A DNA stretch of 64,000 nt. Source: Azolla caroliniana. Taxonomy: Eukaryota > Plantae > Polypodiophyta. Made by a program: the position numbers and the translations under genes. Location: assembly GCA_043228905.1 (NCBI GenBank), contig JBHGNT010000006.1, positions 7,254,001 through 7,318,000 of the forward strand, given 5' to 3'. The notes beneath the pieces are model-generated. The model saw nothing but the letters and a program-made list of their open reading frames with translations. It had not been told where the DNA came from and ran no database searches. Every line of letters begins with the position of its first letter. Position 1 is the first letter of the stretch. Of the stretch, positions 1 to 64,000 are shown piece after piece.

Positions 1-1
1 T

Positions 2-300
2 TTCCAGGGGTTCATAAATCAGATCAAGCTTATTATCTGGCTACAACCCCAAAGATATGCGAATGATTTTTGTCGAGTTGGCCTCGTTGGGACTCTCCTC
101 TTGGGAGCTGCACAAAGCCGGTTCGCACCTTTGGTCGAAACATCATCGCCACTTCTCGACAATTTTTCTGCTTTCCTAGAATAGTTCGAGGCGACATTTG
201 GGGATACGGATCGGCGTTGAACAAGCCTTACCAAACTTTATTCATTACATCAAGGTAAGCGCCCAGTGTTTGTTTATGCATCTGAATTTAGACAATTGGT
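2..300 (+). pseudogene. gag: Degenerate Ty3/gypsy (Tcn1-like) gag fragment
   Basis: Frame 2 reads FQGFINQIKLIIWLQPQRYANDFCRVGLVGTLLLGAAQSRFAPLVETSSPLLDNF...*FEATFGDTD..*..LHQGKRPVFVYASEFRQL. It aligns residue by residue with the intact Gag at 60938-62095 and has two in-frame stops. Confidence 0.85.
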
Positions 301-513
301 TCTTAATAATGCCATATGACTCTATTTATAGTACTGTCAGGAATACTCCTGAAGTTTCTAGAATGTTCTAGAGTAATCTGGAATATACATGAATTTTCTA
401 TAGTGAAATAGTAAATGAAAATAATATCTTTTGTATTACAATGTATGGTTTAATGGTAACACAAGGTCATGGGTTCAAATCGTTTTGGAGTCATACCATG
501 CCATATCATGACA
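294..513 (-). mobile_element. Partial (U3) LTR of a family related to element L, inverted relative to the adjacent gag fragment
   Basis: The reverse complement begins TGTCATG and matches L LTR 60439-60660, e.g. CCTGAAG.TTCTAGAATGTTC.AGAG..ATCTGGAATATACAT.AATTTTCTAT. Confidence 0.8.
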
Positions 514-641
514 AAACCTAGTTGAGCTTGATATCTGAACACCTTACAAATGAATTCCATAGTTAAGCATAGGACGGTTAAAATTTTGGTTATAATAGAA
601 TTGAGACAATCCCATAAGGACCTATGACATGTAGTGGTGTG

Positions 642-982
642 TGTCACGACTGAAGCTTCGAAGACGTTTAGTCGATTTCGAAGAAAAGAAGATAATAACA
701 AAACAAGAAGACAATAATAAAATAAGAAGGCTATAATTTGTATTACCTAGAGACCAAGATGACAAGGGTGTTGAAGACGAACGTCGAACTAGAATGAATC
801 AACACTAAGAAAATATTTCACTTACATCTCATACATGGGATCGCGCATCATCGCCACTTGGCATACATGCATGCATGCCATTTGGCGATCATCCATTGTG
901 TACATTGCCACATAACTCTAATTAATAATAATATGAAATGTATCTTTGTTGAAGGTTATAGGTTCAAATCTTGATATTGACA
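642..982 (-). mobile_element. Degenerate solo-LTR-like element
   Basis: TGTCA...TGACA termini. Shares GCCATTTGGCG in CATG-rich context with solo LTRs D and E, and has a B-box-like GGTTCAAATC near the end. No TSD seen. Confidence 0.45.
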
Positions 983-1104
983 TTTCGTTATAGTTTGGGA
1001 GCCTTGGGTGTTGGTTTATATAAAACTAAGTTGAGTGTCAATAGCTCTAAAATAAGGATTATGCATGTGAAGAGCCAAAATAAGGATAAATAATGAGCCA
1101 CTTG

Positions 1105-1400
1105 AGACTATAAAACTTTAAATACCTTGGACTTGAAGTTCCCTCAAATAATTGATAAAATGAATGTGCTACCTATTGCTTAGAGGCAATAAAGAAAACA
1201 TATAATGCATTTGCGAATACAAGCAATGGCGAATTTTGGGTCCTCAAGAAATATTTTCAACACGTTGAAGACAACAATGCTTCTCTATGGGATGGAAGCA
1301 TCTCCACTTGAAAAGACTTTGAAAATGTCCACATGCATTCTCTTATTTAAAAGTTTCTTCAAATAAAAAAATCAACGCATATACCCTCCTCCTATTAAAA
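1105..1400 (+). pseudogene. Degenerate non-LTR (LINE) reverse transcriptase C-terminal remnant
   Basis: Broken translation gives KYLGLEVPSN...GEFWVLKKYF...LLYGME, resembling the KYLG and LLYG.E motifs of LINE RT. Many frameshifts and stops. Confidence 0.4.
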
Positions 1401-3717
1401 ATATTGAGATCACTTCTATTAAAAGTATCGAGAGACAACTATATAGGCATATAGAGTTACACACAGAGGTATATATGTGAAAACAAAATTTCTATTACAT
1501 ATGAGAGTAGCTCACGATGTTAGTCTTGCCAATTGCTCGTGCACCTTAGAGCTTAGATTGGATATAGACTAGTTTTATTAAGTCCGTGGACACAGACAAT
1601 AACACAATAATAGAACAATTTTGTAAGAGAAAGAGAGTGGATATTTATATTCTCCATTTGGTTTTCTTGTCACATTAAATGTCTAAGGCAGTTGGTAGTA
1701 GTGGGGATACTCCTTTTATGTCAATTGACGTATCATTTAATATGACTAGTTCCCTAGATACAAGCTAGTGCTAGATAGTACTTACCTTAAAGTCAGTGGC
1801 ACCTACTTTAAGACTAAGCACATCTTAACTTGCCATGAAAGAATATTCTTCTAATCAACCTAAATAGTCATCCCATTACCCCGCTTCCCTCTCTCTTAAA
1901 TACATTCTGTCCTACTCAACTACAGTTTGGAAAATGGGATGAAATACACTTGCTTCATGATGCATTTATAGATTTTTATGAATGAGGCATTTTTTCTATA
2001 TCAATATAATCTGGATAGGAAACATGTGGAGGCTCACTCAACTCACACTTCACTACATTATATTACATACGTTGAACCTAATTGGAAAACTATATTCTTT
2101 TCTAAACAAGTTTGGGAGTCTGAGCATCATACTTTAACATAATGCTTTGCCTTTGACCACGTTGGAGCAATCTTTCTGTTATGTACACCTAACGTAAGTG
2201 AGGGTAGGTCAATAATATTTACATAAGCGAAGAGTATGTTCACTAATGTTAAAAAGGGGACTAATGTGATTGGATAGAAGGAATGATAGGTGCATGCACT
2301 ATCATGATTTGGACAACCAATGAATGGAGAGCCTTTTAGAAAGGCACATCTATTCAAGGGGCCTAGGAAAAGGTATAAATATGAGGCTTAGCTACCCTCA
2401 GAAACACATCACGTTGGAAGGCTGTTGTCTTAGACACCGGTGGTGCGGGCTAGGCTTTCGTCTCGACGATCGTGTTTATCTCTTCCAAGGTATTAGTCAT
2501 CCTAATATATGGCGGTATGGGACATCAGTGGTAGGTTGGTTATGTCTAGATCATAACTTGGGGGTGGTCAGGTGGAACGAGTTCTTCTATCCAATCTATT
2601 TTCCTTCTTTTACTTTAGTTTGATCTATTGATTAGTAATAGACTCTTAACACTTTCCACACATCTTTGACTAGAAGACCTAATCCATGCATAAATTTTCT
2701 CACAATCACAATGTGCACTCTCAATTTCAACATTAGTTAGTGAAGTGCTTGAAAATTGAGAGTCACTTCCCACTTTGGATGCATAGATTACATGAAAAAG
2801 TTATATTTTTTGTCTCATAGGTCATATCTACCCTCTGAGGTCTATAATAAAATCTATATATCGTGGACACGTGCGCGCGCACACACACACACACACACAA
2901 TCTTCTATTTTTTCTCTATTACATACATACATACTTGATCCTTGGTAGACCTGCATACTTCTAGTCCTTTACATACGTGCCTCTCAAAAACCTCTCTAGA
3001 ATGACCTCATGTGGGTGAGTTGTACACTTGCAAATGCAATGGTTTTAAGGCTACACTAATGCCAATCTTAGGCATATCTCCTATAATATACAAACTATTT
3101 GTTTTACATGATAGTTTTTATTATGTGTGGATGATAGTGTGATTATAAGGTGAACACATTGAATTATTGTACTCACATGAATATCCCTTGTTAGGTTTGC
3201 ATGTGTGTATCAAGAAACAAACACATTGATTCCTTTATCATATTTTTGCTAAAAGCCAATGTTTTTGTTGTGGTAATAAAATGAATAACTGTCTTGGAAT
3301 TTTGTATAGCTCTCCAAAAATTGTATTTGGCTAGTATTATATTCTACATTGAAGCAGATGAAAGGGCCAACTCCATTAGGTCAGAAGTTGTATGCCACTA
3401 GTTGTAGTGTTGATCGCACGTACAAACATTGTGTAATGCTACGTTCTAACTCCCGTTTGTTGCGCTTGCCAAACTTTATCAATGTTGCTTGTATGTACGA
3501 TTCCATATCAAAATTTTACTGGTTTCATTCTAACAAATGATGTCCAAGTTAACATTAAACAAGCCATTTTGATTAAGGATAATGAGAAAATCACAAGATT
3601 TAGTTAACAACATTGAATACAAAGTTGCAACAACATCAAATACAAAGTTACAACAAGAAGAAGGTTGGGATAATTGAACACATTAGGAAAGTTTCCAGAA
3701 ATGATAAGACACTACTA

Positions 3718-6119
3718 TTAAAAGAACTCAGGTTTAGTGAAGTTGTAGTTGAAGGACCAATGCTCGAAGGAGCCCTTGATAAAGTCAAAGTAGGCACCAT
3801 GGAGTGCAAGCTTCTTGCTTTGAACTGCTTCCTTAACAAAGGGATATGTCAAGGCATTCCACAATGATGCTTTCACCGATTCCTTCAACATGCATACATT
3901 ATCCAAGTTAGATTCCCACCCTCTCCCCTACCCCCTCCCCCAGCACCTTTTTCTCAATAACCGCCGAGATTTGAACTCGCGTCCAAATTACACTTATTGT
4001 CAGACACTTATTACACTAATTGTCAGACTCTATAAAATCCTAGAAAAACAGAATTTCCTTACCTTCGCACAAATTTCCCAGTGCTCATCAAATGGCTTGT
4101 CCTCTGGAACCTCATTCTTTGTTTGTTTTGCTGCACTCTTTGCTACCAAGATCCAATCTTCAATATGGTCACTGCCAGTAGTACAAGCATTAATAATTCC
4201 ATTGATTACAAAATGAATCATTTATTTGTGTTGTTGAGTTTCTATTGCCCTTAGTAGTCAATGGTAAGTTAAGTGAATTTAAATACAAGCTTACATTTGC
4301 CGATGAAAATTTTGTGCATTTTCTTATTGAAAGTAACATTTAAGCTTTAATAGGTTTACAAGAGTTACACATCATCGTCACTAAACCTGAGTGACGTTGC
4401 ATCACATTTTCCTATGTCCATGTTGCTAATGGTCGTAAAGCCATGTCCCTAGTTTGGGTTTCTAATTTTGTGAATCATAGCGGGGCTATACAACACAATG
4501 TTGTGTTTGGCATGCCGAATATCTTCATTAGCCAATCACTTTATATACATATTTATGATAAATGTTCACCTGAATTTGTTAGATCCATCTTCCTTCAAGC
4601 GAAGTAGAGCATTTATTCCACCACATCGGCTGTGCCCAATCACGATAAGATGCTCTACCTTAATTGTTACAATAATGACTAGCATTTATTAGTAGGAAAA
4701 TCTTTTAGAATGTTCATTAGGACGAAAATTTCCTCATAGCCCCCATCATCTACTTAGTGTGCGACAAACAACACACATTATTGTAGGGAGGTGCTACTGA
4801 TTTGTACCTTGAGATGGAGAATGGCATATTCCATGGCTGCGGCGACGGATATATGATTACTCTACATGTGCCAATCAATTAATGTTTTAGAAACAAGTAC
4901 AGTGAGAGACGAATCAATGAACATTATAACCGCGTCGAATTCGAAGATTTGTAATTATACATGTTTGGGATGGATTAAGTTGGCCACGTTGCGCAATATG
5001 AACGCTTCTCCGAACCCTAAGCCTAGGGTGAGAGCTTGGTCGACCCTCGAGTCCACGCATCCGACTATCATGATCTTTTTTTTAAGGACGAAACGCATGG
5101 GGAAGGGGCACGGCGAAAAAGCAAAAAAAGGCAACATTTCAGAAAAAAGCTAAGGAGGTCAAAGATACCATAGGAACTAAAAGAGAACCAAAAAAAACAA
5201 AGAATGCAAAATCCAAGAGCAAGATCTTGTGGTGGGTCTTGCTCGAGACGCCACGTGGCGCCTTCTCATTCTTCCACGTGGCATGCATGTGGGCTCCTCC
5301 CAGCAAGAAGTAAATGATACCTTTGGGTGCTGTGATTTTGCAAGGGACTCGAACAAGGCATGCTCCTTCCTGCAATAAAATCAGGGATTTATTCTCAAGA
5401 AATCCATTGATTTGATAATAAATAAATAAAATTTAAAAATAATGAAAAACAGTTTACAGGTGAATAAAGAAAACACAGTTGAAAATCAACAGAAGTTTTT
5501 AAATCTGTTTGCAGATATTAAGCATTTGATTTGTGGAAAGGAAGGTGTCATTAAATAAAACTATATGTCATTAAATAGAATTATAAACAAATAAAAGGCA
5601 ATTAAATGTGGAATTAAAAACTAAAAATGTTATTACTTGAAATAGATCTTGAAATCCTGGAAACCTTCTCTGATTTTCTGGATAGGATCAGGGATGCTAG
5701 GGTTGGGTGCATAAATGGTGTGGATTGCTTTATACTTGTCATCAGTAACAGCAGCAGTAGTAGTGAGTTGCAGCTGCTGTAATTGTTTCGTGAGGTCTTC
5801 AATACTTTTGGTAACCCCGGATTCGAGCTCTGGCCGATCCCTGAGAAACCAACAAAGAGGTTTAACCTAATTTCCTGCAAGAATAGGTTTGATGAATTGC
5901 CACTGTTTGCATTCTATAATTAAACTACGAATCAATTAATAACAACAAGAAGAACAAAATGCAGAAATATCAGGTACAAATTAGGTCCTGATCGCCATTT
6001 GTTATGTATATTAAGCTTAGCTATAATAATAATCACTTCAAAAACAGGATTTTAGGTTTACAAATTACGTACTTGACTAGCGCATTGAGGGATCTGATGG
6101 CTTCCTCCAAAGTGGCCAT
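3718..6119 (-). CDS. BCA: Beta-carbonic anhydrase, 8 coding exons, 276 aa, no transit peptide in the visible exons
   Basis: Exons 6119-6073, 5840-5637, 5369-5321, 5074-4961, 4861-4808, 4658-4570, 4171-4063 and 3882-3718 are all GT-AG with consistent phases (831 nt). Protein MATLEEAIRSLNALVKDRPE...DPIQKIREGFQDFK...LAKSQHPKIMIVGCVDSRV...GEAFILRNVAN...[29 protein letters not shown]...IEDW...LTYPFV...LHGAYFDF. Zn ligands (C-x-D-x-R; H-x2-C) are intact. Confidence 0.95.
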
Positions 6120-7739
6120 TGGAATTCCTTTGAATTCTCTGATTTCAAAACCAGTCAACAAATACAAGCAAAATAATAAAAAAGCTTTTGAGACATGAGC
6201 AAAAATAGGGAATAACAATAACATTGTCATTAGCTAGTTTTAGAATCGACGCTACAGTTTCCTTTATTTACTCATTTGTTTGTTTATTATTGATGATAAT
6301 AAATTATAATAACATTAGAAGTAATACTGGGTGCAAAAGTATTATGTATTGATGCATTTTGTTCTCTCTCTTTTTTTTATGTCCCTAGGCTCGCATATGG
6401 AGGCTATCCCATGATACGTATGTATGATCGATCATCCGGCACTTTGTATGGCTGCATTGAAGTTGCGGACAGATTATTGAGACTTCATTTTATGAATATT
6501 TGCATTTGGCACTAACATCCCTAGTAGCACCATCCCACATCAGTCTACACTTTATGGCAACACTAAAAACCTTGTGCACACGGGGATTGTCCTCGCCCAA
6601 ATACTATCTCCAATTTGTACTTGTAGTTGGACGTATTGGACAAATATTATATGTTTCTCTTATAAAACTCAGTTAATCATGGGCATGGTCAACTACATGG
6701 GGACAAACTCCATTTCCAAGCTCAACCTTGCACATAGTCTACATGGTGCATGTTGGTCATGCATTTCCAACATTGACCTGAATCTCCATAGGCTACTAGT
6801 TGTCGTCACTTTTCCAACAACCTCAATGATCATGAGATGATGATTGGAGATTACTGACTAAATTGTTGAAATCAGGATCCAAGCTATGAGACTTAGAGTG
6901 TGAATTAGATTATAAAATGTCACAAGATGTAACCAACTACTTAAAACATGCAAACTATTGGAATTTGGAAAGCTTCTCTGCCTAAAGATCAAGCTCGTGA
7001 ACACTTCGATCTAGGAAGCAATTCACAAGAACATTATGTTTGCCTAAAGGTAGGCTATTATAATGTGATCTTTATATAATAGGGAGGCGAAATGCTTCCA
7101 ATAATGGGTGTGTGTAACTTTTGGATGCTAATATTCGGCTAATTGTAAGTATTAGCATCTATATGTAACCATCAACTATTTACTTTGGAAAACTTTCAGA
7201 ACCAACATACAAAAAGTTATCAAGATTAAAAATAGTGCATAATATTGTAGACCATATAATCTTAATGTTGTAAATTGTAATGATAACAAATAGTTGTTTG
7301 TTCTTAGTTGTATTACTTATACTTTGTCTCACAAGTGCAAGCACTAAATAATTTGAGGGATTAAGGTCCTTACAGGGGTTTGCTAATATACTATTGCAAG
7401 GGTTAATTGATATATTTCAGATGTGCAGAAGTGTGCACTTAAATAGTTGATATCCGTAGTTTGGATATCGCTTAATGTAAGAATGTGTGTGGCTCAAAAT
7501 CATTTGTTATAAATTTAACAAATGGGCAACTAGTTCGCATGTCTCGCGACTCTCCTTGCCATGTAAAGCTAGGTCTCCATCCTCCTAGCACTAGTTTTGT
7601 TAAATTTCTCTAATATTAAAAAGTATTGCATTTCTCATCCATTGAACATAGACAATTATTGAGTTGACCCTACTTCACGTGGCTATACACTGAACCTAGA
7701 CCACGCTTTAAGTGGTGTGATATTAGGTTGAACCTATAC

Positions 7740-9615
7740 CATTCTTTAGTATTTGCCGAAGAATTGTAACCTTTGTTGATGCGGCTACACATTGAACCTA
7801 TCTACCCCTTTGTTGTACTTAGTGTACTAGAAATGTGCCCCACAAAATAGTATGTGATATTAATTTGGCATATGTTAGATCCACATTGTGAATGTCCCAA
7901 CATCATGATATTTTACCTTTAAATTCAACCTACTTTACGTTGTAGTTACTTTCCTTCAATGGCACCTAGCATTGAGCCATCAAAATTGTAAATTACCACA
8001 TTTTCTTAATTCGGAACACAAATTTGTAAATTATAATAGTTTGATTGGAAGCATGACATTTTCATCATCATATTAAGCAAAATGAACCTTCGAGATAGAT
8101 TGTTCCTTATTCGATTACCCATCATACTTTGTTTTCAACATCTTTGAGGTAAACAAAGATGGGAGGGAGAGCTATATACAATTTCCATTCTTGGTAAAAA
8201 TTGATATTGTATTAGGTTAGTGTGAATGGTACTCAATATATACTATCAAGTTTTCAACTTGATTTGTAATATATATTGATCCACTTTCCCCTCCAAGGCT
8301 CGAATGTTTATGGCATTTTATATGAATCATGTATACACAAAACAATTTTCTTAGTCATCTTTTGACCTAAGCATATGCATCTAATGTGATGATCAATAAA
8401 AGTTGGGAGGATGTATCAAGATGTGAAAGCAAAATAAAACAAGGGAGAGCATGAATCATATTTTTTATCAACAATAGACAACACGAGTGCGCATATACGT
8501 AAAATGGTAATGCGATCAAGTATAGAAAAGGGAGACATGCCATGCCCTATATACATATGTGTGTGTGTATTTGATTACCAAATTCAACTTCGACCTCTTA
8601 AAAATGTCTTCATGTTTAGATAAGAAATGCTAATGTCATACATTGCATGATGTATTCCTACAATTATTTTGTTAATATTCATGCATGCCCCTCGCCGCTC
8701 CTTAATAAGCATACCAACATGATCAATCCCTATGTATGATGAAAACTAGAGCTAATTTTGTTTTCAAACTCATCAATCTTGCATATTATGATGGGCATGT
8801 TTTTTAGAATATACAATCGCATTGTTTTCTATCACTCTCATCCCCTTCCCCCTTTTTAACCTCTCTTAAAATTTTGCTCTTGTTTATTTTATTTTCTTTA
8901 TCATTAGCTCAAGTTGGGACTCTGAGGCCTTGTCCCAACTTTGCTTTTGCCTTCGTGTCATCGCCCCACCTTTGATCATGGGTCTTTGGGTCTATCCCAA
9001 CTCGTTTTGGGACTGTTGGGGTTTGTCCTGACTCATTTTGGGATCTCCTTCTAGTTGGGACTGTTTTAGTGCACCACACTGTAGAACATTCTTTAGTATT
9101 TTTCCAAGAATTATATGCACCTTAGTTCATGTGGTTACACCTTGAACCCTAACCATCCTTTTGTTCTACTTAGTGTACTAGAATTGTGCCCCACAGGGGA
9201 TATATAATAATTTGACACATGTTAGATCCACAATGTGAATGCCCTTGTGGTTACACCTTGAACCCTAACCATCCTTTTGTTCTACTTAGTGTACTAGAAT
9301 TGTGCCCCACAGGGGATATATAATAATTTGACACATGTTAGATCCACAATGTGAATGCCCTTGTATCATGATCCATACTATTTTATCTTTAAATTCTCAC
9401 CATTTTACACTGTAGTGTGTCTTTCCTTCAATGCAACACTCCATTGAGCTATCATAATAGTAAATTGACACGTTTTCCTCATTTGGGACACGAGAATGTA
9501 CATTATGTTTATTTAATTGGAAGTGTCACATTTTTCCCATTAACATATGGCAAGAAGAACCTGGGAGATAGATTGTTCCTTATTCAATTACATATTATAC
9601 CTTGCTATCAACACC
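7740..9615 (+). repeat. Two diverged direct copies (~7740-8143 and ~9087-9615) of an unidentified ~400-bp repeat; the second contains a 116-bp tandem duplication (9130-9364)
   Basis: Shared blocks CATTCTTTAGTATTT, TACTTAGTGTACTAGAA.TGTGCCCCACA, TGTTAGATCCACA.TGTGAATG and GAGATAGATTGTTCCTTATTC occur in the same order in both copies. Confidence 0.8.
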
Positions 9616-11639
9616 CCTACGTAAAGAGATGAGAATTTGTTCTTCTCGATTTTCTTTTCTTTTGTGGAATATCGTTTATAACCATCTTGGACATCATTGT
9701 AATTTGTAGATAATTTATGCTTCATTACTACTATGTATGTTATGTAGATGTTAGACATGCACAATCTATTGTATTGTATATAGATTTAGTATTTATTTGT
9801 TTAGGTTATCGGATGTGTTTTATATACACCTAAAGCCACTATATCCTAGTTTCTATTTTCCAAGTCTTCCGATATTTGAATATCAAAAACTTGTTTTCTT
9901 TAACTCAAATGTCAAACGAATATATATAATGTCCACTATAGCTTTACATTTAGTTTTATTGATCGTCTATTTATTAAAATCCAATCTAACAATGCTTTAC
10001 ACTATTAGAATATTATTGTGAGAGACATATTTATGTAGTAAAAAGTATCATTGTGATCTAAATGAAACAATTGGGTTGCCACCATACAGAACATGTAAAA
10101 AATACATATAAAAGAAGCACATACGAAGTACTTTAGATGTGATGAGTGGGTGTATTCTCTTATATGTAGGGAAGGGTTTCAAAGGGTTCCATTTGAAGGG
10201 TTAGAAAATCAAATAGGAAAGGATTCTCGAACATAAAGGGGTATATGCATAAGTTGAATTGTAGGCTCTTAAGCATTTTGTGTGTTTGGGTATCATTCAA
10301 AGGATCATATGTGGATTGTGCATGAGAAATATTGTAGTTTTATTTTCCTTGTAGTGGGGTTGGGGTTATAGTCGGGTGGATCAATCATAAATATGTAACC
10401 ATAGCACGTGTAGCAATTATCTTCAAACATTTTCTTTAAATTAAAATCTAGAATGCATGTGTAACTAGGGATCAATTTCAAGATGGAATATTGAAAATAT
10501 AAATATATGACCAACATGCACTTGAGGTTTATGACTTTGCCAAGTTACCAATAGATTTCTGAAAACAAATATGTATTTATATTTTTCTATCAAGTTTAAT
10601 ATGCAAGTCGATTACTAGTCATAGACATAAATGAAATGAAAACATATCCTCAATCATCAAGTACTACAATATTGTTTTTATATTTTTGAATGTCTTGGAG
10701 TAAAGGTCCTAATAACATTACATAACATTGAATTATGACTACTTCTCATTGCTAATGACAAAAAGAATGTATCCGACAACATCAAGTCATACAATATTAT
10801 TTCTTTGGTCTTGGATGAACAAAATGAACTTCATAACGTTACGGTAAGTTTTTGATAACTAAGCAGAAGCCCAATATACAATCTTTTCATGCACATAAGG
10901 TTACTATTTATCAATGTACATGAAAAGAAAACACACCCTATCATAAAGTTGTAGAATTTATTTATTTTTTCTGAGAAAAAATTACTTCCCATTAGTTAGG
11001 TGAATCATATATACAAATCAGTCTATTTACACTCTAAGTATCCATAGATACTCGACTATTTATAGGTCGCTTTCATATATTTAGCTATCATTGTGTGACA
11101 CCTTAGATAAAAAAAGGTGGGGCAATCGTTGTCCCTATAACATCAAACGTATACATGACACACCCTATCATAAAGTTGTAGAATTTTTTTTATGTTCCCG
11201 AATATGCTGAATGAGCTTGATGTATCGGGGCAAAGATTAATGTAACCAATGGAGCCTAGAAGAAGCATTATGGTTTCACACACACAAGATGACTACTTAT
11301 GGTTGTGAATGAAAAGAAATTGTATCCTATGTCATGGGGTATACAATCGCATTAGGGTAAATGCCATCATAATCAAATAGAGCCTAGTAGGAGCACAATT
11401 CATTTATGCGGTGTTGGAAAACTTTGGAAAAACAAAATGGTGTACACTAATTTGGAATAGATAATGTGTGTGTATTTTAACATTCTCACTCTCAATAATG
11501 AAGTTAAACATGTTTCTCACAAAATTGTCAAATCAAGTTTTTTTTTTCTAAAAACAAAACTCCTTCCATTAGTTATAAAATTTTACCATTGTGAATGTTA
11601 TATGCAAACCCCAGAAGGGACTCAATAATTCCATCTTAT

Positions 11640-12620
11640 GTGGAGGTTCACTAACTCGAGAAAGGAAGAGGACAGCCATTGTTGGATGAAGGCTAATCAT
11701 TGTCTTTCGGATCCACTTGTGATGCCATCGTATTGGCTTTATAGTGTGGCTACAACTTCACTCCATATCTCCTGCAATACAATCGTCTGGTGCACGGTTT
11801 GATTGGAGAAGACCTGCCTACAACGTTGTTTCTAAAGAGTCCATAGTGTTATTAAGCCGACCAATTTAGCACGACTTGATCTTTGGCATTGATGGGGGTT
11901 GACTAAACATTGTCAGTGGTGGAAAATGTGATTTCTTGTGGCTTTATCACCAATGTTATCCCCTCCTTCTAATGTGTGTATTTATCAATTGGGGCTTGCC
12001 ATGATAATCAACATAGATTACCCCACTTAAATGTGCCTTGCATCTTGCATAATTGCAATAGTTAGCCAACCCTCCTCCATATTCGACGATTCCTTGGGCA
12101 ATCTCATAGAGCTTGTTGGATTTATTCTATTTCATTGGGGCACACTACACATTTAAGAGAGCAAAGGGTCTCGCTCTGCCACGCTCCAACCGACGGTGAT
12201 TTATGTATTAATAGCCATAAAAACGTAGTAATTCACCTAGCTTGTTGCTATCTTAATAGTTGTTGCCAAAACTTGGCAATACTCGTATGGGGAACATGAT
12301 ATGTGTGCCATATCTTTGCAGTTGTTGGTTCTCTGTCAGTTTGAGCAACTGGGATGTGGTGACCCAATCTGGTCATGAATTGGAAGAAGGGATGACTTTG
12401 CTTCCTTGTCCCACATAAGGATCATGCCACGTCCATTGCAAAGGGTACCAACTGACCTTACGTAGCCATGTGTTTCATGAACACATATGTGCCATTTTGG
12501 CTGTACTTTGATCAGGTTGGGATCTACAATCCACATACTACTTGTATACACGAGCGCTCAAATAGCCATGTTCACTGTTGTTGGTTCGTCATTACCTTGT
12601 AGCTCATGGCCTAATTTAAA
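11640..12620 (-). pseudogene. Degenerate L1-type LINE ORF2 3' end (zf-RVT-like region)
   Basis: Minus-strand fragments VLWLLIHK..VGAW...C..C...ALWDCPRNRRIWRRV-like and LITLWTL*KQRCRQVFSNQ resemble the C-terminus of plant LINE ORF2. Confidence 0.5.
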
Positions 12621-13210
12621 ATTAAATTCTTTTGTAATTTCTATTTCTTTCTTTCCTTATGGAAATAAGAAAATTGTTCCCCACTATGGTCCATATGTTT
12701 CTATGTCCAAGTCACTTTGTTTTTCAAAATTCAATGACTTGATAAAATCCATTACAAATAGTGAATAGCACTCATAGTTCATTTATCATGATGTAGAACA
12801 AATAGGGCAAGATTGCATCATGGGATAAGTCATAATTCATAGCACAGTTCCCATGTGTCCTCAAAGGACATCATGAGGCCTCAATGGACACAACTCATGT
12901 CTCTTGAAAACTCCTTGACTATGCCACACCAAGCCTCTATGAATGATGATGTTGTATTTTATAACACAAACATAATTAGGTGTCACAAAGTGTGATCACA
13001 TTCATATGAATGTATAAGTTGCGATTTGAAGGGAATTATATAAATGAGTTATATATTGGCCCTAAAACTCTAGAAGCGAAACAAAACGTAGAGGATGCAT
13101 AAGTGTGCATCACAAAAGAAGTTGATTAGGATGATCAATTCACTTGAGTGGTTGATAAAGTTTTCTTTTTGCTACATATTGCTTTCTACATACATATCCA
13201 AATATTCACG

Positions 13211-13217
<7 letters not shown>

Positions 13218-13268
<51 letters not shown>
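13218..13268. repeat. (CA)n microsatellite
   Basis: Direct inspection. Confidence 0.95.
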
Positions 13269-13271
<3 letters not shown>

Positions 13272-14166
13272 GAGCATCTAACAACAATATCTAATTGAGA
13301 ATTGCTCTTACAAACAACATTTAATAATAATTCTCAAAACAATATCTAAGAATAATTATGATAACAGGATCTCTAAATAGGCCAACATAACTTGGTAGTC
13401 AAAGCATCAAAATTGTGAATTTGAAAATACAAGTTCAAATGTTGGCACTAGCCAATTGAGGAGAAACCAAAAACTCTAAACACTTGTAAATCGGCAAATA
13501 ACGACATTTGAGCCCATGTTTTCAAAGCTTATTGTACTCTATAATCAAATGTTGGTACTCATGAATCAAGGCATATGTTAAGGTGCAACACTTGTGAACG
13601 CGTTTGTCCACAGGTTTCGATAACCAATCGATCCATTTGTTTATAACAACACATCTTTTCATAAGCTAGGCTCTCACATGAAGGTTCACGATCTCTTAAA
13701 CTCGTGGCTGATATTAAGCTTCATTGATTAGGTCGAGGATTATTACTTTTGATATTTCGACTACCAGAATTAGGGGTGGTGAGCAATTAGGGTGCGTGAG
13801 AACGAGCAGGTGTGTGGGGATATGAAGATTCATGCATGCATGGTTGGCAGGTGGCGAAATTGCATGTTATGGATGAGAAGGCGGCCTCATGCAATGGTGT
13901 CCCCGGACAACACCGAATTCCGGATGGGAAGATGTTCGTGGGCATTGTGTGTGTGTCCGCGGGCAACAACGAACTTTGGGACGAGATGAGGATCATTGGC
14001 ATTGTATTGTATGTGTGTGTCTCCCCACACAACATTTCATTGTCTTGAGAGAGGCTAGGCTAGTCTATTATTATTCACAATAGGAAGAAACTCATTATAC
14101 ATACATTATGTATTACAATTTACATACATACATTATTACATACATATGTACATACAGAGAGAGAGA

Positions 14167-14220
<54 letters not shown>

Positions 14221-14224
14221 TGGC

Positions 14225-14357
14225 ATGGCGAAACAGAGCAAGTCCAGGATGGGACTCTTGTGGAAGGACTACTTCAGAGATCCTTCTCTTTGGTACGACA
14301 ATCGAAACACAAAGGTAATTGGGATTACTCTTTGTATTCAGTTTTCTCTATGTGCTT

Positions 14358-14446
<89 letters not shown>

Positions 14447-17400
14447 CATTGTTCTTCATATATAGGATAGCTTCAGGTACCCTGATTTTAGACAAAGAAT
14501 CACATATGAATCTCTATGGATCCATGGATGGCTTAATCCCTTCTGGGTCCATGAAGAGCTCAGAAGAAGAGCAGCACACAGTGAATATAGTGACCATGTG
14601 ACAATGAGTGATGAAAATTTTGTGGCTTTACTCAAATCTTGTGCTGACAAGAAAGATGCATGCGAAGGTATTAGGCTGCATGGTGATATCTGCAAAAAAA
14701 GGCTACTTCCAAAAATACCTTATCTTGGTAGTAGTTTAATTAGTATGTATTCCAAATGTGGTCTTCTTGCTAAAGCTCGAGAAGTACTTGAAGAGCTTCC
14801 AATTCGTGATATTTTCTCTTGGAATGCACTTATTGCTGGATATGCCTCACATGGTCAAGGAAATGAAGCATTAAATTGCTTTGACCAGATGCTAAAAGAA
14901 GGTCTCTCTCCAGATCAAGGTACCTTTGTTTGTGTCTTGAAAGCATGCGGAATCATAGGGTCTATAGAGAAGGGGAAAGAAATCCATGATGAGATTGCGA
15001 GTAGTGGTTTGATAGAGAAGGATATTGTACTCGGTACTGCATTGGTGGATATGTATGCGAAATGTGGTCTTCTTGAAAAAGCAAGAGAAGTTTTCGATGA
15101 GTTCCCTGTGAGGAATATCATCTCGTGGAATGCTCTAATTACAGGGTATGCTCAGCAAGGGCAATACCACGAAGTATTGAATTCTGTTGATCAGATGCAA
15201 AGCGAGGGTCTCTCTCCAGATGGAGTTACTTTCATCTGCCTCTTGAATGCATGTGGAAGCACTGGAGCTATAGACAAGGGCGAACAAATTCATGAAGAGA
15301 TTGTTGCTAGGGGATTGTTGGAGCAAGATGCAGTACTTGCGAATGCTTTAGTGGATATGTATGCAAAGTGTGCTGCACTTTCAAAGGCATGGAAAATTAT
15401 AGAAGAACTTAATATTCAAGATGTAGTTTCTTGGAATGCATTGATTGCTGGATATGCCCATCAAGGGCAAGGCCAAAATGCATTGAATTGTTTTGAGCAT
15501 ATGCAAAGACAAGGACTCTCTCCAGATGCGGTAACTTTCACTTCCATTTTGAAGGCATGTAGCATTGTGGGGGCTGTAGGCAAGGGTAAACAGATCCATA
15601 AAGAGATTGTAAGCAGAGGGCTGATGGAGAAGGATATTGTCCTTGGAAATGTATTAGTTGACATGTATGCCAAATGTGACTTGCTGGCAGAAGCTCAACA
15701 AGTGCTTGATGAGCTTCCCATCCGAAATGTGATCTCTTGGTCTGCCCTTATTGCAGGTTATGTCCAAGAAGGGAAAGGTCATCAAGCATTGAATTGTTTC
15801 GAACGGATGCTGAATGAGGGCCTCTCACCTAATGTAATCACCTTCATTTGTGTCTTGAAAGCTTGTGGCAGCATAGGAGCTATATGCAAGGGTGAACAAA
15901 TTCATGAAAAGATCTTAAATACAGGGTTGTTAAAGAAAGATATTGCACTTGGCAATGCTTTGGTAGATATGTATGCCAAATGTGGCATGCTTGTGAAAGC
16001 ACAAGAAGTCCTGGGTGATCTTCCGTCACGAGACGTGATCTCTTGGAATGCACTAATTACAGGGTATGCACAACATGGACAAGATCATGAAGCACTGAAC
16101 TGCTTTGAAAAGATGCAAGGTGAGGGCCTTTCTCCAGATGCTGTCACTTTTACGTGCATCTTAAAGACCTGTGGAAGCGTGCAAGCAATCGAGAAGGGCA
16201 AAAAGGTTCATGAAGAGATTGAGAATAGTGGTTTGCTAGAAAAGGACACTATGCTTGGGAGTGCTTTGGTGGATATGTATGCTAGATGTGGTTTGCTTCC
16301 AAAAGCTCGGGAGGTTTTGGAACAACTTCCAGTTAGAGATGTAACATCTTGGTGTGCTTTGATTTCAGGTTACACCCAACAGGACCGAGGCCATGAGGCA
16401 CTAGAATGCTTTGAAAGGATGGAGAATGAGGGCATCTCTCCCAATTCAGTGACTCTTGTGTGCATTTTGAGGGCATGTGGCATTATGGGAGATATCGATA
16501 AGGGCAAACAAATCCATGAAAGAATTGTCAAATTGGGCTTGTTGAAGGGAGATATTGTGCTTGGCACTACGGTGGTAGACATGTATGCAAAATGTGGTAT
16601 GCTTGCAAGAGCACAAGAGGTGCTCGAACAGCTTCCCGATCGACATATAGTAACATGGTCTGTACTAATCACAGGATATGCTGAACAGGGGCAAGGCCAT
16701 GAAGCACTGAAATGCTTTGAACAGATGCAAAATGAGGGTCACTCTCCAGATCTGGTGACCTTCATTTGCATCTTGAAGGCTTGTGCTAGCACTGGAGCTG
16801 TAGACAAAGCTGAGAAAATTCATGAACAAGTTGTAAGAAGTGGGTTGATAGAGAAGGATATCGTGCTCGGTACAACTTTGGTAGATACATATGCGAAGTT
16901 TGGCCTCCTCTCAAAAGCGCGTCAAGTTCTTGAAGAGCTTCCTAGTCGAAACATTGTCTCTTGGAATGCACTAATTGCAGGCTATGCCAGACATGGACAG
17001 GGTAGTGAAGCACTAAACACACTCCAGTGGATGAAAAGTGAGGGCTTCTTGCCAAATCACATCACATACTTATGTATCCTAACTGCATGTGGCCACTCTG
17101 GGCTATTGGACGAGGCACGGATTTTATTTGCAGATATGAATAGTAGCTGTGATGCCATTGTGCCAAATATAGAACACCGAACTTGCATGATAATGGTCTT
17201 TGGGTATGCTGGGCGTTTTGATGAGGCGATTTCAGTTATTGAGGCAATGCCATCGTTGGATGATGGTGCTGTTTGGCTTGCATTGCTAGCTGCTTGTAGG
17301 AAATGGGCGAATGTGGAGATTGGAAGATTAGCTTTCGATCAGGCTGTACAACTTGATGAGAGTTGTGGAGCAAGTTACATTCTTATGACTGATATTTTTG

Positions 17401-17525
17401 CAGCATCTGGCATGCAAGAGGATGCAGAAAAAGTCGAAGCAATGCGGCTAAAATATGCAATTCAGAACACAAAGCCTTATCAGGATGGCAAAATGTACAT
17501 AGATTTAAATAGCCATTTCACTTGA
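14225..17525 (+). CDS. PLS-class PPR protein (E subclass, no DYW) with N-terminal OSB-type PDF-like motif; 2 exons, 1049 aa
   Basis: Exon 1 is 14225-14314 (MAKQ...YDNRNTK|GT), the intron is 14315-14465 (TATAG|), and exon 2 is 14466-17525, in frame with the 975-aa ORF. About 26 P/L/S motifs in ~102-aa triplets (DVxSWNALIxGY / PDxVTFxCxLKAC / LGxALVDMYAKCG), then E1-E2-like sequence and a stop. Confidence 0.92.
14365..14440. repeat. Compound (GT)n(GA)n microsatellite inside the PPR intron; a similar tract lies upstream at 14156-14220
   Basis: Direct inspection. Confidence 0.95.
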
Positions 17526-19879
17526 ATAATGACCAATGTTCCAACCTCATTAATGAAGAAAGGACGTGCATATGTTGTTGCAATTCACTAATTCCGGTGA
17601 TTGTCATTCTTGTAGCTAATTTGCTTTAGATGATCCCTGTTGTTTCTTTCATCATCCACAATCTTCAAGCACTCATTAGGATGAGGAAGTTTTATCAAAA
17701 CAAACTCCTTAAATTGAACCTAGTTTGCTAGTGCAAATTTCTGGTCACAATAAAACATTAAATATGCTTCTTTGAAAGCTTGTTCGTAATCCTCTCATCC
17801 TAAACAAAAATGTTTTACTTGGAGGAACAAGAGACATTGCCAATTAAGGCAGCACACAAAGTGACTAGGGCAGTACTTTGCTTGAGATTTGTTGCTAGAT
17901 CAATACAAGTACATAAACGTTGGATTTATTCTACCTCTAATCGATAGCTCAACTTATGTCGTTTATTGGTTGGCCCCGACCTTGATATATCCTTACTCGG
18001 ATGCATCACCCAAACATTTGTGTGAGCTATGCAAATTAATTATTTTGGTGGTTTGTGAGAAAGTTTTACTTGTTGATGTCAAATCCAAAACCGCAACTAG
18101 TGATACAATTACATCCTATTACGTTGTAAAGGAAACCATTTTTATGGTCCATCCACATATGGTTGAGATGTTTGATCCATCAAAGAACCATATATCTCTA
18201 GTAGTGAATGGATTTGAAATGTTTGTTGTATTCAATTGTTGGTAGTGTAGTATAAATTCTAAGCTTCTCTTTCTTTTGTAAAAAATATTCTGGCCTACTT
18301 AAGGGCTTTAATGAACCTTGCTCTCTCTATACATGCCGCTTAATTTTTTTAGCTTTTTGGTAGACCAATCCTATATTTTGACTTCTTCTTAAGATTGGAA
18401 TCTATTTTAGGTTGAACTTGGGCATATAGATTTATGAAACTTACTCTTACCATCCCATTAACATTTAAAAAAATTGAAAGAGATTAATAAATATCTTTGG
18501 GTTCTCTTCTTGCACCATCTATAGAACTTGGTTTTGTCCTTTGAATTATGCTTGATCTTTAAAGCCTTTGGTCATGGCCCACACAACAATATAGTTTCTT
18601 ACAAATCACATTTCTTATTATTCCAAACTATTGTGTCAACTTTAACAAGGACTTGATTGATAAAGGTACGATTGCGTGTGCACATGCTGACAAACGCGCA
18701 AATCCCATTCATTTGTCACACATAAGAGATATGGTGTTTATCCGCATTCACTATTCAAATATGTATGTCTAATGTTAAAATTAAACAATATAAATTTACT
18801 GTTGTTGAAAATCAATCAAGCGTCAATGCACATTGATGTTGCATTACTATGGTTAGGCATACTCTAATTCTTTCCAAATCCACAACCATATAAATGTAGA
18901 TCACATATGAAAGTGCTATAGAAAACTTTAGGCTAAATCAACACCACAAGAAAGTACAATTCCATACAAATAACCAAAAGTTGTTGCAAATTTTGGCTAT
19001 TCAATGCATCACGTTATTTTCTTGAATCGAACTCTTGAATACCCAAAGGTACTTTCGCAAATTGGGAAGCACGAAATCTTATACGTTGTCAATATTTATA
19101 TGATATAGTCATAACCTTACGAACTAAATTCTATAACTAATTTTAATAGTTTAATGGTGCGGTAATCGGGAAATTGACCATAGGTCTGACTTGGCTAGCT
19201 GTTCTGAAAGAAATAGGTGCAGAAAATCTAATTTGGTAATGTTTCAATGGAAATCCAACTAGATAGTGGCGAAGCTACGTCATTTTACTCTGATGCGTAT
19301 CCTAACATACATACATACATAATAGTACCATGTACAACATCGGTACTGATACCGATGGTTCTTTTGAATTATATGCCGCCTGTTCTACTCCAACATCCTC
19401 GAGATCTGGAAAGCAGAGTATTATGGATGAGGAAGAACCCTGGCAATAGACATAGGAATTTGGACAAACCCATAAGAACCTAGGACACGTGTGAACATGC
19501 GGTGGTTTGGGAGCCTTAGCTGTTGGGCAATATAAAAAGGGTTAGCTACCACCCCCTTTAATACAATATACTGAGATGTTGTCGAACACTATTGAGGAGG
19601 TGAAGCTCTCTTCTTTAAATGCCTTATTCAACAACCAAGGTATAACATACGGTAATATTTGGTGGTATGCTCTCCCATATATTATACGAGTGTATCAAAT
19701 GCTTCTAAGAACCAAGTTCATATGCTTGGCCAATCTTGTGCGAATCAATTCCATATCAATTTATCTTGTCGTTAAACACTCCTGTTGATGATGTCGTTAA
19801 TCGCATCTATTGATATAGAGCAAGAGGGATCATTTGCCAATCTCATTTTTCATGTGCTTGAAGAATAACTTTTGGGCCA

Positions 19880-20300
19880 TGTTAAGATATCAATCTCAAC
19901 TATATTTAGTTAGCTAGTCAACACACGTAACCTAGTAGTTACCTAGATAGAATCTAGTTAGTATGTTGACCTTAAGTCCTTAAATAGGATTTTGTACTTG
20001 AGTGGGATACATTGTAGATCCTCCACTCCCATGATTATTTAATATAGGACTTACACCTTTGTACATGTATTCTACTCACACATGTGCACCTTTGCACATG
20101 AGATGTATATATACCTCATTGTGGGTATTTTGTATTTGATGATGCTTTTTAATATACACTCTCATTAATCATCCCCCATTTATATTATTGTTCATAAGTG
20201 TATATCTTCCTCTCACACACATATCACATAACCTTCCGCTTATTAACTACTCACATAATTAGTCACTAATTAACCCTAGTTAATTACCTAATTATTAACA
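19880..20300. mobile_element. Probable solo LTR (421 bp)
   Basis: TGTTAA...TTAACA inverted termini, flanks GGCCA/TGCCA (5-bp TSD with 1 mismatch), internal TATATATA. Confidence 0.55.
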
Positions 20301-22910
20301 TGCCAATTATAAACATATAGTTTTCACAAACATCGTGCATACTTTTTATATTGAAGAACCATAACATAAAATACGCTACTTGCCCATTTGTAATATGTTT
20401 ATCTGGTAATATTAGGTGAAAGAATTCTCACTCAATTGGGGTTCATAAATATATAAGAATAAGCCTTTATAGAATAGGAAGAAAATATTGTATTTTACAA
20501 CCAAGATTTAAGTAGGTAAATCAGTAAATGATACATATGTCACATATATCAATAACCAACCCTTTATCCAATAAACAAATCATAGGTATAGGTTGCCAAC
20601 TATATTTATAGCCTTTCTTATACATCAATTAAAGCTCTTACTCTAATGACAAAAAAAAAACTAAAACCAAGACTTTTGGAATGAAAGCTTAATCATAAAA
20701 ACAATTATTGTTTTCAATATACAAGAGGAATTTGGGTTCCAAGTTCCAACAAAACCAAACATAAGGGCATTCATTGTACATGTGTGCATACTTGTTTGAA
20801 TGTTTCCATGTGTTTAAGTAAAGGCTCTTAATAAGGTAGAAGCCACAAGTTAAAAGGAAATCAATAACATAGGCCAATAAACAAGGGTTTGTAAAGCTAC
20901 TCATGAGGAAGGAATTAAAAGTCCAACGGAAGTTCTATTTCACGATCTTTTGGCTCAATCTTCTTTTGGTTTCCCAAAGAGCACAATACCATTCTTCACT
21001 CTCAATTGATTAGAAAACTCAAATTGGATAGCGTTTAATGAGGGTTTAAACACAGTGATAGGAGGATTATGGCCAATTGTCACTATTTCTTTTCCTTGTA
21101 ATTGGCCATATGTATAGAACCAATGGGGGCATTAGGCATAACATAAAAGAGATGTTGGCGGGTCAATTTTCTTCTTGCAAAAATGGAGACAAGTAAATTG
21201 TTTTGTTGCTTATATCTTGTGGAATTTATTCTACTCTTAAGTTTTATAATTTCCAATCTATTCAATTATCAATATTTGCTTTGCCCTTCTTTGGCTTTGA
21301 GTGTGGATGCCTTTTTATCTTCAAAAATGGGGTTTGATCCCTCCTCTTTCATATTAGGTTGGGGATGAATGAGTTCGAGTTATCCAATAATTGAGGTTTC
21401 TTCACAACATTTTTGTGAACAAACATGTGAATTTAGCATATAGTAAAGAATCGAACATTAATTTCAAACTACATATATTAGACATATAATCATATGAGAA
21501 TATGTTTAAACACAATATACCTAGAGCAACTCACCATGCTTACTTACCTTTGCAATATCTTGAGAATACATGATAGGAAGGAGGGAGACTTGTGAGATGT
21601 TGATTGTATAATACTAAAAGAAATGTGTGTCCTTGAGATAGTTCAAGCATGAAAATCACTTTGTTGCCCTTCAAGCATTATCGTGACTATATTAGTGACA
21701 CGCCAAACCTTTTATCATAAAATTCATTAGCATGATTTGATTGATACTCATTTGTTGTCAACGAGGGGAGTAGAACTTATATAAATCTACCAAGCATGAA
21801 TACTCATGTATCAAACCCATGAGCCAAAATGTTGGGCTAGCATATCCACAAATGAAAATTTTGAGCATGAAATTGTTTTTACACACCCATGTGCATATGG
21901 GTGTGAAAGTAGAGAGATATATATTTAACACATTCAAGTGACATTACCTCTAGAACATGGTTGACAAATATATGTGAATCATCTAACACAATTCATAAAT
22001 TGGGCTTTTTAAATGATTTTGAGTTATGGCTTAAAATACAAATTTGGGGATTATATATCTTACACTGAAACTTTTGTTGGCCAATTTTTTGCATTTTATT
22101 ATATTCTCTATTTAGAATACTTTCATAGGCGATAAATAAGCATATGATAAGTTCACAATAACTAAGTATTATTTCTTGATTTTGGAGGACATCATACTGT
22201 GAAATGCTCTCAAAATAGCCCCCTTTCCATTACGTTGTCGTGAAGAAAACCGGCCACAAGCGGAATCGGTGCACCGGAGCGTAGGAACCGGCTCTTCATG
22301 CACGTACGCCTTATGTTGTACATAAGAGAGAATTAGGTACATAGAAGATCCTAGGTAGGTAGATTCGGTAGGTAGGAAGTTAATGGGAAACGGCTCCTTC
22401 CTTGCCTAGAAAAGGAGGGAGACGAGGAGGGGGGACGGATCGCGGTTAGAGAGGACGAAGTGCTGTCGGGTTGTCGGCCGAAGGCTTCTCTCTCTTCCAT
22501 ACTCCGTAGCTTCTTTCTGTGCAGGTTTTCGGGAGGCTCGCGCTGCTCTGAGGAATGCCCGAGTGCTTCCGGCAGCACCTCCAACCTACTCCTTTCTTTT
22601 TGAGCGTTTACGAACAGGCATCGACATCTGTTCGCCGGCCTTTTCGGTTGTAACCGACTTCGTGCTTCTTGTTGTTTGTCCTTGTTAATATATATATATA
22701 TATACATACATTCGTGTCTCTCTGCGTCGGTGTCCCACTCGCGTCTTTGTGTCGAAGGGCCGTGCCCCTGTGAGTCTACGCCCACACGTAGTGGGTCCCT
22801 TCCCTTCTCCTTTGTCTCTTGCTCTTCGATACAAGACCCCCGAGGCCCCGCCTCATTCCACGCATCCGTGAGGAATACCTCGACAAGGCCGACTCCTAGA
22901 AAAATACGGG

Positions 22911-24722
22911 TTGGATGACGCGCTCCGGCTTTCGAAACGAGACTTCATGGAATGGGTGGAGTCCCCCGGCAAGGGAAGAAACGCGTCGGCACTCCTCCGG
23001 GAGTTTGAAGAATGCTTTGTGCGCCTTTCGGCGCTTGACCGAACCATTCTGGATACGAGCCGGGTCCTACTGTTCGTCAAGTCGGTGGACGAGCGGGACC
23101 GGGATCAAGTCGGCTCCTTGCTGGAAACCGAAGAAGGGCTGACGACCGACTGGGCTACGGTTAAGAGAGTCTGTGGCCGTTTCGACAAACGGCGAGAATG
23201 GGCTGATAACGGGGCGGCCGGTGCGGGCTCTGTCACATCAAGGAGGTTTGAACCGGCACCGCAAGGGCGAAGGGCAGAGACCCGGGAGTGGCTCGAAACC
23301 GGGTCGGCTCCGACCGGCATGGTTAATGACTCGTCCGGAGGAGCAACGCTGGAGGAGTTGACGCGGGCGATAAAGGATCTCCAGATCGCCCAGACTCGAA
23401 GGGAAGGCGGCGAACCGGCTCGTGACCGACGGCCGGCAGCATGGAACAGGTGCATGTGGTGCGACGAGGTTAGCCACATTCGGAAGGACTGCGGCGATTT
23501 CGCAGAGGCGTTGAGGAACCGGGTGGTGTACCTATGGGAAGGCCGGGTGCACGCCAGCGATACCAGAAGGGCCCTAAATCGGAACGACGGGCGAGGAGGT
23601 ATGAAGAGACTGATGGAAGAGGCAGCGGCCCGACACGTGGAGGCCATCCACTACTCGGCGTCGGCCGATATTCGGGTCGGGGGCAGCGAGGCCCGAAAGG
23701 AGAGCAAAGACGGATTCTGGTCGGCAATGCTGGAAGGCCTCGCCGGCGCACGGCTGAGGAAAGATGAAGCGGACCGTGCTGAGAGACGGGTCCGGGAAAT
23801 AACCGGGTGGAGCGACCCAGTCGAGGAGAAGACGGGCTTCGTAGAAGCCGCCTGCCGGAACTACGAGGCTCTGGTGGAAGACAAACGAGTAGGGAAAGCC
23901 GGAGCGGCCGGGCCCTCACAACGATACGAGACCCGATTCGGGCAACGACGGAACGATGCCGGTGGGTCCAGCGCGCAAGATAACCCCAGGAAGGGCGGAT
24001 ACCGACTGGGGACGGAAATAGAAAGGACCACGGACCTACGAAAGGTCCTAGAAGAACGGATCCTCGACAGCAAAGTGGAGCTGTCATTGCGGGAGGTGCT
24101 AGGGATCGCTAAGAAGGAGTTCCACGAGTCCATTGTGGACTTGGTGAAGCGGAAGAGGCTGTCGACGGAGACGGAACCAGAAAGACCGGTGGAGGTGCGG
24201 ACGACGCACATCGACGACTTGGCGCTGGAAGATGAGTGGGCGGAGAGCCACTATTCGAGGCCACACTGGGCCCGAGCGACCACGGAGACCCCGGTAAAGA
24301 TCGGAGATGTTCAGGAACCGGTGGTGGCACTGGTGGACCACGGTTTGGAAATAAACCTGATGTCCATGGACTTCTATAAGAAGGGAAAGTGGCCGATCAA
24401 CACCAAGCACGGGTGGAAGATACGGGCGGCGACGCCCGCCACCGAGGAACTGCACGGGGTCTGCCCGAACGTGCGAGTCAAGATCGGCGACGTCGAGATT
24501 GACCAACACTTCTTCGTACAGGAGACGTCCTCGCACCCGGTCATATTAGGGGAACCATACGTCACGGCGGCGCGAATGGAGACCAAGGTGCTGGACAACG
24601 GTTCGGCCTACGCGAGGGTCAAAAGCCAGGACGGGCGCCATTCGGTCCAATTTCTGACGGTGCGGCCGAACCACGAGCGAAACCGCGAATCCCTCGGTGG
24701 CGAGAACCGGGAGGATTTTTAG
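22911..24722 (+). CDS. gag: B ORF1: 5'-truncated Gag with CCHC knuckle plus aspartic protease
   Basis: CMWCDEVSHIRKDC, ALVDHGLEINLM and VILGEPY. Confidence 0.85.
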   Translation: MDDALRLSKRDFMEWVESPGKGRNASALLREFEECFVRLSALDRTILDTSRVLLFVKSVDERDRDQVGSLLETEEGLTTDWATVKRVCGRFDKRREWADNGAAGAGSVTSRRFEPAPQGRRAETREWLETGSAPTGMVNDSSGGATLEELTRAIKDLQIAQTRREGGEPARDRRPAAWNRCMWCDEVSHIRKDCGDFAEALRNRVVYLWEGRVHASDTRRALNRNDGRGGMKRLMEEAAARHVEAIHYSASADIRVGGSEARKESKDGFWSAMLEGLAGARLRKDEADRAERRVREITGWSDPVEEKTGFVEAACRNYEALVEDKRVGKAGAAGPSQRYETRFGQRRNDAGGSSAQDNPRKGGYRLGTEIERTTDLRKVLEERILDSKVELSLREVLGIAKKEFHESIVDLVKRKRLSTETEPERPVEVRTTHIDDLALEDEWAESHYSRPHWARATTETPVKIGDVQEPVVALVDHGLEINLMSMDFYKKGKWPINTKHGWKIRAATPATEELHGVCPNVRVKIGDVEIDQHFFVQETSSHPVILGEPYVTAARMETKVLDNGSAYARVKSQDGRHSVQFLTVRPNHERNRESLGGENREDF

Positions 24723-27700
24723 AGAGGGTTGCCAAGGCGTGGGGCCGAGACAGTCCGGACACTCGGGAAAGACCCCACAGCTGTACGATAGAACCGAAAC
24801 CGAAGAAACCTTGTACGATAGGTAGAAATTTTTTCTTCTCCAACGACGGAGGGTGTATGATAGTCGGCATCGTTGGCCGAGAAAGGGCAAGGGCGGAGGA
24901 GCGACTTCGAGCGTGCGGAGTTCTCGGCCCGGAAGAGGAAATCAGCGGAGCCGTGGAGGCGGTCTCCTTCAACGACACCTTGGGAATGCTGAGGGAGGTA
25001 GCCGGAGAAGACCTTAACGAAGACCGGACGATACCGGTATGTTCCGAAGAGATGTACGAAGTCATCGCGAACTTCAGTCAGGGGCTCGGGTCGGATCGGA
25101 CGGCCCGGGTTAGCACGAAGTACAAGACGGTGGACCGGAAGGTAAGGCCAGTCGTGGCACCCTTACCGGAGGGCAGCGAGTCCCGAATAAGAGGGGTTGC
25201 GTCGGACCCCAGTTTACGAGATCCGGTCTGCATAGGACACACCTTCACCGACGGGACACTCCGGGAGCTCAAAATCGGTGGGGGCGGGTTCCTACTGCCG
25301 ACGGAGGAAGACCGGTTTCGGAGAATGCTCAGAAGGCACGGGAAAGCCTTCGCATTCTAACTGGAAGAGATCGGGTGCGTAGACCCGACAATCGTGGAGC
25401 CGATGGTGATATTCACGGTACCGCATGTGCCGTGGAATCTCAAGCCGATTCCAGTACCGAGAGCTCACATCCCGAAGTTGATGGAGCTATTGAGGCAGAA
25501 AGTCGATATGGGCATTCTCGAACCGTCGAGTGCCCCATACTCAAACCGATGGTTTACCGTACCAAAGAAAAACGGAACATTGCGCTTCATTCAAGACCTG
25601 TAGCCGGTCAACAGAGTGACCATTCGGAACGCAGGAATCGGACCGACCATAGACGAGTTCGCGGAGGCCTTCGTCGGAAGGTCGATTTACTCGGTCGGTG
25701 ATCTGTAGTCGGGGTACGACCAGTTCCAGCTAGCCGTGGAGAGCAGAGACATTACGACGATGCGAACTCCCCTCGGCCTAGTGCGAATGTGTACCCTGCC
25801 ACAAGGAGGGACCAACTCGGTGGCCCACATGGTGAATGCAATGAACAAGGTACTGAGGGATTGCATCCCGGACATCACCATGCCATTTCTAGACGACATC
25901 CCGATCAAGGGGTGCCCGGTGGAAGAGAAGGACGAGACACTTGGGCCGGACGGATGCCGGCGATTCGTGGCAACACACATCGACGACTGCGAGAAGGTGC
26001 TACAAAGGCTAGAGGTTGCGAGGCTCACCTTCTTCGGGGAGAAATCGGCCTTCGGGCAATCAGAAATCTTGGTGGTCGGACACCTATGTGGACCATATGG
26101 CCGGAAGCCGTCTCCGGCAAAAGTAGAAGCCATCTCCGCGATGAAGACCGACTGTAGCTCGGTTACGGAAGTTCGGAGGTTCCTGGGGGCGTGCACATTC
26201 TACCACATATGGATCCCGCATTACGCCCACGTTGCGGAGCCGCTATACGGGTTGCTAAAGAAAGGGTGAAAATTCGAGTGGCGAGACGAGCACACGGAGT
26301 CGGTCCGGAAGCTGAAGGAAGCTCTTGCGGCAGCACCGGCGCTCCGGAAGGCTGTCTACGAGAAGGGTACCCCGGTATACATAACGGTGGATACGAGTCC
26401 GACCGGGATCGGATGGGTCGGCAACCAAGAAGACGAGGACGGCATTCGGTTCCCGATCCGATTCGGCGCGAAGGTCCTTAGTGAGCGACAACGAGGGTAC
26501 GCCCAGGTTAAACGGGAACTCTGGGGTATCGTTTCGGCAGTAAAGGCCGACAAAGACTACCTGATCGGGACAGAAGTGATTATCGAGACGGATTGCCTCC
26601 CAATTCTCGGCATGGTTTCCGGATGCGCGACACTGGACCTGGCGATGCTTAGGTGGATAGCATACATCAAGTCCCTGGACCCGGAAATACGACACATTTC
26701 CGGAAAGGACAACGCCATGGCCGACATGCTTTCGAGGGCGAGGTTTGATGACGAGGGCGGCATGGTTTCGGAGGACGAAGAAGTCGGCGTGGACTTCTTC
26801 GAGGCAACGTACGTGACGACCGATGGGACGAGCACTCCGGTGCTTAACGGCTTCGACGAGAGCAAGTACGACGGCGAGTGGCTCCAGATCAGTGGTTTCT
26901 TGAGGAGAATGACGCCGGATGCATCGTGGACGAGGGACGAGGCCAACCGGATCCGGAAGAAAGCATACCGATTCTTTCTCCGGGACGGATACTTATGGAA
27001 GCACCCGAAGAAGAGGAACGGCGTCCCGCTCCGGGTGGTGGCGATGAAGGAAGAACAGGAGGAGCTGCTGACGGCCTACCACGACAGCCCTTGGGCTGGA
27101 CACCGTGGAACGTGGGCCACGTTCGAGAAGATAAAGGGGAAGTACTGGTGGCCGGGACTGTACCGGGACGTGCATCGGTTCGTGACAACTTGCGAGAGCT
27201 GTCAGATGCACTCCATAGTCCGACATCGGGACGAGCTTCACCCTACGTACCCTCCAACCATCCACTTCAAATGGATGGTAGATCTGGTGACGATGCCGAT
27301 GGGAGTAGGATAGATGTGGTATCTGGTCCTGGCTCGGGAAGATCTGATGAACCAGGTGGAAGGCCGAGCCCTTCAGAACAAAACGACCGCGGCCGTATGT
27401 CGGTTCCCGATCGAGGACGTGATATGCCGGTACGGGTGCGTCGGGAAGATCGTGGCTGATCGCGGGGAGTTGGACACCGAAGAGGCCGAGGAGCTGTTCG
27501 ACCGGCTAGGAGTCAAGCTGTCGCTTACCACTGCGTACAATCCGGAGGCGAATGGGAAGGTGGAGCGTGGACACAGACCGATCGTCAAGGCGTTAGTTCG
27601 GGCATGCGGAGGTCAAGTCGGGAACTGGCCGCGACTGTTGCCTTACGCGTTGTGGGCGGACCGGACTACGCACAGTTCGGTAACCGGATTCATGCCGGCA

Positions 27701-28216
27701 GAGCTCATGTTTGGGCAGAAGCCAATCATGCTGATGGAACGTACGATCTCCTCATGGGCAACCGTGGACTGGAAAGAAGAGATGAGCTGGGAGGAACCGT
27801 TGGCGGCGCGCATACGACAGCTCGAGCGAACACCGGAGGATGTGGAGCAGACTGCGGGAAAGCTTCGGGTGGCAAGGACGAGGAACAAAGCCCGGTTCGA
27901 CCGGACGCACCGGCTCCGACCAAAGAAGATCGAGGAAGGCGACTGGGTGCTAGTCTACGATAGCAGCCTCGACAACCAGCACCGAGCGACACGGAAGTTC
28001 GCAAGAAGGTGGTTCTTGCCTTACGTGGTACAAAGCGCCAACGACAACGGGACGTACCATCCGGCGGAGCTCGACGGCATGAGAATGGCGATACCGGTAG
28101 CTGGGAAGCGGATCAAAGCGTTCAAAAAGCATCACGACAACGAGCCGGATCCAGTTAACCTGGACCGCGACGACGAACGATCCGAAACCGAGGAAGAACC
28201 GACGGGCGGGGAATGA
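24713..28216 (+). pseudogene. pol: B ORF2: RT-RNaseH-integrase in the -1 frame, with several in-frame stops
   Basis: YSNRWFTVPKKNG, LPQG, FLDD, VDTSPTGIG, ETDC, HHCC zinc finger (YHDS..AGH...CESCQ), ADRGE and NGKVERGH, all in one frame broken by point-mutation stops. Confidence 0.92.
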
Positions 28217-31200
28217 AGGCTGGACCGGTTTTCTCCGTCCCAACTCAATTTGGCGCATGCCGGTGGATGCGCGGTTAGGTGGGGGCGGATGTCGTGAAGA
28301 AAACCGGCCACAAGCGGAATCGGTGCACCGGAGCGTAGGAACCGGCTCTTCATGCACGTACGCCTTATGTTGTACATAAGAGAGAATTAGGTACATAGAA
28401 GATCCTAGGTAGGTAGATTCGGTAGGTAGGAAGTTAATGGGAAACGGCTCCTTCCTTGCCTAGAAAAGGAGGGAGACGAGGAGGGGGGACGGATCGCGGT
28501 TAGAGAGGACGAAGTGCTGTCGGGTTGTCGGCCGAAGGCTTCTCTCTCTTCCATACTCCGTAGCTTCTTTCTGTGCAGGTTTTCGGGAGGCTCGCGCTGC
28601 TCTGAGGAATGCCCGAGTGCTTCCGGCAGCACCTCCAACCTACTCCTTTCTTTTTGAGCGTTTACGAATAGGCATCGACATATGTTCGCCGGCCTGTTCG
28701 GTTGTAACCGACTTCGTGCTTCTTGTTGTTTGTCCTTGTTAATATATATATATATACATACATTCGTGTCTCTCTGCGTCGGTGTCCCACTCGCGTCTTT
28801 GTGTCGAAGGGCCGTGCCCCTGTGAGTCTACGCCCACACGTAGTGGGTCCCTTCCCTTCTCCTTTGTCTCTTGCTCTTCGGTACAAGACCCCCGAGGCCC
28901 CGCCTCATTCCACGCATCGGCGAGGAATACCTCGACAACGTTCTAGTTACATCTTATAGGCTACTCTTAGTACATCTTATAGGCTACTCTTAACATGGTG
29001 GGTGTTTTCCCGCTTTAATTCGCTCTTCTAATTATGGGGGCTTGGTAGGGGCCTAATTTGGGTGTGGTCAATGTGACCCTGGTTAGGTGGGGCCTTGGTT
29101 AGGATCTGTGGTAATACCATAGTTCCCCCTTGTAAAAAAAAGTTATTGTGCGGTTGGAGTGCAGGAGGGCGTGGATGGCGGTTTTGGGAGGAGGGATGGC
29201 AGGGGCGTAGGTGGTGGTAGCTGATGGAAGGGCTTCATGTGGGACTGGTGGGCGAAGGTAGAGCGGTTGTTGGAGACACGACGGAGTAGGTATGTAGTGT
29301 TGCGTATCTGCTTTTGAACTTCGAAGGGACCAATCCATCGGTGCATGAGTGACTCGCTCAGGCCGCGACGAAGAATGGGGAAATAGATGAGAACTTTGTC
29401 GCCAGTGTGGTATTGATGGTTGGCGTGGCCTGCGTCGCGTTGGCATTTTTGGCGTAGTTGTGCTTGGTGTAGGTTGCTCGTGATGGCTTTGCGGAGGAGG
29501 GGTTGGAGTTGTTGCAGGTAGGACCACCAGGACACTACGTTAGAGTGGAGTGGCGTGGTTGGTTGCGAGATTGCCACTTCTGGGGGTAAGCACGGGTCCC
29601 TGCCATAAAGGGCTCAGAAGGGGCTAATGTGGGTGGAGGCTTGCACAACTGTGTTGTAGGTGTGTGTAACGAAGGGCAAGATCTGGTCCCAGGTCGAGTG
29701 CAACGGATCAATGTAGGCCGAGATTTGTTGTATTAAGGTTCGGTTGAGGCGCTCTGTCAATCCATTCGTCTACGGATGGTAGGGTGATGTGAATAATTGT
29801 TGGATTCCTAATTGTGTAGAAACGAGACATAGGAGCTCGCTATTGAATTGGGGTCCCCGATCAGACAAGATTTGGAGTGGGCAACCGTGGGAGAAGATGA
29901 TTTTCTCCAACAGTTAGGTGGTGATGGTCGTAGCCTTCGCATATGGGATAGAGGCCGTCTTAGCCCAACGCGTCAAGTACTCGGGAAAGGGGCCCAAAAT
30001 GTCCCATTCGACGATTTCAAATGGAGCTTGAACCTGTATCAAATGTAAGAGGCCTTGAGCCACTTGAGGTGATTTGATGGCCCGAGATGAGTTGCATGCT
30101 TTGATGTAGGAGACAACCTTGTGGCATAGCCCCGACCAATAGAATTTGGCAACGGATTTTGTCTAGCACCTTGTGAAAACCCAAGTGGCTAGACAACGGG
30201 TGATCGTGGAAGAAACGAAGGTAAGATAGGCGCAATTGCTCAGGCATGTAGACCCGGGGTTCCTTGCCTACTTGGCAAAAAAGCAAGACATTATCTTGGA
30301 TCATGAATTGCTTGGTGAGGGATGATGTGGGCTCAACTTGTAGGCAGTGGCAGATGTCTTGGATCTTTTTGTCGTGTTGTTGCATGTTGGCCATTTGGGA
30401 CGAGGATATGGGGGGATCAATTGTGCCAGAGGCGATTTGGCTCGCCTAAAAGGATATGTGGGATAATCCATCAACCACGATGTTCTGGGGACTGCGGCGA
30501 TAGTATAGAGTGAATGTGTAATCCTGCAGCGCCAAAGCCCAACGGAGTAAGCGACCGGGTGAGTGAGCCTTCTTTATGAGGGAAAGCAATGGTTGATGGT
30601 CGGTTTCGACTGATGCGTTTGATCTGTGTAGGTACGGGAGGAAACGATGGAATGCCCAGACGATGGTGAGCAAATCTTTTTCGGTTGTCGAGTAATTTTG
30701 TTCGTCTTTGGTAAGTGACCGGCTTATGTAGGCAATCGAGCGTAGTTGGTCGTCGTCGTCGGATTGGAGCAGGACCGCGCCAAGGCCGACGTTGGAGGCA
30801 TCCGTTTGTAGATGGAAAGGCTTCGTGAAATCAGGGTGTGCCAAGAGGTCAGAGGCTTGGAGCGTTCGCTTGAGCTGCAGGAAGTTGGATTCGCAGGCGT
30901 CAGTCCATAGGAAGGGTGCATCTTTTTGCAGGAGTGCATGTAGTGGGGCTGACAGGTTGACTAGCCGTGGATGAAGTAGAGAGAGAATGTGAGGAGGCCG
31001 AGGAAGCGTTGAAGCTGCTTGCTTGTGGTGGGGCGTGGGAATTTTTGGACTGCTTCCGTCTTCTCTGGTTCCATCTGTATTCCGTTGGAGGAGATGACAT
31101 ACCCGAGGAAGTGGAGGCGCGTTGTCGTGAAGAATTTCGGCCAGAGGCGGAAACCGGGAACATTGGCTACATCGGCAAGGTGTAGCGTGTGTACGCACCC

Positions 31201-31795
31201 ATGTACATTTAGTGTGAATATCGAGGGCGCCTTTATGGCGCCGAAGAGTAATCAAGTCGGGACAGACGATCCCATGTAAGTCGGGATTTATCCCACATTG
31301 TAACGCATCCCTCTCCTTGTTCTATAAAAGGAAGGGAATGCCCTTTGTGAAAGGGTTGCCCATTTTGCATTAGAGGGTATACCGTTAGGTTTAGAGATTT
31401 TCTTCTTCTTCTTCTCCCCCTTTGTGTTCGCTTAGGGTTTGCTTCAGCTCATCTCCTGCGCAAGACCCCGCTCGGCGCGACGAGCCCGTGAGCTCCCCGA
31501 CCGACGGCTTGGCAGCTGATGACTATTGTAACCTACCTTGGTCCGGCTCGAAGCCGGGAATGTATTCTTCTGTTTATATATATACATTTGCGTCTGTCTG
31601 TATATTCGCGTCTCTGTCGGTGTCGGGTGCTTCCCCTTTTCTGCGTTTCCTGTACATAAGGGCGTGAGTCGTGTCGGCATGTGTGTGCGTGAGTCGGTGT
31701 TAAGCGCGCGCTCCCTCTCTTTCTCTCTCGCCCTTCGGTCGCTTCCGGTGTTCTTCTAGGGTCCCCTGGAAATGGTGAAGCACGACTTCCTACGC

Positions 31796-32683
31796 TGTCG
31801 GGGTAGTTGTGGTTCGTGCGGCGAAGTCGCAGGGACTAAGGTTAAGGGGAGTTGAAGGAACTTTTATAAGGCTTGCGCTCAAATGTTAGGAAGATAAAGG
31901 ATATGAAGAATAATAGTTTAAAGTAATATGTGTGAGAGAGAGACTAGTATAGATAAAAGATAGAGGCAATGTATGATTCAAGACGCAAGATAGAGACAAA
32001 GTATGATTTAAGACAAAAAAGTATATGATATGAACATGATGTGTATTACGAATACAAGATTTTACCAACTTTACAATGTTTGGTAGCAAGATGAACCCTT
32101 TCTCTACCGACCCTTGATTCGAACTCTTGACTCCAACTTGGAAACACGAGCCTCTTCACCAACAAGCTAACTTGTTTGTTTTTTTGATTATCTTATTTCT
32201 CTAACTTTCTCTTGATTCCCCTCCTTGTTTTCCCTTTCCCCTCTTTATATAAGTGTTGCCATGCATATGGTAATGTATGGGAGCATAGCATGCATGCAAT
32301 GCATGAGTTACATGTAATGCATGATCGCCATTTGGCGCACATGCATTGCATGTGATGAATGATGGCTATGTATGAAAAAAGATATGAGATAATTATAATG
32401 ATGAAAATGCATTCTAAAATAACTAACCTAGCTTAGTGGTGTATGCTTGGTGCTTGGTATACAAGGTTGAGGGTTCAAGTCCCTCAATTTTACTTAATAC
32501 AATATATAGCTTCATTCTTATATCATGAAGCACATTTATTACACACTTTTACAAATAAATAGCCTAGCCTAGTGGTATGTACATTGTACATCGTATATAA
32601 GGATGTGGGTTCAAGTCTCTCAAATATTATTAAATACAACATTTAAGCTCATTTTAATATCGTGAAGCACATTCTTCACGACA
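31796..32683 (-). mobile_element. Element D: solo LTR (888 bp) in C's 5' LTR
   Basis: TGTCG...CGACA termini, 4-bp TSD ACGC, absent from C's 3' LTR, minus-strand TATA near 32250. Confidence 0.9.
32422..32625 (+). other. Two tandem tRNA-like (A-box/B-box) modules in solo LTR D
   Basis: TAGCTTAGTGG...GAGGG-TTCAAGT-CCCTC and TAGCCTAGTGG...GGTTCAAGTC, with tRNA-like spacing. Confidence 0.7.
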
Positions 32684-32760
32684 ACGCTCCGTCACTCCCT
32701 GGTCCAAGACCCCCGTGGTTCCGCCTTTCTCCACGCACGCGCGTAACAACGCGACATATT

Positions 32761-32777
32761 TGGTGAACCCGACGTGA
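32761..32777 (+). promoter_or_regulatory. PBS complementary to cytosolic tRNA-Trp
   Basis: TGGTGAACCCGACGTGA, 4 nt after the LTR. Identical in element F. Confidence 0.85.
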
Positions 32778-32793
32778 AAGGCGGCAAGGGAGG

Positions 32794-34233
32794 ATGGAGT
32801 CGGAAGATGACGACCTCGTGGAGATGGTGGCCGAAGTGGTATTGGAGGCGGCACGAGTGGTGATGAGGCGAGAGGCAGCGCAACAAGCGGTTGAGCGAGT
32901 GGTCGAAAGAGTCGGCCGTTTCAACGGGGACAAAGTCCCATCTTACATGGAAGCCTACAATGCGGAAATGGAGGAGCGTGGCGTAGACGAGGCGTTGAGG
33001 CTGGAGTTCTTCTGTCGGGTCGTAGCTGTCCGGATGCATGCGGAAATAAAGGAGCTCCGTGAGGCTCATAGTTCGTGGGAGGCCTTCGAAGAGGCGCTCC
33101 TGAAGGCATACGGAGGACGGCGGAAGAGCCGGGGACGGCACGACTTCGACCAGTGGGTAGCAACGGCAAAGACCCACCAGGGCGCTGCCAAGGCGTTTCG
33201 AGAGTTCGAGCGGCGGCTTGCTCGGCTCCTGGAGCGGGAACAAGGTTTGGTGGGGGCGGACAAGGTCCTATTGTTCGTCAGGTCGATCGACCGAGCGGAA
33301 CGGGAGGCCATCGGGATTGAGCTCGAAGACGATGATGGAGCGAATGGGCTTACGGAAGACTGGTCGAAGGTCGGAAGGGTGTGCCAACGGCTAGACAACG
33401 AGCGAGCCGAGAAGGCTAAGAGGAAGGTACGCGACGGCGTGCCATCACAACGGGAAGAGGCCGAACGGCAAAGAGAGTCGGCAAGGGTCGGCGTTGGGGC
33501 TAGGATTGTGGAGGCGTACGCAACTCTCGAGGCGATGCTCGAGGAAGAGGAAAGACGGGGGCCGCAAGCCGAGACTGAGAAGACGGACTTGCCCCACGCG
33601 GCGGCGGAAGATCGGTACGTCGGTACCACGGGAGAGGGTGTAGAACGAAACGCCCTCTCGACTTACGGAGAAAGAACGGCCAAGGACGAGGCCGAGATAC
33701 AGATCGTGGAACCGGCACATTGGGACCAGCGGTTTCGAGCGTGTCAGCCCAAGATCCCGGTCATTGGAGAAGCAAGCCCAGACGGGGCTTGCGCGATCGG
33801 TAAGAAGACGACCGTCGACCACGAAGAGTCGGTGGCTACGGACAAGGGCGTAAAATGGACGGGCGATTGTTTGTGTCTTCCCACACTTGCTCTCGGGACG
33901 ATGGCAGTCGGGCCCGAGTGCCCACGTGAGTCCCAAGCGGAGGAAGGCGGCGGCGAAAAGCCAAGAATCACTGACGAGACGATATGGGGAAGGAGCGGAC
34001 GAAAGACCATAGACCCAATTCTGGAGAACTCGGCATTCGGGCCCGTATGCCCATGTAAGACCGAGGAGATGGATGGTGGTACCGAGGAGTCCTGGCACGA
34101 TGCCAGCGAAGATGGATGGGAAACGGCTTGTGAGGAGGCCGAGGACGGAAGCGGCACGAGGAAATCGGCATTCCGATATGGGTGGAGCGTGATCCGGTCG
34201 TGGATTGTTCGATCGGGGCCGGATTCGGCATGA
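32794..34233 (+). CDS. gag: Gag-like protein of element C with a divergent acidic C-terminus
   Basis: The N-terminal half aligns with F/B Gag (VGRFNG..YMEAY.AEM; VLLFVRSID..ERE.IG..LE...GLT.DW..V.RVC.R.D). No zinc knuckle or protease. Confidence 0.75.
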   Translation: MESEDDDLVEMVAEVVLEAARVVMRREAAQQAVERVVERVGRFNGDKVPSYMEAYNAEMEERGVDEALRLEFFCRVVAVRMHAEIKELREAHSSWEAFEEALLKAYGGRRKSRGRHDFDQWVATAKTHQGAAKAFREFERRLARLLEREQGLVGADKVLLFVRSIDRAEREAIGIELEDDDGANGLTEDWSKVGRVCQRLDNERAEKAKRKVRDGVPSQREEAERQRESARVGVGARIVEAYATLEAMLEEEERRGPQAETEKTDLPHAAAEDRYVGTTGEGVERNALSTYGERTAKDEAEIQIVEPAHWDQRFRACQPKIPVIGEASPDGACAIGKKTTVDHEESVATDKGVKWTGDCLCLPTLALGTMAVGPECPRESQAEEGGGEKPRITDETIWGRSGRKTIDPILENSAFGPVCPCKTEEMDGGTEESWHDASEDGWETACEEAEDGSGTRKSAFRYGWSVIRSWIVRSGPDSA

Positions 34234-34380
34234 AAGTGCCGAAACGGAAGAGGGTGTGGGACGAGCCGCCCTCTTTTACATGGGGAGAAAGACCGACCGG
34301 GTGAAGGTCGAGATTTGGAAGGGGAATGAAAGCCGGTCCTATGGGATTCCTTACATCGATTCGGCCGCCGGCCCGAGTGC

Positions 34381-37300
34381 TGTTGCACACAGCCGCTCGG
34401 CCACAACCGAGGAATAGGATCAACTCACAGAAAACAGGAAATACAAAATGCACGGAGACAATAGAGAGAAGAGTACACAGGATGTTTTACGTGGAAAACC
34501 CTAAATGGGAAAAAAACCACGGGAGTCCTCAAACTCCAACTATCACTATAAACAGAGATGTACAATGGTGAAGTTACAAGGCAACAACCTTGAGCTCACT
34601 GTCTTCGCCACAGGCAGCGGTAATACACAGAGGCAACGACCTCTTCGTCTCTCTCTCTCTCTCTCTCTCTCTCGGCTGCTCACTTAGCTCCCTCTAAGTG
34701 GAAAACCAGAAAAATGAGTAACAACTACTAAACTGTTTGCCCTAAGTCATATTTATACACATATGACTTTCGGGCTATTTACAAATATAGCCTAGAGGGC
34801 CCTTGGCAAACATATTCACAAATATGTCCCCGCATCCGGATCTCTCTCCGGGTACATTCGTCATCCGGCTCCGTAGCCGGGGTCTTCATCATCCGGCTCC
34901 CGGACATCTGACTATCCCATCCGGAGGGACCGTAATCCCAACAAACTCCCCCTTCACTTCGGCATGGGATGTCTTTCCAGTCCGACCCTCTTCCGGCACG
35001 CTTCCAGCTTGTCGGGTGTGAGCACTTTGGTCAGCATATCTGACCCGTTCTCATCCGTGTGGATCTTCGTCAGCACGAACTCCTGGTCTTCTATCCTTTC
35101 CCGGATCCAGTGATATCTTCGCTGGATGTGCTTCGTCCGGGAGTGATAGGCCGTATTCTTCGCAAGGTGGATGGCACTCTGACTGTCGCAGTAGAGTCGG
35201 TACTCCTCCTGCCGGATACCGAGTTCTCTAATGAAGTCCTTCATCCATATTATTTCCTTGCCGGCTTCAACAGCCGCCATGTACTCCGCCTCCGTGGTTG
35301 ACAATGCAACCGTCTTCTGCAGCCTCGACTGCCACGAAACAGCTCCCCCTGCATACGTCATCACATACCCTGATGTGGACCGGCTGGTATCTGCATCAGC
35401 CGACATATCCGAATCGGTAAAGCCGTCGAGTTCGGGCTTACCGGAGCCGAATCGGAGGCACACGTTTGCCGTGCCCTTCAGGTATCGGAGTATCCACTTG
35501 ACCGTGTTCCAATGTTCTTTGCCGGGATAGCTCATGTACCGGCTCACCACTCCGACTGCATATCCTATGTCCGGTCTTGTACACACCATTGCGTACATCA
35601 AGCTTCTGACGGCAGAGGCATATGGTACTTTCATCATGTCCTCCTTCTCAGCCTTTGTCTTGGGGCTTTGCTTGCTGGACAACTTGCAGTTTGCCGGGAG
35701 GGTTGACCCGACCGGTCTTGCTTCCGACATGTTGAACCGGTGAAGCACCTTTGTCACGTACTTCTCCTGTGACAGCCACAACTGCTTCTTCTTCCGGTCC
35801 CGGATGATGTGCATCCCTAGTATTTGCCTCGCCGGACCCAGGTCCTTCATTGAGAAGGTTCGGTGAAGCGCTTTCTTCAGCATCCGTATCTTGCCCTGGT
35901 CCCGTCCGACGATCAACATGTCGTCCACGTACAGGAGGAGTATTAGAAAGTCTCCTCCTTCGAACTTCTTCACAAACACGCAGTGATCGGACTGCGTTTT
36001 GTGGTACCCTTCGTCGGTCATGAAAGAGTCGAACTTCCGGTACCATTGCCGGGGAGCCTGCTTCAGTCCGTAAAGGCTCTTCTTCAACCGGCATACCAGG
36101 TGCTCCTTCCCTTTCTTCTCGAATCCTTCCGGTTGCTGCATGTAGATCTCTTCTTCGAGGTCACCGTGAAGGAATGCCGTTTTCACGTCCATCTGTTCTA
36201 CCTCGAGGTCCATGCTTGCCGCTATGCTCAGCACCGTCCGGATGGAGGTCATCTTCACTACCGGGGCAAATATCTCGTCGAAGTCGACGCCCTTCTTCTG
36301 CTGGAACCCCTTCACCACGATCCTGGCTTTGTATCTCGGGGGGTTTCCGGCATCTCCCGGTTTCAGCTTGAACACCCACTTGTTTCGAAGTGCCCACTTT
36401 CCTTTCGGCAACTCCACAAGTTCATATGTGTGGTTCTCATGCAGGGAATCCATCTCCTCCTGCATGGCACTTAACCACCTGCGGCTATGGGTGTCAAGCT
36501 TTGCTTCTTCGAAACTCTCCGGCTCCCCCTCGTCGGTTAGCAGCACATGCTCTGGTTCCGGAAATCTCCGGGGGGCCCTTCTCTCTCTTAGAGGATATCT
36601 CCGTTCCGGAGCTTCGGTAACCGGCTCCTCCGTTTCCTCTTCATCCGAATCCATTTCGGGATCGGGGCCGGTTCCGGTATCAGTTTCATCTTCCTCGGCC
36701 GGTTCTGTTTCTTCACCGTCTTCGGCCGGATCCTCGAGTGCTAACCGGTTCCTTGCCGGTCGGGACTGCTCCTCGTAGAGTTGAGCCTCACCGGTCGACT
36801 TGGAGCTCTTCATCTTCTTCTCCGACTCCCAGTCGGCGAGTGTCTTGTCCTCCATGAAGATGATATCACGACTCCGGAATATCCTTTTGTCGACCGGGTC
36901 CCATACTCGGTAGCCTGCACATATGCGAGACACCCGAACACCTTCAGATGCCGGTAGGATACTTCCCTGCCGGTCCACACTCTCTGCGGCGTGTCTCCGT
37001 CCAAAGGTACTGAGGGTGATTTGTTTATCACGTATGTCGTCGTCGACATTGCCTCAGCCCAAAACCCCTTGGGTAATTTCGCATGCGCCAGCATACTCCG
37101 GACCCTCTCCATTATGGTCCGGTTCATCCTCTCGGCCAGCCCGTTCAGTTCCGGCGTCTTCGGCACAGTAAACTCGAGCCGGATTCCCTTCGAGCGACAG
37201 TACTCCTCGAACTGCCCCCGCTCGTATCGCTTTCAACGTCTTGCCGGATTCCCTTTCCACTCTCGCGTGGAGTTCTTTGAAGACGGACAATACTTGGTCC

Positions 37301-39592
37301 TTTGTCTTCAGCGGTGCCGTCCACAGCTTCCGGCTGTGGTCATCAATGAATGTCACGAAGTACTGGGCTCCGCCATGTGACTTCGTTTCTACTTGACACA
37401 CGTTAGTGTGCACCAACTCCAATGGTGCGCTACGTCTCGTCGGTGGCCTTGAGTGGAAGGAGGTTCGGTTCTGCTTACCGGCCAGGCAATCGGTGCACTT
37501 CTCCAGGTGCACATGCTTCACTGGAATAAGGTTGTCTTCTGCAAGCCTCTTCATCCCCTTCTCACTCATGTGGCACAGTCTCTTGTGCCACAGCTCACCG
37601 GCAGTGTCGGCTGCCACGTTCAACTCTTCCGGACACAACCAGGTATTCATAAGGTACAGTGTGTTGACTTTCCGGGCCCGAGCCACTATCAGGCTCCCCT
37701 TGCTGAACTTCATTACGCCGTTTCGGATGCTACCCGTGTAGCCTTCATCGTCTAGCCTCTCGGCCGAAATCAGGTTCAATCGAACCTCCGGAACGTGTCG
37801 GAAATCCTTCAGCAGCATCTTGCATCCGGTTGATGTCATCAGCCACACGTCTCCTATGCCGGCAATCCGGCATGTACCTTCATTTTCCATCCGGACACAG
37901 CCGTGCTCACCGGCTGTGTAGGATGAGAAGTATTTCTTCTCCGGGGTCAGGTGGAACGACGCTCCGGAATCGACCACCCAGGTAGTCTCATCGCCGGCAA
38001 TATTTAGCTCCCTCTCTTCGGTAATGAGCATTATCTCTTCTTCACTTGCCGCGAGTGCCGTCGTTCCTTTCCGGTCCTGCCCTCGCCGATCCGGACCTCT
38101 CCGGTCCGTGGCTCCCCGGTATGCACCGTTTCGCTCCGGTGACTTCTTCGAATCGGTACCGTCGGTTCCGTTGTCTTTCTGGAAATGCCGACAGTTCTTC
38201 TGGAAGTGCCCCGGCTTCCCACAGTAGAAGCATGTAGGTCTTCCCCTCGACTGCGACCGTGTCCCCGACTTCTCCCGTCTTTGCGGACTCCGGTTCCGTT
38301 GTCTTCCCCGTTCCGATTCGGTAAGCAGCGCCTTCGAGTCGGAGGCCGGTTCTTTATCTCTCCGACGCGCTTCTTCATTTAGAATACTCGTCTTTACCGT
38401 TAGTAAAGACAAGTTCTCTTCCTTACAGGAGGTGCTGCGAGTAACTACCAGGTTCTCCCAGCTCTCCGGAAGGGTACACATCAGCATGATGGCTTGCATT
38501 GCGTCATCCAACGGGAACTTGATCGCCGCAAGCTGGTTCACGAATCCCATGAACGTGCTGACGTGCTCGACCATGCTCTCGCCGTCCCGGTACTTAAGAT
38601 TCACTATCTTCCTCATCAGGGAGGTCCGGGTCAGAGCATTCTTCCTCTCATACAGTCCGGACAGCTTCTGCCACATCTCATAGGCGTTTGTATCGTTCGC
38701 CACATGTTGCAGAACACTTACATCGACATATTGCCGGATCGTCGCTACGGCTTTCCGGTTCAGGAGCTTCCACTCCGACTCTATTACCCCCTTGGGTATC
38801 TCGGCATTGTCGATCGGTTCGTACAGGTCTCGGACGATGAGAAGGTCTTCCATCTTTATCTTCCAGTCGGCGTAGTTCTGTGAGTTCAACACCATCATGC
38901 CCGAAGGCCCACTACCGCCGCCTTCCATTTTCTGTGTTACCGTCGCTCTGATACCACTTTGTTGCACACAGCCGCTCGGCCACAACCGAGGAATAGGATC
39001 AACTCACAGAAAACAGGAAATACAAAATGCACGGAGACAATAGAGAGAGGGTTTAGGTGGAAAACCCTAAATGGGAAAAAAACCATGGGAGTCCTCAAAC
39101 TCCAACTATCACTATAAACAGAGATGTACAATGGTGAAGTTACAAGGCAACAACCTTGAGCTCACTGTCTTCGCCACAGGCGGCGGTAATACACAGAGGC
39201 AACGACCTCTTCGTCTCTCTCTCTCTCTCTCTCTCTCTCGGCTGCTCACTTAGCTCCCTCTAAGTGGAAAACCAGAAAAATGAGTAACAACTACTAAACT
39301 GTTTGCCCTAAGTCATATTTATACACATATGACTTTCGGGCTATTTACAAATATAGCCTAGAGGGCCCTTGGCAAACATATTCACAAATATGCCCCCGCA
39401 TCCGGATCTCTCTCCGGGTACATTCGTCATCCGGCTCCGTAGCCGGGGTCTTCATCATCCGGCTCCGTAACCGGGTCTTCATCATCCGGCTCCGTAGCCG
39501 GGGTCTTCATCATCCGGCTCTGTAGCCGGGGTCTTCATCATCCGGCTCCCGGACATCTGACTATCCCATCCGGAGGGACCGTAATCCCAACA
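34381..39592 (-). mobile_element. Element H: full-length Ty1/copia (Tnt1-like) retrotransposon inserted in C
   Basis: LTRs 38960-39592 (5') and 34381-34943 (3'), 5-bp TSD AGTGC, iMet PBS TGGTATCAGAGC at 38945-38956, PPT GAAGGGGGAG. Confidence 0.97.
34954..38928 (-). pseudogene. gag-pol: Copia gag-pol polyprotein with two small deletions in integrase
   Basis: CFYCGKPGHFQKNC, WVVDSGAS, LWHKRLCH, LNGLAERMN, YVDD and RTKHI. Compared with copy I, DNGGEY (~37222) and the KLDPK segment (~36915) are deleted, causing frameshifts. Confidence 0.92.
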
Positions 39593-39844
39593 AGTGCCGG
39601 CGTGAGTCCTATAAGAGAGATCGGTGGCGACAGGAGAACGGGACTCGGCAATCCGGAGAAAGACGAACGAATCGAGCGAGAATCGGGCGGAGCGGACTCC
39701 CGGATGACCATTCCGGGAGGGAGGAAGAGAGCTGACCTACGAAGAGGCCGAGGACACGGTACGTCAGTACCACGGGAGAGGGTGCGGAACAAAACGCCCT
39801 CTCGGCATGTAGAGAAGGACTACCCGGGACAGGGTCGGGAAGAC

Positions 39845-41110
39845 AAATCGGCGGTCTACGGAGGATCCTTCACACCGGTTCTAGAGACTTCGGCAGTCGG
39901 CAACGCGGTCGACGTAAGACCAAGATACTGACGGTGGCAGCGAGGTGACGAAGGCAAAGGGGCTACGGATCGGTGGTCTACGGAGGATCCTTCACACCGG
40001 TTCTAGAGACTTCGGCCGTCGGCAACGCGGTCGACGTAAGACCAAGATACTGACGGTGGCGGTGAGGTGACGAAGGCAAGGGCGGAATGGAGTCTGGTCC
40101 TACGGGATCCCCACACTTAACCAGAGACTCTGGCAGTTCGGCCAACGTGGCAACATGAGACCGAGAGAGAAGGTTGGTGGCGGCGGGAAACGGGACCCGA
40201 CTACGTGGAAGACACGAGGAGAGTCCGGGAGGGACCCAAACAAAAGACACCCGAATTACGGCAGGCATAGAAACGGAGTCCAGTCCTATGGGACCCTCAC
40301 ACCGATCCGGAGACCTCGGCTGATCAGCCGACGCGGCGATGTAAGACCGATGGAGAAGGACGGTGGCGGCAGGGAACGGGACCCGACGGCACGAGGTTTC
40401 GGAAGGAGCTGGTAGGGGCAAACACGGGGAGGTGTGTCAGGCCGGAAAGGCACACCTGGGACAGAACAAGGGTCTCGCAAGTGGCCATTGCGGGCCGGAT
40501 CGAAGCGTGACTACGGGACGGTCTTCGGCGCGGGCGGGGCCGAACGAATGAAGCGGAAGACGGCACAAGGGAGGTGCCGGGAACGAGGTGACAAGTGCTT
40601 AGTGGACTGCACAGGGTCGGAGTCAGGGGATGGCAAGAGAGGCCGGAGGAGGATCCTCCACACTCGCTTCGTAGATCTCGGTAGCTCCGTCGAAGTAGCG
40701 AAGACTGACACGACAAGCCGGGATGACAAGCTGGTGGGGGCGAGGGGACAACGGCAAGCGGAAGGCTCACGACCTATCGCGGCAGCACGAAGACGGGAAG
40801 GGCCAAGTGGGCTACTACGGGGTGTTCCTCGGATGCAAAGGACACCGGTATGCGGGTGAGCGGCGATGCACGATCTGGCCGGAAAGGGGGCCGACAAGGA
40901 ATGCAACATAGGCAGTGCCAAACAACGGACAAGGGTATGCGGCACACGGAGGTGCCGGAGCGGAAAGGCGAGCGCGGAGATAGGTTGCGCGGTTCGGAGG
41001 TAGCGCGGAGAAGGCCGGAAAGGGGATCCTCCACACCGTTCTGGAGACCATGGCAGTACGAGCCGACGCGGCGATGTAAGACCATGGAGAAGGAAGGTGG
41101 CGGCGAGAGG
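39845..41110 (+). repeat. Internal array of diverged ~120-190-bp repeats in element C
   Basis: Near-identical tandem pair at 39845-40085. Related GGATCC..CACAC...GAGAC...ACGCGG.GA.GTAAGACC units near 40100, 40290, 40650 and 41020. Confidence 0.75.
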
Positions 41111-42752
41111 ACGAGGGCAACGCGAAACGACATAGGACGGCAATCAGGACGACGCGAATGATCAACGGAGGCCAAGCGGAGGACATCAGGCATACGACGG
41201 AGCGGAAGTACGCGTACTACGGAGATCGCGGCCGAGGACCCATCGATGGGACGAACGAGCTACAGGGAGGTAAGCGCGAAGGGAGAATCGAGGCCGACGG
41301 GTCAAACCGGCAGCGAGCCGGGACGCGGATCACGGAAGACCGGTTTCTCACTGGCCGAAATCTCTCACCCTTCAATCGGACTTGGCACATACCGGTGGAT
41401 GTGCGGTTAGGTGGGGGCAGATGTTGTGAAGAATTTCGGCCAGAGGTGGAAACCGGGAACATTGGCTACATCGGCAGGGTGCAGCATGTGTACGCACCCA
41501 TGTACATTTAGTGTGAATATCGAGGGCGCCTTTATGGGCCGAAGAGTAGTCAAGTCGGGACAGACGATCCCATGTAAGTCGGGATTTATCCCACATTGTA
41601 ACGCATCCCTCTCCTTGTTCTATAAAAGGAAGGGAACGCCCTTTGTGAAAGGGTTGCCCATTTTGCATTAGAGGGTATACCGTTAGGTTTAGAGATTTTC
41701 TTCTTCTTCTTCTCCCCCTTCGTGTTCGCTTAGGGTTTGCTTCAGCTCATCTCTTGTGCAAGACCCCGCTCGGCGGGACGAGCTCGTGAGCTCCCCGACC
41801 GACGGCTTGGCAGCTGACGACTATTGTAACCTACCTTGGTCCGGCTCGAAGCCGGGAATGTAGTCTTCTGTTTATATATATACATTTGCGTCTGTCTGTA
41901 TATTCGCGTCTCTGTCGGTGTTGGGTGCTTCCCCTTTTCTGCGTTTCCTGTACATAAGGGCGTGAGTCGTGTCGGCATGTGTGTGTATGTGTGTGTGTGT
42001 GCGTGAGTCGGTGTTAAGCGCGCACTCCCTCTCTTTCTCTCTCTCCCTTCGGTCGCTTCCGGTGTTCTTCTGGGGTCCCCTGGAAACGGTGAAGCACGAC
42101 TTCCTACGCTCCGTCACTCCCTGGTCCAAGACCCCCGTGGTCCCGCCTTTCTCCACGCACGCGCGTAACAACGCGAGAGCCCCCAACGACACTTCTTCCA
42201 TTGCGGCTGCAATTGATAGCGTTGAACACAAGTTAGGATCTCCTGAAGGACTTGGAGGTGTTCCGCCCAGGTGTTTGTATGTATCCCGAGGCCAAATCGA
42301 GGGAGGAGAAGTACTTTGATTTGTCGAGGAGGTCGTCGATACGACGAAGAGGATATCGGTCATGGGTGGTGACATGGTTCAGTTGTCGGAAGTCGACACA
42401 AAAACGGTAAGAGCCGTCCCCTTTTTTTACCATGTGTGGCTCCAAGATCCACTTGCTCTTGGAAGGTGTGATAATCCCCAATTTTAGCATAGTTTTGACG
42501 GCGTTGTCGATGCGCTCATGGTCGAGAGGGGAGCGACGTCCGGGAGCTGCGCTGATGGGGTGGGCGTTGCTTGTAGGAATTGTGTGGTGGATCGGAAAGC
42601 GGACCGAGGGAGGCTTTGCAAGTGGTGTAGAGTCTAGATAGTGAGGGAAAGGTGGCTAGGAGCTGTCGGTTGTCATGGATGCACTCTGTCGATGATACCA
42701 GGTACTGTGTGTTGCTTATGTGGGTGGTATCTCGCAGATTAGTGAAGAGCGT

Positions 42753-43787
42753 TGTCGTGAAGATCCGTCACTACGCGCGGATCGTGAGGCGGAACCGCCG
42801 GGGTTCTGGACCAGAAGGATTTAGAGTCGATACAAGGTTTGGCGAGAAAGTACTTAAGATAGATTGGGAAAGAGAGAAGTTGAGATTACACGATCAATTT
42901 GATAACGAATTTCTTCCTCTTAATTTTCATAAAAAAAACCGTGTTTTTCTCCTCCCCCTTCCCTCTTTTATAGATGCTCTCATGCATATGATACATGTGA
43001 GGGTACAAGACATGCATAAATTGCATGTTTGCCATTTGGCGCTTAAGTATTACATGTGGTGCATGCTAACCATGTCACTCATTTTAGCTCTCATGGATGA
43101 GAATTTACATGTAAAAGTACAATGATAGAAATATAATTTCAACTAAATAGCATGGCTTAATGGTAAGCCAATTGACTCCTAACTTGGAGGTGCAAGGTTT
43201 GAATCCATACTTGCCCTCCTTGTATATGTAAATATGTATATATATTTATATATTTATTTTATCTAGTCGCCGGACGCCGGTTCGCCGGATACCGGTGCCG
43301 CCGCCGGATGCCGCCGCCGACGCCGACGCCGGATACCGGTGCTGCATGCCGCCGCCGGATTGCGGTCAAATGCCGTCGGATCACCGGCTCTATCGCCGGT
43401 CCGGTTTTGGTTGGCCAAAACCCTTTTCGAGTAGCTAGCCACCTCCACTCTTAGTTCAAGTTACCTTGAACTCTCTATGCTCCACACATAAACACAAAGA
43501 TAATATCTTTTGCTTCACCTTATATATGATGAGAGCCGTATTTGTCGTGCCTATCTGGGATATCTCACAATTTTCTCTTTTCTTTTCACTAACTTTATAC
43601 CCTCATATCTTGGCATTTAGTTGTCCGTTTCTCGTGTAATAAAGTGCATTCGAAACCTCCATCATTTTGTACTTAGATATTAAATCTATTTAAAATGTTA
43701 TCTTCACAATTATTGTACTACGTGATTCATACTCGATTTCGTACGTTTTATGGGATTTTCACACTATTGCCGAAAATCTTCACGACA
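42753..43787 (-). mobile_element. Element E: solo LTR-like insertion (1035 bp) in A
   Basis: 12-bp terminal inverted repeat TGTCGTGAAGAT...ATCTTCACGACA, 4-bp TSD GCGT, minus-strand TATAAAAA near 42970. Confidence 0.88.
43146..43220 (+). other. tRNA-like (A-box/B-box) module in solo LTR E
   Basis: TGGCTTAATGG with D-stem GCTT/AAGC, and GGTTTGAATCC starting 43 nt later. Confidence 0.65.
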
Positions 43788-44116
43788 GCGTGATTAGAAG
43801 GTGATTGGGGAGGACGAGCTGTTGCGAGGAGAAATCGAGACAGGCTCGACTATGGAGGAACCAATCGCAACCCAAGGTGATTGGGAGCAACTGGCGTGGG
43901 AGGACGTAGAAACGATGTTGGATTTGGGCGGAACTGATGTTGAGCTGCACATGACTTGCATATGTGAGTGGTACAACTACTGTTGGTCGCCGAAGAGGAT
44001 TTTAATGGGTAGTGTGTGGCTCGTGGGAAGTTGCAATTGGGTGACTAAATCTGCATTGATGGAAGAGATGTTGCACTAGAGTTGAGGAGAACTTCTTGGG
44101 TCGTCTGCTGGAGGCG

Positions 44117-44295
44117 GGCGATCGTGGTACAAACGAGACAAGTTGATGGCGTGGAGGCGTGGACGTGTGGGGGAGGCTCGATCGTGGTATAAACGGGAGA
44201 AGTTGATGACGTGGAGGCATAGACGTGTGGGGGTGGCTCGATCGTGGTATAAACGGGAGAAGTTGATGACGTGGAGGCGTGGATGTGCGGGGGCG
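44117..44295. repeat. 60-bp tandem repeat x3 in the gag-protease linker of A
   Basis: GATCGTGGTA.AAACG.GA.AAGTTGATG.CGTGGAGGC recurs at 60-bp period. Confidence 0.9.
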
Positions 44296-45299
44296 GCCCT
44301 CCCTACGGCACCCCATGCATTAGTTTTCCAGGAGCTCAGAGAGGGAGGCAACGTCAACTAATTGGACGTTTTGCTTCTGTTGTTGATTTTGCCACTTTCG
44401 GCAGTGACGCCAGATGTGGCCATAGTTGTTGCAATAGAAACATTTGGGGCGTCCTTGGCTGTCTCTTTCGGGCAATGCATGCTTGGCGCGTAACTACGCG
44501 TTCTGGATGTCAATGTCCATGGGAGTGGCGGCTAGCATAGTGTTTGTATGATCGTGACTGAGATTACCTGGTGTGTGCAGGTCGTGTGCGTCTATGGCTT
44601 CGATGCGTTGGGCGGTGAGGATGGCTTTGTGTACTGTCTTCGGGCACGGCGGCGAAGGTCGTGCCGGATACACGACCAGAAGAAAAACAACTTCATGTCT
44701 TCCGACATGTTGGCGTTAGCCTGACGTAAGATCTGCACAAACTGAACCGCGAACTAGGTGATGGGTTCCCGTGGTTGTTGGGTGATTGACTCGAGTTGTT
44801 GTAGGGCTGTCTGACGGGAGTCCTGATGAGCAAAATTCTGAATCATGGCTGCCCGTAACAGATTCCAGTCATTGTGTGTCTCCTCAGGTTGTTGTACAAG
44901 CCATGTTGTTGCGATATTCTCGAGGAGTGTCTTCATTTCCATTGCCTTCTAGGGGTGTGGCCACTGGTGATAACTGGCCATCATTTTCAAAATGATCCAG
45001 CCAAGAGGGGACGTCTTCCGATGGTAGGCCGGAGAATGGTTTTGGGTGAACTCGAGGGTTTGGGAGATTCTGTTGTGGCTCGGATCGTGCAGAGAGGAAT
45101 GGCAACATGGCTTGGTTAGTATGGTTAACTTAAAATAATGTTGGACAGGGCCGAAACCAGTTGGTTGATTGGCGATGTGAGCTAATGTTCTTGAGTTTGT
45201 TGTTGTAGGACATCTAGATTCATGGAGTTTGTGTTGCCGCCGTTGTTGTCATGTTGCATCGTGGCGTGTGTTGTTGGGGTCGTGAGTTGGGGCTGCTTT

Positions 45300-45316
45300 G
45301 CCCGTCTTCTCCACCA
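45300..45316 (-). promoter_or_regulatory. Primer-binding site of element A (tRNA-Ala-like)
   Basis: TGGTGGAGAAGACGGGC, 3 nt inside the 5' LTR. TGGTGGAGA complements tRNA-Ala 3' ends. Confidence 0.65.
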
Positions 45317-47003
45317 AGATGTGAAATGCTCTCAAAATAGCCCCCTTTCCATTACGTTCTAAGCTACATCTTATAAGCTACTCTTAGCGTGGTGGGTGTT
45401 TTCCCACTCCAATTAGCTCTTCTAATTATCGGGGCTTGGTAGGGGCCTAATTTGGGTGTGGTCAATGTGACCCTGGTTAGGATCCGTGGTAATACCACAA
45501 TACGTAATAGGTAAATATATGATAATAAGTAAACATATAGTACATAATGTTAACCTTTAAATCTTTTATGTATTTTGAACTTCAACATCGAAGATCACAT
45601 GTATGATCATACGAAAGACGCTAATATATAAACAAGTCTACCTCATAGCCTATAAATGATCGTACGAAAACTATCGATTGAGAATCCATTTGTCTAGGAG
45701 TGACCCTAGATACATCCATGTTGTGTACTTTGTATAGAAACTACCCCATATATTCCCTTTCCACTTCTATTAGATGAGAACCATGTTTCGTATATTGCGT
45801 GCTTTATTTAATTGAAACATCCATATTTCATAATTAGTGTAGAGACTAAGTGTATATTAACTCTTAAGTTAAACTTAAGAATATTAGTCTTCCACCATGG
45901 TATGGAGTTGACAAAATAAATGGCTTAAGTGTGAAGCTTCTTATTGGTTTTTTCCATTGAGGGCGACACTCGGATTTCATGGTTAGCTACTTGTAAGGAA
46001 GGGAGCCCCTCTCAGGACTTGGTGGTGACAATTGGAAATGTGAAACAACAGTGCAAGGTAAGAGTTGTGTTGGTTCCTTCGGGGAATGAAATTCTCTCCA
46101 TTTGGATAGTTATGTAACCATGTGCAAGGTAATGCTATTGTAATCCCAAACTTGCCTAATCATCCATATAATCTTGTTGATGGATTAGAAGTCTTAATTC
46201 ATAAAATATATTGTGATCAGTAATCCTTTGACACAACCCAAATGCATTATATTATATAGTGTTTGCATGAATTGGATGAAGAGTTCAATTGTATCATTGG
46301 TGTTATAGTCAAACATGTTAGGTTGCCAATAATCCATTTGTATTAAGTGGGATTGTGGATGGAGATTCTAAATTTTGTGTGCAGGTTTAAAGTGTGTTCT
46401 AGTGACACTTTAATTGGCTAGCTTTCACCATTCCAAAGTTAAGTAACAAGTTTCAATCATACTTGTGTCAATAGAGAAAGATAATGTAGAATATATAACA
46501 ATCTTGATGCTTAAAAATGAGTAAACCACGTTGAATCTTTCATTCAAAACACTTTCTTCTGTGGTCAAGGGCTTCTCTCCTATGAATAGGTCATCAACTT
46601 ATGAAGGACAAAAGTTGTACTGTTGGAGTCATTCCTCACATAAAATAAGTTGCCCAATTTGTAAATGTAAAATCTGATATTGCAAAGGTACTACAGGATC
46701 ATAGAATACTACATCCTTGACACCTACTTGAGGTTGTACAATGGTTTCCTCAATTGGTACACATCACGTAGATTTGATGTTCATCGAATAATCGAAGGGG
46801 CTATTATATGTATACTTCCTCCTCTTGTTCTCCTCATAGAAAGACATTTTTTACATATGTTGGGTGGAGGTTACACTGAACGGATGCATAAGTTTAATCA
46901 TCATAATTAATTTTTGTGTCTAAGAGTATCCCTTCACTATTTGAATTTTTTTGTATATGTATGGTCGCACTTAATCTTGCATCTAACGGTAGTGTCTACA
47001 TAG

Positions 47004-48144
47004 TGTTGGGTCTATCCACTCAAGTGGAGCCCGCAACTTGAAGGGCTGGCTGAGAGCCGAAGGGTCGATTGAGTGTTGGCTGAACATTGCTCAACCGATT
47101 GGGAGTCGGTTGAGCGCCGATTCAATTGGTTGCCGATTCGGCTTGGGGTTGAAAAGAAAAGAAGAAGAAGATATAATTAGCGAAAACTATATTAACATAT
47201 ACCTATTTACAAATATATATATACATATACATGTATATGTGGGATATATATATATATACGTGTGGACAGGTATGTATGTTTGCTTTATTATGCTGTTTTT
47301 GGTGTGTCCTTTTTTGTATATTCAGGTGTGAATACTCTACAAGGCTGAAGGAAGAGGTGCAGATACAAAAATAGTGTGATAGAGAACAAAAAAACAACAT
47401 ATAAGAAACGAGAGAGAGCGCTAAAAAACGAGAGATAGAACTCAAAGATTGAGACACCGAGTGAAAGAGAGAAAACAAAGATAACTCTGAGTATAGAGAC
47501 AACACAGCGAGAGACAATGGTATACACAGAGAAGTGAGAGAACAAAGAGAGAAAAACAACAAACAAAGAGACACTGTGTCTTGAGTACGAGACCAAGAGC
47601 AAGAGCAAGAGCAAGAGCGCTTTGCCGAAGAGAAGAGATCCACGAGGGGCTGTTCGTGACGTACCTCTTATATCAATCCGTATCAGGTTCCTTTGTTCTT
47701 TGTTTTTCTTTCTATTTTCTACTTTCTGTTGATTTATCCACCCAATAGGGTGAAGATAGTAGCCAAGGCTTTTGCCTTGAGGCTAGTTCATTCCCTCTAG
47801 TTCAAAAGTTGAGAGACTATACTTAATTGTAATCTTTGTTGTCTTGTCCACCCAATAGGGTGAAGATAGTAGCCAAGGCTATTGCCTTGAGGCTAGTTCA
47901 TTTCCTCTAGCTCAAAACTAGAGAGACTATACTCAGTTGTAATCTTTGTTGTCTTATCCACCCAATCGGGTGAAGATAGTAGCCAAGGTTGTTGCCTTGA
48001 GGCTAGTTCATTTCCTCTAGTTCAAACTAGAGAGACTATACTCAGTTGTATTCTTTGTTATTCTATACACCCGATTGGGTGAAGGTTGTAACCAAGGCCA
48101 TTGCCTTGACGCAGATACACTCCTCTAGTGAGGTTGTATTCCGT
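47004..48144 (+). mobile_element. Element K: probable LTR (TGTTG start), interrupted by F
   Basis: Abrupt TGTTGGG start, TA-rich promoter-like tract, GA-rich tract, then structured tandem repeats. The other end is not in the window. Confidence 0.5.
47737..48130. repeat. 110-bp tandem repeat (~3.6 copies), each unit with three hairpins
   Basis: Units start at 47737, 47847, 47957 and ~48067. Hairpins CACCC-n4-GGGTG, CAAGGC-n4-GCCTTG and CTCTAG-n6/7-CTAGAG. Confidence 0.92.
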
Positions 48145-50035
48145 TGTCGTGGAGAAAACCGTCCTTACACGTGGGCACAAGTTTTGTTGTATAGTACGTA
48201 GATAGGTACAAGTTGGCTGAGGTGAAATCCTAGGTAGCACGCATTCATTAGGGAGAAAATCGAGGCGTATCCCTGTCCAAAAGGATAGGGAATAAACATG
48301 ATGTAACGGGTGGTAACGGCCTCCCTCCTTGGGATATAAAAGAGTGGGAGAGGTATTGTAAAGGGGGGAATTGCGTTTTGTGGAGGACGAAGTGCTGCCG
48401 GACTAGAACCGAGTTCTTCTCCTCTATTGTCTCCATAGTCGTTCTGTGCAGGTTTTCGGGAGGCTGACTCTGCTCCGCGGAACACCCGAGTGCTTCCGGC
48501 AAAGTCTCCATCTCGTGTTCTGTGTGTCTGTGCACGCGCGTGTGTGTGTGTGCAGGCGTCGGAGCCTATCACTCGCCAACTTGCTGGTTGTAACTCCTTG
48601 ATTTATATATACATATACATTCGTTCTGTCTCCATTGTTCAGAGTTAGTTGCAACTCTTGTGAATCTGTGTGTCTGTGCGCGTGTGAAGTACATCGGTAG
48701 TTTCCTTCCCCTCTTCTCATTCGGTTATTTCTCGGTCCAAGGCCCCCGTGGTCCCGCCTCGTTCTCCACGCACGCGCGTAACAACGTGACATATTTGGTG
48801 AACCCGACGTGAAGAGGCGGCAGAGGAATAGAAAGATGAGAGGGTCAGATCTTGCAGAAGCCATGGCTTCGGTTGTGGATCGGATAGTGAGTGCGCGCGA
48901 AGGCACATGCGCCCTTGATAAGGCTATTGAAGCAGTCGTCGGCACGATAGGCCGGTTCGGTGGGAAGGACGCCATGAGCTATTTGGAGGCTTACCGAGCC
49001 GAAATGGTGATGAGGGAAATCCCGGAGGACAGGTGACTGGCCGGATTCCCTCGGGTGGCGATGTCGGGCATCCATGCGGAGCTGCTTGAGGTACGGGCTG
49101 AGAGTTGGACCTGGGAAGAGTTTGAAGGTTGTCTCCTTGAAAAATACGGGCTTGATGATGTGCTTTGGCTATCGAAGCGGGGCTGCATGGAATGGGTGGA
49201 GACCCCCGAAAAGGGGAGAAACGCGTCGGTGCTCCTTCGGGAGTTTGAAGAATGCTTCGCACGTCTTTCGACGCTGGACCGGACCGTATTGGACACAAGT
49301 CGTCTCCTATTGTTCGTTAAATCGGTGGACGTAAGGGACCGGGAGCAAGTGGGCTTCCTGCTGGAGACGATGACAGCCTAACAACCGACTGGGCCGTGGT
49401 AAAGAGAGTCTACGGTCGTTTTGACAAACGGCGCGAGTGGGCCGATAAAGGCTTGATGGGGGCGGGTTCTGTTGCGACAAGGAAGGTTGAGGTACCCCCA
49501 CCGGTGCGACGGGAAGACACCCGAGACCGGCTCGAGACCGGCTCGACTTCGACTAGCATGGTCAAAGGCTTGTCCGAAGGAGCGGCTCTAGAGGAGCTGA
49601 CTCAGATGGTGAGGGACCTCCAAATTGCACAAGCAAGGAGGGATAGTGGTGAACAAGTCCGTGACCGAAGGCCTCTGGTTGGGAACCGGTGCTTGTGGTG
49701 CGACGCGGTCGGCCACGCTCAAAAGGATTGCGGGGACTTCGCTGAAGCGATAAGAGCTAACGTGGTGTACCTATGGAACGGTCGGGTGCACGCTAGCGAG
49801 ACCCAAAGGGCCCTGGATCGGAATGTCGGACGAGGGGGTATGAAACGGCTGATGGAAGAAGCAACGGCTCGCCACGTGGAGACCGTCCACTACTCGGCGT
49901 TGGCTAGAATCCGGGTCGAAAGTGATGAAGTCCGGAAGAAGAAGGAAGCCGAATCCTGGCCGTTGATGCTGGAAGGCCTCGCCAACGTATGGCTGAGGAA
50001 AGAGGAAGTGGACCATGCGGAAAGATGGGTCCGGT

Positions 50036-53000
50036 TCCTTCCCGGATAGCTGGGAGACGTTGGTTGTCACTTTGGGCAACGCCGGGCCGGAAGGAAAACG
50101 GTTATCCCTAGCAAGAGTAAAGTCGAGCTTGCTAGATGAGGAGGCGCGTCGAAAAGATAAAGATACGAGCTCCGACTCCAAAGCGCTCCTTACCAAATCG
50201 GAACGCGGATGACATAGAAACCGTAGTCCCCAGAACTGGGAGAAGTTAGGGACACGGTCAAAGTCAAGGGGGAGGCCTACTTGCTTCTATTGCGGCAAGC
50301 CGGGACACTTCCAAAAGAACTGTCGGCATTTCCGAAAAGACAAGGAAACCGACGGTACCGATTCGAAGCGGACCCCGGACCGGAATGGTAAAGACCGGAG
50401 GGGGCCGGACCGGAAGGGAACGACGGCAATCGTGGCAAGTGAAGAAGAGTTGATGCTCATCACCGAGGAGAGTGAGATAAACCTTGACGACGACGAGATG
50501 ACCTGGGTGGTAGACTCCGGAGCGTCGTTCCACCTTACCCCGGACCGGAAATGCTTCTCATTCTACTCAGCCGGTGATCACGGCTGTGTCCGGATGGGGA
50601 ATGAAGGTACATGCCGAATTGTTGGCATAGGAGACGTGTGGCTGACAACACCAACCAGATGCAAGTTGCTGCTGAAGGATGTCCGACACGTTCCGGAGGT
50701 TCGTCTGAACCTGATATCAGCCGGTCGGCTAGATGATGAAGGCTACACGGGTAGCATCCGGAACGGTGTCATGAAGTTCAGCAAAGGGAGCCTGATTGTG
50801 GCTCGGGGCCGGAAGGTCAACACACTATACCTGATGAATGCCCGGTTATGTCCGGAAGAAGTGAACGTGGCATCCGACACTACCGGTGAGCTGTGGCACA
50901 AGAGGCTGTGTCATATGAGCGAGAAGGGGATGAAGAGGCTTGCAGACGACAACCTCATTCCAGTGAAGAACGTGCACTTGGAGAAGTGCACTAATTGTCT
51001 GGCCAGTAAGCAAAACCGGACCTCTTTCCGACCAAGGCCACCGATGAGACGTAATGCACCACTGGAGTTGGTGCATACGGATGTGTGTCAAGTAGACACG
51101 AAGTCACATGCCGGAGCGCAGTACTTCGTGACGTTCATAGATGACCACATCCGGAAGCTGTGGGCCACACCGTTGAAGATGAAGGATCAGGTGCTATCCG
51201 TCTTTAAAGAGGTCCACGCGAGAGTGGAAAGAGAAACCGGCCGGAAGTTGAAGGCAGTTCGAGCAGATAACGGAGGAGAATACCGGGGGCAGTTCGAGGA
51301 GCATTGCCGCTCGAAGGGAATCCGGCTCGAATTTACCGTGCCGAAGACGCCGGAACTAAACGGACTGGCCGAGAGGATGAACCGGACCATAATGGAGAGG
51401 GTCCGGAGTATGCTAGCGCATGTAAACCTACCCAAGAAGTTTTGGGCTGAGGCATTGTCAACAGCGACATATGTGATAAATAGATCACCCTCAGTACCCT
51501 TGGACGGAGACACGTCACAGAGAGTGTGGACCGGTAAGGAAGTATCCTACCGACATCTGAAGGTGTTCGGGTGTCTCGCGTACGTGCATGTAGCTAAGGA
51601 CCGGAGAGGAAAGTTAGATCCAAAGACCCGACCATGCATATTCCTCGGTTACGGTGACGATGAGTTCGGCTACCGAGTGTGGGACTTGGTCGACAAGAAG
51701 GTATTCCGGAGTCGAGATATTATCTTCATGGAGGACAAGACACTCGCCGACTGGGAGTCGGAGAAGAAGATAATGAACTCCGAGTCGACCGGTAAGGATC
51801 GACTCTACGATGAGCAGACCCAACTGGCAAGAGACCGGTTAGCACTCGAGGGACCAGCCGGTTACGGTGAGGATACCGAACAGGCTGAAGAAGTAGTAGA
51901 GGAAGCAGAAACCGGAACCGGCCAAGACCCTGAATCGGATTCGGATGAAGAGCAAATGGAGGAGCTGGTTACCGAAGCCCGAAGACGGAGATATCCTCTC
52001 AGAGAGAGAAGGGTGCCCCGGAGATTTCCGGATGCAGAGCATGTTCTGCTGACCAATGAGGGGGAGCCGGAAAGCTTCGAAGAAGCGAAGGATGACACCC
52101 ACAACCGCATATGGTTAAGTGCCATGCAGGATGAGATGGATTCCCTGCATGAGAACCATACGTACGAATTGGTGGAGTTGCCGAAAGGAAAGCGGGCACT
52201 CCAAAACAAGTGGGTGTACAAGTTGAAACCGGGAAATGCCGGCAACCCCCCGAGATACAAAGCTAGGATCGTGGTGAAGGGGTTCCAATAGAAAAAGGGC
52301 GTGGACTTTGACGAGATATTTGCCCCAGTAGTAAAGATGACCTCCATCCGGACGGTGCTGAGTATAGCGGCAAGCATGGACCTCGAGGTAGAATAGCTGG
52401 ACATGAAGACAACATTCCTTCACGGCGACCTCGAAGAGGAGATCTACATGCAGCAACCGGAGGGATTTGTGGAGAAAGGGAAGGAGCACCTGGTATGCCG
52501 GCTGAAGAAGAGCCTGTACAGACTAAAGCAGGCTCCCCGACAATGGTACCGGAAGTTCGATTCCTTCATGACCAATCAAGGGTACCACAAGACGCAGGCC
52601 GATCACTGCATGTTTGTGAAGAAGTTCGAAGGAGGCGACTTCCTGATACTCCTTCTGTACGTGGACGACATGTTGATCGTCGGACGGGACCAAGCCAAAA
52701 TACGGATGCTGAAGAAGGCTCTCAACCGGACCTTCTCAATGAAAGACTTGGGTCCGGCAAGACAGATGTTGGGGATGCATATTATTCGGAACCAGTCAAT
52801 GAAGCAATTATAGCTGTCACAGGAGAAGTACGTGACAAAGGCGCTTCAGCGGTTCAACATGTCAGATGCGAAACCGGTCGGATCGACACTTCCGGCAAAC
52901 TACAGGCTATCCGGTAAGCAAAGCTCAAAGACGAAAGTAGAGAAGGTGGATATGATGAAGATTCCATATGCCTCTGCCGTCGGGAGATTGATGTACGCAA

Positions 53001-54340
53001 TGGTGTGTACCCGACCGGATTTAGGATACGTAGTCAGAGTGGTGAGCCGGTTTATGAGCAATCCCGGCAAGGAGCACTGGAACACGGTCAAATGGATACT
53101 CCGGTATTTGAAGGGCACTTCAAATATGTGTCTCCGATTCGGCTCCGGAAAACCTCAACTTGACGGTTTCACCGATTCGGACATGTCGGTTGATGTGGAT
53201 ACCAACCGGTCTACATCCGGGTATGTAATGACATATACAGGGGGAGCTGTTTCGTGGCAATCGAGGCTGTAGAAGACGGTTGCATTGTCAACCACGGAGG
53301 CGGAGTACATGGCGGCTGTTGAAGCCGGCAAGGAAATATTATGGATGAAGGACTTCATCGGAGAGCTCAGTATCCGGCAAGATGAATACCGACTCTATTG
53401 CGACAGTCAAAGTGCCATCCACCTTGCTAAGAATGCGGCCTACCATTCCTGGACGAAGCATATCCAGCGAAGATATCACTGGATCCGGGAAAGAGTAGAT
53501 GACTAGGAGTTCGCACTGACGAAGATCCACACGGTCGAGAACGGGTCAGATATGCTGACCAAAGTGTTGATACCCCATGCTGGAAGAGGATCGGACTAGT
53601 AAGACACCCCATGACGGAAGAGGATGCATGAAGGAAGAGGATCGGACTAGTAAGACACCCCATGCCGGAGTGAAGGGGGAGTTTGTTGGGAGACAGGTCC
53701 CTCCGAATGGGAAGGGAGAAGAACAGTGCTGATGAACAAACTCGGCCGAGGCCGAAATCGGATGACGAGTACAAGGCTACGGAGAACCGGATGGTGCAGA
53801 CCCGGTGAGAACCGGATGAGGAGTACCCGGCTACGGAGAGCCGGATGGTGCAGACCCGGTGAGGAGTGCTCACCGGATGAAGAGACATATTCGTAAATAT
53901 GTTTCTGAGAGTCCATCATGGCTATATTGGTAAATAGCCGAAAAGTCATATTAGTATAAATATGACTTAGGGCAAACTTTTAGTGTGTATGTTATTCTTG
54001 TTGGTGCAAGAAGAGAGAGAGAGAGCGCGTAACTGTGTATAGAGAGAGAGAGAGAGAGAGAGAGAAAGAGGTTGTTGCCTCTGTTGAAACCGCCGCCTAT
54101 GGCGAAGATCGTGAGCACGAGGTCGTTGCCTCTGTGAACTCACTGTTGTACATTCTAACATAGTGATAGTTTGCAGCCTGTGGGCTGCCGTTGGTTTTTC
54201 CCTAGTTTGGGGTTTTCCACGTAAACATCATGTGTACTCTTCTCTTCTTTGTGTCGTGTATTTATTTCCCGTTTTCTGTGTATGATTCTAAGCTCGGTTG
54301 TGGCCGAGCGTTGCGTATAGGGAGCGTGTAGTTCCTGTCA
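50036..54340 (+). mobile_element. Element I: 5'-truncated Ty1/copia of the same family as H
   Basis: Starts mid-gag (PDSWETLVVTL). PR-IN-RT-RH to ~53670 with multiple stops, PPT GAAGGGGGAG, 3' LTR ~53684-54340. Confidence 0.92.
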
Positions 54341-55160
54341 ACGTGCTCGCATCCGGTTATACTCAGGGAACCGTACATCACGGCGGCACGGATGGAGACA
54401 AAGGTGTTGGACAACGGTTTGGCATATGCACGAGTTAAGAGTTATGATGGGCGTCACTCGGTCTAGTTCTTGACGGTGCGACCGAACCATGAGCGTAACC
54501 GCGAGACCCTCGGTGGCGAAAACCGAGGGGATTTTTAGAAAGGGCTATCAAGGCGTGGGGCCGTGATAGTCCGGACACCCCGGAAAAACCCCATAGATGT
54601 AATATAGGCAAAAAGACATGCACCATAGGTAGGAAATTTTGGTTCTTCGATAGCGGAGGTTGTACGATAGCCGGCGTAGTTGGACGGGAAAAGAAGCGGG
54701 TGGAGGAGCGACTTCGGGCATGCGGAGTCCTCGGCCCTGAAGAGGAAATCAACGGAGCCGTGGAGGCGGTCTCTTTCGACGACACCTTGGGGAAGTTACG
54801 GGAGGTGTTCGGAGAAGGCCTTAATGAGGATCAGACGATTCCGGTATGTTCGGAAAGGATGTACGAAGTCATCGCCGACTTCGGTAATGGACTCGAGTCA
54901 GATCGGACGGCCCGAGTGGATATGAAGTACAAGACTGTGGACCAGAAGGTGAGGCCAGTCGCGGCACCCTTGCCGGAGGGTAGTGAGTTACGGATAAAGG
55001 GGGTTGCATCGGACCCAAGTTTACGAGATTCGGCCAGCATTGGACACACGTTCACCGACATAACGCTACGGGAGCTCAAGATCGGTGGGGGTGGCTTTCT
55101 ACTCCCGGCGGAAGAGGACCGGTTTCGGAGAATGCTCGGGAGGCACGGGAAGGCTTTTGC

Positions 55161-56757
55161 AAATTATCTACAATGTGGTTATGGAATCAATATAAGTCAT
55201 ATCTGCCCTTCAAGACAATGTATAACCTTGTATATTTATTACGATATATATTTTCGTTGTTGAATAGCCCTTACTAGAATAGATTTCTGAATATAGGACT
55301 ACCATGTACACTGAATGCATGATTGATATTTATAGTTCACCACAAATCGCCTGCTAGATAATTTCTTCATCTACTTATTTGTATTTTAATATACAACCTT
55401 AATCTACGTGACCACCTAACTTATGTTTTCGCATGTCCTTTCTTAAATAGGTCGTTTGAGAACTTGTCGGACTGACCTGTCAAGAAGATAAAGCTCCGCA
55501 TACATGGTTCTCCAATTGAATCACAGACCTTAGTAGCTCCCGAGTCCATGAAGAGAGGAAAAAAACTTCTCTTCAACGAGGAGTCAAAATCTCAACCACA
55601 CATTGAGGTTAGCCAAAAGAAACTTGTAGCAGCTACTGGAGGTGAAGACCTTCCTGACCGTGATCTAACGGACAAGGAATGGTGTATGCAATACGTTGAC
55701 TCAAAGAAAAAAGTCGTATTGTATACAACAAAGAAGAAGGGGACAGGGGCAGCTTGGAAAGGAAACCCCATTTATGTATGGCCGTATTCTACGATTTGAC
55801 TACGAAGATGCAGATTCGGCCAACATACTTGTAATGATAGAGTGCTCTAAGGGGGTACGTAAAGTGTTCCTTTCATAAGATCTTCTAGTAAAGGAATCTT
55901 GTGGGCCAGAAGCGTTCAAAAAAGATCTTGAAAGCTCACAAAACCTTATTGTTACCTTGAGGCCTTATATACAAGGCCATGTAACTCTAAGGGAGGAAGT
56001 GCCCTCCCCAGTGAAGGCCACAAAAAGGGTATCTAAAGTACAATCAAGACCACCAAAGAAGACAACCAAAATGTCGGACTCTGATTCATCAAGTGAAAAC
56101 GAAGAGGACGCTAAGGGGACGCCAGGAGCTGAGCTGGCATCGGATGTATTGTCATCCGAGCAGAATAAGATAAGGAGAGAGTTAATGTAGCGTAAACTGG
56201 TCAAGAAAGGGCAAGTGTTTAATTTGCCTATAACACACATCCATCGGCCCCCTATTGATGTAAAAATAGGATGAAGACCACTTGAGATTAGAGAGCCACA
56301 CCGCATGCATGTTCAAAATCTCAAGAAAAAAATGAAAATTAATCCTCATGCCATTGTGGTGCCTTTTATTGTTATGGTAGATCCTGAAGAAAGTGAAACC
56401 ATTGAAGATTTTGATATTAGAAAGCATGATCAATATAATTACTTTGTCATTGGTGGATCACATTCAGCGGAGGCACGTCGACAACTTGTGAGAGAACATC
56501 CAACGACTTTCTTCTTCAAGTATGCCGAGTGCAAAATTTACGTGGGGCTTACAACTGAAGAGGCAAAGCTGTTGGCATGGGACCATAATAATGATAATGA
56601 CTATAGGCAGAAAATGTCGTCGATTGAGCGTATAAGGTTCTTCCACCATGAGTATTTGGACGTGAAACAAAAGTTTGTTGTGAAGCTACATCCAGGTCTA
56701 CGACGTCAATGTCTGCATGAAGTCAGTATTGTGGTAGATGATAATGTTAAGTCCGAT
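55161..56757 (+). pseudogene. Insertion J: intron-containing gene fragment encoding a ParB/sulfiredoxin-like domain
   Basis: AT-rich block that splits F's pol exactly (GCTTTTGC|GTTCTCACC) without a TSD. Exon 55161-55219, GT-AG intron 55220-55450, exon 55451-56757. C-terminal part reads IREP...HVQNLKKKM...PFIVMVD...YFVIGGSHSAEARRQL...IYVGLTTEEAKLLAWDHN. Confidence 0.7.
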
Positions 56758-58565
56758 GTTCTCACCGGACGAGATCAGGTGTGTAGACCCGACAGTTGTG
56801 GAACCAATGGTGATCTTCACGGAACCGCATGTGTCGTGGAATCTCAAACCGATTCCGGTACCCAGAGCTCACATCCCGAAGCTGATGGAGCTGCTAAAAC
56901 AGAAGGTGGAGATGGGCATCCTCGAACCGTTGAGTGACCCATACTCGAATTGATGGTTTACCGCGCCAAAGAAGAACGGCATGTTGCGCTTTATTCAAGA
57001 CCTGCGGCCGGTCAACAAGGTGACCATTCGGAACGCAGGAATCAGACCGACCATAGACGAGTTCGCGGAGGCCTTCGCCAGAAGGTCAATCTACTCAGTC
57101 GGTGATTTGTACTCGGGGTACAATCAGTTCCAACTAGCCGTGAAGAGCAGGGACATTACGACGATGCGGACTCCTCTCAGCCTAGTGCGGATGTGTACCC
57201 TCCCACAAGGAGGGACGAACTCGGTAGCCCACATGGTGAACACAATGAACAAAGTGCTGAGGGATTGCATCCCAGGCATCACCATGCCATTCTTAGACGA
57301 CATCCCAATCAAAGGATGCCCGGTGGAGGAAAAGGACGAGACAATCGGACCGGACGGATGTTGGAAATTCGTGGCGGCTCACGTCAAGGACTGCGAGAAG
57401 GTATTGCAAAGACTAGAAGGAGCGAGGCTCACCTTCTCCGAGGAAAAATCGGCCTTTGGGCAATCGGAGATCATGGTCGTCGGACACCTATGCGGGCCAT
57501 ACGGTCGGAAACCGTCTCCGGCCAAGGTGGAGGCCATGTCCGCGATGAAGCAAGACTGCAATTCGGTTACGGAGGTTCGGAGAGTCCTGGGAGCATGTGC
57601 GTTCTACCATATTTGGATCCCGCATTACGCCCACGTCGCCGAGCCGCTCTATGCTGAAGAAAGGGCGTAAATTCGAGTGGAGAAACGAGCATACAGAGCC
57701 GGTCCGGAAGATGAAAGAAGCACTTGCCGTGGCACCTGCGCTCCGAAAGGCTGTCTACGGCAAAGACACTCCGATTTACGTGACTGTGGACACGAGTCCG
57801 ACTGGGATCGGATGGGTGATCAACCAAGAGGAGGATGATGGCGCGAGGTTCCCCATCCGGTTCGGCACGAAAGTCCTCAGTGAGCGACAACAAGGATATG
57901 CCCAGGTTAAACGCAAACTCTGGGGTATCGTTTCAACGGTCAAGGCCGATAAAGACTACCTGATCGGGACAGAGGTGATAATCGAGACGGACTGCCTGCC
58001 GATTCTCAGCATGGTTTCCAGATGCGCGACGTCGGACCTGGCAATGCTCAGGTGGATAGCGTACATCAAGTCCCTGAATCCGGAACTACGACACATTTTC
58101 GAAAAAGACAATGCCATGGCCGACATGCTTTCGAGAGCGAGGTTCGATGACGAGGACGACATGGTTTCGGAGGACAAGGAAGTCGGCATGGACTTCTTCG
58201 AGACGGCTTACATAACAACAAGAAAGGGGAGCACTCCGGCACTTAACGAATTCGACGAGAGCAAGTACGACGGGGAGTGGCTCCAGATCGTCGGGATCCT
58301 GAAGACAATGACACCGAACGCGGCGTGGACGAAGGAAGAGACCAACTGGATTCGGAAGAAAGCATACCGATTCTTCCTACGGGACGGGAGCATATGGAAG
58401 CACCCGAAGAAGAGAAATGACATCTTGCTTTGAGTGGTGGCGAGGAAAGAGGAACAGGAAGAATTGTTGACGACATACCACGAGAGTCCCTGGGCCGGAC
58501 ACCGCGGGACGTGGGCCACATTCGAGAAGCTAAAGGGGAAGTACTGGTGGCCGGGACTATACCGG

Positions 58566-60438
58566 TGTCGCGAAGTTTCGCGTTCGCGTGTAAGAAGAGG
58601 TGGGACTACGGGGGTCTTGGACCAAGGAGAGAGTGAGAGAGAGAGAGAGATAGGCAGAAAAAAAATAAGAGCAAGAAACAGGAATCCGATTACTATAATT
58701 AGTAGCTTACAACTCGAACAGTAACAACCGGCCAACCGGCGATGGACCTGACACGGGGTCCTACTCACGCAGACAAATGACGCGACTTGACTTGAAGAAA
58801 CAACAAAAGGGGGGGGGGGGGGGGGGGGGAGAGAGCCTCTGCTGGAAGCACACAGGCTGTCCATGAAGAAGAGGCAGCTCACTCCCGACACCCACAGAGA
58901 ACAACGATTGGAGGAGAGAGAGCTCGGCCTTCGGTTCTGCATCAGCACTTCGTCCTCGCCAACGCGCGATACCTTTTCTTCCTTCTCTCCCTCCTTAAAA
59001 TAGTTCTCAAAGGGGAGACCCTTCTTCCCTAGTCCAATCGCTTTATTCCCTGCCCCTTCCGACAGAGATACGCACAAATCCCTTAATAAATGTGTACTAC
59101 CTAGTATTTACATCAACCGACCTAATTACGAATTATGTACAAAATATCAATTCTTGCGTCCACCCGTGTAAGAGCCGGTTCATGCGCCTTTTTCTCCGAT
59201 TCCGCCCATGGCCGGTTTTCTTCACGACATCCACCCCCACCAAACCACGCATCCACCGGCATGCGCCAGAGACGGGTAGATATCGAAGAAAACCGGCTTC
59301 ACTCATCACTCTCCAATTCTTCGTCGGGCCCGAACAGATCGTCATCGTCACTCTCACTCGCCGGCTCCGGCTCGTCTTCGAACCGCTTCTTGAACGCTTT
59401 GATTGGCTTTCCGGCCACCAGTACCGCTAACCGTGTCCCGTCGAGTTCCGCTAGATGGTACGTGCCGTTGTCATTCGCGCTCGTCACCATGTAGGGCCCG
59501 AACTATCTCCTCGCAAACTTTCGTACCGCCTTGTGCTGATTGTCGAGGCTGATGTCGTATACCAAGACCCAGTCGCCTTCCTCGACCTTCCTTGGTCGCA
59601 ACTGGTGCGTCCGGTTGAACCGGGCCTTGTTTCGCTCCCTTGCCGCCCGCAACTTTTCCTTCGCCCGTTTCATGTCCTCCGGCCTCCGTTCGGGTTGCCG
59701 AATCCGCGCCGCCAGCAACTCCTCCTGACTCATCTTGTCCTTCCAGTCTACTGCAGCCCACGAAGAAACCGTCCGTTCCACCGGCATGATCGGCTTTTGT
59801 CCATACATCAGCTCTGTCGGCATAAACCCTGTCACCGAATTGTGCGTAGTTCGGTCCGCCCATAGTGCGTAAGGAAGGAGCCGCGGTCAATTCCCGACCT
59901 GCCCTCCGCATGCACGCACCAACGCCTTTACGATCGGCCCATGCCCACGTTCTACCTTCCCGTTCACCTCCGGATTGTACGTCGTAGTGAGGGAGAGTTT
60001 GACCCCTAGCCGATCGAAGAACTCCTCAGCTTCCTGCGCATCCAGCTCTCCCCGGTCCGCCACGATCTTCACGACGCACCCATACCGACACACTACCTCT
60101 TCGATCAGGAAATGGACTACGGAGTGCATCTGACAGCTTTCGCAAGTCGTTACGAACCGATGCACGTCCGGTACAACCCCAGCCACCAGTACTTCTCCTT
60201 GAGCTTCTCGAATGTGGCCCACGTTCCGTGGTGCCCGGCCCAAGGATTCTCATGAAATACCGCCAGTAGTTCCTCTTGTTCTTCTTTCTTTGCCACTACT
60301 TGGAACGGGATGCCGTTTCTTTTCTTTGGGTGCCTCCATTTGCACCCATCCCGTAGGAAGAATCGGTACGCCTTCTTCCGTACCCGGCTCGCCTCTTCTC
60401 TCGTCCACGCTGCGTCTGGCATCATCGCATGTAGAAAC
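58566..60438 (-). mobile_element. Element G: 3' part (integrase plus 3' LTR) of another B-lineage gypsy, inserted in F
   Basis: 3' LTR 58566-59229 (TGTCG...CGACA). Integrase 59299-60438 is homologous to B, with an internal deletion. Cut by L. Confidence 0.9.
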
Positions 60439-60870
60439 TGTCATGGCAAGACTCGAACCCATGACTTTATGCTACATGGGTCGAGCTCTTACCATTAGAT
60501 TATGAATTGTATTTTGTAGGATATTATTTCCATTTATACTTTATCATAGAAAATTGATGTATATTCCAGATCTCTCTGGAACATTCTAGAAGCTTCAGGA
60601 TTATTCCTAAAAACACTATAAAAGGAGGCACAAGGCATTGTTTTGAACCAAATTGGTTCAACACCAGTCTTAAGCCTCTTAGTCGATTTGTACTTATCTT
60701 TCATATAATATAAGAGCTGCTGTCATCATTCTATTTCCCTCTCTCTCCTCTTCTCACTTCCTCTCTCTCGGGAATCTTACGCAGTCCCGTCCTCTTAGTA
60801 CTAATAGTACTACTCTTAGTACTCTTCTTAGTACTAATTCCATCTCTGTTTTAGTACTATTCCTGACAGT

Positions 60871-60882
60871 TTGAACCAATTT
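60871..60882 (+). promoter_or_regulatory. Self-priming (Tf1-type) primer-binding site
   Basis: TTGAACCAATTT is the exact complement of AAATTGGTTCAA (60650-60661), about 33 nt after the TATA box. No TGG-type tRNA PBS is present. Confidence 0.8.
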
Positions 60883-60937
60883 TTTCCTCTAGCCTACTTG
60901 TCACTCTCCCTCATCCTCCTACCCTTTTCCCTATACT

Positions 60938-62095
60938 ATGGCTACTGTTAGCGCCCAAGAATACCAATCCGTTTTCTCCGAGCTACAGTGCCTAAAAGAA
61001 AAATTTGTTGCCCTGGAACAAGAAAACCAACGGCTGATAGGGGATCTGCAACAAATCGCTCTAGAAAAACAACAAACGCAACAACAACATGGGGAGTTAG
61101 CGTTACGGGTACAACAACTCGAAGCAGCGTTGCAACAACAAGGATCCAGTCCCCAAGGATTTCATAAAGAGCCCAAGATTGGACTTCCTGTGAAATTTGA
61201 TGGAACGCGTTCGCAATTCAGGGGATTCCTTAATCAGGTACGCTTAGTCATCCAGATGCATCCTTCCCGATATCCCACTGATGCATCTCGAGTCGGCCTA
61301 ATAGGCACGCTACTTAGCGGCTCAGCCTTGGCATGGTTTGCTCCGCTTCTAGAAAAACAATCACCCTTACTTAATAACTTTGAAGATTTTATTGGTGAGT
61401 TTAAAGCCTGCTTTGGAGACACCGACAGCATCAGGACGGCGATCAACAAGATCCGGCGATTGCGTCAAGGCGATCGTCCAGCCTCTGCCTACGCGTCGGA
61501 TTTCCGCCTACTTGCTTCAGATATACCCTGGGATGATCAAGCACTAATGGAGCAGTTTCGCTATGGCTTGCGAAACGATGTCAAAGATCTACTTCTAACT
61601 TTCCCCGAAGAACCAAAGTCTCTTACGGAGGCAATCAGTCGAGCAGTTCGATGTGACAACCGCCTTTTTGAACGGCGTTCAGAACGTCAATTACAGATAC
61701 CACGCTCTAGGCCAGAGCCCACTTACGCCGCAGTCGCGGCTAAACCGTTTGCACGAGACACACCTCAAGCAAATACTTCGACACCGATGGAGATCGATAC
61801 CATGCGTCGACGCGGCCCGTTATCGGAAGAAGAAAAGCAACGACGACGTGCCAATCGATTATGTCTTTATTGCGGTGGACCAGGACATATCGCCATCAAT
61901 TGTCCCCATAGGCCAAGAAGACAGGTAAATCAAATCGTCGCTTGTACTAAACCCGAGTCAATTCTTCCCTTTGGAGTGTCTGATAGTATTAATAGTACTA
62001 ATAGAGTGTCAGATAGTATTCATAGTACTAATAGCCCAAGTATCTCAAATAAATTTGAAATCCTTAGTCAATTAGATGAAGAGTTAAACGATTGA
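60938..62095 (+). CDS. gag: Gag of element L
   Basis: PVKFDGTRSQFRGF, LRQG...YASDF, PMEID and CLYCGGPGHIAINC. Confidence 0.95.
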   Translation: MATVSAQEYQSVFSELQCLKEKFVALEQENQRLIGDLQQIALEKQQTQQQHGELALRVQQLEAALQQQGSSPQGFHKEPKIGLPVKFDGTRSQFRGFLNQVRLVIQMHPSRYPTDASRVGLIGTLLSGSALAWFAPLLEKQSPLLNNFEDFIGEFKACFGDTDSIRTAINKIRRLRQGDRPASAYASDFRLLASDIPWDDQALMEQFRYGLRNDVKDLLLTFPEEPKSLTEAISRAVRCDNRLFERRSERQLQIPRSRPEPTYAAVAAKPFARDTPQANTSTPMEIDTMRRRGPLSEEEKQRRRANRLCLYCGGPGHIAINCPHRPRRQVNQIVACTKPESILPFGVSDSINSTNRVSDSIHSTNSPSISNKFEILSQLDEELND

Positions 62096-64000
62096 GTCCA
62101 GCCAAAATAGGAGCCATTTGGTTGGACAACAGCCCTAGATCTGTACAGCCCATTAGTGGTTCCATTCCTTCCAAGCAAGTTAGCAATGTGTTCCTAGCCC
62201 AAGTCATCGTTAGTACTAAAAGTACTCCCCCAGTACCCGTCCTAGCACTTTTAGATTCCGGAGCTAATTCCTGTTTCATGGATCGAAATTTTGCCCAAGC
62301 TTCTCAGATATCCTTAAGAAAACTTCCTTGTCCCGCATCTGTAGTGGTCATTGATGGTCGTCCCATTGCTTCCGGGAATATTGTAGAAGAATCAGAACCC
62401 ATTCAAGTTGTCCTAGGTAGTTTTGTGTGTATAATATCATTTAATATAATTAGTAGTCCAGAGCATCCCATTGTCCTAGGATTACCTTGGCTTGAATTAC
62501 ATAATCCAGCCATAGATTGGAGAACAAGAGAAGTCCGATATCGACCACCCCAAGAATCAACTCACCGAGTTTCGACCATTTCACTCCATCAACTACGCGA
62601 AGAAGGACCCAAAGAGGCAATGTTCCTATTTGCCATATCAGTACATCCTTCTAGCACTATTAAGAAGGACTCCTCAATACAACTTCCGGCAAAATATCAT
62701 CCTTATGCCGATGTATTTGACAAGGTAAAAGCCGGTACCCTTCCTCATCACCGTCCCTATGACTGTCCCATCGATTTACAACCAGGAACCGAGCCACCAT
62801 GGGGACCAATTTACAACTTGTCACCCACCGAGTTAGAAGTCCTTCGAGCCTACATAGAGGAGAACTTGGCAAGCGGGTTCATCCGTCATTCGAAATCTCC
62901 GGCCGGTGCACCCATCTTCTTTGTCAAGAAGAAAGATGGCTCACTTCGTCTTGTCGTTGATTACCGCGGATTGAATAAAGTCACCATCCGGAATAGGTAT
63001 GCACTTCCTCTTATATCAAGTCTTTTAGAGCGAGTTAATGGTGCCAAGTTTTTTACTAAAATCGACCTACGAGGAGCGTATAATCTCGTGCGGATCCGAC
63101 CGGGAGATGAGTGGAAGACCGCTTTTCGCACGCGGTATGGGCATTTCGAGTATACTGTTATGCCGTTTGGCCTAACCAATGCACCCGCAGTCTTCCAACA
63201 CATGGCAAATGATATATTCAGAGACCTCTTGGATATCTGTTTGATCATTTATCTGGATGATCTGTTGATTTATTCGAAGACCCAGGAAGAGCACGATTCT
63301 CATGTACTATTAGTACTAAAGCGACTCCGCGAGAATGGTCTTTATGCCAAGCTAGAGAAATGTAGCTTTGACTGCAAGCAAGTGGAATTTCTAGGCTACG
63401 TCATCTCCTCAAAGGGCATCGCCATGGATCCAGCTAAAATCCAAACTGTACTAGAGTGGCAAATTCCACGGTCGGTACGAGATGTACAATGTTTTCTAGG
63501 CTTTGCTAACTTCTACCGTAAGTTTATACAGGATTACTCGAAGATTATTTTACCTCTCACACAACTTACGAAGAAGGGCCAAGCATTTCTTTGGTCCATC
63601 GAAGCAGATATGGCTTTTCGGCATCTTAAGAAAGCCTTTACATCAGCACCGATTCTAGCTCATGTGGATACAAGCAAACCATTCATCATGGAGGCCGACG
63701 CATCAGATTTCGCCCTCGGTAGCATCCTTTCTCAACAAGGCGATAAAGAAGAGTTGCATCCGGTGGCTTTCCATTCGCGCAAATTCAATGTCGCAGAAAT
63801 CAACTACGAAATACATGACAAGGAGTTATTAGCCATCGTGGATTCATTTGTACAATGGCGGCATTTCTTAGAGGGCTCTCCACATCAGGTCATTGTCTTT
63901 AGCGATCATAAAAATCTTGCTTATTTTCAGAACGCTCGCGTACTAAATCGACGGCAAGCTCGGTGGGCGCAATTCCTCACGTGTTTCAACTTCGAAATCA
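62080..64000 (+). CDS. pol: Pol (protease-RT-RNase H, partial) of element L, -1 frame relative to gag
   Basis: Appears open to the window end, which is why it is absent from the ORF track. ALLDSGAN, VLGLPWL, VVDYRGLN, MPFGLTNAP, YLDD, EADASDFALG and YEIHDKELLAI. Confidence 0.95.
62083..62137 (+). promoter_or_regulatory. -1 programmed ribosomal frameshift signal (G_TTA_AAC plus predicted pseudoknot)
   Basis: The heptamer lies in the 16-nt gag/pol overlap, followed by a 6-nt spacer and an 11-bp stem (62096-62106/62117-62127). Confidence 0.85.

Follow-up and report, generated by a model that had tools for sequence, protein, structure and literature searches.

[quoted passage not shown] This nuclear gene of a fern is very likely expressed, and its two coding exons specify a PDF domain, then PPR repeats of the PLS class and finally an E motif; a DYW deaminase is missing. 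We distinguish this protein from the OSBs themselves. Arabidopsis OSB1-OSB4 and their plant orthologues share with it a PDF domain of 50-60 aa, and they act in organellar DNA recombination. In an OSB, a transit peptide precedes an SSB-like OB-fold, and the PDF motif stands at the C-terminus in one to five copies, whereas the window protein carries its single PDF copy at the N-terminus, has PPR repeats over the next 900 aa or so, and has no SSB/OB domain (Pfam shows only PPR/TPR-type families and the E motif). Because it is without the SSB-like domain, the window protein is not an OSB, and only the PDF module is held in common.

The features of the gene, in window positions, are the following:

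14205 to 14224, + strand: 5' UTR, minimum extent (record 17 of the run X2 contigs begins at 14205 and is colinear up to the donor; ATG read from the sequence)
14225 to 14314, + strand: coding exon 1, 30 aa, with a leader of ~10 aa and the opening half of the PDF domain, comprising helix 1 and the W.DNR..K strand (translation, OSB-PDF HMM, near-invariant W, P, W, D, R, K)
14315 to 14465, + strand: intron of 151 nt, GT..AG, phase 0 (sequence; skipped in the X2 contig; zero intron-bin depth in runs X1, X14 and X2)
14466 to 14567, + strand: start of exon 2, with the remaining half of the PDF domain, comprising the PDF signature, LW, P.WV and helix 2 (translation, OSB-PDF HMM, near-invariant P, D, F, L, W, P, W, V)
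14568 to 14603, + strand: short linker from the PDF domain to the PPR array (translation; no family match)
14604 to 17306, + strand: PLS-class PPR array, about 26-27 motifs (Pfam PPR_2, PPR, PPR_3, PPR_1; recurring DMYAKCG / SWNALI landmarks)
17307 to 17441, + strand: E motif, E1 and the start of E2 (Pfam PF20431)
17442 to 17525, + strand: truncated E2 tail and stop codon, with no DYW after it (translation; tblastn with three DYW C-termini)

Exon 1 translates to 30 aa ending in DNRNTK, within the W.DNR..K stretch, and is directly followed by GTAAT. The frame of exon 2 is open from 14466 for 1019 codons, with its stop at 17523-17525, so that the two exons together form an intact reading frame of 1049 codons. 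An in-frame TAG at 14463-14465 stands directly before exon 2 and overlaps the AG of the acceptor; because it closes the frame there, the list of open reading frames begins only at a GTG at 14598, and 30 codons of exon 1 and 44 codons of exon 2 are missing from it. A sequence-only reading of this DNA had held that splicing adds 74 aa overlooked by the open reading frames, and this is borne out, with both translations as it gave them. A (GT)n(GA)n microsatellite at about 14349-14448 takes up most of the intron, and a second microsatellite adjoins the start codon. Within the transcribed region, 5 nt upstream of the start codon, there is also an ATG in another frame (14220-14222); it belongs to the frame of the open reading frame 14169-14318 and may lower translation of the main frame. 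Upstream of the start the main frame is closed at about 14180. Only ~10 aa stand ahead of the PDF domain, as had been noted earlier for this gene and as is matched by the Pteridium sequence P0244 and by P0207. With a leader this short, organelle import is not evident from the sequence of the window gene.

That the spliced mRNA is real we consider very likely. Contigs of four public sequencing runs, presumed by guess to be RNA, were placed on 14201-17600. Record 17 of run X2 (204 nt, 0 mismatches) covers 14205-14312 and 14464-14559, with 108 and 96 nt on either side of the joint; since AG stands on both sides, this joint yields the same product as 14314/14466. The junction that had been proposed for RNA-seq confirmation is thus crossed without a mismatch, in a run presumed to be RNA. 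In run X14, which comes from another study than X2, a contig begins at 14464 and continues for 99 further letters, and the depth of the exon 1 bin equals the depth of this contig multiplied by 99/114, from which we infer that the contig carries the 14314/14466 joint. Both exon bins are covered in X2, X14 and X3, and the depth of the intron bin is zero in X1, X14 and X2 and very low in X3. An intron-less DNA copy of the gene could also place such a joint in the reads, but it would have to be a processed retrocopy identical in sequence.

Homologues lend independent support to the splice joint. The Adiantum capillus-veneris protein P0010 has the entire PDF motif before its PPR array with no intron (2664 nt uninterrupted, 887 aa), and its spacing from DNR to PDF is 8 residues, as in the spliced window model. 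In tblastn comparisons with 17 fern relatives, mostly fragments, the alignments break at the intron, ending within 14314-14329 (at 14314 or 14317 in every case except one); those that continue beyond it start again at 14469-14481. These homologues also bear on a different choice of start codon, in which translation would begin at the Met at 14604, and exon 1 with the 44 codons upstream of it would be an untranslated leader. The open reading frame list, beginning at GTG 14598 with an ATG at 14604, agrees with such a start, and the upstream ATG at 14220 could capture ribosomes, its frame ending at 14601 in the spliced RNA when read by hand. We regard a start at 14604 as very improbable, since the 74 upstream codons make up a complete and well-conserved PDF domain, split where the HMM expects continuity, and since in homologues that lack the intron or come from transcripts a single frame runs through the PDF domain and the PPR array.

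The identity of the N-terminal domain was examined by profile searches in both directions. An HMM was built solely from OSBs, using 15 PDF motifs of 8 proteins that are positive for Pfam SSB and have the OSB architecture, and was searched against all stop-to-stop pieces in the six frames of the window (105,364 residues). It finds two significant places, the next best match having an E value of 0.8. The first is exon 1, which matches HMM positions 7-26 (26.0 bits, E 8e-7), and the second is the start of exon 2, which matches positions 28-59 (32.6 bits, E 7e-9). Along the HMM they lie end to end, and the splice therefore restores one uninterrupted domain. Matches of this strength go well beyond what chance would give. 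Both exons are thus significant under the check with OSB PDF motifs that the sequence-only reading had outlined. Among 111 aligned PDF domains, 14 columns are at least 90% conserved, and the window exons match all 14; two positions of the window domain carry conservative K-to-R changes.

For the reverse search, a profile was made from PPR-borne motifs only (alignment A3, made up of Adiantum P0010, P0121 from a fern transcript, Diphasiastrum P0036, and one row for each of the two window exons) and run against 1.84 billion representative proteins. At a threshold of E<=1e-3 it recovers 883 proteins, mostly OSB-like, of which 342 remain at E<=1e-10, with E values down to 1e-57; single-copy OSB-like proteins stand at about 1e-18 to 1e-19. 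Among the best 150 of these 883, most begin with some 200 motif-free aa and carry 1-5 copies at their C-terminus. In 8 of 10 OSB-like proteins tested, the region immediately upstream of the copies holds a Pfam SSB match that exceeds the Pfam cut-off. One matched cluster is from Ceratopteris, with one of its members named a single-stranded DNA-binding protein by a source, and a match from Sinapis alba (427 aa, three copies) has SSB below the Pfam cut-off. Pfam has no model for the PDF motif, and a search of the PDB by sequence returned nothing. Word-indexed protein searches gave no match for the 50-aa N-terminus and a single transcript fragment for P0010:1-300, results which reflect a limit of the index rather than absence. 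From these reciprocal searches and the near-invariant residues, we take it as practically certain that the N-terminal 55 aa are a true homologue of the PDF domain, in agreement with the earlier assignment of this segment to the OSB PDF motif.

Structural evidence comes from the Adiantum homologue. Residues 10-70 of P0010, modelled by AlphaFold2 with the 111-sequence alignment (pLDDT 94), form a helix, three short strands and a helix, so that the PDF domain is predicted to be an alpha-beta-beta-beta-alpha module of roughly 55 aa. In the ESM Atlas this model superposes at TM 0.91 (61 residues, rmsd 1.0 A) on a plant cluster with a Pfam SSB share of 98%. Three PPR clusters, with 127, 57 and 63 members, match it at TM 0.85-0.93. 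Starting from the model of P0010 in the Atlas itself leads to an identical list of matches. A close homologue of the window domain is thus predicted to share its fold with an SSB-family cluster. Searches of the PDB with the P0010:10-70 model found nothing by Foldseek at E<=0.001 and a best Z of 2.7 by VIA-align, and the viral structures of BFVD gave no significant match. Hypothetical phage proteins in the ESM Atlas resemble the model at TM 0.65-0.76.

The remainder of the protein is a PPR array with an incomplete E domain. Pfam identifies PPR_2 (2e-136) and PPR (1e-126), along with PPR_3 and PPR_1, in 17 PPR stretches; the array repeats at intervals of about 102 aa, which corresponds to eight to nine P-L-S triplets in all, and the DMYAKCG and SWNALI landmarks recur along it. 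At residues 948-992 of the exon 2 translation lies the E motif PF20431, with 33.6 bits (cut-off 27.3), and as the match spans profile positions 2-46 of 63, E2 is incomplete and the protein ends inside it. The DYW domain (PF14432) is absent from the window protein by Pfam, tblastn with three DYW C-termini found no remnant in, near or downstream of the gene, and there are no open reading frames of note downstream of the stop. The sequence-only reading had described an editing-type PLS-E reader of ~26 motifs. The motif count and the E motif agree with this description, and "editing-type" stands in the sense of PLS-E; beyond that sense it does not hold, as there is no DYW in the protein or downstream of it and E2 is cut short.

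Fusions of this kind are found elsewhere, and the architecture is not unique to the window gene but marks a family extending from mosses to ferns. Among the best 150 of the 883 reverse-profile matches, 19 also match the PPR array of the window protein. Named fusions come from mosses (Sphagnum fallax, S. jensenii, S. compactum and relatives), from lycophytes (Selaginella moellendorffii XP_024517303 and several loci of Diphasiastrum complanatum, some with two PDF copies) and from ferns (Adiantum capillus-veneris, including one protein with two copies, and Pteridium aquilinum transcripts). The sequence-only reading had proposed counting such fusions in ferns, lycophytes and hornworts; they are present in the first two groups, and also in mosses. 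C-termini were analysed for nine fusion proteins, drawn from five genera of moss, lycophyte and fern; the E motif was present in 8 of 9 and DYW in none. Thus, PDF-PPR fusions constitute an old, DYW-less PLS family, which in this sample comprises only mosses, lycophytes and ferns. A tree of 111 PDF domains (58 columns) does not distinguish one ancient fusion from several.

Members of this family differ in what precedes the domain, their leaders ranging from 8 to over 100 aa. Sphagnum P0281 has a presequence-like leader of 43 aa, in Diphasiastrum P0277 the leader is long and there are two PDF copies, and many fern members have leaders of 25-45 aa. P0207 and the Pteridium transcript P0244 (open reading frame recorded as 42-401 of its contig) start with MAKK/MARK and a leader of ~8 aa, resembling the window gene.

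Could the window gene be a decaying copy within the large PPR expansion of ferns, transcribed but without function, its PDF exon and truncated C-terminus being relics? Several features agree with decay: E2 is cut short and DYW is missing, microsatellites occupy the intron and adjoin the start codon, an out-of-frame ATG lies upstream, and the Adiantum sequences P0001 and P0014 carry degenerate versions of the motif. Against these stand the 1049-codon frame, intact over both exons, the retention of all near-invariant PDF residues, and canonical splice sites used in two runs from different studies (directly in X2, inferred from bin depth in X14). Moreover, because it is common to all nine tested fusion proteins of mosses, lycophytes and ferns, the DYW-less state is a trait of the family and not a sign of decay. 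We therefore consider a functionless copy improbable.

If the window gene encodes a functional PDF-PPR protein, what might its role be? Two bodies of knowledge bear on this question. The first concerns the PPR moiety. A PPR array binds RNA with its N-terminus toward the 5' end of the RNA, and the E domain adjoins the processed site. The architecture is that of the PLS-E class, the E-type editing specificity factors of seed plants (CRR4, for example), which likewise have a P-L-S array and an E motif without DYW. To our knowledge, the known E-class factors are without a PDF domain and begin with a transit peptide. The window protein differs from the class in its PDF domain and truncated E2, and in that its DYW-less state is common to its moss, lycophyte and fern relatives. 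Physcomitrella has been described as being without E/E+-class PPR proteins (PMC3858427). The same source lists PPR proteins with accessory domains in that moss, including PPR-SMR, PPR-RRM (PPR4), PRORP with NYN and OTP51 with LAGLIDADG, and PDF is not among these accessory domains for Physcomitrella (PMC3858427). Such proteins share with the window protein a design in which an array for sequence specificity is accompanied by a second small nucleic-acid domain, but they are P-class and their extra domains have other folds.

The second concerns the PDF moiety. In three reviews, the PDF motif and not the OB-fold is reported to be responsible for ssDNA binding in OSB1, and OSB1 and OSB2 are reported to prefer ssDNA over dsDNA or RNA (PMC6963530, PMC4166229, PMC6451138). 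An organellar ssDNA-binding fold that also binds RNA and has a role in RNA splicing is described for the maize Whirly protein WHY1 (PMC2532728); Whirly has an unrelated fold and no PPR fusion, so that the analogy with the window protein is one of function only. A full-text literature search for the PDF motif together with PPR returned OSB papers only and no paper on a PDF-PPR fusion, and PPR is not mentioned in a 2026 survey of 182 OSB genes. The sequence-only reading knew of no functional description of this architecture, and the literature search found none.

Our preferred explanation, which we hold to be probable overall, is that this is a PDF-PLS-E protein without DYW in which the PDF domain serves as an extra grip on single strands. 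In this explanation, the PPR array would read a specific organellar RNA sequence, and the N-terminal PDF domain, facing the 5' side of the bound RNA, would add a sequence-independent hold on single-stranded nucleic acid. One option is that the domain would hold the RNA itself, upstream of where the PPR array sits, and so either increase affinity or prevent the RNA from folding. Another is that it would hold exposed ssDNA of the nucleoid or of a transcription bubble, bringing the factor to nascent transcripts. We give somewhat better than even chances to the PDF domain binding single-stranded nucleic acid in its PPR context, with DNA and RNA about evenly split as its ligand. An RNA role for the PDF domain would be new, given the preference of OSB1/2 for ssDNA over RNA, and this counts against that option. 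As all tested members are without DYW, the protein is less likely to be an editing enzyme complete in itself than an RNA-processing or RNA-stabilising factor, or a specificity factor that relies on a deaminase acting in trans.

The PDF domain might instead make no contact with nucleic acid in its PPR context, and act as a protein-protein or localisation module for oligomerisation, for docking to OSB or nucleoid proteins, or as an unconventional import signal. Such a module would suit the N-terminal position of the domain, which in the window gene, in the Pteridium transcript P0244 and in P0207 is preceded by only ~10 aa. It would also suit the many conserved Trp and Phe residues of the domain, which may belong to a core rather than stack, and the tetramer reported for AtOSB2 (PMC6963530). 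However, other members have ordinary-looking leaders ahead of the domain (e.g. Sphagnum P0281, with 43 aa, and Diphasiastrum P0277), so that the PDF domain itself is not the presequence. In addition, the copies in OSBs and those borne by PPR proteins conserve the same residues, which argues for a shared activity, and published work assigns ssDNA binding to the PDF motif itself. We thus consider a purely protein-binding or targeting module rather unlikely and keep to the extra single-strand grip.

A bolder version of the grip can be put forward only tentatively: either PDF-PLS-E proteins are ancient DYW-less organellar factors, spread from mosses to ferns, that physically couple a specific RNA sequence to the ssDNA of nucleoids, or the PDF domain is a general binder of single-stranded RNA and DNA. 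If the coupling reading is true, the family would be a dedicated device for co-transcriptional RNA processing; if the domain is a general binder, this would change the interpretation of OSB proteins too.

In addition to describing a protein architecture, our findings bear on the annotation of fern genomes, in which ORF-based annotation misses the PDF domain because an intron splits it. RNA processing by PPR proteins and control of DNA recombination by OSBs are usually treated as separate worlds, and here one conserved protein joins modules of both. The PDF-PPR family thereby offers a testable handle on whether the maturation of organellar RNA is tied to its DNA template, on the true ligand of a PDF domain that is without a matching fold in the PDB, and on the role of DYW-less PLS proteins in early land plants.

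Two long microsatellites lie near the start of the PDF-PPR gene:

14155-14222, (GA)n microsatellite, abutting the start codon
14349-14448, (GT)n(GA)n microsatellite, occupying most of the intron

The second of these was left out as a repeat in the mapping of the run reads. An additional ATG, out of frame, is found at 14220-14222, 5 nt 5' of the proposed start codon, and it falls within the transcribed region, as the contig spanning the splice joint in X2 (a public run presumed to be RNA) begins at 14205. Read by hand, the frame of this ATG would cross the splice and stop at a TGA (14599-14601), giving an overlapping upstream ORF of ~77 codons that may lower translation of the main frame. Over positions 22000-64000, further along the window, the G+C content climbs from ~0.35 to 0.50-0.58 and strong skews are present, a composition consistent with retrotransposon-rich DNA.

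Among annotated fern PPR proteins, including from Adiantum, some (P0001, P0007, and P0014) have an N-terminal PDF domain that consists of the second half only or of a degenerate copy, which suggests either that first exons were missed in public gene models or that the domain has decayed in some paralogues.

In the ESM Atlas, neighbours of the modelled PDF domain of the Adiantum capillus-veneris protein (P0010, residues 10-70) include hypothetical proteins of Uroviricota phages, in two clusters (187 aa and 199 aa), which resemble the PDF fold at TM 0.65-0.76. Because comparison of the fold with BFVD gave no significant match, this apparent phage likeness is treated as a lead only.

What is the range of the PDF domain outside OSB and PPR proteins? 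One protein of Coptis chinensis (P0178, 1526 aa), named by a source as kinesin motor domain-containing, has three PDF domains, which may reflect either a further fusion or the merging of gene models. Five others (P0122-P0126) carry 9-13 PDF domains in tandem, without an SSB or PPR part, and include proteins from Kingdonia uniflora (P0122) and the dinoflagellate Effrenium voratum (P0123). Reviews describe the PDF domain as limited to green plants; since one tandem-PDF protein is from a dinoflagellate, the range of the domain, contrary to those reviews, extends beyond that group.
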